NCBI GenBank assembly: GCA_013239625.1
Contig: MU053216.1
Location: 312,001-376,000 of the forward strand
Source of the DNA: Lama guanicoe
Lineage: Eukaryota
Length of the DNA: 64,000 nucleotides
Direction: 5' to 3'
Shown here: piece after piece, positions 1 through 64,000 of the stretch
Layout of the letters: every line of letters begins with the position of its first letter
How positions within the stretch are numbered: position 1 is the first letter of the stretch
Notes under the pieces: model-generated
The model's input: only the letters and a program-made list of their open reading frames with translations
Databases searched by the model: none
What the model was told of the DNA's origin: nothing
Translations under genes and position numbers: made by a program

Positions 1-149
1 CACGCGGCAGTCGTCCTGTAAGCCCCCCTTCTCGCGGTAACCCGGCTGGTCTGAGAACCAGTTACACGGGCAGGGAGGCGTTTTCTCCTGGCGCGCTCTC
101 TGGGAGCAGCCGTGTGAGGTGGGGGTCCTCTCCTCCCTAAGTCATCGGA

Positions 150-345
150 AGAGCTCACCAGTGAGGCCCGGGGTCAGTGCTCTCCATAGGAAGGTTTTAA
201 ATAAGAGACTCAGTTTCTCTAATAGAATTAGGCCTATTCAGATTTCCTGTTTTGGTAACATTTGTTTTTCAAGGAATTTTATCTATATTTTCACATTTAG
301 TGGCACAAAATTACTCCTATCCTTATATTTTAATTGTCATTTTAA
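150..345 (-). mobile_element. Old L1 fragment
   Basis: ggcctattcagatttcctg...tttttcaaggaattttatc, typical antisense L1M ORF2 sequence; boundaries approximate. Confidence 0.55.
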
Positions 346-347
346 TA

Positions 348-2612
348 CAAGTATATCTCAGGGCCACCGCAATAAAGTGGATGTTGCAGTAAAGTGAGTC
401 ACATGACATTTCTGGCTTCCTGGTGTGCATAAAGGTTATGTTTATACTCTACTGTAGTCTACTAAGTGTGCAATAGCATTATGCCTAAAAGACAATGTTC
501 ATACTTTCATATACTTTATTGCTAAAAAATGTTAACCATTGCCTGAGCCCTCAACGAGGCATGATCTTTGTGCTGGTGGAGGGTCTCGTCTCGACCTGGA
601 CGCTGCTGACTGATCAGGGAAGCGGCTGCTGAAGGGGTGACGGGGCCGGCTGTGGAAGTTCCTCAAGAAAGCAGTGAAGTTGGCTGCACTGATGACTCTT
701 CCTTTCACAAACGATTTCTCTAGCGTCCGTGCTGTCTGACAGCATTTTCCCCGCAGTAGAACCTCTCTCAAAACTGGAGCCCATCCTCCCAAGCCCTGGG
801 GCTGCTGTCTTTGCAACTAAGTTTGTGGGAGGTTCTAGATCGCTTGTTGTCCTCCCAGCAGTCTTCACAGCATCTTCACCGGGAGCAGATGCCGTCTCGA
901 GAAGCCACCTTCTCTGCTCACCCACAGGAAGCAGCTCCTCCTCTGTGCCAGTTCAGCCCGAGGTGGCAGCAGTCCAGCCCCGTCTTCAGGCTCCACGTCT
1001 CACTCCCGTTCTCTTGCTGTCTCCACCGCAGCTGCGGTGACATCGAACCCTCCAAGCCGTCCATGAGGGTTGGAACCAACTTCCTCCAGACCCTGTTAAG
1101 GCTGACATTCTGACCTCTCCCCACAAACCACAAGTGTTCTTCGTGCATCCGGAATGCTGAGTCCTTCCAGAAGGCTTTCAGCGGCCTTCGCCATCGAGGA
1201 TCATCGTCTCTGGCGGCTGCAGCCTGACAACACGTATTTCTTAAATAATAAGACCGGAGAGTTGAAATGATGCCCTGAGCACAGACTGGGGCGTGCAGCG
1301 GCAGCCGGTGCGGACACAGCGTGGACCTCAGCCACACCTCGGGCTGCACCGGGGCTCGAGGCTGCCAGGTGCCCTGTCAGTGAGCAGCAACGTTTTGAGA
1401 GGAGACTTTTTTCTGAGCAGAAGGTCTCTCATTGGGCTGTAAACCGTGCTGCAGGCAGATGTACTGTCACCCGGGCCTGCTGGTACGCGTTTAGGGCACA
1501 GGCAGAGCAGACCTGGCATCACTCTCGAGGGCCCTGCGACTTCAGGTGGCAAACAAACCCTGGCTCCACATGAGAGTACCCCGCCGCACCAGCCCGACGC
1601 ATCAGTCTGTCCTGGGAGGCCCTGGGCCAGCGTTCACGCCTCCCCCTGGCTGTGGAAGTCCTGACGTCGTCTTCTGCCCACAGAAGGCTGTCCGCCTACG
1701 CTGAAATCTGCTGCACAGCGTGGCCGCCTTTGTGCGCGAACCTGGCTGGATCTTCTGGGGAACCTGCCACCGTGTCTCCAACAACACTGGCTGGCCCACC
1801 TGCCCTGATGTTCTGGAGACGGTGACCCCCTTCAGCCTCGTGAACCAGCCTCTGCCGACTTCACACTCTCCTCCCGGCTGTCCTGGGGCTGAGGTGGGGC
1901 CTGGCTCTGGATGAGGCTTTAACTAGGGGATGCTGTGGCTGGCTTAATTTTCTACCCAGACACTGAAACTTTCTCCGCACCAGCAATAAGGCTGTTCCAC
2001 TTTCTTATCATTCGCGTGTTCACTGAAGTAGCACTTAAAATTCCCTTTAAGAAGTTTTTCTTTGCATTCACGACATGGCTAACTGGCTCGAGATGCCAGC
2101 TTCTGGCGTATCTTGGCTTTGATGTGCCTTCCTCACCGAACTTCCTCATTTCTAGCTTTTGACCTCAAGCTGTGGACGTGTGACTCTTCCTTTCACTTGA
2201 GCACTCAGAGGCCACTGTGGGTTATCAGCTGGCCTCACTTCAGTGTTGTCATGTCCCCGGGAACAGGGAGGCCCGGGCAGGAGGAGACGGAATGGCTGGT
2301 CGGTGGGGTGGTCAGACATGCACATTTACTAAGTGTGTGGTCTCACATGGGTGCGGTTCATGGCACCGCGAAACATTTACAGCAGTAACATCAAAGAACA
2401 CTGATCACAGACCACCATAACAGATACGGTCACAATGAAGAAGTCTGGAATATTGCGAGAAATGCCAAAACGTGACAGAGACATGAAGTGAGCAAAGGCT
2501 GCTGGGAAAAGGAGAGGACAGACTTACTGGATGCAGGGCTGCTACAAACCTTCAATTTGTGAAAACACAGTGTCTGTGAAGCTCAGCAAAGCGAAGTCGC
2601 TACAATTACCTG
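348..2612 (-). mobile_element. Near full-length degenerate Tigger1 (TcMar-Tigger DNA transposon)
   Basis: Preceded by TA (346-347) and ends ...TACCTG; broken transposase peptides QGIISTLRSYYLRNT..LKAFWK..VWRKLVPTLMD (918-1349) and VSHVVNAKKNFLKGILSATSVNTRMIRKWNSLIA (1952-2149); collinear with the Tigger1 consensus as I recall it. Confidence 0.92.
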
Positions 2613-3010
2613 CAGCACGGTTCTCAGATGCTTTTGCTCTGAGGGCCCTTCTACACTTCACCCTTTACCGAGGACCCCAAACAGCTGCTCGTGAGGTGCA
2701 TCTATCACTATCCACCCTACTAGGCATTAAAACTGGGAAACTAAACAATATGCATTTACCGATTCATCTTAAAATGACAGCCCTATAACGTTACTATCAA
2801 TAACTTACCTTTTGTGGAAAATAATTAAATTTTGCAAAATAAAAAATTTAGTAAGAGTGTCATTATTTTACATTTTTGTAAATTACTTTAATGCTGGCCT
2901 AACAGAGGCCAGCTGGATTTTCACATCTGCTTCTGCTTTCAATATGCTGTAATGTATTGCCGTGCAGGATGTGCAGTTGGAAGGGCCTTTTCAGATAATC
3001 ACAGACGTTA
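2613..3010 (-). mobile_element. Charlie1-type hAT transposon terminal fragment
   Basis: ggttctcag...ggaccccaaa...aaaaatttagtaagagtgtcattattttacatttttgtaaa...agctggattttcacatctgcttctgc resembles the Charlie1 end. Confidence 0.75.
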
Positions 3011-6000
3011 CAGCCCTGCCCCTCCACTTCCCGCCGATGACCTTGGGTGGAATACCCCGTGGGTCGCATACAATGCTGACACTATCAGCTGTAGCAGGTG
3101 TCAGCAGACGGTGGGAGGATTCTCGTGAAGACTGAATGAAAACCCACATGGCACCCATGAGCTCTCGGGTGGCGACACCGTGCTCCCGCGATGCTCACCC
3201 CGCCAACAGCTCGCACTGGTAACGCAGGAAAGAGAGTCCAACACCCCGTCTAACAGGAGTTGCCCTAAGTTACTTTCCTGCAGGTGGATAATTCACTTGG
3301 AGGAGGTCTTGACGCCTTTGAAAATACTCTCCATGCAGGTCCAAAGGGCTGAGTAAATAAAACATGGCAAAGAAGAGAGAAACGCCCACGGAGAGAACGA
3401 GGCTGCTCCCCCGAGCGCTGAGAGGGTAAAACGCTCACCTTGCGCCCACCAGCAGTGAACTGGGGCTCCCACCCCTAACATCCACACAGAAGGGCGGAGG
3501 GGGCCTCAACTCCAGGCAGGGGGACTAAGCTGGGCCTGTGTGTCGTGGCGCTTGGGGCGCCGGGGCCATCACCACAGACGAGCCGACCGCCATTCTGGGG
3601 ACAACGTCCTGCGTGTGAGGATACACATGCAGAGTGGTGTGTTTCAGTGATGCCAGAAGGAACTTTAACGCCAGCCTAGAAGCACACGTGGACAGCCACA
3701 GGGGAGGGCATGAGTGAGAGCCATAGGCCAAAGACCTTATGACTTCAAGAAGGCGCTGGATCTGATTTCAAGATTTGAGGCAGTAAAATTACTCCTACCT
3801 TACAGACGAGCTGAAAGGCCTAAGAGTCACGTGCACCCAGGTCATGGTGCAGCTGGGCCAGACCCAGAGGGGCTGTGACCTGGGCTCCTGCCACCCCTGC
3901 AGCCTCTTACCCTCTCCATGACACAGCCTAATCTCCCACCACCACCTTGTCCGGAGCAACACGTTTCTTGCCTCAAATCTAGTGATATCAGGAGCCGCGG
4001 GTAAAGACGTCTCATAGGAAACTTCTAGCATCCCCTGATGTTCTCCACGTCCTCCACAACCAACACTACTCGCTCCTGGAATCACGCCTCGGGGCTTATC
4101 GTCCACGTGACCAAAGCCATGCTGAGCGGGGGCCGGGCAGGCTCCGGGGCGGGGTCTCCTTGCCAGCTCTAACTGGAAGGGGCGCTCGGGCTGAGGCTCA
4201 GTGGGAAGGACGCGCACTTGGGTCTGGTGTCCACTGTGCCACTAACTGCTTTTGTGACAAGAGAATCATTTAACTTCTGGGACCATAATGTCTTCACTTC
4301 CACAATGAGGGCCGAGTCTGCAGTGTTCAAGCGCCCATCTAACTTTACACCACAGTAAATCCGTACTCATGCAGGCTCCGGACAAACGGCCTCTAGGTCT
4401 GTGCCCCCAGCCGCCTACTCACTGGTCCTGGTCAGACACTCAGTCCCCTGTGTTCACAGGTCACCTCTTCAACACGGCCAGCAGCACCCTGGTGGTGACG
4501 CGGAGCTGCCCACGCAGCCCAGTATACTCACACGTGGCCCGCGAGACTCAAGACACGGCTGGTGTGCTGGAGGAACTAACTCTTAAGTTCACTGAACCTT
4601 CATTTAAATCGAAGCAGCCACATGTGGCTACCAGCTCCCGCGCCAGGCAGCACAGCTGGGCCAGCCCCAGAGTCCAGGTCAGAGGCACCACTCCCAGGCC
4701 CTGCTCATGTGATGGGGACCGGACAGACCCAGATCGCCGGCCAGCTCCGTTTAAAAGCTATCAGTCTCACTGCCCTCACAGGTGAAGCCTCATCTTCCCT
4801 ATGCTTCTCGGAAGCACTGTCTTTGGAGCCGCACTTCTGACATGGTGCCTGTGCTGCAGTGGAAGGGCAGGGACCCACTTCCAGACTCACATCAGGCGCC
4901 TGCAGAGCTGCTCCCCGCCGCAGCCTCCGCAGGCCCACGTGCCTCCCCCGCCACCCTGCCTCCCCTCCGTTACCTCCCTGCGCTGGCCTGCAGGGCAAGA
5001 TGACGGTCAAAGGCCTCTGGAGATGAACAGCGAGGCAGGTAAGTGGTGGCTGGGAAGACGGCAGGCTGAAAACCCGGCCTCCTGGGAAACTGTCCCACAA
5101 GCAGAGGCAAAGCCTGTAATCTGCTAAGAAGCTGCTGCTGAGAAGGAGGGGAAGGCCAAATCTTGGGGCTACCAGTTCCCAAAATACGTGCCATTAGCTG
5201 CGTATTTCACACCCTGTACCAACCACCAATCCTCCTCCCCGCTTGCAGCAGGGAAGGAGGACACCCTACCAGCCCGCGGCTGTCCCCCTGCTGCCTCCAT
5301 CCCAGGGAGCTGTGAACAACGCCCTGCTGGAAGCCGGGCGTAGCCGACCAGCAACTGTCAACATAGGAGAAGAGACGGGAAAGGGAAACACACGGCAGAC
5401 AGACAGACACAGGGACAGACCTCAGACCTGACACAGAGGAGAAACAGCCCTGCTCAGTCTGGTGTGCTGAGTTCAGGTCAGGAAGACCTGGGCCGAGTAT
5501 GTGCACGCACTGGGGTGTGACCTGACTACCATCTACCTGTGTTCTAGTCTCACATGCCAGGCCACCCTCTCTAATTCAACACTGAGACCAGAGCCGAAGT
5601 TCAAGCAAGGAACCAAAGCTACAGCTCTGCTAACCAGGATGACGCAGAGGGCGGCGGGTCTCCCCACTAAGCCATGCATTTTCTGCCCCTCTGGACCAGC
5701 AATTCTCCACAGGCACAAAGAATCGTTTGGCCCAAGATTTTAACAGTGCCAGGTCCACAGTAAAGGGCCACATGGTGGATCCTCGACTTTGCAGGGCTGT
5801 CCCATGAGCCTGCCGGAGCACCGGAGGGGCTGGGGCGAGGCGGCCGGGCCGGAAACCGTGCGGCCCACAGAGCCCAGAAGACACACTGTCTGGGCCCTGC
5901 GGCTCCCTGCTCCAGACTCCAAGCCACACGGCACCGAACCACGGCTCGGAGAACTCCCTGTCGACGCTGTGCAGACACGGCGAGCCCGGGTTCTCCGCCG

Positions 6001-6199
6001 GCCTGAGGACGGCGCCTGTTGTCCCGCGCGCTGTGCTTCTGAACGCCGTCCCGCGGAACACATTCCAGGCGACGAGACTCGACTCGCGCAGGTGGCTCTA
6101 CAGTTATGCAGGTTCAGCGCGAGCGCTTTGGATCCAGAACGGCAGATTCAAGCCCCCACACAGGGGTGCTTTACTTCACACCCCGGCCGCGTGCCTCCA

Positions 6200-7250
6200 G
6201 CCGGGCAACTGTGCCAAACACTCATCGCTGATTATGACACACATCAGGTCCGAGTCAAAGCACCACTGACCTCTTTTAAACAAGAAAATCCAGGAAAGTC
6301 AACACACAAACTATTCACGGAAATAACCCAGCTCTCAAACAAACAGGGACAGCAGTCAGACAGCTTATAGAACACCCACACGACAGAGCACGACCCGGAC
6401 GCTGTAGGACACCCTGGAGACCACCACAGACGCGTCACCTGCCAAATGTTAGTATCTAGACTGTACCAAGAACTTACACCAACCAAAAACACCCGCCAAA
6501 CCCAACAGGAAAACACAGTCAACAAAGCGTACAACCAAGGAATTCACAAACACAGGAAAACCAGAAAGCCTACAAGCACGGGAGGAAAGAGTCAGTGTCA
6601 CTCGTCGTCATGAAATGCAAGTAAAAACGAGGAGAAACCACTCCATCTTCCCAAGGTCTGCAAAAACAAAAAGCACTGGCATCTCTAAGCACAACGTGGG
6701 CCACAAAGAGCTGGAGACCCGCCTGCTGCAGGGGGCCGGGGTCCCCAGTAAGTGTGCGCTTGTCCCCACGCCCGACAGCCTCAGCGTCCACTGGGAAACA
6801 AACACCCTCGAGAAACTCGCTCATTTGCACAAGGAAACAGGAGTGAGAATGCACAGCAGCACCGTTAATACTAGAGGGAAAAGGGAAATGACCCGAGTGT
6901 CCACGAGCAGGTAAAAACCGAAACCAAACTGCGGGGCACAGCACACGAGGGCCTCGAGCGAGCGTCCCCGTGAGAACGTGGGCTTGGGATGGCCGTGTAG
7001 ACAGTGAGACGGTCCACGCAGACCATCAGAGCATCACTTATCACACGGGGCGGTGTGCGTGTCCACACACGAAGCAGTGACAACCAACAGTCTCGAGCGA
7101 TGAGCACAAGTTCAGGACGGAGGCCACCTCTGGGGAGGGGTTGGGGGTGAGGCTGGAGACACCAGCATAAACTACGTTTCTCATGTTTTACTTGAAAGGT
7201 TGAAGCCAGCACAGCAAGTGCTGGGACGTGACACAGCTGCAGGATGGATA
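6200..7250 (+). mobile_element. Old L1 (L1M) 3' end remnant
   Basis: A-rich tract ttagtatctagactgtaccaagaacttac...gaaatgcaagtaaaaacgaggaga...gtgagaatgcacagcagcac resembles an L1 ORF2 end and 3' UTR; boundaries approximate. Confidence 0.6.
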
Positions 7251-7907
7251 CACTGGCTGTTGGCAGTAGTAATAATATTCTAAAAGGAAAGACTGTGCAC
7301 GGTTTGATCTCAAGGCAACTATGACACAGAGACACTGCAGGGACGCTGCTGGCGGTGAGCGTGCGCATCACCCTTATTTCCTGCCTGAGATTTACGTGCC
7401 ATAGAAAATGTGATAAACGCCATGGACTCAGACCCCTTGGCTGCCGCCCGCCTGGAACGGGGCTCCAGCGGCTGTAACCGGCCTCCCTCGGGGAGAAGGG
7501 CCCTGCGAGCAGGAGGAGCCCCTAACCCTGGTTTTTAACCTTATTCAACACTAGCCTGTTTTCAACAACCAGACCCAAAATGTCATTTCCTCCCAGGAAA
7601 AAGAAAACTATTTATACATAAGGAAATTTTGCCAGCACTTTTGGGGATTTCTGGACGTTTCTGAAGCTCAGGTTCAGAAGAGAAGAACCTGCAGGACCCA
7701 GCCAGTTACCTTCAGGGGAAAGTAAGTGTGAACAGTGTCTCCTTGAGCCACCCCCATGCTGCAGAGTCCAACTCCTTGAAGGCTCAGCGGCACTTTTAAA
7801 AGTTAGGCTTCCTGAGGAGTAATTCACATACAGCAAAATGTGCCCTGAACTATATACAAGTCTAAGAGTTCTGGTAAGTGTGTCACAATCAAGAAACAGA
7901 ACAGCTC

Positions 7908-8022
7908 GGGGGGAGGGTGTCGCTCAAGCGGTAGAGCACGTGCCTAGCATGCACACTGTCCTGGGTTCAATTCCCGGTACCTCCTCTAAAATAAACACAT
8001 AAGTAAATTTAATCACCCCCCA
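7908..8022 (+). mobile_element. tRNA-Ala-derived camelid SINE (Vic-1-like) with 17-bp TSD
   Basis: gggagggtgtcgctcaagcggtagagcacgtgcctagcatgcac...gggttcaattccc (A/B boxes) with an A-rich tail; TSD aagaaacagaacagctc 7891-7907 and aagaaatagagcagctc 8023-8039. Confidence 0.85.
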
Positions 8023-8905
8023 AAGAAATAGAGCAGCTCCATCACCGCCCTCTTGCAGTTAACCTCCCCCGGCCCCTGCCTAAGGGGAGCTGTTTTAATT
8101 AAAGAGAAAGCTTCAAAACCACTGAAGGAACACATTGACTTTTTCACTCCCACTGAAACGCAACACATAAGGCAATGATGACCAGGAGACTGGGTGTGAG
8201 CCACTGCACGCAGCCAAGCACACGCAACGCCTGGCCTCCACTCGCTGCCAGCCTCTCCCGGTCGGGAAGGCGGGCGCCCCAGGGTCCGCACGTCCTTAAC
8301 ACCTGGCACTGTGCCCGCCCTCCACGAGGTGCTCCAAAGCCATCACTGAACTGAACTGAGCCGATGCGTGAAATTCAGGGTCTGAGTTGTTACCGTTTTG
8401 CCTTTCATTTCTGAAGTCCGGCCAACAGTGTGTTGGTTCCGTCCTTCACTTTCCTCATTCCATCCGATCCTCCAACCAACTCCTCTGATACATTTTCTGA
8501 CCCGTCACAGACACTTTATCAAGTGACAGCCTGGTCTCCCGCAGGAGCTTGTGGGGAAGTTGTACATACAAAGTACGCTCATTGCAATTTATGGCTTAAA
8601 AAAAGCCATAAAGAGACAGTGCCTGAGGGGGTCACAAGGAAGGTGACTTGCATGGAATCGACAGGGAGGAGGGAGAGGCCTCCTAGAAGACAAGAGGGAC
8701 GCCATCGCTGGGGGTGGCGCTTTGGGCTGTGAAGCAGGAGAGTGAGCTGCGCAGACCGCACACTCTGGCCAGTTAGGAGGGACAGGGACGGGGAGGGGGG
8801 CGGTTCTGGCGGAAGCCTGCGGGGAGTGACGAGGGCAGGTCACTTCTTGGTGAGAAGGAAGTTGTCTGGCTCGATCCCCAAGCTGCTCAGTGCGGTGACA
8901 CTTAC

Positions 8906-9061
8906 GCAGGACCACTGACAAAGACAAAACAGCTAAAACAACGCTCCTTCTTGCCTTTTTAGGGTCAGAGGGGAGGAAGTGGTTTTGTTTATTTGTTTAT
9001 ATCCTCTTTCTAACTAGGACTCGAGAACTCTTAAGACACACACACCCCTGGCCATATTTGA
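8906..9061 (-). promoter_or_regulatory. Candidate internal promoter and short first exon in intron 13 (possible M20/HS-M21 small-subunit transcript)
   Basis: Minus strand: TATAAA 9001-8996, CCACTTC Inr/ETS-like 8982-8976, strong donor TGC|GTAAGT at 8906/8905. Also a perfect CArG CCTTTTTAGG 8954-8963, a CArG-like CCATATTTGA 9052-9061 and two TGTTTAT forkhead-type sites. Confidence 0.5.
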
Positions 9062-9476
9062 AACAGATGAAGAAACAAGGGGGAAGGAAATGATGGCCAG
9101 TTACAGCCACAGCTTTGCAGGGTCCACGCGAAATTACACAGCTCTGCAGAGGAATCTGGGCTGGAAATGGAGACGTGGGAGCCAGTGGAGCAGATGAGAC
9201 CAGTTCGGGAAGGTCCTAGGGGGAGGGAAGGAGGCAGCCTAGGAGGCCCAAGGTGCCTGCAGGAGAGAAGGGGCTGAACGGGCACCAAGGAGGGTGTGGG
9301 GGCTGTGGAGGGGAACAGAGCACCGGGGCGACCGTGTGTGGAGGGCATGGCTCAGGAAGGCGGCAGCCACACGACCAAAGGCTGCCAGGAGCAATGCTTT
9401 CAAGGCTGCGGCGACACAGGAGCCGGGTCACTGGGGCTGCGGCAGGGTGCCCAAGCGTGTGTGCAGGACAGGTGAG

Positions 9477-11275
9477 GGGACAGGGGAGGGGACAGGCAGG
9501 GGGACAGGGGAGGGGACGGGCAGGGAGACGGGGAGGGGATAGGCTGAAGGACAGGCAGGGGACAGGGGAGGGGACGGGCAGGGAGACGGGGAGGGGATAG
9601 GCTGAAGGACAGGCAGGGGACAGGGGAGGGGACGGGCAGGGAGACGGGGAGGGGATAGGCTGAAGGACAGGCAGGGGACAGGGGAGGGGACGGGCAGGGA
9701 GACGGGGAGGGGATAGGCTGAAGGACAGGCAGGGGACAGGGGAGGGGACGGGCAGGGAGACGGGGAGGGGATAGGCTGAAGGACAGGCAGGGGACAGGGG
9801 AGGGGACGGGCAGGGAGACGGGGAGGGGATAGGCTGAAGGACAGGCAGGGGACAGGGGAGGGGACGGGCAGGGAGACGGGGAGGGGATAGGCTGAAGGAC
9901 AGGCAGGGGACAGGGGAGGGGACGGGCAGGGAGACGGGGAGGGGATAGGCTGAAGGACAGGCAGGGGACAGGGGAGGGGACGGGCAGGGAGACGGGGAGG
10001 GGATAGGCTGAAGGACAGGCAGGGGACAGGGGAGGGGACGGGCAGGGAGACGGGGAGGGGATAGGCTGAAGGACAGGCAGGGGACAGGGGAGGGGACGGG
10101 CAGGGAGACGGGGAGGGGATAGGCTGAAGGACAGGCAGGGGACAGGGGAGGGGACGGGCAGGGAGACGGGGAGGGGATAGGCTGAAGGACAGGCAGGGGA
10201 CAGGGGAGGGGACGGGCAGGGAGACGGGGAGGGGATAGGCTGAAGGACAGGCAGGGGACAGGGGAGGGGACGGGCAGGGAGACGGGGAGGGGATAGGCTG
10301 AAGGACAGGCAGGGGACAGGGGAGGGGACGGGCAGGGAGACGGGGAGGGGATAGGCTGAAGGACAGGCAGGGGACAGGGGAGGGGACGGGCAGGGAGACG
10401 GGGAGGGGATAGGCTGAAGGACAGGCAGGGGACAGGGGAGGGGACGGGCAGGGAGACGGGGAGGGGATAGGCTGAAGGACAGGCAGGGGACAGGGGAGGG
10501 GACGGGCAGGGAGACGGGGAGGGGATAGGCTGAAGGACAGGCAGGGGACAGGGGAGGGGACGGGCAGGGAGACGGGGAGGGGATAGGCTGAAGGACAGGC
10601 AGGGGACAGGGGAGGGGACGGGCAGGGAGACGGGGAGGGGATAGGCTGAAGGACAGGCAGGGGACAGGGGAGGGGACGGGCAGGGAGACGGGGAGGGGAT
10701 AGGCTGAAGGACAGGCAGGGGACAGGGGAGGGGACGGGCAGGGAGACGGGGAGGGGATAGGCTGAAGGACAGGCAGGGGACAGGGGAGGGGACGGGCAGG
10801 GAGACGGGGAGGGGATAGGCTGAAGGACAGGCAGGGGACAGGGGAGGGGACGGGCAGGGAGACGGGGAGGGGATAGGCTGAAGGACAGGCAGGGGACAGG
10901 GGAGGGGACGGGCAGGGAGACGGGGAGGGGATAGGCTGAAGGACAGGCAGGGGACAGGGGAGGGGACGGGCAGGGAGACGGGGAGGGGATAGGCTGAAGG
11001 ACAGGCAGGGGACAGGGGAGGGGACGGGCAGGGAGACGGGGAGGGGATAGGCTGAAGGACAGGCAGGGGACAGGGGAGGGGACGGGCAGGGAGACGGGGA
11101 GGGGATAGGCTGAAGGACAGGCAGGGGACAGGGGAGGGGACGGGCAGGGAGACGGGGAGGGGATAGGCTGAAGGACAGGCAGGGGACAGGGGAGGGGACG
11201 GGCAGGGAGACGGGGAGGGGATAGGCTGAAGGACAGGCAGGGGACAGGGGAGGGGACAGGCAGGGGAAAAGGGGG
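9477..11275 (+). repeat. 58-bp G-rich minisatellite, ~30 essentially identical copies
   Basis: Unit ggacaggcaggggacaggggaggggacgggcagggagacggggaggggataggctgaa; the marker ataggctgaa recurs every 58 nt from 9539 to 11221 (30 times). Confidence 0.97.
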
Positions 11276-13427
11276 AGGGACAGGGATGGGTAGGTGAGGA
11301 TTCCTATTAAGTAAGAGTGAAGAGGAGGCTCCGAAGGAGTCAGTGAAATTAGTGGACTCTAAGAGTCAGGGGGGCGCATGAGTGAGACCATGGCCCCAGA
11401 GGGCAGGACAGGGCTCGGGCGCAGCTATAGAGGACAGGCCATCGGGGCGCTTGGTCGCAGGGAAGCTGGGCTTCTAGTTCCTCTCCTGTTGTTCACGAGT
11501 ACATGCCCGGAGCTCCTGTGAGGCCCTGGGCACTTGCTCACGAAGGAGCTGAGTACCTGAAGGGTCCCTGCAGTGCTATGTGCTCTGTCACAGGTCACAC
11601 AAGTGCACAGGGTGTGAACCGCACCCTGTTTCCCTCTGTTCAAGGCTGGAAGACCACAACTTCTTCAGCAGACACAGTTAAGGAGCTGTGTCAGCATGCC
11701 ACCCAGGGTTAACCACGAGACCGAGGGCGGGAGGACTATTTGAGGACCAACCAGAAACTGAATCATTCAGGGCCCTGCTGTCAGGCAATGCTGATTTTTT
11801 AATACTTCTAAAAACAGAAACACGCCTGCCCCTAGCTGGGACACTCCCCAGGGTAAACTCCTCACGCACAACACAAAACCCTGGAAGAGTCGGGCGACAC
11901 GCAAGACCGCCTCTTGCTGGCTTTTCAAAAGCCCTTATTTCCCACCCAGATTTCAGAGGATGAAAGCTTTCGACTCGCTTTGTTTTCAGCAGTGGTTTTC
12001 CCCCAAGACAAATACTCATTTCCTAGCTCTGTCTTCTCTTCAAAAAAACAAAACAAAACAAAAACAAGAACAAAACAGACCGAGGGAGCCCACCCACTAT
12101 GCCCACGTCTCCAGCGGATGGAAACGCCAGCCCAGCGGAGACTGACCCCTTGCTCAGTGGTCAGAGCACGTGGCCTGGTTCTAAAGCCTGGCTTTGCCTC
12201 TTCCTGGCTGTGACTGTGGGGCACGTTCCAAAATCTACGTGAGTCTTAGTTTTCTTATACGTATTAAGAAAATACTGTTACTCACCTCACAAAGTTAAGA
12301 GGACTAAACGCATCTGGGTACGGGCATATAATAAGCTTTCCAAATACTAATTCTCGGGCCCAACAACCCTTTCATAAATCTGAAGCCAACCTGAGCTCTC
12401 CCTCTGGGGTCACGCCGCTGCCAAAACCGCCCTGCCCACAGCGGGCACTCAGGCTGCCCCGGGCCTCTGGGGGTCCTCGTGCTTTCCTGTGTCTGGTGTC
12501 CATGAGCTCGAGGGCACCTCCTCACTCTGCACTGACCCTTGTGCCTGTGGCTCTCACGTGGAGGACTGCCGCCTGACAGACACGCCTGCACCCTCCCCTA
12601 CGTGACTGCAACCCAAGGGGCTCACTGGAAGTGCATCAGCTGACGCCTCTGCTGCCACCTTCTGGACATGGGGCGTCACTACACAGGGGCTGATTTTCAC
12701 GAGAAACTTGTTTTCCCTAAACACTGATGCCATGCCGGCTCCACAGCAGGTTCTGTGGTGGGAAAGAAGCCAGGCAGAAAGACCTTCAGGAAGCTCCCAG
12801 TGCAGCGGTGTCAGTGACACCAGCCCAAGGACGGAAGAACACTGCAGAGAGAACCCTGGTCTTGGCCAGGGACCAGCCTCGGGCTTGGTCTTGGGAGCTC
12901 TTCTCATGTGAACGGGATTCTGTGCAGAGAAGGGACAGAAGGCCACCCAGAAAGAAAGTTCAGCACAAGCCCCCAGCAGGTCGGGGAAACACCTGGGCTT
13001 TCCACCTGGGTAGGCAGAGCGGCAGCGTGGTCACCAAAGACACAGAACAGAGGAGGAGGAGCGGGGAGGTGGGGCCAGGAGGCGGGGGAGGGCAGCACAG
13101 CCCTGGGCAGGCGGGACCACCACGGGAGGGGGGACAGGGGTTCCCCCAGCCCGACCTGGCGGGCTGTGAATTTCGTCTACAGGCATCCACGATCAATCGG
13201 GAAACGTCTTGTGTGGACGGGAACACATCAGCTCCCGGATTCAACCTGACTGCACACCGCCTGTAGTCAGCAGGCGCCCATCCTGTTCAAAGGCCATGCA
13301 AGGAGCAGTCTACACCCTCACACCTAAACCAGCCTCCCTCCCGTAACTGCCCAAAGTATCTGACAATTTTCTGTTTTACTTACTTACAGTCTATACTTTG
13401 TAACAGTTAAGATGACAAAGATACAAA

Positions 13428-13523
13428 GGGTAGACCTCAGTGGCAGGGCACGTGCTTAGCATGCAGGAGGCTCTGGGTTCCGTCGCCAGTGCTTCCGTTA
13501 AAAACAAAACAAAGAAACAAAAC
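13428..13523 (+). mobile_element. tRNA-derived SINE (Vic-1-like), degenerate
   Basis: ctcagtggcagggcacgtgcttagcatgcaggaggctctgggttcc followed by an aaaac-rich tail. Confidence 0.75.
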
Positions 13524-14799
13524 GGAAGCAGTACACAACCACCACCCGTGCACTTCCAGCCAACTTACGGATAACGTCTCTGGTAACAGCTTCCTCTTAA
13601 AAGAGGTGCGCGTGCCTGCTTGTTGAAATTCTTGACCGTCCTCCACCGCCCGAACGTCTGGGGTGGGCACCACGGGTCAGTTCATTACGAACATGAAGGA
13701 ACACCAGAGAAGTTCCAACTGGTTACTCCGAACGCAGTATCTTATCCTTTCCACCCCCACCCACACCACCAGAACGTGCAACCAGACAGCTTCCTAAAGA
13801 ACCCCCAGGAGAGAGGTGGCCAGAGGGCAGAGACAAGCACCTGCACGTCAGCACCGCCAAGCAGACACTCAAGCTGCTGTTCCCGGCCTCCAGGCCCGGC
13901 GCCCCAGGTGCCCTGCACGGACGCCAGTTGGCCCTCAGACACTGAGGGTGCTAGTCCTGGGGACAGGAAGGCCAACTGCCTGTGCCTCCAATTTCCACAC
14001 GGCCAGGAACAGCAGGGACTCCGCCGCCAGATCAAAGCGTTGCAGGTGAGCACGCCCGTCCGCAGCTTTCCCCAAAGCCCAGTTTTCAACAAACAGGGCC
14101 ACTTAGCGGGCGCCCTCCCACGTTAACCCTACAGCTCGTTCTGTGAGACTGTGCAACTGACCAGCCTTTTCCAACATGGGAAAATCAGCTGTTAAGGGGG
14201 GTGGTGAGGGCACGAAATGTTGGTCCCTCCCACGTGTCACCAGTACTCACGGCTCTAAAAAAGAACCTCTTTATCAGAAGGAGATTAGCTGTAAAAGCCT
14301 GGCTGACACGGGCTGTGGGCGCAGGTGTGAGGTGACGGTCCTTTCACTCTCCAGTGGCAGGGCCGGGCCAGGACGGCATCTATCCTCCCTGGACACCTGT
14401 TAGAGCCGCAGCTCCAACCTGCGAGGTGGCGTGCTGGGGAACTGGTGACAAACATGCTGTCTCCCGAGATGAAGGGGGTGCGTGTTTGACAACAGAAACG
14501 CAGGGAAAGAGAGCCGACTTCTGCGTCCCCGGCCCCTGGTCCCCGCAGTACCTCTCGGCAGGCATCAGGCAGGCACCCGGCCCGCTCAGTGGCCGCATTG
14601 TACCGGTGTCGGTCTCGAGCTTCACGAGGCAGAACTGGCACCCGCTGAGGTGAACCGTTCAGTGGCTTTCGGCGCACTCGGAGCTGGGCAACCAGCGCCA
14701 CAGCCCGTCCTGAAACGTTCCGCTCATCCCAAGGAAAAAGGCCAAGTGCGTGACAGTCACTTCCCACTTAGTGTTTGCTCTTAAATTTTTTTAAGTAAA

Positions 14800-14947
14800 C
14801 TTTTTTCTTTAATTATTTATTAATTTTTAAGGGTTTTTGGGGGGAGGGAATTAGGATTATTTGTTTTTAGAGGAGGTCGTGGGGACGGAACCTGGGCCTC
14901 ACGTGTGCTAAGCACGTGCTCTGCCACCTGAGCTATACCATCCCCCC
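14800..14947 (-). mobile_element. tRNA-derived SINE (Vic-1-like)
   Basis: Reverse complement ggggggatggtatagctcaggtggcagagcacgtgcttagcacacgtgaggcccaggttcc, with the tail seen as T-rich sequence on the plus strand. Confidence 0.8.
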
Positions 14948-15369
14948 GGCTGGTGTTTAAAATACAGAACAAGAGCGTCACTCTCACTGGCTACAGGGCA
15001 CAGACTGCACCAGATTCACACCGTCCCCACCTGCAGGACACACTGAGCCCCCCACGAGGAACGAAGCAGCAGCACCGCCCACACACCTTCTTCTCACCTC
15101 CTTAGTGCTCACTGAGGGGGCTCTGAGGCCTGTTTAGACCATTCACACCAGCGATGCACAGAACCCAGCGGAAGTAACATGGGCACCGTGACCACCTTCA
15201 CATGCGTGCAGTCACAACCAGCAGTGACGAGACGTCCTGACCTCGGGGATCAGGAGACGTGAAAATGTTCTCCCCAGAATCAACACCACCCAACACGTGG
15301 AGTGTGCTAGACAAAAGGAGTCACACAAGCAGTCTGTATGTAGCAGCTAACAGTAACTAGTCAGTAACA

Positions 15370-15750
15370 CAGTGACTCATCACATGAGCACCAGGAGCCT
15401 CCAGCCCTGTGCAGGGAGGGCGCTGCTACATATAGCTCACAGCTGCCATATATAGCTCACGCTCCTCCTGCGCACGTCGGCTGGGAGGAGGGAGAACTAC
15501 TCCCGCCAGGAGGGAAGAGCTGGGTGAGACCAGCATGGCCAGCCGTAGCCTTTCAGTCATGGAGAGAAAACGCTGTTTCAGAGAAAAACCAAGCGAGGTG
15601 GGAAGAGCCTGCAGGACCTCATCTCGAGAGACTTTCTGAGCTGACACCTGCCTTGTCTTTAGCTTGGAGACACAGAGATGCGTCAAAGGACATTAAAAGA
15701 CCGTGACTCAGAGTTTAATCACTTGGTTTAAATTTCTAACATTCCAAAGA
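15370..15750. promoter_or_regulatory. Candidate muscle-type enhancer motif cluster
   Basis: E-box CAGCTG 15440-15445 abutting CArG-like CCATATATAG 15446-15455; AP-1 TGACTCA at 15373-15379 and 15704-15710; MCAT/TEAD-like CATTCCA 15740-15746. Confidence 0.35.
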
Positions 15751-18700
15751 TGATGCCAAATTAATCTGCGGTCAGCTTCACGTTAGAATCACGACCAAGC
15801 TTACAAAGACCCCCAGGGCCTCTAGCAGGTCGAGGTGTGAGGTATCCATGCTCAGAGCTGACGCTCCCTGACCAAGCAGAGCAGGTCGCACATGCGCGCC
15901 TGGGCCAGACAAATAATTTCAGCTTTTGTAGAGAAAATCTATTCCAACCATTTCTATGAGAAAAGAAAGGGCGCCAATAAGAAGGAAGATGTAAATCTCA
16001 GGGCTGGAGCAGGGGGAGGGAGGACAGGGTGAGAGTCAGAGGTGGAACCGCTCGGACCAGAGAGCAGCCGCCAAGGACTGTTTACAACGTGCTGCCAGGG
16101 AAAACCTGGAGCTCCAGACCAGAAGCCGTGAAGTTCTGTGACAGCTGCTGGCTGCCCTGACGCCGCGGTGGGGGCACCTGCCAGCCAGCCAGCCAGCCAG
16201 CCAGCCTGGATAATCGCATGGCCCGCAGTCTCCACAGCGCCCGGGAAGATCCACAAAGGGGTGGCAGTGACTCAGCTGCCATGAAGGGAGAGGCGACTGC
16301 GTTCCAGGCTACAGACCCAGATGGCGCAGCCCCTGAACCAGAACCTTCTCTGAAATCCAAAAGACAAAAAGGTCAGGGAGTTCAATGAGGAGGAAACAGG
16401 CCTGGGTTTTGGTCTCCACTGTGCCTGACTTGAGGTGTGAGGTTAGGCAAACCACTGCATGTGCTAAGGGCCTCAGTGTTTCCATCTGTAAAATGGGGCC
16501 TAACTCCTACCCTTTCCCTCCTGTGAAAGGAACACATCTGGGTGCAGGGGAGAAAGAGAAATGAAAGGAAAGAAAGGAACTCTGTAAATCCAGGACTGTG
16601 CCCTTCTCAGAAGTCCTGCCCTGAGCTCACCTGCAAACCTTCAACCTCTTGACTTCGGTGCTTACACTTCAGTGACTGTGGCCATCTTCAGAGATCTGAA
16701 TCCTAAGAGAGTCTTGTCCCTAGAGTCAATTTTTTTTTCAAGCTCTCCTGCTGTCCCCCACCGTCATTACAGTAATACTTCCTCACTTTGGAACTTTGGA
16801 AACTACAGGAAAAAAGTTAAAATAAAATAAAAATTACCCATAACCCTTCAGAAAAATCTAGTGGTAACCGTTCCAAGTTGATCATGATTTGGTGCCACAA
16901 CACAATCCTTCTGTCTTCTGCTGAGGATATGACTGCCTGCAGGGCATAAAGCAGAGCCCAGTCACCACGCTTCCCCTCTCCCAACAAAACGGCCTCAGAC
17001 AGGAAAGCCAGTTGCGCAAACTGAGGCTGAGGCCCATGCCAAGCGCACAGGCCCAGTCCCACTGCGAGCGGACATCCCCTCTGAGATGCCTTTTCCATCG
17101 CTCAGGTCCTGCTGTGGCCAGTGTAGAGGCCCACTCAACCCGAGGCTGACTGTCCTGGGACACGGGCTTCAGGCCTCCATTCCGGCTGCCAGCAGAAGCC
17201 ACAGTGCCTCCGCGGGGAGCAGACCCAGACCCAGAGGACCCTGCGGGGAGAGGAACCAGCACCACACATGTTCTTCCAGAAGGAAAATGTACTTGTTTTC
17301 AAAACACGTGATCCTTTCTTTCAGCGTGTGTTTGTCTGAAGGAGAAACGAAACAGCTTTAATTCTGTAAAGGCTTAACTGATCTGTTTCATCTGACCAGG
17401 TCATTCCCCAGCTGAACGGTCCACAGCTCTGAGAACAGAAATGCAAGATTCTCAGCACAGCACAGACAAAACCTGCAGATGTGGCCCCTGCCCGCCTCTC
17501 CAGCTCCACATCTCCAAGGTTCACCCAGTGGGACAGCAGTCAGGTTTCCGAGAAAACCACCACAACAAACGCTGTGAGGTGGACACAGAACTGTGGAAAA
17601 CGCTGCGAATTCTAACCGCCCCTCTTCAGGAGAGGAGCGAGGCTGCCGTTTGGAGTAGCCCTGTGTCCCTGGGTTCAGCCCATTTTCACAGCTCCACGTG
17701 GCCACGGGTGCCTGCCTCCTTGCTCTGCGTCTACCCCACACAGGGCACTGCGGAGTCGCTGCCCGGCCTGACCTGCCCCGGCTCGGCACCACCTCCTGTT
17801 CCACCCATGGCAAGCCCAGCCCCAGGGCCCTGCCGGTCACCCTCCCCACCACCCTGCCCCACCCATGCAGGCGCCCCTCCCCTGCCCCCATAGCCGCCTA
17901 CACGGACCCGGCACTGCAGTGGTTCCCACGACAGACCTTGCACCCTGAACACCTCTGTGCCTCTACGTGCTTGCCAGACGCCTCATGCACGTGGGTCCCC
18001 ACTTCAGTGGAGCTCTACGCACATACAACACCACATGTGCAGAACCTTCTCTCTCAGGAATGACCCTTGATGTATTTAACCTAACTTCCTACAGACGTGT
18101 CCATCTTCAGCACAACTAGTCACTTTTAATTACTGTCACCCGTTTAAATCAGTCTGAGGCTTCTGTCCTGCGTTCAGAAGTTGTCGCATGCTCGTCTGCG
18201 TCTGTTCCCTCCTCCTCTCGGTGAGTCATCTTCTCAGCGTTTATGATGTTCTGTGTGAGTTTGGTTTTGGTGAGGAACTGTTTTACAGGAATGCCTCTAT
18301 GTAGGGTGTCGATGAGTTTCTTCAAGATGGTTTTGAATTTGCTTTTGCCATGCTGGCTCCAGGGCTTCAAGAGTATAGACCCAGTTTCTCTGTTAAGTTC
18401 TTGGTCTGGGATTTCCAAACTGTCTGGGCGGCAAACATCTCCCATAAAGATCCTCTGTGACTGTGCAGGCCCCTGACACTCCTCCGGGCCGCGGGCAGTG
18501 CTTTGAGAATTCCAGCTTCACGCAGGTTCCCGGGTGCAGACCCCAGTCCGGTCAGGCCCTAAGTCAAGCTTCTTGCCCCCACGTGGCATCAGGATCTGCG
18601 CCTCGGACTCCACAGCCCGCAGCACAGGTTTGGTGCCACTCGGGCTGCACAAACCAGTCTGGCCCTTGCGGTCTCTTCCGCCTTGTCACTGAGGAGCTCC

Positions 18701-18984
18701 CTGCCATTTCCCCACGTTGTAAAACGGGTCCTTGTGAGCCCACCCGCCAGGCTGCTGGAATCACTCCTTTGAACAGAGCTTGGGGCTCTCCCTTCCCTCC
18801 GTCTCCTCCCCACGGCCTCCACGCTAGCCACTGCCCCTTCTCACACACGTCCTGCAACGGCTCCTTCTGCCATCACACCCACTCCTGTCCACTCTCCCCC
18901 CAACTCATGTGCAGTAGGGCAACCAGCTCAAAAGCCAGAATTTTTTTAAAAATGTAAGCCAGATCAGGTTATTTTTTTTGCCTA

Positions 18985-19460
18985 AAATCGTCTACTGGCA
19001 TATGACCCAGAAACTCCACTCCTAGGTGGATACCTAAGGGAAGTGAAAACACGTGTCCACACGAAAACTTGAACGTGAATGTTCATAGCAACGTTCTTCA
19101 CACAGTCAAAAGGCAGAAAGAGTCCAAATGTCCACCAAACAAACGCAGTGCCTCGATCCATGACATGGTGCCTGGCGACGACAGTGGGCACAGCCCTGGT
19201 GTGCTGCAGCCCGGATGACGCTGGACAACATCACACGAGGTAAAGGCAGCCAGCCACACATGACCGCACACTGGTTCCACCCACATGAAACGTCCAGAAA
19301 GGCAAATCTACAGAAACAGAAGGCAGGTGAGGGGTTGCTTAGACCCCGGGGTGGGGGGACGGGGTTGTTTTTAAGGGGGTGGCAATGCTCCACGACGGAC
19401 TGTGGCAGTGGGTACACAACTCGGAGCCTGCAGCACTCCCAGTGCGTGAACGGCGCCTTC
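18985..19460 (+). mobile_element. L1 (L1MB/MC-like) 3' fragment, apparently inserted in an L2 relic
   Basis: catatgacccagaaactccactcctaggtggatacc...gaatgttcatagcaacg...ccaaatgtccacc, a classic L1 3' segment. Confidence 0.75.
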
Positions 19461-21499
19461 GGAGAGCCGGTCGAACCCTCTCCGGGGGCTCGTCACAGCT
19501 CCGAGCACACAAACCCCAACTCCCCGCCACGGCTGTAAGGCCGCGTGACAGAGCCTCCTCGGGCTCCTGCCCTGCACCTCTGCCCGCCAGCCACAGCGTC
19601 TTCCTGGGTCTCTCCAAAGGGTCCCCGCCTGGAGCGCTCAGCCCTCCTCTCCCGCAGCGGCTGTCTGACCTACAGCCCTCTCAGAACACTCCCCCTGGCC
19701 CCCAGGAGAAGGGAAGTCTCCAGTCGGCAGGCCTTCTGGAATGAGCTGTCACAACAGCTCACAGTGTGTCTCCGAGCACAGCGTCTGTGTGCCGCTGTCC
19801 CTCCCGGGCACAGGGACCGTGTGCTGCTCAGGCTGCACCCTCTGGGCCTGTCCCCGCCCCGGCGACGGTGCACGTCAAGGGACCGCGTGGGATGGCGCTC
19901 TGTCCCACGCGTCCCAGTTACTTGGCCTGTGCATCGTCCTATTTACTTTATCATCTAACAGTTACTGTTTATTATCCGACAAATAGCCAAGCTCTGTCCA
20001 TCCTGTGCCATGCCCAGAATGTGCTCTTCTCAACACACCACGTCCATACTGTAATTCGTCAGTTCCTCGACTCAGCTCTTTCACTCTCATATTTCCTCAG
20101 TGTGACACCTGGCACATAGCTGCTGCTCAGTACGTACTCGTGGGCTGAGTAAGACTCCCACCACAAGGTCACAGTCCGGAGCAGGTGCTGTCTGACTGGC
20201 CACAGGCTACAAAATTTCCAGAAGACGGGAACCAGATCTCTAGGTTTCTCTTAACAAAGATTCACACAACTGAATCTGATCAAGAACCTGGCCTACCCAT
20301 CCTTCCGGGGACCAAGATCTTAAATTTAACTCACTTCACTCGTCCAGGCTCAGGGTTCTTTTAAGGGGGTTTTCCCAGCCAGTGAAAGACTACTTTTGCA
20401 TTTAGTTTCTAGATAAAACTAACAGTATCTACATTACATCTGAACTATCAAATACATAAACATTAGACATTTAAAGCTGATTCACTAAAATTTCCCTGGC
20501 TAGAAGCCTATTAAAAGATGACAGCTGTTGGCTCTGCAATCTATTAGCCCATAAAATGGAATTTTTTCAATTTTTATGTAAAGAAATTTTTTCAAAAAGG
20601 AAGGAAAAGAAAGGACTAAGAAAAACACTGCTTTTTTAACTTCCATTTCTTCTCAAACTTATGTCTTAGAGCTGTCTTTATAACAAACACACATCTGAAC
20701 AGTTTAACTCGTTGTATTTGGAGATGACAAGATCCTTTGATGTGTTACACACACACACTAACAAATACATTGTCTCTTTCCTTTGGATATTCAAAATAAA
20801 ATGAAGTCAAATCGACATCTAAATTTTGGTAAAATTTCACCTCTTCTTCTAGTCTTAAACGGGGATGATTATGGCCTCAGTCTGCGAGTTGATCTGATAC
20901 TCCCAAATGGAATGCATTCTATTTTCAAGTCGTCTTCAGGTGGAGGAACCCGCCCATTCTCCTTGGTCACATCTTCCAAGGTCTCGTAATCCTGACTCCG
21001 CTTCTGCCCCGAGTCCCTCCAGGGCCAACGCACGATGCTGTCTCACAGTCCCTCCCTAACGAGCCTGCACACAACCAGCCTTCCACACGTCAGCCGCACC
21101 GCTGGCCTCCCACACTCGTCTCAAGTCAGCTGGAGCTTCCACCCGGCTCTGCTCTCGGAGCCCCCCCCACTGCTCTCCTTTGCTGCCAGAAGCCACCCTA
21201 GACCACCCAGAACAAAACCAAAGATCCTTCTCTGTGCTCAGGCTCTGCTTCACAAGACGGGGAAATAAGGCCTGCCAGGGGTCTCTCTTCCAAGACAACA
21301 GAGGGAGAAATGCCTGTATCCACAACAGAGTAAGTGGCTGCGCTACATAACCAGAAACAATTAAGATGGCCACCGAAACGCCCCCAGAGGCAAAACACAA
21401 ACCCTAAGCTGTGAAGCATCTGAGGCTGGGGGACACTTCACACCCCTCCTTCACCCCCACGTCAAAGCAGAACCCACCAATGAAACAGCCCTAGCACAC

Positions 21500-21682
21500 C
21501 TCCGCCTCTCCCTGGCTTCCGCAGAGGAGTCCGTCCCCGGAGCTGGGAGCAGAGTAGCAGCTGTAACCCCACTGGCAGAGCTGGGTGGGGGGCGGTTAGT
21601 GATCACACAGAGCGGGGTGCTGAGGGGGACGCCGTCTGCGGTCTTCTCTGCTGCCGGGTCAGCCCGGGGTCTGTACGGAGCC
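21500..21682 (-). CDS. PPP1R12B: MYPT2 coding exon 13, 183 nt
   Basis: tttcag|G GCT CCG...CGG AG|gtgtg; APYRPRADPAAEKTADGVPLSTPLCVITNRPPPSSASGVTAATLLPAPGTDSSAEARERR(R). Confidence 0.95.
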
Positions 21683-23049
21683 CTGAAATCAGAAAAGGCA
21701 GAGCAGAGAGAATGGTCACGGGCGCCACACAGCAAAGCGCCAGCACAGAGACGGGGGCCTCCAGACCGGCTAGGCCAGAGCAGCTTCTGGCTCAGATTTT
21801 ATCTGTAGTTGATTTGTTTTCTTAATTCTGAGCTCTTAAATCTTGGAACAGCGATTACACTTCCAGCCTGACATCTTCTGCCTGAGGAGTTATGTTTTAT
21901 GAAATTTTTTTAACTTGAGATCTTAAAAAAAAAAAATTTTTTTTAATTAGCTGAGACACAAGGCAAGATAGTGACACATGCAAGAGCGCGTAAGTGACTC
22001 CTGAGACCAGCTGGCCTCACACACACACACGAGCCAGGCCCTCACACGCGAAGACGACACCGAGGTCACTTACGATCCCAGGCAGCCAGAGTCCCCACGG
22101 CGGCCCTCAGCCTAGACCGGACGACCGTCCTCTGGGCTTACCAGAGGTGCTGGACAAGTGCCCTGCAACCTCAGCGCGTCAGCCCTCCCCCACCCAGCCT
22201 GGCCACCGCTCGCCTTCCACGGAACTGAAGCCTGACTGTCTACATTCATGGCTGCAGACAGGAGAGATGGAAATGAAAACTAACAGGGTTCTAATGCAGC
22301 CTTAACCACAGACTCTCCAGCGCAAGCTGCACAACTCAACTCATTCACGTGGAAACAAGACCTCTGTTTCTTAACAAAGAGTCAAGAGCAACCATTGGCT
22401 CTCCACCCAAAAAGCTGCCGTTTGTGATGTCACAGCTTGTTGCCAGGTAACAGAGACCCAAAACTGATACTCAGAGACGGGAGACGCAATGACAGTAATG
22501 AATGCTAAAAATCTGTTTCTTCCACCTACTTAAAACTATCAGAAGTGCTTATAAGTAGCTATAAACTCACTTTCAAATAATCATATTGTCATAATAAGCT
22601 TGCAATAATTAATTAGATCATAAAAATCTACATACAGAACCTGGATGCAAGTATAAAGATAGCAGTTTTGAAGCGGCATCTAAACAACACAGGCCACTTC
22701 TCCAGAAGCATTAAAACTCAGAAAAAGGCGAGATTTTGCATTCATTGTTTAATTTAAATTTCTGAGTTATTAATTTAAAATGCAATTCTTAAGACCTGTA
22801 AGACATATGAACCTATAGAAAGCACTAATAAAATCAGCCACAAACAAAGGAGCAGAACAGGAGAAGCCCTAGAGCAGGGCTCACAGGCTCCGGAAGCACC
22901 TGGGCTAACCCCTCTGCCGCCCTCACCTGTGAAGTGGGGGTGACGAAGCGTAAAACAGAGATCCTGCCGTGATGAAAGAAAACAGCGTCTGTGGACACCG
23001 AGTATCGTGCCGGAATAAAATGCAAACTCAGTGGAAGCAAGCAGTGAAG

Positions 23050-23220
23050 CAGAAAAGAACCCTGAAACAGACAGACCCAGGCCCAAATCCCGCCTCAGTC
23101 CCCCGCCAGCTGTGTGACCTCGGGCAGAGCATCCAGTTCTGGCCTCAGTTTCCTCACCCGTGAAATGAGAGCGACGCTTCCTACACTGGAGGGCTCTCTG
23201 TGACTGTAAGGCAGGTGTGT
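23050..23220 (+). mobile_element. MIR SINE (representative; similar MIR-like relics near 4215-4330, 12160-12340, 16400-16520, 32420-32600, 33830-34000, 59165-59400)
   Basis: MIR core ccagctgtgtgacctcgggcag...ggcctcagtttcctcacccgtgaaatg. Confidence 0.7.
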
Positions 23221-24631
23221 CTACGCCATAGTCTTGTCCTTTCCCCCTTCCTGCAGAACCGTGTTAGTCAGGGCACCAGTGCCCCTGGTTAAAAATCCCC
23301 ATTCTCCAAAGTCTCCTGGCCGCTGGACATGGCCAGTGAAACAAAGCAGAAAATCAGTGCTTTGGGGGAAATCCCCTGTTCAGCGGCATTCCTTCTTTGC
23401 ATACTCTCCCCGTTCCTCCTCCTTCCTGCCTAGAATGCAGCCATGATGGCTAGAACTCTGGCAGCTATTCTGGACCATGAGGCAGCCCACAGAAATGGAA
23501 GCCACAGTCTAAACACCAAGCAGCAGAAAGACAGAAGCACAGGGACCCTCCGATGCCTCTGGAGCTGCGTGCCAGCCCTGCTGCTCCGGACTGTCTTGAG
23601 CGAGAGGCGAAAAGTAACCTTTGTTGCATTTAAGTCCTCCTTGCTAGGGTTTACTGTCGTGTGGGGGTGAGCCACTGCTGACATAACTTCCATGGGCACC
23701 TGAGCCGTGCCCAGCACATCCTGGGGCCCCCCAAGTGCAGCTGCAAGTGCCCCCCAAGTCAGTCACCTCTGTGATTCAGCTTCTCCGCCTATGGGGACAC
23801 CACTGACCATGCCACAGATCACCGTGAGGCCCTAACGCACCGGCACACAGTCACCTAGCATTATTACAAGCAATCCACCACAAGCTACGGCTCCCGGACA
23901 AAGGAGTGGTTGCCACTTGTCTCAGGAACAGGAGTCCAGGAGCCGACAAGTACCTGTCAGGCACTTGTCAGCGGAGCTCCCGCAGCAACCCTGTCCTCAT
24001 GAACGTGCTTCTCTCTGGCTCAGTCGTAGGCATGGGGCCCAGAAGAGGAGTCCCCCAACAGCAGCCACATGTGAAATGGCCTCTGACCACATTAAACCCC
24101 AGGCACGGCCGCCTGGAGCTCTGCCCCACTCCACAGGGACAAGCTGCCCCTCCCACCCCCAGGGTGGGTGGGGAACCAGGAGGGAGCTACCCAGGAACAG
24201 GGTCCAGACAGACAGACAGACATAGATCTCTTCCTTCCTCTGTGTGCCCAGCAAGGCAACTCATCACTGGGAGTCCCCAGGAGCCTCTGGAACAAGAGTT
24301 AGTTTTCCTTCTGATTTGAATTTGAATGCCAACTTCCAAAAGGACCAAAGAGAAGGATTCCTACTGAGTTACTGGACGTTGACACAGTGACACACAGGAC
24401 ACTTGTAAGACGTGATCTGCCACAACAGGACCACCCTCAAGGAGTAATCGCAGCTGGGCGGGTCACTGAGAGCCGGGAGCAGCGTGTCGAGCCGATGCCT
24501 CAACGCGGCCCACGACCATCCAACGAGCCACCGCTGACGGAGCGACAAGAGTGAAGAAGAAGCACCCTTGTGAAATCACGGCCATTTTCACAGGCGCTCG
24601 GTCAGCCCCAGATGTGCTTCCAGACGCACCA

Positions 24632-24754
24632 GCTCTGATGAGTGCGCCTCGAGTGGCTCCAAGAAGCCTCACCTGCCTCAGGGTGCGTGCAGGCTCTGAT
24701 GAGTGCGCCTCGAGTGGCTCCCAGAAGCCTCACCCTCTTCGGTGTGCGTGCAGG
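24632..24754. repeat. 61-bp tandem duplication containing a 5' splice site
   Basis: gctctgatgagtgcgcctcgagtggctcc.agaagcctcacc... starts at 24632 and again at 24693. Confidence 0.9.
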
Positions 24755-24883
24755 TGTGGCTGTGTGCCCTGCCTGCAGCAGGGAGGGAGGGCAGATGGAT
24801 ATGGCAGCGGCGAGCGGCAGGGTGTGACCATGACCGGCTGAAGGTAGGGGCTTGTGGGGCCACTACTCCTACCCCCGGACGCA
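24734..24883 (-). CDS. PPP1R12B: Candidate alternative cassette exon between exons 12 and 13 (150 nt, phase 2-2, no stop)
   Basis: gcttcttgcag|T GCG TCC GGG GGT AGG AGT AGT GGC CCC ACA AGC CCC TAC...CGA AGA GG|gtgagg; the start (S)ASGGRSSGPTSPY resembles my recollection of the mammalian MYPT2 optional exon SASFGRSSDPTSPY; the remainder is diverged. Confidence 0.55.
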
Positions 24884-27120
24884 CTGCAAGAAGCACACCG
24901 TCACTTCCTTCAGGACACGCAGCTCCCCCACCATCCCAGCTCCGCCTCCCGCCAGACTGTGCCCTGGAAGGGATGGAGGCCTAGGAGAGGGCGTGACCCG
25001 GGTGGCGAGTGCCCAGTCTGCGGAGAAGCAGGCCCCGCCCCAAGAGGAAGGAAGGTGTGGGGAGAGGATGCACCAGAGAGAGCAGGAGGAGAGCGCAGGA
25101 ATGGGCAGGGCCAAGATGGGAGCCAGCCAGGAAGGCAGAATGGCCTTGCTAGGAAATAGCTCCAGCTCGGAGCAGCCCCGACGCCACCTGGTGCAGACGC
25201 AGCACTGCGAAAGCTCCAAGCCGAGCTGGGTCTGGGGAGGTTCTGGTGGGGGACTCGGGAGTGACGGCCAGAGGAGAGGGCAGCGGCAGAAGTGCCCTGT
25301 GAGGACTGGAGGACTGCGTCTAGAAGGAAGGGCACTGAGGGCAACAAGGGACGGCGTGTGTCTGCCTCAGCTGCAGATAGGTGAGAGCCACCCCAACTGC
25401 AGCAAAACCTCGCCTGAGCTAGGATTTCTTTAAAACTCCCTGACTGTAACAGTAAACAAACACTTGATGGGGTGACCAAAAGAAGCCAGGAAGCCTTCTC
25501 TGGGAAAAGATGCATTTTACTGGGCTGTATGACAAGAATTTCTGCCTAAAAAACAAGAGGAGGACCGAAAATGGAGAGGCCTGGCACAGCCCGAGAGTGA
25601 CCGTCTGCTCACGCTTTCTTTTTGAAACAGAGGCTGTACGTGAATCTTTCCTCTTGAAAGATCATAAAATAACCACCTGCTTCAGGGTCACAGAAGAAAA
25701 GCTCTGGGAACCCAAGGTACAAAGCAGGCCGTACACGTTTTCTCAAAATGCGCTCACACGATGGAGTGAGCCCGCAGCAGGAGCCTGCCGCTTCCTCCAT
25801 TCCCCGCGACTGTCAAACCAGGGCGACTCACTGCGTCCACCTGCTGATTATCTGGGCAAGGAAATCACCGACCCTACCACAAAATAACACCAGGCCTGAA
25901 AATTAAATGGCAGCTTCATCTTTCCTAAGATCTAGAACATCTTCTTATTAGCAAGGTTTTCTTGGTCTTGGATCCAACCAGAGAGAGAGTACCAGTGTAT
26001 CTGCACAGACTGGGCCTCACTCTTGGAGACAGAGACAGCGGAGGCCGCCTGGAGGCCCAGTCACTGAGGCCATGTGACACAGCCTCTATGAGGCCACGGG
26101 ACTGAACTTGTGTGTGTTCAGAGTGGAGCCCTTTCTCACAGGATGTGTCTGCAGAACTGGAGAACATTAAAAGGCAACAGTGGCTCTTCAATGGATGGCT
26201 TACTAGTTGCCATGATCCAACGTTAACTGGTTGACAAGGTTCTTCCCAGCAGGTGGAAATAAGTTTGGATCCCAAACACAAGGTCTATGGCCACAGCCTA
26301 TTTCCAGGGAAGCCACTGATCATCTAAGCACGTCCATGATGAAGGCTACGGTACAGAGAGTCAGCCGGGGGTTAAGAAAGTGGAAGCGAAGAAAGAAGTC
26401 AAAGTAAGCCGAGAGTCAGACTCTCCCACGTCAGCAGCAAGTTCAAATTAAAGTATTAATTTAGTGTATCTTAGGCTTAATGGCTCTGGCAAAGGTGCTC
26501 TGCTTGCTGGCCGGGACACAGCAAAGAAAATTACTGCAGAAAAGGGCATACAGACGAGAAGAGGAAGAGGAAACCCATGTACCTTCTCGGCACCAAACTT
26601 GCGAGTTTCACATCTTGATGGATCTGAGGGCCATTAAAGTCACAAAAGAAAAACAAACAACTCAAGTCCCTAAATTAACAGGCTTCAACATGACATTTAT
26701 TTAATGCAACACACAACTGTCCCCTCTCCCTCTGCCCTCACGCCCTAGGGCCCTCCCTGCCTCCCCTCAAATCACCAGAGATGAGACCCAGTCCAGCTTC
26801 AGACACAGGAACTAAACTCGGTCCTGCTCAGAGATCTCTACGGGTCACACTAGCTGAGGGTTTTGTGGGACTCAGAGGGTGGAGTATACATTCAGACCTG
26901 TCTGTGGTGAGGGTCTGGAATTAGCTTACTCTCATTCAGTTAGGAAAGCAAACTAATTCTAACTTAAGATCAGTTAAGACGTTGCTCCCAAGAAATCTAA
27001 ATGCAACTCGTTTTCTAATTCGTCTTTGTGGTGCTGACTGGAGGCAAAGGCCTGCGTGATTGCCACGTGCCCACGGCCAGAGTGGAGGAGCCCCTCCCAC
27101 CCCCACGCCTGAGCCTGTAC

Positions 27121-27246
27121 CTTCTCAGGTAGGCTGACACGCAGGTGGGGGAAGCAGCTGTCCGGGGAGCTCCGTTTCCCTCTGTTTCGTCCCTCCACGC
27201 CTGCCGGGCACAGGGCCCGCTCCTCACCAGGTTAGCGGCCGACTCT
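27121..27246 (-). CDS. PPP1R12B: MYPT2 coding exon 12, 126 nt
   Basis: cag|A GAG TCG...AGA AG|gtaca; ESAANLVRSGPCARQAWRDETEGNGAPRTAASPTCVSAYLR(R). Confidence 0.94.
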
Positions 27247-28218
27247 CTGCAGAGCAGGAAAGAAAACACGAACCCTGAGTGCTGCCAGCGGCGTTTGTCC
27301 ACGAGACGGCGTGCGCTGGGAGAGGCCAGGTGAGCCGACTGTAATGCGGCTGAAGACACAGACTTTTTCAAGCGATTCTGTTTCACACACCCATTTCTTT
27401 GTACAGACAGAGAACTGGTTAAATACTACAGTTCTCTTTTATCAACTTAAAAGTCAGAAGCCGAGTGATTTCAACAGGTACCACTCATGTCAAAGATCCG
27501 CAGCCCTTCCGTAAGAAGAAGCGACTCCCGTTCCTCACTGAGGACGCCTCACAGATCAGCCCCAACGATGGGCTGCTCAAAGAGCCGGAGAAGCGGGCGG
27601 TGGGAGCGGTGAGGGCGGTGAGGGCCTGGTCACAAGTGACGGAGGACAGGCTGGAAGCTCCACAGTAAACGGAGAGGCGCCGGGAGAGGCTGCGGCACTG
27701 CCTGGGGGTGTCTGCTCCCTGAGGCCACGCAGAGCAGGCCTTCCCAAGCCCCAGTGTGCACTGCAAACCCAGGGGTTCTGTCACCAAATGGATTCCAGCC
27801 CCGCAGCTCTGGGGGGACCTGAGAGGCTGCACTTCTTGCAGGCTCCTGGTGACAGCGGTGCTGCTGGCTGGAGGCCACACCCCCAGAAGCGAAGTGCCAG
27901 CTCGACTCCTGCTGAGACACAGTGAGGGCACTTCAAACTCCCCATGTCCATTTAAACTTGACTTCCCTACAAATCAGAAGTTGATCAATTTGATTACATG
28001 ACACACTCTGAGCATTAACACGGGCCAGGCCCTGCGCTGGGCACTAGGGGTGCTTGAGAGCCAGACAGGCAGACCTACATTTCAAGCCACTGGCGGACTA
28101 AACACCACCCACACCTGGAAGGGGCTGGAAGGCCCCTGAAGACAGTCTAAGCGGGAGGGGAACGCGGGCACACAGGAGCAGACGACTTCCAGCTGCTGGG
28201 GGCCTGAGGGAGGGTTAC

Positions 28219-28301
28219 CTGTTCTCCTTTCCCTCAGGGTCCCTTGTGCCGCTGAGCCTCCGGGGTGCCAGTGAGCTGAAGTAGCTTCTGTTCTCTCTCT
28301 C
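28219..28301 (-). CDS. PPP1R12B: MYPT2 coding exon 11, 83 nt
   Basis: cag|GAG AGA...AAC AG|gtaac; ERENRSYFSSLAPRRLSGTRDPEGKEN(R). Confidence 0.94.
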
Positions 28302-29240
28302 CTGCAAGAGCGGAACAAGTGAAGCGCAGGGAAGGCACAGTCTGGCCCAGGGTGGAGCATTCTGGGTGAAAAAGCAGACCTGAACATGCTATGTAAGCCT
28401 GCTTCTCGATGCAACACCAAACCAATCTGAGCAGTATTACAGGCCAGCTCTTGAGGGCTTATTCCTAACTCTCCTCCATTAAAAACCAGCCTGTGGGGAA
28501 ATGACTCTCATGGAAAAGCCAGGATGAGCAGAACGAAACGGCAGCACAGATCACACGGAGCCGCCCTACTGAGAGAGGGAGCCTCTGAAAAGCCACGGGG
28601 CTCCACCGGAGCTCCTCTTCCTGCAGCTGCAGCTTTCAGCACCACAGACGGGCCCGGCACAAATCCGGCTGACACGCACCAGCCCAGGAGTTCCCAGAAA
28701 CACAGTGCGAGTGGGGCCTGGGCCCCAGGAAGGGGCAGCAGGTGAGCGCCTGAAATCTGGACCCGAAAGTGAAGAAACAAAGATGTGCTCCTCCTGGAAG
28801 AACACACGGACAAGCTGCCCGTGAACTGAGCCTGATTATACATCTACTAATGGAAAGAACAGGCATCGAATTTCCTTTCTAAGCGCGAATTTGCCTGAGC
28901 CTCATCAGGACTGAAAGCCCAACTAGGACACTTTTCTTCTAAACATCAAAGGAATAAATCGCTGGTGTTGGGTCAGAGGAACCTTTTAGGCCGTATCCAA
29001 ATTTTCATGCTTCTGACTCACTTTTTTGGCCGTAGGTAAGGAGAGTAAGAAAGAGCGAACATAAGGAATGCCAAAAGGAAAAGGATTTTTTCTTTCTTGG
29101 CCAAGCAAACAGCTACTCGATTAATCAACATGCCTGTCTCTTTTGAAAGGCTCTGCAGGGCTACAAAGTGTTTTCATTCCTTCCCAAGGCAGGAGGCTCG
29201 CAGAAGGAAGCTGCCCAGGTGCCAGGCCCGCCGGGCTCAC

Positions 29241-29441
29241 CTTATCCCTATTGTCCAGCAAGGCAGAGACGCGAGGGCTGGAGGCCGAGCGGTGCACGGA
29301 GGGTCCTCGGTCCCGCAGGGCGTCCCGGGTGCTGGCCGCCTCACTCAGCATGTTGTGGCTGCCCGTCTTCCTGAGTCCCAGTCTCCACGAGGAAGGAGAC
29401 TCATCCCTGGGCACCTCAGGCTTGGGGAAGAGGCTGGAGAG
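29241..29441 (-). CDS. PPP1R12B: MYPT2 coding exon 10, 201 nt
   Basis: cag|CTC TCC...GAT AAG|gtgag; LSSLFPKPEVPRDESPSSWRLGLRKTGSHNMLSEAASTRDALRDRGPSVHRSASSPRVSALLDNRDK, with the MYPT-family motifs WRLGLRKTGS and RSASSP. Confidence 0.96.
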
Positions 29442-31169
29442 CTGTGAGGGAGGAAGCAGAGAGGAAGAGCACAGCCCAGTCCTGGCAGCCCTCCCTCTGC
29501 CGGGCTAGCTGTGCCCATGAAGGGCGAGGAGAGCCAGTCTGTGGGGTCTGCCCACGCTCCCTCCCTCCCACCTGCAGACGCGGGATCTCTCGAGGCGCCC
29601 TTCCCCCTGAGCCCACCCTGCCTCACCTCGATGGGGCTGCCCTGAGAAGCTGGGCCCCAGGTGCGCCCTGTGCAGCAGATGTTAACTCAGAACACGCTTC
29701 CTGGCTCGCCGTGTCCCTGGGACAGGCCCCCTCCCCGGGCCCCAACATACCCCCTATAAACAGTGGCAATGGGCTCTCGACTGCGCTAACCGGGGAGACT
29801 GGAGGACACCAGGTGGCCGGCGCACAGCACCTGCGAGGTCCGTGACAAGGCTGTGCAGCTGACTCAAGCTAACACTAACAGAAATACTAAAGGCCTTCCG
29901 CGCAAATTCGAGTTGCTTATTTCAAGGACACGGTTTATCTGATCTATGCATTTCAGACTTCAGTGAGCAGCGAAATGACAAACAAAAAAAGTGGTACAAG
30001 TCATAGAGTTGCCGTTCTTTAAATTCTGCCAAGAGACCATCTTTCAAAAACTGATTACCATTTCCAACACCATCATTTCATTAAAAAAAATTAACATCAA
30101 AGAAGAAAGCTTTACGAGAGCTCATGCTGTCTTTAATCGTCTCACTTTGCTGTAAAGCACAGAAGTCACAGGTGGGGAGCACTTGGGGGCCCTGGTCTTT
30201 AGAACATCAGCCAACACCCTCTTCCTGGGATGGGGGGCCTGCAAGAAGGTTTGGTCCTTCTCCAAAACTAGGCCACCTTTGCCGCCTGGCACGATGAACG
30301 TGCAACGGAAACATGAAGTCACGCTTACACTTTCTCTTCTGATCCAGCACCTGAATGCACGTACTTGCGGACTCTTTCCCGCTGAGAGAACCAACCCTGT
30401 CCGCTCCTTATGAGCCACCCTAGTTCAGAGGGGAAGTGGCCTTCCCAGCAATATTTCAGCAACGCGGAGTAAGTTTGAGCGTGTGCATATTCTTTCTATC
30501 TTGTATTTTTTCCCTTTAAGAAGCAGGAGACCCAGCCACAGCCCGAGGCAGTGCACGCGGCATGGCTGAGGCAGAGAGGCTGAGCCCCAGGCAGCCTCCT
30601 GGACCAGTCACGGGGCGCTCTGGGGCTCGGCCCGCAGCCGGGCGAGCCTCCTCCTTCCCAAGAGGACTCCACAGTCCCATCTTCTCAACCCATGGGCTCT
30701 AGGAAGATCGGTAAGTTAATGCTACAAAACCACAGAGCTGCTCAACAGCTTCATTCCAAAGAACTTGCGCCCGTTCTCAACCTCAACGCTAAGTTTACCC
30801 TTTGTGCTGGAGGGTCACCACTCTCCCTGCACACTGACGAGAGGAGGAGGGACCATGAGTATTTCAGCAAGTTCTTTCAACCTCTGCTCTCTGCTCATCA
30901 TAAACTATGAAGACTTGACTCATGGAAGTGAAACTTAAAACAGCCAAGTTAAAACAGGAGGGTAGTCATCAAACCACCACCGTCAGACGTCGGCCGTCCT
31001 CCCAGCCCAACCTGAGCCACACACGCACACCGGGACTTCACACGGGAAGAAAGCGGGCGACCAACGAGACATCACTGGTCCCACACAGCCGCCGCCCAAG
31101 CTACCCAAGCTGCTGCGGCCCAACTGGCCTGGGGACAGTCTCGGTGTCTTTTTCACCTATCGTGGGCAA

Positions 31170-31378
31170 TGCTGTGGACATGCCCCCAAATCCATATACT
31201 GAAGCCCCAGTCCCCAGGGTGACTACACTTGGAGAAGTGGTGTCTGAGAGCCAGGAAGAGGGCCCTCACCAGGCACTGAGATGGCCGGCACCTCGACCTT
31301 GGAATTCCCGGCCCCACTGCTGCTGTTTGAAGCCCCCAGGCTTGGCGCCTGTCATGCCGCCCGAGCCGGCCGAGACAG
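31170..31378 (+). mobile_element. MaLR LTR (MLT1A-like), internally deleted
   Basis: cccccaaatccatatactgaagccc...gagccaggaagagggccctcacc...cctcgaccttggaattccc...gccgagaca. Confidence 0.7.
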
Positions 31379-31449
31379 GCGTGCGGGCCTTCTCAGCACT
31401 GCGGTGGAGGGACACCCGGGGCGACCCCGGTCCTCACCCCCGTGCTCAC

Positions 31450-31562
31450 CCTCCGAGCCGCAGAGGCGGAGAAGGCGCTCTGTGCTGATGCTGGCGTCTG
31501 CTCCGAGACACTGCTCCTGCTCTCAGAGCTGGGGTGGCTGATGATGGCGTCTGGCTTTCTGT
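31450..31562 (-). CDS. PPP1R12B: MYPT2 coding exon 9, 113 nt
   Basis: cag|AC AGA AAG...CGG AGG|gtgag; DRKPDAIISHPSSESRSSVSEQTPASAQSAFSASAARR; not in the ORF track, but phases match exons 8 and 10. Confidence 0.93.
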
Positions 31563-32779
31563 CTGTTATTTACGGCGAGAGAAGCAACGAACACAAGTGT
31601 GAAAGTCTCATCCGTGTGTGTATGTAGCTTTCTGCTAACAGAAAAGATTTACTCGTTATCAAAATGGATTATTAGGGCCATGTACTGCTTGGATTCAAAC
31701 TAAGATAAAACTCCTGGCAACTGCTGCCCCTTCCAAGAAAATAAACTCACTGGAACTCCTGCCTTGGTAGACTCCCCGCCAACTCCCACAGGTGTGACTG
31801 GCAGCTTCTCCACAGTGTACGTCACATGTAAAGCTCATCAGTAAGTCCAGGCTAAGGGACTGTTCCGTTTTGGGGGTTTGGGCAGGAAAGGCCAGAAGAA
31901 GTGTAAGACAGACCTTGCTTTTGGGGTAATTACAATCAAGAAAAGAGATGCGCAGTAATACTGGTAACAACATGAGATCAAGCACGTCAGGTGCTAAGCT
32001 GGCTGACGTGGATCAGCAAGTGCTCCTGGAGCTCAGAGCAGAGGCAGCCCCTCCGGGGTGGGGTGGGGGCAGTAAGGGAAGGTGCCACAGAAGAGGCGGG
32101 AAGACACACCCCAACTGGCAGGAGGGCGCAGGGCAGAGGAAGAGCCCAGGAAGCGGAACGCCCACAGCGTGGCCAGGAAGGTGGCAGGCCTGCTTTCCGT
32201 AACGAGTGCTCCTGGGGCCGCGACAGGAAAGAAGGCCAGAGAGCGTCACAGAGCTCACAGAGGACACTGAGTCCAGCCGTGGAACTGCGGTTGGCGAGCC
32301 CCCACGACATCAAAAAACCACCAGCCCCAGGCCTGCACCTCATGGCTGCTGGGGCCTTCAGCTCCTTGTCCTCAGAAACCGCACCCCAGAGCAACCCACT
32401 CATGATGTGAGGCTTTCAAGCCACAGCCTAGCTGTGTGACACTGGGCAGGTTACTTGGCATATCTGAACCTCTACCCTCCTACTGATAAATCCAGGATTT
32501 TAATTCTTGCCTTATGAGTTGCTGTGAAGATTAGAGATAAAATGTTTTCAAATTGCATAGCTCAATGTCTGGCCATATTAAGTTCCCTGAAAACAGCTTA
32601 TTATCTTTAATGTTATATTATTTTTGTGGTTATTGTGAATATTTGAGTCAGTGTTTAAATACCATCTGATTATCTCTATCCTTAAGAAATCTGCCTCCCT
32701 GCCAAACGTGACAGACCGCTGGAGCGGTAACTCCCTCATGACGTGCCCTCTCCCCTGACTCTGGCCTCAGAGCTCGGAC

Positions 32780-33141
32780 TCTCCACGGCCACAGGGACCC
32801 GGTGAGTGGGACACAGGCAGAGGCTCAGTAAGGGCTCGTGCACAGAGCCAGGCCTCCCTGGTCACTTCTGGGTCAGTGGGGGCTGGCCCAGCGGATGCCA
32901 AGTGACACGTGGCCCACGTGCCCCAATGTCCTGGCAGCCACCAGGGAGGAAGGCCGCCCCGCTGACTCCCTGACTCACGCAAACACGCGAGTGAGCCCAG
33001 CACTACCGCCAAAGGGCAGAGCAGCCACCCCGCAGAGCCATTCCTAAACTGCCAACCCATAAGACTGGGTGCACAGAAAGAGCGGTTTACTTGCTGCTGA
33101 GTTTCGGGATGGCTGGTCATGCAGCAATGGATAACAAGCAC
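32780..33141 (+). mobile_element. Old MaLR LTR (MLT1-type) 3' part
   Basis: gccattcctaaactgccaaccca...ctgagtttcgggatggctggtcatgcagcaatggataacaagcaca resembles an MLT1 3' terminus; left boundary approximate. Confidence 0.55.
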
Positions 33142-35994
33142 ACCAAGTGTCTAAGTCAAATAAGTGAGAGGGAAGAAACAGAGTCCGAACCGAAGTGCTC
33201 ACATGTAGCCCAAACTATTAACCCCCCACCACAACACCTATCTGAGAGACACACAGCCACTGTCACCTTACGGGGCGGCATCTGCGGACCTTCACGGGCT
33301 GCGGACCCTTCCACACGCTGCCCGGATTCACCGTGTGCCGGGTGCCGGCGGGACCTGAAGGCACGAGCGCACCCTGGCCGTGTGTGCGGAGCACCCGCCG
33401 AGCAGAAGGCCCTGCTCTCGGCACCGGCACCAACAGGATGGGCAGCACGACACCCGGCACCCCAGTGACTCGCGGGTGGGGACACGGCAGGTGAGGCCAA
33501 AGCGGAAGCAGCACTGGCGCCCCTGGTCCACGGGGCGCCCAGGGTCCAGCAGTGTCCCCAGGAGTCAGGAGTAAACCTTCAACAGCCAGAGTCAGTGAAG
33601 GGCCTACAGCCACCCTAGGCGGTGACTGGCAGCTCCCTAGGCTGGAGCGTCCCCTGCGTCCCCCCCTCAACTCCCCCGAACCTCCCTGACCTCTCCACCT
33701 GCCCGCCCCCTCCTAACCACAGTGCCCCAGACACTTCACCCCCTGGGACACCCTGTCCCAGCTTTAGCTCCCACAGTTGCACACTGCCCCCACTTCTCCA
33801 AGAGGCCCCAAGTCCCAGTCAGCATCTCAGACACGCCACTTGCCAGCTGTGGGACCTAATGCCCCTGAACTCTGGGGTCAGGTTCCCCTCTAAAGAGTGG
33901 TGACAATGATACACAACCTCAGAGTGTGGTTGTGAGGATTAAATAAAAGTGTCTAAGTGTGTTGCAAATGAAAAAGCACTACAGAAATGTAAACTGTCAT
34001 TACAAACCCAAACTAAACACAATCTCTCTTACAGTGAACACCCCTGGCTGCCTTAAATTTCTCACATGACACACACTTTGCATGTACAGGCCTCCCCCGC
34101 CCCACCCCTAGACTCACTCAGCAGCACGTTTAATGAATGTGAGCACTGCTGGGTGCCAGGTCCGGAGCTGAGACCTGGGCATGACACACCCGGGGCGCCC
34201 AGGCCAGGTGATGTGTGGCACAGCAGAGAGGGTGCAGTTCTAGAGGGTGACACGGGAGCGGTCACAGGTGAGGGCAGTGGAGTGGGCCATGCCTCCTCCG
34301 CGACCCGCCTGGAAAAACCTATAGAAAGACGTCTTCAGTCAGGAGATCCTACAGCTTCTGACGGAAACCACGCAGTAAACATGTGGTGGCCAGAGATGGA
34401 CTGTGAGACACACAGAAGTGCTCCAAGGCAGGAGAAGCCAGGGCCTGCTGGGGAGATGCAGCACGCGGCTTGGCGGCCACAGCACGGGGAGGCCGCAGGA
34501 GCTAGGTCACCAGACGTCAGCTGCAGGGCCTGGGGTTTTCTCTGCAGCAGAGACACGGTGAGGAGGGTGTCACAGAAGGTTTCTGGATGGGGCGCTGCAC
34601 AGGCAGGGGTGCTGGGTGTTCTGGCTCACAGCAACGTGCAGCTGGGCTGCAGGGAACGAGGGACCCGAGACCTGGGTGCCCAGCACGAGTGAACCCCTAA
34701 GCAGGCAGCCCTCCTCCTCCATGAACACCCTGGTGGCTACCTCAGTGCCCAAGCTCAGAGCAAGTCTAGACACCAGCTCCAGCAGCCCCCGAAGCCTAAG
34801 ACACGTACAGTCGCAGTAAATAGCATGAACGTTGAAAAGATACACAGTTGTATGTTCTGGTAGGTACTACGTGGCACTTCCAGAGCAAGCTGTGTCCGCT
34901 AAGAACAGCCTCAGTGAAAAAAAGGTGGCCTCCTGGACTATAAACTTAGCTGGCACCCATCTTCTCTGTGGAACTGATGGTGTCTCACTTCCTCTAACAA
35001 CATCACAGACTCCGAGGTGGAGACCCAGACAGAACCTGGCAGTGCTCCCTGTACTGAGAGGAACCAGGTCCGTGAGGGCCGACCTCCTCAGGAGCTGGAG
35101 CCCCAAAAACAGAGCGCGCCAGACGTCCCCACACGAGCATCAGCTGGGGCAGGGCTCGAGGGAACCAGGCTCCGCAGACTGACCGTGCACTTCCCTCTGC
35201 CTCGGTCTCACCGACACGTCCCTCCTTGGCTCAGATCTGCTGAGAGAATGTGCCAGCCAAAGCGGGACACGTACCATAAACCTTTAGTTTATCAGCGACT
35301 CCCCGTTTCCCACAACAACCCCTGGTCGCAGGTGACCCTCTACTCGGTAACACCCAGCACCTCTCTCCCAGTGCTTGCCTGACTGCATGTCAGGACTAAG
35401 GGGCCAGTCTGCAGCCTGTGGGTCCAACCACGCTCACCGCTGGGCTCCTGTCCTCCCTGTGACAGGCTCAGGAAGCCCAAAGGCTGTGCAGCATCGGACA
35501 GAGGCACAGAAGTAAACAAACACGTCACTCCCTCCCCTCAGGAGGAAGGAACTGAAGAAGCTTCACACAATGAAGAGGAGAAATAAAGACTCGGCAGTTC
35601 GGGTTAGGGAATCGGTTACACCTGAGAACCACAGGAAGCTCCTCACTGGCCGGGTAGGCACACTTGACCAAAAGCCCACCTCGGCCGCTCAGCAGTCAGG
35701 CTCCTGGCACCTGTTCTCTCCGTCCCACCAGCCCGAGGCCAGGACGCTGGCTCCTCACCCAGGAGCTCCACGCACCTCAACCAGTGGCCACGTGGGAACT
35801 GGTAAACACATTCAGCACGGCTCACAGCTCTGACAGCCAGGTTTCCACTAGCAACTTGCTGCCGTGTCTTTGACGACTAAACTTAAACCTCTCTTTAGAG
35901 ACTTCTGAGGCCTCTTGGACAAGCAGGGACCTCCTGCACTACGGAGGCCTTAGCTGCGAGCATCTCTGCCCCACCTGCCTCCCTCGGAGCTTCA

Positions 35995-36186
35995 CTCCCG
36001 CGCTCGGGGGACGGAGGGCCTGCGTCACCTGCCTTCTGACGAGCAGCAACCTCCCGCGCTCGGGGGACGGAGGGCCTGCGTCACCTGCCTTCTGACGAGC
36101 AGTGACCTCCCGCGCTCGGGGGATGGAGGGCCTGCGTCACCTGCCTTCTGACGAGCAGTGACCTCCCGTGCTCGGGGGACGGAGGG
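35995..36186. repeat. 56-bp tandem repeat (~3.4 copies) immediately downstream of the exon 8 donor
   Basis: ctcccgcgctcgggggacggagggcctgcgtcacctgccttctgacgagcag... units start at 35995, 36051, 36107 and 36163. Confidence 0.93.
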
Positions 36187-36198
36187 TCTCGGCATCAC

Positions 36199-36335
36199 CC
36201 GCCTCCTTCTCAGTTTCTGACTCAGAAGCTTGGTCTTCACCCTCCTCCTCTGAGCTGGAGCTGCTGGACTCTTTGCCTTCTTCCTCCATTTCTCGAGACT
36301 TGGGGGTCTCCTCCTCATAGAGAATCTTCTCTTTG
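36199..36335 (-). CDS. PPP1R12B: MYPT2 coding exon 8 (acidic/Ser-rich), 137 nt
   Basis: tag|C AAA GAG...GAG GCG G|gtgat; KEKILYEEETPKSREMEEEGKESSSSSSEEEGEDQASESETEKEA. Confidence 0.95.
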
Positions 36336-36957
36336 CTAAATGGAAGAAGACAGTCTGAGTGTCACTCAGGAAGGACAAGCCATTTCCCGAGGCCACTGGT
36401 ACTGGGAATAAGAGCAAGTGTACACGCCTGCGTGGAGGCAGCGACACACACACCCACAAGTCCCTCTCCGAGTCCTAGGGTCACTGCAGACTAAGGTTTA
36501 ATATTCGCCTTCAGTGTCTGACTTGAGGAGACCCAGCCTGTTCAGCACACAGGAAAAAGGAGGGCTACGAATCTCGATGGTGACAGACCAGGCAAATAGT
36601 TTTTAAAAGTCATTTAGTAAATGTTTACTGAGTGCCTGCCACATGCTGGGACCCATGCTGGGCATGGGATGGTGGTAAAAGCTCACAGAACTGATAGTTG
36701 GGGAAGCAGCTGGGACTAAACCCTTAAACCAGGAAAAAAGAAATGCACAGAGTCTCAACTAATTTCTAAATTCAAAACACACGCACTCATTCTCAGTGTC
36801 TCCCCCACATCAGTGCCACCTCCTCGCCCCTCACACATTCCCACACGTTTAGAGATCATCTGGGTAAAAGCAAACATGGAGTCTCTTTTCTGTCTAAACT
36901 CCCATTCTGTGTGTGTCTCACACAGCAGAGCTCACTTCTCAAACCCGATTATCTTAC

Positions 36958-37037
36958 TTCTTAAAGAGGCCACTCTGCAGCGTGCTGTTCAGGTCTGACT
37001 CGATAAGCTTATTCCGTGTCTCCTTCTCACTGCGAAG
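36958..37037 (-). CDS. PPP1R12B: MYPT2 coding exon 7, 80 nt
   Basis: cag|CTT CGC...AAG AA|gtaag; LRSEKETRNKLIESDLNSTLQSGLFK(N). Confidence 0.96.
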
Positions 37038-38324
37038 CTGGAAATTGAGAAAAGAGAGAAAAGGGCAGATACTGACTACTACTGGTAAAAACTCAGCAGT
37101 GATGAGAAAAAATGGTGCTGCTGTCCTGAAAAAGACTGGACCCACACCAAAAGGGGAGGGAAGGACTGGGGAAAAGGAAAACAATGAACTGGGTTTCCTT
37201 GGAAGATAATGGCAGAGAAAGATCCTCATTCAAGGCAGAAGAGAAGCGATTGTGTCAGAGCTTCAATGAAAACTGCCCACCAAACATCCATGCCCGTCTT
37301 CCAAACAGGCCCAGCCCCCGAAGGACGAAAAGCTGGAAGGAACTTTGAAATAATTCTTTATGATCCACATATCGAATTGAGTCAGCAGCAGCTCTATAGA
37401 AAAAACAGGCACCAAATGGGAAATAAGGTTTAGAAAAGAGCGTCTGGTGCTCAGACACACGTGCTCTGGACAAAACACATTTACACCCCGGGGCCCAAAG
37501 TCATGGACGGTAAACATCATTCCCAGCTGTGAGGCAATGTTACTCAGCGAACACACTACTCACACTGGAGAACCGAACCACGCCGGGGCAGCATGCACAG
37601 GAAATCTCCACTACGCCTGCGACTCCTACGTGAGTCCAAAAATCACCTCGGAGTAGAACATTCAAGGAAACAACAAAACCCACGTGCAGAACTCAGGCTC
37701 ACACTGGGAAGGCTCACACCGAGCTGGGAGCCCTGCTCGGGGATCGAAGCGACCCAGGGACTTGCAGGTGGTGTGTGTGAGCTTTGTGCCTGCAGGGCCC
37801 CCGAGCCAGGCACAGTGCACAGCCCACCCGCCGCCCTGACACGATGCGGAACCCGGGAGGGTGACAGGGCTGATCGGCCCATTGCTCCACCACACAGCTC
37901 TCTCACTCGCTCGCATTTCCCGAAGCCTGGGTTCACGTGCCCTGAGCCACGGCCCACGCAAAGGAACGCACAGGAAAGCGTGTTTTTCTGTCCCACCCTG
38001 CTTACGCAGGAGGCTCTCACCCCACACATGCCTGGTCCTCATCCTCCTCACCCAGACTACTCACCCCTCCTCTGCTAGAGTGAACTAGCGCCTCTTCACG
38101 TGTGTGTGCTGCATGGGTTTTCCCATCCGCAGCCTGTACACAGGCACCAGCGTCACACTAGGCAGAAGGGCGCGTGCAACCAAACCATCAAAGATTTAGA
38201 AGAGGTGCAGGAGGACTGAATTTTGGCATTTGATGAATCTGGAATAAGTATGACTCACCGACCAAGTACCATCCGATGCCAAATGTGTTAGTTCTGTGGG
38301 GTTTTTGCTTTTTAAGAAATATAT

Positions 38325-38416
38325 ATATGTGTATACCTGAATCACCACACTGTACACTAAAAACTAATACTCTTACTGTAAGTCAACTATTTTCAATTTT
38401 AAAAATGGGGGGAGGA
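38325..38416 (+). mobile_element. Severely 5'-truncated L1 3' tip with 11-bp TSD
   Basis: gtatacctgaatcaccacactgtacactaaaaactaa...gtaagtcaactattttcaat (cetartiodactyl-type L1 end) flanked by aagaaatatat at 38314-38324 and 38417-38427. Confidence 0.75.
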
Positions 38417-38768
38417 AAGAAATATATTCCTCCCTGTACTCAAATTTCTTCTGGTCAACGAGGACAAGAAAGGCCACGAGGCGCCCTCCCCTGGGGCCGC
38501 CCACTGGGGAACGCTCTGACTTGAGCACACCAGCCTCCCCTTCCCGACTCCAGGGGCACTGCCAGTTCGCTGCCTTTAACCTGAGCTGCCTGCGGCCGCG
38601 TGGCCATGAGGAGGCGGTGGCGGGACCTGACCACGGGGGTTTCTGGACCTTCTCCTCTGACCCCGAGGGGAGCAGCGCCGGTGCCAAGTCCATGTGCAGC
38701 AGCAGGGCCACCGCTGGTGTGGACGGCCAGCTGCCACAGAAGCTGGACACGCACTGCCCCGGACTCAC

Positions 38769-38843
38769 CACACTCTGCTTCTTCTGGAGTGTCTCCAGGT
38801 GTCCCACGAGACCCTCATCGGCCACGTCGAATGGCGTCTGGCC
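38769..38843 (-). CDS. PPP1R12B: MYPT2 coding exon 6, 75 nt
   Basis: cag|GGC CAG...AGT GTG|gtgagt; GQTPFDVADEGLVGHLETLQKKQSV. Confidence 0.96.
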
Positions 38844-39781
38844 CTGGCAGAGAAAGAAGCCATGACCGATGGAAAGCAGCGGTCATGACCAGTGACTTTA
38901 CCGGAGACAGTGCTCCCCGTGCGCCTCTCACTCTGAGGGCAGCTGCTTCCCCAGCAGCTCTGCCCTACAGCACGACGGTGCCTCCATCCACCACGGAGGA
39001 CGCACCACAAGAAACAGCAAACCCCAGAGTTTCAGGCTTCGTTAAAGTGTGAAGGAAGTCACCACGTCATTTCTGTTTATTGCCTCACGGCAAATAGTCA
39101 ACTGAAGTCCCTACCTGTTCCAAATGCTCTAAACTCTCACAGTAAACTCAACAAGCAACTCTTAGAAGCCAGAAAGGAGGTCTAGGGCGTGTGTGCACCG
39201 AAGATCAAGTCAGGGAGAGAGGGTTGTCTCTGGGGAAACTTGGCACAGTTAAGGACTCCAACCCGTCACCCGAGAATGAAGCCTGGGCTCCGGGGTGGTG
39301 CGGGGCTGACCAAACACCTACTAAGTAAAGAGCCATGTCCCCAGACTCCTACAGAATCAGCAGAGTCAGGGACAGGGGTTGCAGGACTTCCAAACTGCTT
39401 AAAATCAGGCTGAATAGCACTACTTTCAGCTGAACTCAAGGATCTTGTCATAACGATGCTTTTTAATGACTGGATGTGAACAGGGCTCAGCTACTGAAAG
39501 GCTTTCAGTTAAAACCAAACAAGGCGGAATCTCTCGCGTCTCACGGCAGGCAGTGGCCGGGGGCCTCCCCAGCGCTCATCTCTGCCAAGTGCAAACACCT
39601 TTTTCCCTGTTGGTTGTTTTAGGGACTTGACGTGAACAAAATCCGAAGGCCAGGCGAGCAGAGTTTCTCTTACGTGCAGAAAGTCTGTGTGACAGCCAGC
39701 AGGGCCGCAGCCACCAGTGGCCACTCCCCTGGTCTGCCGCCTGCTCAGGGACAGAGAGCCCTCCCGGGCCAGCCAGCTCAC

Positions 39782-39926
39782 CAGCTTGTTCCTGGCGTCC
39801 ATGTCACAGAGCGCCTCCGCCAGGATGGAACAGGCTTCCCTCACGCCCCAGTGCGCAGCAGCGTGGAGGGGCGTCCAGCCATCGAGGTCCTGAACATTGA
39901 GCTCATAGCCAGCCTGGATCAGCAGT
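39782..39926 (-). CDS. PPP1R12B: MYPT2 coding exon 5 (ankyrin repeat), 145 nt
   Basis: tag|A CTG CTG...AAG CTG|gtgag; [48 protein letters not shown]. Confidence 0.97.
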
Positions 39927-40988
39927 CTACGGAGGAACCACACAGACAGCGAGACTCTCTCTGCCACCGTCTCCTGCCAGATGAACTGTCGTCTGAACCA
40001 CCGGCCCTGAGAGCACTTCTGTCCTTCGAGGCACAGCTCAGACTTCAGGTATCACACTGAGAATCAGTCACAGGCAAGTTGGACCACCTCTCCCGTGGCA
40101 CACCCACATTACACACGCAGGGGCAGTGCTTGGAGGGGCATGTCCCTACGTCAGCCGAAGCCTGACCCGACCGTCCGACCCCGCGGCTCTCCTACAAAGC
40201 GTCTCCCAGCTGCCCCCGCAGGGAACGTAAGCACACGGCCCCGCGGGGAGCTTCACCCCCTAGCCTTCCGGGTGGTCTTCCTGCGACACCACGTGTCCAT
40301 GCAGACCCTCTCCTCCAGCTGCAGGGGCTTCTTGCAGGCGACAAAGCTACAGTCTAACTGTGAGTGTGGTGGGGCAGCACCGGGCTGAGCCAGGTGACCT
40401 AGACCTGGGGCAGAGTGACTGCCACCCCAATGCAGGGTGGCTACACCCAGCACACCCACTAGACACCCTGCACCGGGCGGAGCAGGGAGCAGCACAGGAG
40501 TCCGGCAACAGCCAGGCATGTGATGCCGCCGGCAGCCCCCGTGCTGGGGACGCCCACAAACAGGAAACACAGGAGCCACGTGCTGCAGGTGTGGGAGGAA
40601 GGGAAGGCAGCCACCAGGGCAGGAGAGCCCAGCCACCTCCTCAGGGTGGCTGTCTGGACCCAGCTGGACACTGCACACTCAGGACTGGCCTTAATGCAAC
40701 GGGTCCAGAGAGACCACAAGGGTCACAAGTCCACTGTGTCAAGTGTCCCCAGAGGAGCAGGGGTGTGATGATGAACCGCAGGGCTGGGGGCACGTGCAAG
40801 GTCCCCGTGGGCCAGTCCCCTCAGCTGTGCTACGTCACCCATCGGCGAGCAGCAGGGTGGGAGTCAGGGGATGTGTCAGAGCCGGGAACAGCAGACCAGC
40901 ACTCCACAGCTGAGAACCCACCTCACCCCTGCTTCCAACAGCCAGCTCCCCTCCCCCCGGCACCCCCCAGACCCCGTGCGGGCGGCAC

Positions 40989-41148
40989 CTGAGGACTTCA
41001 GAGTAGCCCTTGGCAGCGGCCACATGGAGGGCGGTGGCTCCGGAGCGAGGCTGAGGCACATCCTCGATCTTCCCACGGTTGAGCCACTGGCGGGCGTCCT
41101 GCAGCATCTGCTGTTCCTCCTCCTTCCTCGACTGCTCCAGGTCCACCC
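40989..41148 (-). CDS. PPP1R12B: MYPT2 coding exon 4, 160 nt
   Basis: cag|GG GTG GAC...CTC AG|gtgcc; GVDLEQSRKEEEQQMLQDARQWLNRGKIEDVPQPRSGATALHVAAAKGYSEVLR (within ORF 40835-41275). Confidence 0.97.
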
Positions 41149-42029
41149 CTGCGGAAACCGACAGCCGGCCAGCGTCAGGACAATGCCAGTGTCCCACCTC
41201 ACAGTCTCCTGGAGTCAAACGTGTCACAGATGGAACCACCCACGGCAGTTCAGCCAGGGGCTGGGCACTCTTCACAGAGGAGAGCCGGCCTTACAGATGT
41301 CCTACCAGTCAAACCACTGGTTCACCACCACGTGGCGGCAGGCCCGCCAAGGGCCACACTAACACCGCTCTCTACCGTAAGAACACAGACCTCAGGGATG
41401 CTGCCTTCATACTGCAGGATGTGTACAAAATCCTCTGAATGCTGCACTGTCCAGCCTCCTGAGGTGACAGTAACAGATGTGGCCATCTCCACTTAATGGA
41501 CGAGGAAACGACATAATGGCCCAGTGCCCCGCCCACGCAAGAGCGGCCACCAGAACTCTAGAATCCTCAGTCCCAGTCTGTCCCACTTTTCCCCTCACTA
41601 CACTTTAAGACTGGTATCAGAAATCTTGGTTTCAGGTAAGACAGAGGTGATCAGTTCATGCCCTGAGCAGGGAAGGACGCTGGCTGAAGCTGTACAGCCC
41701 AGAGCCCCAGAGCGGGGCCATGCAGTTAAACTCCCAAGGGAATGCAGGTCTGCTTCCCTTGGAAACACTATGGACGAACTCCAAGGGACCCCTGCAGCCA
41801 ACAGCTCTCCATCTGCGCCAGAGAGAAGGAGCTGAGTGGGCATTCCTACCACGCAGGGTAAGGAGTCTCCTGGCACTGGCCACCCGCCCAGGGAGCCCCA
41901 CACTGGTTAGCAGGCTTCCTCGCAGCTTGGCCAGCTCCGGTCCAGCTCACATCTGGAATGAGAACCTGCGGACCACCTAAGGTCGATCTGTCTGACCTGG
42001 GAGACGGACGGGGTGAAGGAGTAGCTGAT

Positions 42030-45000
42030 TCATTTCATTTCTTAATTTTCACAGCATCACTGAGACATGACCAGAGTATGACACCGTGTAAGTTACAGGT
42101 GCACAGCGTGTTGACCTGGCACACTTGACACCACCCGATGATTATCTTTGTGGAGACACTCAACACCTCCTCACAGAATCACCACTGCTTTTTTGTGGTG
42201 AGGACACTTAAGATCTCCTAGCAGCTCTCGAGTATATAGCACAGTATTGTTAACCACAGTCACTGTGCTGCACCTCAGACCCCTAGGACTTCTGTGTCTT
42301 ATGACTGGAGGTCTGTTCCCTTGGCCAGCGTCTCCCCGGCTCCCCAGCCCTGCAAGCCAACATTCTGCTCTCTGCTTCTCTGAGTCCAGCTTTCCAGCTC
42401 CCACACACCAGCAGCACCACACATGTCGGTCTTCCTCTGTCTGGCTTACTGCACTAAGGACGGCGCCCTTGAGGCCCGTCCACGCAGTTGTGTGCGGCAG
42501 GGCTCCCTTCGCTCTCACGGCTGAGTCATGCCCCATCACATACAGTGTGCGTGTGTGTGTACACACCCCCTCACCTCTTTATCCACTTACGCATACACTG
42601 ACACTCAGGTTGTTTCCATATCTCGACATTGTGAGTGGTGCTGCATTGAACGTGGGGGGCAAATATATTTTGGAGTTAGTGTTTCCATCTCCTTTGGATA
42701 AATATGCAGAAGTGGAGCAGCGGAATCACGTGACAGTTCTATTTTTAATTATTTTACAACCCTCCATGCTGTTCTCCACAGCGGCTGCATCAATTTTCAT
42801 TCCCACCAGCAGTGCACGAGGGTCCCTGTTCTCTGCATCCTCGCCAGCACTTGTCACCTCTCATCTTTCTGAAGACAGCCATTCTGACAGGGGTCAGGGA
42901 GTGCCTCGCTGTGGCTCTGATGTGCATTTTCCTGGTGACCAGTGAAGCTGAGTGTCTCTTCATGTGCCTGCTGGCCATTTCTTCTCCCCAGGGAGTCTTC
43001 TCGGCTCTCTTGCTCAAATGTTAATTGACCATATTTGTGAGGGCTTGTTCTGGGCTCTTCTTTCTGCCCCACAGGTCCACACATCCATTTTTATGCCAGT
43101 ACCGCCCTGTTTTGATTACTATAATTTATAGTCAGGAAGTGTGATGCCTCCAGCGTTGTCTTCTTTGGCTGTTAAGGGTCTTTTGTGATTCCATACAAAT
43201 TTTAGGATTGTGTTTTCTTTCTGTGAAAAATGCCACTGGAATTTTGATAGAAACTGTATTGAATCTACAGATGATTTGGGGTAGTGAATGTGTTAACTAC
43301 ATCAATGCACCTAACCCATTAATCCAGGCTACCCTGCCATCTATTTGCACCTTCCTCAGTGTCTTTCATCGAAGTCTTGGAGTGCGCGGACCTTCTACCT
43401 CCTTGGTTAAGCGTGTCCCGAAGTGTTTACTGTGTTTGACGCTACTGTGAATGGGAATGTCTTATTTACTTTCTTTTCCAGACAGTCTGTCACTGTTGTG
43501 TAGAAACACAACCGATCTCTGTGTATTGACTTTGCATCCTACAACTTCACCACATTTGTTGATGAGTTCTGCAGTACTTCGTGGAGCCTTTAGGATTTGC
43601 TACACATGAGATCACATCATCTGCGAACAAAGATAATGCTGCTTCTTCCTTCCTGACCTGCATGCCTTTTATTTCTTCTCCTTGCCTGGCTGGGACTTGC
43701 AGCACCGCGCTGAGTAAGAGAGGGAGGAGCAGGCACCCTTGTCTTGCTCCTGATCTTCGAGGAAAAGCTTCCACCCTCTCACCACCAAGTGAAATCAGCT
43801 GTGGTTTGTCGTGTGGCCTCTATGACACTGAGGAAAACTCCTCCTACGTGCAGTTTGCTGAGAATTTTTATCATGAAGAGATGTTGTATTTTGTCAAATC
43901 CCCTTTCTGCATCTCCTGAGATGCCTGTGTGGTTTTTACCTGTCACTCTATTAACTGGTGTATCACGTGCACTGATTTGCAGGTGTTGAGCCCACCAGCA
44001 TCCCAGGGGTAAATCCCACCTGCCCACAGCGTGTGCCCTTCCGCTGTGCTGCTGAACTCAGCTGGCCGGTACTGGGTCGAGAGCTCATGCGTCTGCATCC
44101 ACCGGGCACAGTGGCCTGTCTGGCTGTGGGAGCAGGCCATGCTGGCCTTGTGAAATGAGTTTGAAGCGCTCCCTTCCCTTCGATCTTCTGAAAAGTGTTT
44201 GAGAAGGACTGGTATTAATTCTTCAAGTGTTTGACAGAATTCACCAGGGAAACCACCTGGGCCTGGTTTTCCTGTTGTCTGACTGCTGACTCAACCTCCT
44301 TACCTGCTATTGGTCGATCTCCTGTTTCCTCCTGACTCAGCCTTGGCAGGCTGCGTACTTCTCAGGACTCCCCAGTTCCTTCTCGGTTATCCAGGTCGTC
44401 TGCCCACAGCTGTTCAGGAGGCTCTCGTGATCCCGTGTTCTGTACGACTGCAGTTCCGACATCTTCTGCGTTTCTGAGTCTATCCGGTCATCCCTTTTTC
44501 TCGTAGCCTAGCTGAAGTTCGTCAGTTTTGCTTATACTCTCAAAGAAGAGAGATGCTCTCAGTTCCACTGATCTTTTCCATTGTTTTTTTCTGGTCCCAT
44601 TTCAGTTCTGCTCTGATCTTTGTTATTCGGTCCTTCTACTAACTCTGGGCCTATGCTCTTCTTCTTTTTCTAGTTTCTTGACGTGCAAAGTTACGTTACT
44701 TGAGAGCGTTCTTTTTCCTAGTATGGGCATTTATCGCTACAAACTTCCCTCGTAGAACCGCTTTTGCTGACTCTCATAAGTTTTGGTATGCTGTGTTCTA
44801 TTTTTGTTTGTTTCAAGACTTTTTACGTTTTTCTTTTGATTTCTTCCGACCCCTAGGTTGCTCAGCAGCATGTTGCTTAACCTCCACGTATTTGTGGATT
44901 TTCCCATTTTCCTCTTGCTCTTGATTTCCACTTCCACTGGGTGTGACTCCAACCTTCTCAAGTTTGCCAAGACTTGCTCTGTGGCCCACCAGAAGACCTA

Positions 45001-45260
45001 TCCTGGAGAGAGTGGCGCGTGCAGTTGAGAAGGAGGTGTGTTCCGCTGCTGCTGGATGGAGCGCTCCGCACTTCCGTTAGGTCCACTTGGTCTACAGTGC
45101 AGTCCATGTCCAGAGTTCCTCTGCTGATTCTCTGTCAGAGCGAGCTGTCCACTGTGGAGAGCGGGTACTGAGGTCCCTGCCAGCACTGGGCCTGGCAGTA
45201 TGTGCTGTGCACCCGGGCACACCAACGTGGGGGCGTGTGCTGTTAATCCTCCCGATGAAC
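42030..45260 (-). mobile_element. L1 (L1MA9-like), ~3.2 kb, 3' UTR plus broken ORF2
   Basis: RT-domain remnant EAFPRRSGARQGCLLLPLLL...LSLFADDVI (43547-43774); ISGDAERGFDKIQHLFMIKIL (43779-44027); NTWRLSNMLL (44737-44970); L1MA-type 3' UTR at about 42030-42600. Confidence 0.9.
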
Positions 45261-46539
45261 TGAAAGGGGCAAGTGATTTGGGACAGACCAGGATTCCACA
45301 CAGGGAGTTAACAGTGCTGCAAAGTTTAGCTTGCACATGAATACCTCTTCCAACAGAGGATACTCCTGAAGTAAAGAGTCAGAAATTAAAACAAGAAAAA
45401 TTTCTCAAATGAAAACTATTATAAAAATCCCAGTTTGTTTAAGAAAAAAGTTACTTGTAAATTCTGACACCAATCTTAGGCTGAGTGGGAGTTGGTGGTA
45501 AATGAGGCACAAGTTCTTCAGTTCAGCAGGGAGGCAGTAAGGACGAGCAGCTGCCGCTCCGGCGCGTCACCCCCGTAAGTGCCCTGGGGGCTGGCACATT
45601 CTCTATCACAGGCCAGGTACTAGATCCTTCCAGCTCTGCAGGCCATTGGATCTCTCACCGCGACTCAGCTCTGCTGCCGGGGTGCGAATGCAGCTGCGGG
45701 TGAGACGTAAACCAAGGGGTGCGGCCAGAAGTGGGCCTGTCAGTTCTAAAGGGTCACATCTGGAAAGGCCACTGGAGAGAAAGCCTTTGGAACGAACTGC
45801 TGACAGTGGGCAAAGCAGTTTAGCAGGAAGACTGCACATCACTCAAATCATGTCCACAAAGCTTCGTGGTGGTTCTAGCTTCCTGAGACCTGTGCTCCCT
45901 GCGACTGACCAGAGTTATCTGCAACAATTTTTATTAAAAGAACCCAAAGACCTCCAGGAGGAGAACCCTGACCTGCTCTCCAAAATGCATTCCTCTGAAA
46001 ATGTAAAATAAGAAAAAGTGCTTTAGAGTTCATCTTTTAAGACCGCTTCCTTACCGTAACAAACACCAGAATCATCTTTGGTTAGTATGGTTAAAGATCT
46101 CCTCCGTGGCGGTAATAAATGCCGTCACCAACACAACTTCCAGCTCCCATCATGAGAAAAGATGCAGTCATAAACAGACTTTGGCCAATACGCAAACGGA
46201 CAATGCGTCGCCTCCTTTCTTTGGATGTCTCGGCGTGCAGTAAGTCTAGTGCCGTGTACACATGGTGACAGCTGTCCATGCTCCACCTCAGTCTGAGCTG
46301 CATCATCAAAGACGGTCAGGGGCCTGACTCTGCCATGGGGCCTCAGCCTGTGAGCGGCAGGAGTGAGCAAGGACGGGCCATCCTCTGGCGTCGGCCCACT
46401 CCCACGTGAGTGACTGGGAGTGAGCAGGTGGGGGCCTGACGGCCGAGGCTGGGCAGACAGAGCACCCCCTCCTACCGTGATGAAGCCCCACTCAGCACAG
46501 CAGGCACAGCACCGTCTGGGGGTCTTGCCCACAAGTTAC

Positions 46540-46658
46540 CTTGCTTCCTCACGTGCTCCAGAAGAAGGTCCTTCACAGCCGGCTCTTCCGCGAGGTCAGA
46601 GGGGACTTCACCCTCGCTGTTCACAATACCCACACTGGCTCCATGGTTAATGAAATAC
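46540..46658 (-). CDS. PPP1R12B: MYPT2 coding exon 3, 119 nt
   Basis: cag|G TAT TTC...AAG CAA G|gtaac; YFINHGASVGIVNSEGEVPSDLAEEPAVKDLLLEHVRKQ; frame continuous with exons 2 and 4. Confidence 0.97.
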
Positions 46659-49600
46659 CTGTGCAGATGAGACCCAGGATCAGCATAATCTCTGCCAGTC
46701 TAATGCCCACTTACAGCCCTGTATCTGGGGCTCAGGGCAGAGCAAGGCCTCTGCCTTGGAGTTTTTAGTGTTGTCCCAGATAGGGTAGCCTGTTGTTAAT
46801 TCCTGACAACCCCATTAGCCTTCAATGACTCGGGTCAAAAGCATCTGTTTCTTGACAAGAATATTGACTTCAAACAGGATTTCTTTCACGCTGGTACTTC
46901 TAACCCCTCTCCAATTCCCGTGGATAGCAAGAGAACTTTTAAATACCACAAGGGAGACATGCAGCCCTAAAACCCAGCCACCGTCCCTGAAGTCCAAACA
47001 CAAGTTCCAGAGGAGTTATTACACTTGTAATATTGAGAATGAGAGGCCCCAGAAGACATATAAAAAAGTAATTCTCACAAAAACTTTCCCAATGCCACAT
47101 TAAGAGTATATTAAGTACTGCTGGGGAATGAAAACAGAAAAATAAAGGATGAATTTAAATTTGCATGAATCTACCTAAATTATGCTTCCACGGAACTCTC
47201 CCTTCAACCAGCCCTCTACATGAAATCCTCTCTAAGAGGAAACTGAACTGCTGAAGACACGAATTGTTCAAATTCTAAACAGATTCTATACTGAAATACA
47301 ACACCTGATCCCGAAGAAGAACGCTCTGAAAATTTCTACCTCACCTGGATCCTTCTTTTTTTAATTGAAGTACAGAAGATCCTTTTTGATTTCCAAAGCA
47401 CTTTCATGCAGAATTACGTAACGAGCCCTAGACAATTCTATGAGGTAGGCAAGCTGGATGGTGCTGGTCCCACTTTAGGAAACCGAGGGTCATCTGTGTT
47501 GAGGAATTTCCTCAAAACCGCATGGGTGGCAGGTGGCAGAGCTGTGGCCCCAGCCTTCTGACCTCAAGTCTAGCTCATCTCTGCCTATATCACTCTACTC
47601 CGGGGCCAATAAGTAGAATCCCAGTAATGCTGGGGGCTCTACCCAATACCCCAGGGTGTTTAAAGAAGAAAGAAAACTATTTAAATTAGACTCCAACCAT
47701 TCGACGATTCAGTACACATTTACTGGCCCCCTACCATGCTTGAGGTGCCACATCTAGATGCTGTGGGAGATTCTTAAAAGAGAATCGGTATCTGGCCGCT
47801 GTGTTCACAGAGGTGGCAGAGGAGAAAGAGTAAGAGGGTGAGATTAACAGCGTGTTTCTGCTTTCTCACTGCCTACTGCCTGGTAGAGACAGAGCCTCCA
47901 TACATGTTTCCCATCCACAGCTGGGTCCCACATACACAGCGTCAGCTACTTCTCAGCTGTCTCCGTCCCTCCTTTCCAGATGCAGAGTGAGACAGTCTTT
48001 CTCCTCTAAGGTAACCTCCATGTGCACTGAGCCCCAAGGGCAGCCCCTGCCCGCAGGCGCCCGCACTCCCAAACACTCAGCGCCCCTCTTTCTGCCTCTC
48101 CTCTTCAGGTCAAAGAACATTCAACTACACGTCCGTAACCCGGAGACGTCGCAAGGCAGGTATTACACACAGCAAGCACTCAGTAAGAGCACCTGACGTG
48201 CTGATCAAACTGTCCCCAAACACACCCACCCACCAGCTGTCCCCTACGCCCAAGGAGTCTCCTCCAGCTGACCAGACACTGCCCCTTCTCCTTTCGCGTC
48301 TTCCTAGGTCCACGTGACGTGCCCCCGCCCATCCTCACGCCCGCAGTCCTGTCTCCCTCCTTCAACCCTGCACTCCCAGCACCAGTCTGGGCCTCTGTCA
48401 CGACACCCGGCTCAGTCAGGCCAAACGCCCCTGAGGACCACAGCAGCATCTTCCTCGCCAGCGTCACTGCTGTGACATTGACACCGACACCTTGTCTTTT
48501 CTCTTGGCAACCCACAGACACTGCTGGAAATAAGTGGAGTGCCCGAACCCATCTGCTCTGACATCTTCCAACCCCTACGGACCAGGCACACTCTCACCTG
48601 GGTGCACAGACCCTGCGTTCTCTTTCCTGACGTGCTCGCAGGCCCACAGTCAAGACTCGTTTCTAGAAAGGGATCTGGCTCCACACAAATCAGAGAGATT
48701 GTTGTGAAGTAAGGCTATCTTCCTAGACCATTTTCAGGGGGAAAAAAGCAAAAACCTCTTTAGTTGCACACTTTTACCTGAACAAGAATAAATACCAACT
48801 TATGAAGAAATATTTACTTTACTCCTGAGACTCATGCTAAGTTACCCAGAGACGCAGAAACGCTTGTTAGCTTACGAAATATGCCCTTTAGAAAACACAG
48901 CTTTTGGATCCTTCCTAACTCATCACTGAGAGAAGGTCTTCTTGCTACTATTTTAAAACTCAGAATAAGCTAGCACCCAGCAAACTATAAAGCCAAACTA
49001 GGTGCTGCGCCCTCGGGCCAGGCTACTGCTCCTAAGGTTAGCACTTGTGGTGACAGAAACGCAGAACGTCCAGCTGACTGGCAGTAAGCCTGAACTCAAA
49101 GTAAGGGAAAAGTAGTCTCTAACCGCTTTGCGAAAATACGTCACACTGAGTTCAAATATGAGACAAAAACGGTGGTCTTGGAACGAGAGGTAGCAAGCAC
49201 TCCGCCCCCTTCCCGGGAAGCCAGCCTGCCTCCTCTTCATTCACACGCCTTCAGAATTTAGAGTCTCTAATGATTCTAGGAATCCAAGAGTATAAAGTTG
49301 AAGGTCTTTAAGACACAACAAGAATAATGACAAAATGACTAATCTCATCTAAGCACTGCTCACAGGCCCGAAGCAAAGCCACGAAAATGAGTGACGGAAG
49401 CCGGGGGTCTTTTCCTCTGTCTAGAAGGTGGTGCTGCGTGCACAGCCAAGGAGACAGGTGTCTCACGGTGACGTGCATAGCCGGCGGGGGGGGGGGCACC
49501 ACCTCACCCTCGCAAGGGGCTCCGCGTCGGACCACCTTTCCCGGTCAGATTTCTACACGTCTGGTTAGTGGCCATTTGTACAAGGAGACAGTAACACTCC

Positions 49601-51019
49601 CCAATTCACTTCACTCAAGGTAGTATGTATTTGGGCAAAGGACTGTTAAATTTTGAACTTATTTCCGAAGGAACTCTGTCCATCCATAAAGATGAATCAA
49701 AGACACCACTGTTGAAAAAAAAAAAAAAAAGCGTTTTCAGCCATTCTCTGTATTCAGCGTCACAGGAGGAGGAAAGAAAGAGACCCAGGGAGTCCACCAA
49801 CACAAGTGAGCCGGGCTCTGAGCTCGTGCTCTGCTTGTTACCTTCCAGTGAGAAAGAGTGAAATCCTTGGCTGCAATGAGATTTGGAAGCTCAAAAAGCA
49901 CAAGCCACCTGAACAAACAATCAAACAGCCATGACGGGGGGTCAACATGTCCTACAGATGTTTCTCAGGTACGTTTTAAAGTAAAAATTGAGATCTCTGA
50001 GGAAGCCACCTTAACTCTTAGGTGTCTGAATGTTGGACTTAAGCTGAGAGGCGGAGCCCCTCCTGGTGACCTGGGAGGGTCAGCACAGGGAGAGAGGGAG
50101 ACTGGCTCTCTCTGACTCAGAACAGAGCGAAGAACCGAGACTGAAGAGAATGGCACAGGCTTCCTGCTGGCGTGGGTCCCAGCAGTGAGCAGCCCCGTGG
50201 AACAGCCATGCCGCTGCGCCGGCTCCCACGCCCATGTCGGACTCCTCTGGAAGCCCCAGGGCTGCCCACAGCACTCTTCCTGTTTGCTCACCAGGAGGGA
50301 CGGGACAGGCCCCCACTGAACTGAAAAGGGCCTTAAAACAAGCCATCTGATGTTCAAGGGCAACAGAACATCGTGATTCTTATTCAGAGGATTCACCTGA
50401 GCGTGTAAATCCACTCTCACCTGGATGCACTTGATGTCTCATTTCAGAGCTGTCTCAGGGCCAAGGTCTCCCTCCTACCCTGACTACTCATCCCCAACAG
50501 GCGTCACTCAGCAGCTCTGACACCCCAGGCACCCATGCCCACAGGAGGCACGCCCCACTTCTCTGGTGGTTTGGCAGACCGTCCCACTGAGACCTGCGCC
50601 AGCTCTGTGATCAGTGTGCCCAGTGTTTGCCACCCTCATTTGTACCAAGCACTGATTTTTCTTTTTTTAAATAAAACAGCTTCACAAAGAAGTCCAGAAA
50701 ACCCTCCAGGCCTGCCCGCACACGTGTCCAGCTACCGTCGCTCAAAGAGTGAGCCGAGACAGAGCAACAGGCACCAGCCGCCCCACATGTCCCAACAGAC
50801 ACAGGCTACCTGAACCCAGAAGCATGCAAAAATGCCAACTGAACACTCGCATTTAGCAGCTATGTAAAGCCTGGTATCAAGTATTCCTTAAAGATAATTC
50901 AACTTCCTGCTTTTGTAATTTGTAATTAAGAGAGATTGCAACTATGAAATTCAAATTCTTTAGAGCAGACGGGAACTGAAGGCCACCTACAAGTAGCGCA
51001 CGCCCGCACCGAGACTCAC

Positions 51020-51150
51020 TCCGCTATGTTGAGGTAGCCGCAGGAAGCCGCGGCGTGAAGCGGCGTCCAGCCTTCGTTGTCCTGCTGGTTGACGCTGGCT
51101 CCGTTCTCCACCAGAAACTTCACCATGTCCAAATTTTCATCAATACAAGC
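51020..51150 (-). CDS. PPP1R12B: MYPT2 coding exon 2 (ankyrin repeats), 131 nt
   Basis: cag|GCT...GCG GA|gtgag; translates [44 protein letters not shown], a MYPT-family ankyrin repeat; phase joins the next exon. Confidence 0.97.
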
Positions 51151-52249
51151 CTGAAAAGAGAAGTCCATTCATTCACTCAACAAGCAAGTGCTGGGTTCCA
51201 CCCCAGCCGCGCTGCCCTGGACGCTGACGACACAGCGCCCTGACAGTCTGAGCACGCCGACGAGCGTCCGAGGGCAGCCTCACAGCTGTGTGACCCCCTG
51301 CAAAGCCCTGACTGTCTCCACGCCCCAGCACCTCAGCTGTGCAACAGGTATAACCCTCCCGACAGCACTGCTAGGACCGAATGAGTAAAGAGATCTGCGA
51401 AGGACCACATCGTTACAGAGAAGGGGGAATGTTACAAGCCACAAATCTGCTTATGAATTTTGAAGGAAAGCAGTCCCACAGGCTCAAATGCTACTTTCCC
51501 AGTGGGGAGCTGAGTTTAAGGCTCTGGGTTGCTGGACAGTCCCTGCCTTGGTAGGAAAGGGGACGCTGAACCTTCCAACAGAAGAAACGTATTTTCTTTT
51601 CAGCTCCTGAACAGCTCCTGAACAGCTCCAGACAACAAGCAAAGCCTGTCTGAGGCTATGGGTGGTCAGGGCGTCTGGCTGCCAGTCTCCCTGTAGCAGT
51701 GAGGAGAAGCAGAGGGGCTCTGCGAATAAAGGCACGGGGCCCACTGCCAGCCTGACAGAGACAGCACCAATGGCGGTGAGACCCGCGGGGTCCAAGGCTG
51801 TCCTGCCACGGCTGCAGGATAAAAGGGGGTATGCAGGCCACGCAGATAAAGGGCATCATTGTCAAGGCTCAGCAGTTCCAAACAGTTGAGATAATCAGGG
51901 CCCAGAAACAAATGAGATTCCTCTTTTTAAAAAAATCTGTCAGAAACAATTATCCAGATCAAAACGACGTTTATAACAATATGAGGACATGACCTGCTCT
52001 TTCGCTGTGCTGCCGTCAGCACGAGTCTCAAAGGCACGGCGGGGCGAACTGGAGCCTTCGCAAGAGTCAAGGGAGGCGCCAAAGGATGCTCACGTTCGTG
52101 GCACTTCCCCGCCACGTAAGGCTCACGGGAAAGCAAAGCCCCCAAAAGGCAAGAGTCACTTGAGAATGACCTTGAGGAAGCAGTAAGAATTATTAACTTT
52201 ATTCAGCCTCGCCCTTGACCGTGAGTCTCCCTCTCAGCCTGTGTGAGGA

Positions 52250-53179
52250 ACCATGGCAAAGCGCGGTGGCTGCGTGTCTGTCTGAGTTGCAGGATGGACT
52301 AGCAGCTTTTGTCATGGAATGAGGTTTTTATACAGAAGAGCGACCATAAATTATGATGACTGAGACTTGAAAATGAATGTGGTGAGCTTGTCACTTCAAA
52401 GAAATAACTAATATTTGTTGCCAATTATAAAATTGGATCCTCCAAGGAAAACCAGAATTCGGGGAAACACACCCACTATCGTTAGCTCGACAGCTTCTTA
52501 ATGTTCACTTTCCTGATGCGATCAGTGGGATTATCAACAAATGGGGTTTTTTGATATTATGGACTGAAATGTATTAACATTTGGAAGATTGGCATAACTC
52601 AATGAGCCCATATTTTCCAAATAATTACATGCATGGTGTTAGAAGATCACACATGGGTAAAGGATTCATTCAAAGTACAAGTCTGACCACTGGATTTAAT
52701 GTCACAAAGTAAGGAAAGTTCACTGAGATGGTTTCAGATTCCACACTGCAACTCGTATTTAAGAAACTACCACTTGCTGGCGTTTGGGGGTAGTCCCTGA
52801 GAAGGACGCCACAGCTGGACAGACTGAAAACCCTCCTCCCTTTCCCAAAGAGACACCCATGTGAGACCGGACTGCCTTCAAATACCTGTCAAACAACTAC
52901 CACAACAGGCTAAACGCAGAGACCAAGAGAGATCTGTAAAAATGTTAACGCAATGCCACTCTTCTCATTACTTTTTATTTTTGAAAGTATATAGCTCTTT
53001 TCAATTAAAATGTGATTTGTATTAACATGCAATGGGTTACTGCTATTTTAAGTGAATTAGTAAGTACACATGTTCAAGATTTTTCAGTAACACATAATAA
53101 CATATATAACCTGAAGGGGTCCTGAATAAATGTTTAGAGTGTAAAGGAATCCTGAGCTGGAACAGTTCGAGAACTGCTG
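52250..53179 (+). mobile_element. Charlie1a-like hAT transposon fragment
   Basis: gagcttgtcacttcaaag...aacatttggaagattggcataactcaatg...gatggtttcagattccacactgcaac...caatgccactcttctc, ending ttcgagaactgctg (TIR-like). Confidence 0.8.
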
Positions 53180-56100
53180 TCTTCAGTCAGGCATAACAAG
53201 GGATACTTCATGGTGATAATGACCAACTGTTAAGAGCAAGATTACAGTGGGAAGAGCTCAAGTTAGAATTCCAGAGAGTCTCTGCAGCTCTGCAGCTCTT
53301 ACCGAGAAGGACCTACAGGAAACCTCTCCAGATAAACCTCGTGTCAATCCTGCTTTCACAAAGGATGGATGAAAAAAGGGCTGATTCGATCTAGATGGAT
53401 ATTTAATTAGGGAATCTTGGTTACAAAAAGCATCTTTGTTCATTTTCCCCAAACCATTTGATACCACTTTTTACAATTAGTGAGATTAGCTAAATATCAA
53501 CCTAGATTGATTTGGTGCAACGTAGTATTTCCTTCAACCTGACCTTTTGAGGCCAGATGACTTTAATAGCCAGCATCCATAATAGTCTCTTTTTCAACAA
53601 GGTCCAACAATTACATTTCTTCTATTATATTTTCTTAGGTTTATCAGCTTCTACAGGCATTCCCCATTTACTCTATACCTCGCTACCATGTAAAGCATTT
53701 CATAACTATTCATAATGTTTCTTAATTACACTTATCACTCAGTCTCTCACGTACTGCATACTGGCTGTCTGCAGTCCCTTCGGGGTGAGAATCAGCCAAC
53801 CCCTTGCAGAGGACTTCACTAAAAACTGAATAAAGGCTGAGTGAAAAAAAAAAAAAAAGGCTGAGTGAAAGGACAGAAGAGGGTACTTTTCAAAAGGGTA
53901 TGAAGTCCAAGGAGAAGAAAGTGTCCTAGAGGTTGAGTATACTCTTTGCCCAGGTAATAATAAAGTCCTGCACCAAGAAGGTCAAATGTGCCAAGCAGCT
54001 GGGTCAACGTCTTCTTGCTCTCAAAGAGGAACAGCCTAAAACTTCAGCCAGTGGTCATACCACCATCAGGCAGAATTGTGGAAGCCAGTGTTTTCTGCTC
54101 TTTGACAATGACAGCAGTCAAATTCCAGGGAGCCTAAAACAAGCCCACCTCGTCCAGGTATCAAACAGGAGAAACTCTGTTCTCTTTCCTTCCCTCTTAC
54201 TTCTCTCCTTCCTTTTCTTAACCTCCTTCGTCCCATCAAAACTTTAGTTCTCTTCTTTTTCAGGTTCATGATCATTGCTGTCTATGAATCCCTGACACAG
54301 GACTTTTATAAGAATGACACTGTGACGATGTTCAAGACAATAACAACAAAAAGCTGACCTAACCTGCAACGTCACTTGACGGAGCATCAATCTCCAAAGA
54401 ATCATCTCTCAGAAAATTAAGCAGGACAACTGTTAGACTGTTCCCCAAGTGAAGGACACTGTACTGGGCAAGGGTTGGCTCTAGAGTCAGGCAGACCTGG
54501 GAGTGCACACCAGCGCTGCCAGCGCGTGTCCCCTGGAGTGAGGCACAGAAGTGAGCGCCAGTGTCCTTGTCTGCAGCGTGGGAATACCAGCGCCGCGCAG
54601 GACTCTGTGAGGAGTGAAGGAGACGTGCCCTTGGAACAGCGCCTGGCACTGCTGTTGTTTTTAGGCCAGTGGTTTAACAGCAACAACTTCCCCAGAGGAA
54701 AGCACGAACCATACTTACTCCTCACTCGCCTCTGCCCTCTGGCTCCAGTAACTTACGGGAGGAAGGCGGCTTGGTTTAAAATGTCTTTGAACTATTTTGG
54801 AGTTTGTTAGTTGTTGATCTGTTTTTTAGGAGTTTTTTTGCCTCCAGAAGAAGGAATATGCCTAAAGCCATGGAGGAGAGACAAAAATGTTCTCAACTAA
54901 ATAATGACTAAATTTAGGCGCTCTTCTGCACCCCCGCCCCCATCCTGGTCTGCAGCTGCGCTGCTCACTCACCCAGAGGGCAGCACCCTGGCTGGAGGGG
55001 CAGAGGCCATGAGCTGCGTTGGGCCACGGCTCCAGCCACGCCTCCATGCGGGCTGGACTGACCCTTCCAAACACAAGGGGCTCTCCCTTCCCTGGACAAA
55101 GGAGACTAAACCAGTTTGATGTCACCTGTCACATCAGTGGGGAGCTCTCTGCATTTAGCCCTACTTCCGGTGCTGTGGCTTCCGTCCATCTCCTATTCTG
55201 CACTCCCAGACACACAGAATATCCCTATAGTAGCAACCTGAAGCTCTGAGCTCCTTAAGAAAAACAGTTACTGTTTAATCATTAGTCCAGAGTGCTATCA
55301 GAAAGACGACCAACCGGGCAGTAATTTAAAGCTCCCTAAAATCAGCGTGCCACATTGCCCTGGCAATAGCGAGCTATCTACAAGGAAAGATCCTCGATCT
55401 CACCCATAAAATGGGGACAGAGCACCGCAGCCACCCTGCTGCACCCAGCACTGCTCTCTCTACCTCAAAGGCAAAAGCGGCTGGCGGCCCATCATGGCCA
55501 GAGTTAAATGCGGGAGCGCAGAGGAGGCCAACAAAACACAGCCTCCTCCGCTCCCAAAATAGCCTGCAACTGTCACCGCCACCAAGTGCCGCTGGCTCCG
55601 ACAGCGACCTTGCGGCCGTGCCTCAGACCTACCAGGACAGCCTACCTCGGGCAGGACAGCCTCGCCCTGCAGCACCCGGCCACTGCAGGGAGGTGCGGCG
55701 GGCACTGGGCCGTGAGCACGGGGCACCTACCCATTTGGATATGTTTAGCCCAGACTTGCCTTGATTTCAACCAATCACGCAGACAAAAGTGTTGGGAATG
55801 TATCCCCATTCCATATCTTTCACTATTTTACCCTTAAACTCCCAAAACTTATATAGTTCAATGATAATACTTAATTCCTATATAGTTTATATAACTCAAA
55901 GTTTATGTAATTCCCCAAATTATATAATTTCAACTTTATGTTGAAAACCCTACTTGCTTGGAGGTAACAGCAAGGAGCCTAACTTCTTTCACAAAAATAT
56001 TTATCAAACACCAAACCCCTGAATCACCTGTTAAAAACTCTCAAGTCACTGCTAACAGAGCAGGGCAGGACTCTCCAGCTGATCTGTTCACTGATACACC

Positions 56101-56368
56101 CCAAATACCCAAATACCCTGGCAGGTAACAGGGCCTCCATAGATATTTGTTGAATGAAAAGAATGAATGCCCAGACGTGTAGAAAGTCACATTTCCTACA
56201 TATTCAGTTGATTCACAGTCATCTAGACTCATCCAGACTTCTCGGCAGCTCATCCCATCAACACTCACACAGCACATCCATCATGGGCGCGGGCCGGACC
56301 GCGGGTGCTGCACGTGCTGCCGCCCACAACACGCTGCATGGCTCACACGCCCCTCTCCACTGGAGCAG

Positions 56369-56790
56369 TGTGCTGGGTGGCGGCCCCAGAAGACACATCC
56401 ACACCTAACCCTCAGGACCGTGAGTAGCCTGACTTGGAAAGGCGGTCTCTGCAGGTGCAATTAAGGATCTTGAGGCGAGAAGGTCCTCCTGGATTATCCA
56501 AGTGAAACCTAAATCCAAGACAAGTGTCCTCCTAAGACATAGGCAGGCAGGGAGAGAGAGAGGTGACAAACACAGGAGAGGAGGGGCAGGAAGGCCAAGG
56601 AGGCAGAGACTGGAGCACACGCGAGGGTCACCAGAAGCTGGAAGAGGCAAAGAACCAATTTTCCCCTGGAGCCTCCAGAGCGAGTGTGGCCCTAACAACG
56701 CCGGCATTTCAGATGTGTGGCTCCAGAACTGTGACAGAACACACTTCTCATCTTACGCCTCCAAGTTTGCAGTCATCTGTCATGAACTGG
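56369..56790 (+). mobile_element. MaLR solo LTR (MLT1C/D-like)
   Basis: ctctgcaggtgcaattaaggatcttgagg...ggattatcc...cctaaatcca...ccagaagctggaagaggcaaag...cccctggagcctccagag...ctccagaactgtga. Confidence 0.85.
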
Positions 56791-59700
56791 GAAGTGAACA
56801 TCTGGGAAACGAACACATTCGGCCCAGACTGGGCAGGAGGGGAGTCAGAGCCTGGAGGGCCCACCGGACTCACTCCTCGGATGGACCAAAACCGCAGCAG
56901 TGACTCACCCCTTCTTCGCCAGATGGAAGTGGTCGGAAAACTAATCACACCACTTCTTAAAATAACTACATTTAATAGAAGGCTTTATAGTCAATTTTCA
57001 GCCCAAGTAGCAAATGCCCTGAAAGCCTGGACCACGTGCTCCCACTGGGCGCGCTGCGGGAGCCTGCTGGCTGAGGACCGCAGCTGAAACCGGGGCCGTG
57101 CCGAGTGACAGGCCTGCCGTGAAGCCCAGCACGTCTGGGTTTAAGCCCTGCTCCGACCAGGCAGCCCCGCCACACAGCAGGGACTTACGCCAGGAGATTA
57201 AAGGTGAGAGAGGAGTCAGGACGCTTGGAGTCTCAGCATCAGCAGGGCAGCACCACAAGGAGCCTCCACACGCCGCAGGTCAGACCGCCGGGGCCCAGCC
57301 ACCCTGGGACAGTGCAGCCACTCTCGAGTGACACTCAGGACAGGTGACAACTGCCAGCACTGTGCCAAAGACTCCCAACCCCACTGGCACAGACAGCTTG
57401 GCTCCCCGGTGGTGAGAACTGTATCTGATTATGTACTCAGTGGTCAGGCAGGCTCTGGACACAGATCTGTGGCCTTTCCGGGGAGAGAGCAAGACAGACA
57501 GCAGAGTAAAGAATTTTCCGTGAGGTGTCACACTGACTGAGATTCTTGTTCTCAATAAACTGGCATATCACCCCAAGACTGCAAACGTTCATAACCTGGG
57601 ACCAGAGAACACGTTCGTTCAGTTAAGAACAAGTCCCACACTGCCCAAGGGTTGACAGTATTTAGATTTCAAAACTATGTTCATCGTGGGTTCTAACTTT
57701 ACCTCCTCTATGTGCCACAATCCCTGCCCTTCGAGGTCCCTCTGCCTTCTCCGTGCCCCTACATGAGGAAAAGCCTGTTCAGTCGTCTGAAAGGCGTCAC
57801 CTCGGCAACTCCTGCCCCACCAGGGCGCACATCTGATCTGACCCATCACCAAGGTGGGTGTCTGACGGCCGGGAGGAAAGGGCACGAAGGCCTTGGAGGT
57901 GAGAGCTGCGTCTCCCCGGAGCCCAGGGTTACCCGGCAAAGAGAAGTTCTGCAGCTCCTCCCCAGGCCCCTGCGTCAGCTCTCGCTGGTACCCCTAGCAG
58001 TGAGGCGAACCACGAGGCCTGATAACGCGGTAAACTCCCGAGCGTGAGCTCTCCCAGGTCAGGAGCGCACAGAGCCGAGTCAGCCCGACCACCGTGTGGA
58101 AACCAAGCCACGAGAGGCTGTCCCTGCAGCTCCACACGTGAGGGCAGAGGCCCACCAAGCAAGGGAATGATCCACCTCAACAGACTTGACCAAACGAGGG
58201 TCCTTGGGAAAAGCACATCATAACACAAAGTATGTGTTAGCTAGAGCAGAAAGCCTGGGACTTCTCACTTTCCAGATGCAGAAACTAGGCCCAGGAAGTT
58301 CAACGAACTATTTAACATCACACATTCAGTGGTAGAACCACCAAAGTTTTCACCTGCCAATCTAGGCGTGTACACAGCAGCATCCCTGGGCCCAGCTCAA
58401 GGCACCGTTTGGCCCATGGAACATTTTCAGTCCCTGATACTAACTTCCTAAAATAACTCTGCTTCAGCACACACAGGGTAGGCTGGTATTAGTCAGCTCT
58501 CCGATAATTTCCTATGAGAAATGTGGCAACTGGTTGAGTTGACTTGGTCACACCTGACTAGACTCGATGCCAAACACAAAGATCCCACTGAAGTGCTTTG
58601 GTTACCACTGTTCCTTAGCATGAGTCTGGATGAGAAACTGCCTTCAGGTCCAGGGTACCGGTCTTAACGACAGCCCCAAGGTCCACCCTGCTGCAGCCGG
58701 CAAGTGCAGCGACTGTGCCCACGGAGCAGGACTTCTCTGTGTAACTGCAGGTCACTCCGTGCCCACAGACAAGTGTTTCACAGCTGCAGGAGTCCGGCCT
58801 GGAAGTGATGGCCCGGGCACTGCTCCACGGCTGTCAGGACAGCCTCGAGAAAAGAAGGCAGGCAACTCCGGGACCCGAGCTGGGTAAGGAGTAAAAGTCA
58901 CAAAGACACTAAAGGAAGCCTGAGTTCCCAGGAGGACTGAATTCCCAGGCAGTATAAATCAGTACAGCACATTTTATTTCTCAGAGAAGATACCAAACAA
59001 GAAGTTATTATTTTCCCAGCATGTTTTCATCAATATTTTTGCACAGACAAAGCTACTGAATGTCAGTCCACGTCACTGCCTGTCCTGTCTCCCCACGCGT
59101 AGGGTCCTACCTGGGAGAAGACGCTAGGGAAAGCATCACATACCCTGCGTGGCCCAGCGTCCTGGAAAGGAGTGCAGACTACAGAACAGACTTCCTGGGT
59201 TCAAATCCCAAGACTAACCAATTGGTAGCTTTGTGCCTTGGACCACGTTATTCCTGAATGCTTCAGTTCACGCATCTGTAAAATTACCACACCAGTCACA
59301 GCAGCCACGTCACAGGTCACAAACATGGAGCAGGGAATATGGAAGCGCTCAGAGCCTGGCATACAGGTAAATGCTCTGTAGGTGCTGGCTGCTACTATGA
59401 CTATTATTATTATATTATTAACCTTGTTTAGTCTCTTAGCATTAGCACAAGAAAGGGCAAAAATTATATACTTAATTAAAAACGAATACAAATACAGTAT
59501 AAATTCTCTGTAAGTTTCAGCAGGTGCCAACAGGCCACAAGAGTCAGGTCCTACTGATAAGAGAAAGAAGGAAATTTGGGTGGCGTCGGAGGGAAGGGAG
59601 GACAGGGGGCATGCGCTAGAAGGACAGCCCAGAGGCGGGGCCGGGGCTGCGGACTGAGTTCCACCACGGAGTCACTGGCTGGAGAGGCCATCAAGTCCAC

Positions 59701-59825
59701 TGTAGCACAGGCAGAGCACCTGGGAAGATGACAAGTTCTGGGTCTCACGGTGACTCGCATCACCGAAGAGCAGCTTGAGGATTTATCGCAGTGATGTGCT
59801 CCTTGAATGCGAAGTGCTTTTATTT

Positions 59826-60700
59826 TATTCACGTAACAAACACTTACTGAGGCCTCTACTGTGCCAGGTGGAGTCCTGAGGGGGAGACGCAGGAATCAAA
59901 AATGAGTAAGACCCCACCACTCGGCAGTGGGAGCAGTCATCTAAGCGACGCACGCACCAGGAGCCACACTCCAACATGCAGTAAGAGACGCATCCAAGGT
60001 GCCACAACGTGAAGTAAGAAGTCACTACTTTGTCTGCAGGTTACAGGGAACACGTCCCAGATGGACGTCATGCACCCGAGCTGTAAAGGAGAATGAGCCG
60101 CCAGTTGTAAAAGTGGCCTAAAGAGAATCAGACGCAGAGGGATCAGATACACGAAGGTCCAGAGGAGAGAAGACAACTGGTTTTGGTTTTGGATGGGGGG
60201 AAGCTCACATGTTTTACGCAGGTGGGGCTGGGGCGTACATGCTGGAGAGTCTGAACCTCACCCTGCAGGCCAACAGGGATGGGAGCTGAGAGGCCGCAGG
60301 GTAGACTGGCTGCCACAAACCCTGTGTCCCAATGAAGACTTTACCCTGTACCCTGAAAGGAGGCACAGGGGGTGACGCTCTCAGAACTGAGTCTTAGAAG
60401 GAAAACTGCAGTGGGAGTAGAAGCCTGCTTTGCAGGCAGGGAAGCCTCGTCACAGAGACACGATGTGGCAAACCGAGGCCAGAGAGGACAGGTCTCCAGG
60501 TGAGGGAGCTGGTAGGGAGGCTGGGAGTGGAGTGGGCCTGGGGAGCTCCTGAGGCAGAGGGACAGGGCGGCTGGCGGGAACGCCATGGTGAAAAAGGAGC
60601 TCAGGACCCTGCGTGGACCGTGACACTGCTCAGCCAAAACGGGGCATATAAGGATGTCTCCGAAGTCCCTCCTGCTTCTGATTCCCGCTGAGAGCACGTT
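59826..60700. mobile_element. L2 relic (3' region)
   Basis: attcacgtaacaaacacttactgaggcctctactgtgccagg, an L2 3'-end motif, followed by degenerate L2-like sequence; boundaries approximate. Confidence 0.55.
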
Positions 60701-63700
60701 TCTCCCACAGCCTCAGTGACGTACACCTGAGCAGCAAGCACACACGAACTGCCTGCTGCCCTTCCCACACGAAACACCCTCCAGGGAGCCCAGGAACACC
60801 GACGCCGGCCAGCCCAACCTACAGTGCCCCGCCCGCAGCGAAGCCCCGGCGGGCCAGGGCCACAGGTGCCGACTGCACAGGGCTCTGGCAGAGCGGCCCT
60901 GCCGCCACCCACACAGCAGGGGACCTGGGGTCAGTGCCAGGTGTCAGCTACAGCGGAGGGGGGTTACAACTCAAAGAACAGTGTCAGCTTTTTCTCTGAA
61001 GCAGAACGCTGTGGGTAGGGAAACAGCTGGTAAACTAAAAGCATTTTGTTTGGCCCATGTGGCATGACAGAAATTAAGATTTTCACATTAACAATTCCAT
61101 ATTTGAACCTTTGGAAAAATTAGAATTTGTGGCAATGCTGGGGTCAGACTCCCACAAGTACAAGCAGCCGGAGTGGCCTCCCTGGGGCCGTGCCCACCCC
61201 CTCCACTGTTGTACGCAGCCCGCTTTCCCAGTCTGCATTACCAGCCCTGCCTTTAGCCACTCCCCCAGGTAATTTATTACAAAAACGGTCAAACCATACA
61301 GAAAAGTGGAAGAAGTTCACAGGAGGCCCTGCGGCCCCGTGACCTGCAGCCCATCGGGACCTTGGCAGTGGACGCCGTCACACAGCCAAGCCTCACCAGC
61401 CAGCACTGCACATACACGGCTAACCGGAGGTCAGGGCCTGCTTGCGCTCTGAGCTCTCCCGAGGTGCGGTCTGCGCGCGGGGGCAGCACCCTCTTACGTG
61501 CTTCCTGCGCCAGGTGCTGCCATCGCTGAGGCATCCGAACCCTGGTGAGAGACAAGGTTCCCTGCGCCCTCTGACCCGGCACTACCAGAGGCCAAGGAGA
61601 TGCCGGTGGTGAGCAGAAACACAGCTGACCTCTCTTAAGGTGGCATCTCTTTCTGCTCGACTGAAAAGACCAGGTCTGGGTGTAATCGGTTTTGCTGATA
61701 ATACAAATTCACTGTGGGGCTCAAAAAGCAGCAGCTAGTGGTTAAGACTTCAAAAATCTAAAAAAAAAAAAGACCTCAAAACTCTAAATAACTATGTTTT
61801 TCCTGAAAGCAGCAGCCTGCAGTCCGACCCTCAGACTGCAATGCCGTGGAGGGAGGGACGCGGAATGAATGGTACAAGCCAATAAATAACACAAGCATCC
61901 CTCGGGGCCCACTCGGAGGAGCGGGACTCCACTCCCCGGACCAACCCAGGGGTCGTGCGAGTCACACGGAAAGAGTCTGTCATTTGCTAGTTAAGAGAAG
62001 GCATTCCTCAGCCCAGGAAAAGATAAGATAGGAACCTCACGTTCCAAAGGTGGAATAATGCACAGCTAAAGGCTGAAAAAGGATAAAACTCTACTGCTGC
62101 AGACTTTGAGCAGAGCCCAGCGGTGCGGTGGCCTGTCTCCATGGAAACGTGTGAGAACAGCCCGTCCCCTCCATGTGAGCACTTCCCTGACGGTTCCTCT
62201 GAAGGTTCAAGGAGAGCGGAGCTCCTGCTCCTGCAGCGCGGCTCCGCGCGCCACCCGCAAGGGGCCTGGGGTCCAATCGCGAGCGGCTGTGCGATTTCCC
62301 CAGGACAGGGAGAAAGGGCAGATTTCGGAACAGAACGGGTGCATCACAAGATGCTACACCAGCAAAAGGTCTGACCCTCGTGTCACAGCCCACCCCACCC
62401 TTTCCACAGCGGAGCTTCCCAGCTGTTGGAGAGAGAGAGCACCACACTTAACCTGCTCTTTATTTCAGGGCTGACGTGGGGACACGTGAGGTAACAAATA
62501 TGAAAACAGATTCTAAAAACATTAACACATGAATCCAAGTACTGCTGTTAACCCATGTTCTTTGTGTTATCTTATGGAAAAAAATATACTATGAGGCGGT
62601 CTTGGGCACTGATTCAGAGCAGAGTCGGCAACAGTGAGCATTTCAAGCTCTGCAGGTCGTACGTCTCCCACAAATACTCAACCCTGCCCCTGTGGGTGGA
62701 GACAGCCAGGGACGCCACCAGTGAGCACCGCTGCGTTTCAGTAAAATTCTATGGATAATGAAATTTAAATTTCATACAACTTTCACATCACAAAATATTG
62801 TTCTTTTGTTTTTTTCAACTCACTGAAAATGTAAAATGACAACACCCTGTGTTTTACTGCTGTCAGCTTCCCAGCAGACGTGGATGTGTGCGCCCTCCAG
62901 TGCAGACGTAACCTACCGACTGTGTGCAGGCTCAGAGCAGCACTCCCCACACAAGAAGCATCCAATGCATGTTTGCTTGATGGTCCGTTAACAGCAGTCA
63001 CGTCAAGTGCAACCAGGGTAGGCATCTCCTGGTCACACGACAAGCGTGTCTGTAGCTAGATGTGAAAACAACTTCTAATACTCGATTTCGACATAGTCGG
63101 TCACATTAATGTTGGTCTGCGGCACACCCAAGTGCACGGAGCGAGTCGGGGGACAGCTCAGCGCCCACGCACGGATAACACGGCACCAGCTTTCAGTCTC
63201 TCAGTGGCTCACCCCGCCTGTTTACACAAGGCAGCCTGTGTCCAGGAACAGGGAAGGAGCTCGGGAGCAGTGCCAGTGTGACGCGGCGGCAAGGATCAAG
63301 AACGTAACAGGGGTCCCGGTTCTGACCCTGTGCAGCCACCGAGGCTTCCCAAGGCCCCAGGAGGGCTGCTCCTGGTTGGTCGGGGTCCCGATCACGCTGG
63401 CGCCCTCTGAGGGCGCACGCCCCTGCCCGCTGCCCTGGGTGCCCCGCACGACGGTTGGAGGGTGAGGGATTTCCACGTAACTAAGTGGTGGACATTTCCT
63501 GAAAGGCAATTTAATGCCACCAAAATCAGTCAAATACTGTTAACAACTGGGAAGAGAGTCCAGCGAAGGTTCAGATCACAGTCTACCGGGCGACACGAAC
63601 GTGACGTGACATGAAGTAGGGGGCTTCATTTTCAAGTTAACGTCACGTTTGTGGAAAGAACATCACAACTGGTTTGTTGGTGGGGTTTTTTTTTTTGCTT

Positions 63701-63707
63701 TATATAT

Positions 63708-63892
63708 TGTGTGGATGTTTATGTGTGGATGTGTCTGTGTCTGTATATGTGTGTGTGTGTGGATGTGTGTATATGTGTGGATGTGGATGTGTGTATGTAT
63801 GCGTGTATACACGTGTCTGTGCGTGTGCACGCATGTGGATGTGTGGATGTGCGTCTATGTGTCTGTGTGCGTATGTGTGCGGGTACGTGTAT
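63708..63892. repeat. Degenerate (TG)n / TGTGGA low-complexity microsatellite
   Basis: gtgtggatgtgtctgtgtctgtatatgtgtgtgtgtgtggatgtg... Confidence 0.9.
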
Positions 63893-64000
63893 GAGACGGG
63901 AACAGAATGAGCAGGGAAAGGAGGGAAGACTGAAGAGTCTTGAAAAATATGGCTGGGGGTACAATCAGAGGCCAGGGAGGGGCCAGACTGTTACTGTAAA

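Follow-up and report, generated by a model that had tools for sequence, protein, structure and literature searches.

We have found that a cluster of short motifs at 8906-9061, on the minus strand of the window (the whole 64-kb stretch of Lama guanicoe DNA analysed here), is probably the camelid promoter of HS-M21, the heart small subunit of myosin phosphatase, together with its non-coding first exon. It should not be the promoter of M20, and transcription should start downstream of the initiator proposed before. The earlier note on this DNA had read the cluster as an internal promoter for M20/HS-M21; the location, the non-coding exon and a known human heart promoter speak for this reading, while the M20 part and the initiator have to be given up. 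That the promoter is transcribed, in which tissue, and that it is orthologous to the human one is what we infer from the sequence.

The host gene is PPP1R12B, which encodes MYPT2. The translation of a 57-residue exon matched PPP1R12B/MYPT2 proteins, the camelid ones best, and also MYPT1 in PDB entry 1S70, and exons 2-8 and 10-13 could be placed by tblastn (Table 1). The next exon, exon 14, which begins with SYLTPV, has no match within the 64-kb window. We call the host intron "intron 13" because the count includes exon 1, which is outside the window, and one unmapped exon, seen as a gap at residues 399-435. The cluster is located 12.5 kb into this intron, on the strand of the gene and upstream of the SYLTPV exon, and 1.8 kb of this distance is a 58-bp tandem repeat. 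The repeat is G-rich on the plus strand; it might be variable in length and influence the promoter.

Table 1 Features of the PPP1R12B locus placed in the 64-kb window (positions are those of the window).
Feature	Position	Strand	Details
PPP1R12B exons 2-8 and 10-13		-	tblastn with alpaca model P0017, 91-100% identity
PPP1R12B exon 13	21499-21684	-	last mapped exon (tblastn); upstream boundary of host intron
Remnant of carnivore/orangutan exon (MGLQL...ELER)	17497-17620 (upstream limit approximate)	-	34-42 bits; no homologous GT donor
tRNA-derived SINE copy	14958-14788	-	
Remnant of minke whale model (P0137) exon	14062-14160	-	44 bits, 0/60 shuffles; no homologous GT donor
tRNA-derived SINE copy	13410-13603	+	
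58-bp tandem repeat	9490-11265		30.6 copies, 99% match; about 430 bp upstream of cluster
CArG-like box TCAAATATGG	9052-9061	-	one mismatch; chance-level by itself (34 such sites in window)
TATAAA (9001-8996) overlapping three tandem forkhead-type sites	8986-9001	-	RYAAAYA at 9000, 8996 and 8992
CCACTTC	8976-8982	-	earlier proposed as Inr/ETS-like motif
CCACTTCC	8975-8982	-	ETS-type core, 11 nt upstream of perfect CArG
Perfect CArG box CCTAAAAAGG	8954-8963	-	SRF consensus; sole one in window
Candidate non-coding first exon	8906-8966	-	predicted; starts at 8966/8960/8930 give 61/55/25 nt
Splice donor TGC/GTAAGT	8900-8908	-	cut 8906/8905; intronic half perfect, exonic half weak
tRNA-derived SINE copy	7897-8089	+	
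Remnant of MQACxxR exon	4974-4993	-	ATG to CTG; donor GAG/GTAACG kept; 20.5 bits, 0/200 shuffles

Several other features of the host gene have been observed. A 56-bp tandem repeat of 3.4 copies is located at the end of exon 8 (35995-36186 of the window); it is the source of an additional segment, GDAETL...SSEGR, in camelid models, and a 399-aa wild camel model ends there. This Camelus ferus model (P0353) had been considered as a short isoform, and is the N-terminal half of the protein instead. The dromedary model P0015 uses an extra in-frame segment at 27586-27488 (-), between exons 11 and 12. Many non-camelid short proteins (P0122, P0143, P0311, P0441-P0448) start with MKLASLVQR directly before an exon SASFGRSS..., which lies between exons 12 and 13, is absent from the camelid proteins compared, and may mark another internal start. 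In addition, charged open frames at about 42800-45100 (-) may be decayed LINE-1 pieces.

All the five motifs on which the earlier note had built its reading are present on the minus strand, at the positions and in the order that it gave; the three forkhead sites overlapping the TATA box had not been mentioned there. RYAAAYA and the ETS core are consensus motifs of the forkhead and ETS factors, and the combination of CArG, FOX and ETS sites recalls smooth-muscle promoters. Taken singly, the motifs carry little weight because each is common in the window: one-mismatch CArG boxes occur 34 times, TATAAA 11 times and GTAAGT 14 times. The perfect CArG box is found once in 64 kb, with about 2.9 expected from shuffles, and its A/T core could double as a TATA-like element. 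If a cluster is defined by TATAWA, a perfect CArG no more than 150 nt away from it and GTRAGT 40-250 nt downstream, one is present in the window, and such a cluster arises in 4 of 200 block-wise dinucleotide shuffles (one strand); this rule was drawn up once the site was known. The tandem FOX sites and the ETS core lay outside this rule. There are no GATA, MEF2, M-CAT or NKE motifs within 400 nt of the cluster, which is unusual for a heart promoter. The cluster is CpG-poor (observed/expected 0.27-0.52), and this fits the non-CpG-island class of promoters. As for the donor at 8906/8905, previously called consensus, its intronic GTAAGT deserves the name, while the exonic TGC matches 0/3 of the MAG positions.

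Searches beyond the window have added little. Rfam gave one match on 8300-9450 (E 4.7), which we rejected. An exact 27-mer scan of metagenome contigs for the cluster returned 0 matches; a gapped-pattern scan of such contigs returned 16 loci, none of which aligned past the pattern (best E 0.003), and we read them as chance. Neither scan gave orthologous mammalian DNA. A sequencing-run search with 8300-9450 gave 24 runs, and its six RNA or possibly-RNA rows, at 0.06-0.08 of 129 words, are not counted as evidence.

The geometry of the core promoter decides where transcription could start. According to PMC1779604, functional TATA boxes are located at -32 to -29, or up to -34 if there is no nearer pyrimidine-purine step, and TATA-like motifs that lie nearer than -28 generally do not function. 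With the initiator that had been proposed at 8980, T9001 would stand at -21, which is too close by the -28 limit (PMC1779604). A start "nearer 8970", offered as the alternative, has no pyrimidine-purine step to use: 8979-8967 are all pyrimidine, and therefore the first usable step is 8966, at -35. No pyrimidine-purine step puts the TATA box at 9001 at -34 to -28, where the canonical TATA-Inr geometry would have it. Further steps exist at 8960 (-31 from the T at 8991) and at 8930 (-31 from a T inside the CArG). With a start at 8966, the CArG would awkwardly occupy +4 to +13. CCACTTCC, for its part, is better read as an ETS core than as an initiator. The view that the first exon is non-coding holds well, since the candidate exon is AUG-free and ends in a GT donor; on the minus strand no ATG is present all the way from 9001 to 8906, just as had been claimed.

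The short PPP1R12B proteins that we compared fall into three classes: M20, HS-M21, and proteins with private N-termini joined to SYLTPV. M20 has 186 aa, starts with MSSLYTR and joins at HERLSRL, with models in wild camel and alpaca. Its MSSLYTR segment has no match in the window (profile score 23.9 of 110 bits, plus-strand control 24.7), so the cluster should not be the source of M20, and this half of the earlier proposal fails. Proteins of the HS-M21 class have 200-226 aa, start with MD(K/R)NE about 155 residues into the sequence from exon 14 onward, and carry no private N-terminus; among them are annotated proteins of 208 and 224 aa starting with MD[K/R]NE, from human (NP_115286, NP_115287) as well as many amniotes. 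In baboon (Papio), models of 186, 208, 224 and 388 aa (the last MQAC) exist side by side, which requires a separate HS-M21 first exon without in-frame AUG. The element at 8906 is an exon without AUG, the property that an HS-M21 mRNA requires. No camelid model starting in intron 13 was found among the best 120 of 224 matches, all 22 members of three camelid clusters, and 15 of 51. Met depletion in exons 14-16 was considered as proof of a leader role and dropped, as a control region gains Met equally rarely.

HS-M21 reportedly starts in intron 13, as Arimura is said to have described in 2001. From coordinates that we take to be right, the human promoter lies roughly 13.6 kb beyond exon 13; this is a rough fit, which suits the 8906 site and the 4974 exon alike and separates neither. 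Our literature search found no paper on MYPT2 intron 13 or on a CArG alternative promoter of PPP1R12B. As described in PMC13755552, M20 is a MYPT2 gene product that arises by use of an alternative promoter, and heart-specific variants exist. Table S1 of PMC2923625 gives a human downstream first exon, uc001gyb.1, which is non-CGI, 114,035 bp from the main promoter, and has a signal of 1059 in heart against 16 in muscle and 7.5 in prostate; in human, PPP1R12B thus has an internal promoter that is heart-specific. The short mRNA of smooth muscle arises from an internal start (PMC4552530). A transcript of the 208-aa isoform c, detected in intestine, is called M20 (PMC4630939, PMC3732286), so M20 and HS-M21 are not named strictly in the literature. 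HS-M21 raises Ca2+ sensitivity, and its overexpression causes hypertrophy (PMC13755552, PMC9418503); PMC10944028, PMC10851227, PMC9418503, PMC4819859 and PMC8745055 give general background on the subject.

Intron 13 also contains other alternative exons. A first pass, an ungapped BLOSUM scan with 20 alternative N-termini, gave nothing clear; a frameshift-tolerant back-translated profile then placed in the window three of the private N-termini that are joined to SYLTPV elsewhere (Table 1). For the carnivore/orangutan remnant at 17497, no shuffle scored as high for the two carnivore profiles (0/60). Other N-termini (e.g. P0132, P0133, P0136, P0144, P0179, P0190 and P0235) showed no clear peak in the window. 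At 8906 itself, the alternative N-termini reach at most 16.4 bits, and the MQAC coding sequence scores 6.7 bits at the 8906 donor versus 20.5 at 4972; the MQACxxR remnant is a separate element, 3.9 kb downstream of the cluster. Around this remnant, the CTG follows GCC; further features are an in-frame ATG upstream (5194), a CArG with one mismatch (5188) and an AG resembling an acceptor (5016). Among the four intron-13 candidates, only at the 8906 site do a TATA box, an ETS core and a perfect CArG occur within 400 nt. In primates, the 17497 and 4974 exons have in-frame ATGs, and since its ATG is kept in frame there, the 4974 exon is unlikely to be the HS-M21 first exon.

MQACxxR starts are found in 20 of the proteins compared, from fish to apes. 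The mammals are bonobo, baboon, vervet, squirrel monkey, fox, otter, Geoffroy's cat and chinchilla, and the other vertebrates are two turtles, sturgeon, paddlefish, gar and eel.

Transcript-derived proteins provide evidence on the codon at the junction. Two Logan proteins of a primate cluster, P0443 (9 contigs) and P0447 (3 contigs), start with M/SYLTPV, while the junction residue is R in 223 matches of the other proteins compared; from MDKNE on, 60 residues of P0447 are identical to human NP_115286. We checked the starts set by the gene caller in 57 Logan proteins, of which 34 were resolved, and in 27 of these 34 the initial M takes the place of M, V or L. The remaining seven are three pig and one bird-like protein (matched via other species), one bat protein (matched to the camelid Arg), P0443 and P0447. 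The junction codon should therefore be ATG, GTG or TTG, with an upstream exon ending in AT, GT or TT. The 8906 exon ends in GC at a CpG, one transition away from GT, and would be compatible with a junction that is itself deduced from a called start codon. The 4974 exon ends in AG, and the final R of the models implies AG for the 14062 and 17497 exons as well, so these ends misfit the M/SYLTPV transcripts. We estimate that this argument favours the 8906 site about 2-fold over a random site, with contig-edge artefacts being possible.

Several other explanations of the cluster have to be weighed. It is unlikely, although worth serious consideration, that the SRF/forkhead/ETS site serves as a muscle enhancer within the intron (or else as a minor or smooth-muscle start), and that HS-M21 comes from another intron-13 exon, either the one at 14160-14062 or one beyond the window. 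A CArG at or just past the likely start is awkward for an activator, the TATA spacing is off, three other intron-13 exons from mammal gene models map in the window, and GTAAGT is frequent there, all of which would suit this reading; however, primates have in-frame ATGs in two of these three exons (17497 and 4974), a GT donor is missing here from the 14062 and 17497 remnants, and the AG ends implied by R-ending models disagree with the M/SYLTPV transcripts. We regard it as quite improbable that the A-rich/C-rich core is the 5'-truncated or decayed tail of a camelid tRNA-derived SINE, with the motifs as by-products. The tail of the copy near 14870-14815 does align to 9001-8948 with a score of 42.5, equalled by 0/1986 tiles and 0/1000 shuffled targets, but this tail test was post hoc and made on low-complexity sequence, and the tail of a second copy is weaker, with 56/1986 tiles scoring as high. 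In addition, the tRNA-like head is unmatched (scores as high are reached by 1842 and 1827 of 1986 tiles), a three-copy profile has no match at the cluster at E<100, and no clean target-site duplication is visible by eye. The cluster had been called non-repeat sequence, a label which is insecure because 9001-8948 resembles the 3' tail of one SINE copy.

The cluster is very improbable as the start of the smooth-muscle M20 mRNA, in which a non-coding exon would be spliced over exons 14-18 to the MSSLYTR exon. Its CArG, forkhead and ETS sites do resemble visceral smooth-muscle internal promoters such as that of telokin, and the internal start of the smooth-muscle short mRNA cited above would agree with such a role. 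Against this stand the coding N-terminus that M20 has of its own and that is absent from the window, the upstream sequence in pig-cluster transcript proteins (RVPQPSLRLRPGA), which by eye is unlike the 8906 exon, and the human downstream first exon, which is high in heart and low in prostate (PMC2923625 Table S1). A functionless chance cluster of short motifs is scarcely credible: although each motif is common and the post hoc rule is satisfied by 4/200 shuffles, the site shows the right intron, orientation and order for the expected promoter, and the rule had made no use of the tandem FOX sites and ETS core.

We thus return to the reading of the cluster as the HS-M21 promoter. In such a promoter, SRF at the CArG, with adjoining ETS and forkhead factors, would recruit Pol II, and transcription would start between about 8966 and 8930. 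From 8906, the candidate exon would be joined to exon 14, which is beyond the window, and exons 14-16 would act as a leader. The product would be the C-terminal coiled-coil part of MYPT2, lacking the PP1-binding ankyrin half.

In camelids, the start of this product has presumably changed. All the camelid MYPT2 proteins compared that span the site (alpaca, dromedary, Bactrian and wild camel) have Arg at the HS-M21 initiator, at residue 783 of P0017, at residue 815 of P0015 and likewise in P0328, in exons beyond the window. That is, the camelids do not share the MD(K/R)NE initiation of a 200-226-aa HS-M21. Among 109 distinct segments from mammals, birds and reptiles, which are related to one another, the initiator Met is kept in 100. 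The camelids account for three of the Met-less segments, all with Arg, and have Met at -23 and -10, plus one at -88 in alpaca or -43 in dromedary; the others are bilby (Met at -15), Sturnira (-109), three with Met at +2 (two of them Apodemus) and one gapped model. Overall, a replacement Met is present nearby in 8 of the 9 non-keepers, while an upstream Met is present in 5 of the 100 keepers. The new upstream Mets of camelids (2-3) are mostly at Thr columns, as an ACG-to-ATG change would give.

As the usual initiator is Arg, camelid translation would begin 10 or 23 residues further upstream (88 in alpaca). These data suggest, at the level of sequence, a compensated turnover of the start codon, with the HS-M21 product still under selection in camelids, and the product is therefore presumably still made; a compensated turnover is also suggested in bilby and Sturnira. 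Weighing on the other side are the control region, where Met is gained rarely too, and the lack of intron-13 starts among the camelid models listed above. Tentatively, and with some reserve, we propose that camelids may have rewired the output of PPP1R12B intron 13: the promoter is kept, the HS-M21 Met has become Arg and the MQAC ATG has become CTG, with the start-codon turnover compensated by upstream AUGs that would make the heart subunit 10-88 residues longer (231-309 aa in alpaca); separately, MQACxxR would be a MYPT2 product of its own. If this is true, the MQACxxR form has the inhibitory RRSTQG site without the PP1-binding ankyrin half, and is able to act in trans; we met no description of it in the literature consulted.

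If the cluster is indeed the HS-M21 promoter, the heart small-subunit promoter of myosin phosphatase would be placed at base resolution, with its CArG/forkhead/ETS layout. The gain is modest since the internal promoter is already known in human; what is newer is the turnover of the start codon in camelids and the deep conservation of the MQAC isoform.

Comparison with the known systems puts the candidate in its place. Smooth-muscle M20 (186 aa; human NP_001184060 according to PMC13755552) is also a small myosin-phosphatase subunit from an internal promoter; unlike in the candidate here, its N-terminus is coded by a segment of its own, which joins at HERLSRL, far 3' of exon 14 and outside the window. 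The MQACxxR short MYPT2 models (339-391 aa) likewise begin in intron 13 and are joined to exon 14, but their exon is coding, maps to 4993-4974 with its ATG lost here, and is distinct from the 8906 element. The telokin promoter in MYLK is intronic too and makes a C-terminal fragment, with an AT-rich forkhead tract beside a CArG and with ETS input; the likeness is one of layout, as telokin belongs to a different gene and is smooth-muscle specific. The closest counterpart is the human uc001gyb.1 promoter of HS-M21 (NP_115286, 208 aa; NP_115287, 224 aa), to which orthology is putative. It differs in that human HS-M21 initiates at MDKNE, whereas the camelid protein, without that initiator, would be N-terminally extended, and in that the camelid cluster has no GATA or MEF2 motif nearby. 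The human promoter is, like the candidate here, internal to the same gene and non-CGI, and human HS-M21 is the C-terminal part of MYPT2, for which a non-coding first exon is expected, as we propose for the exon at 8906.
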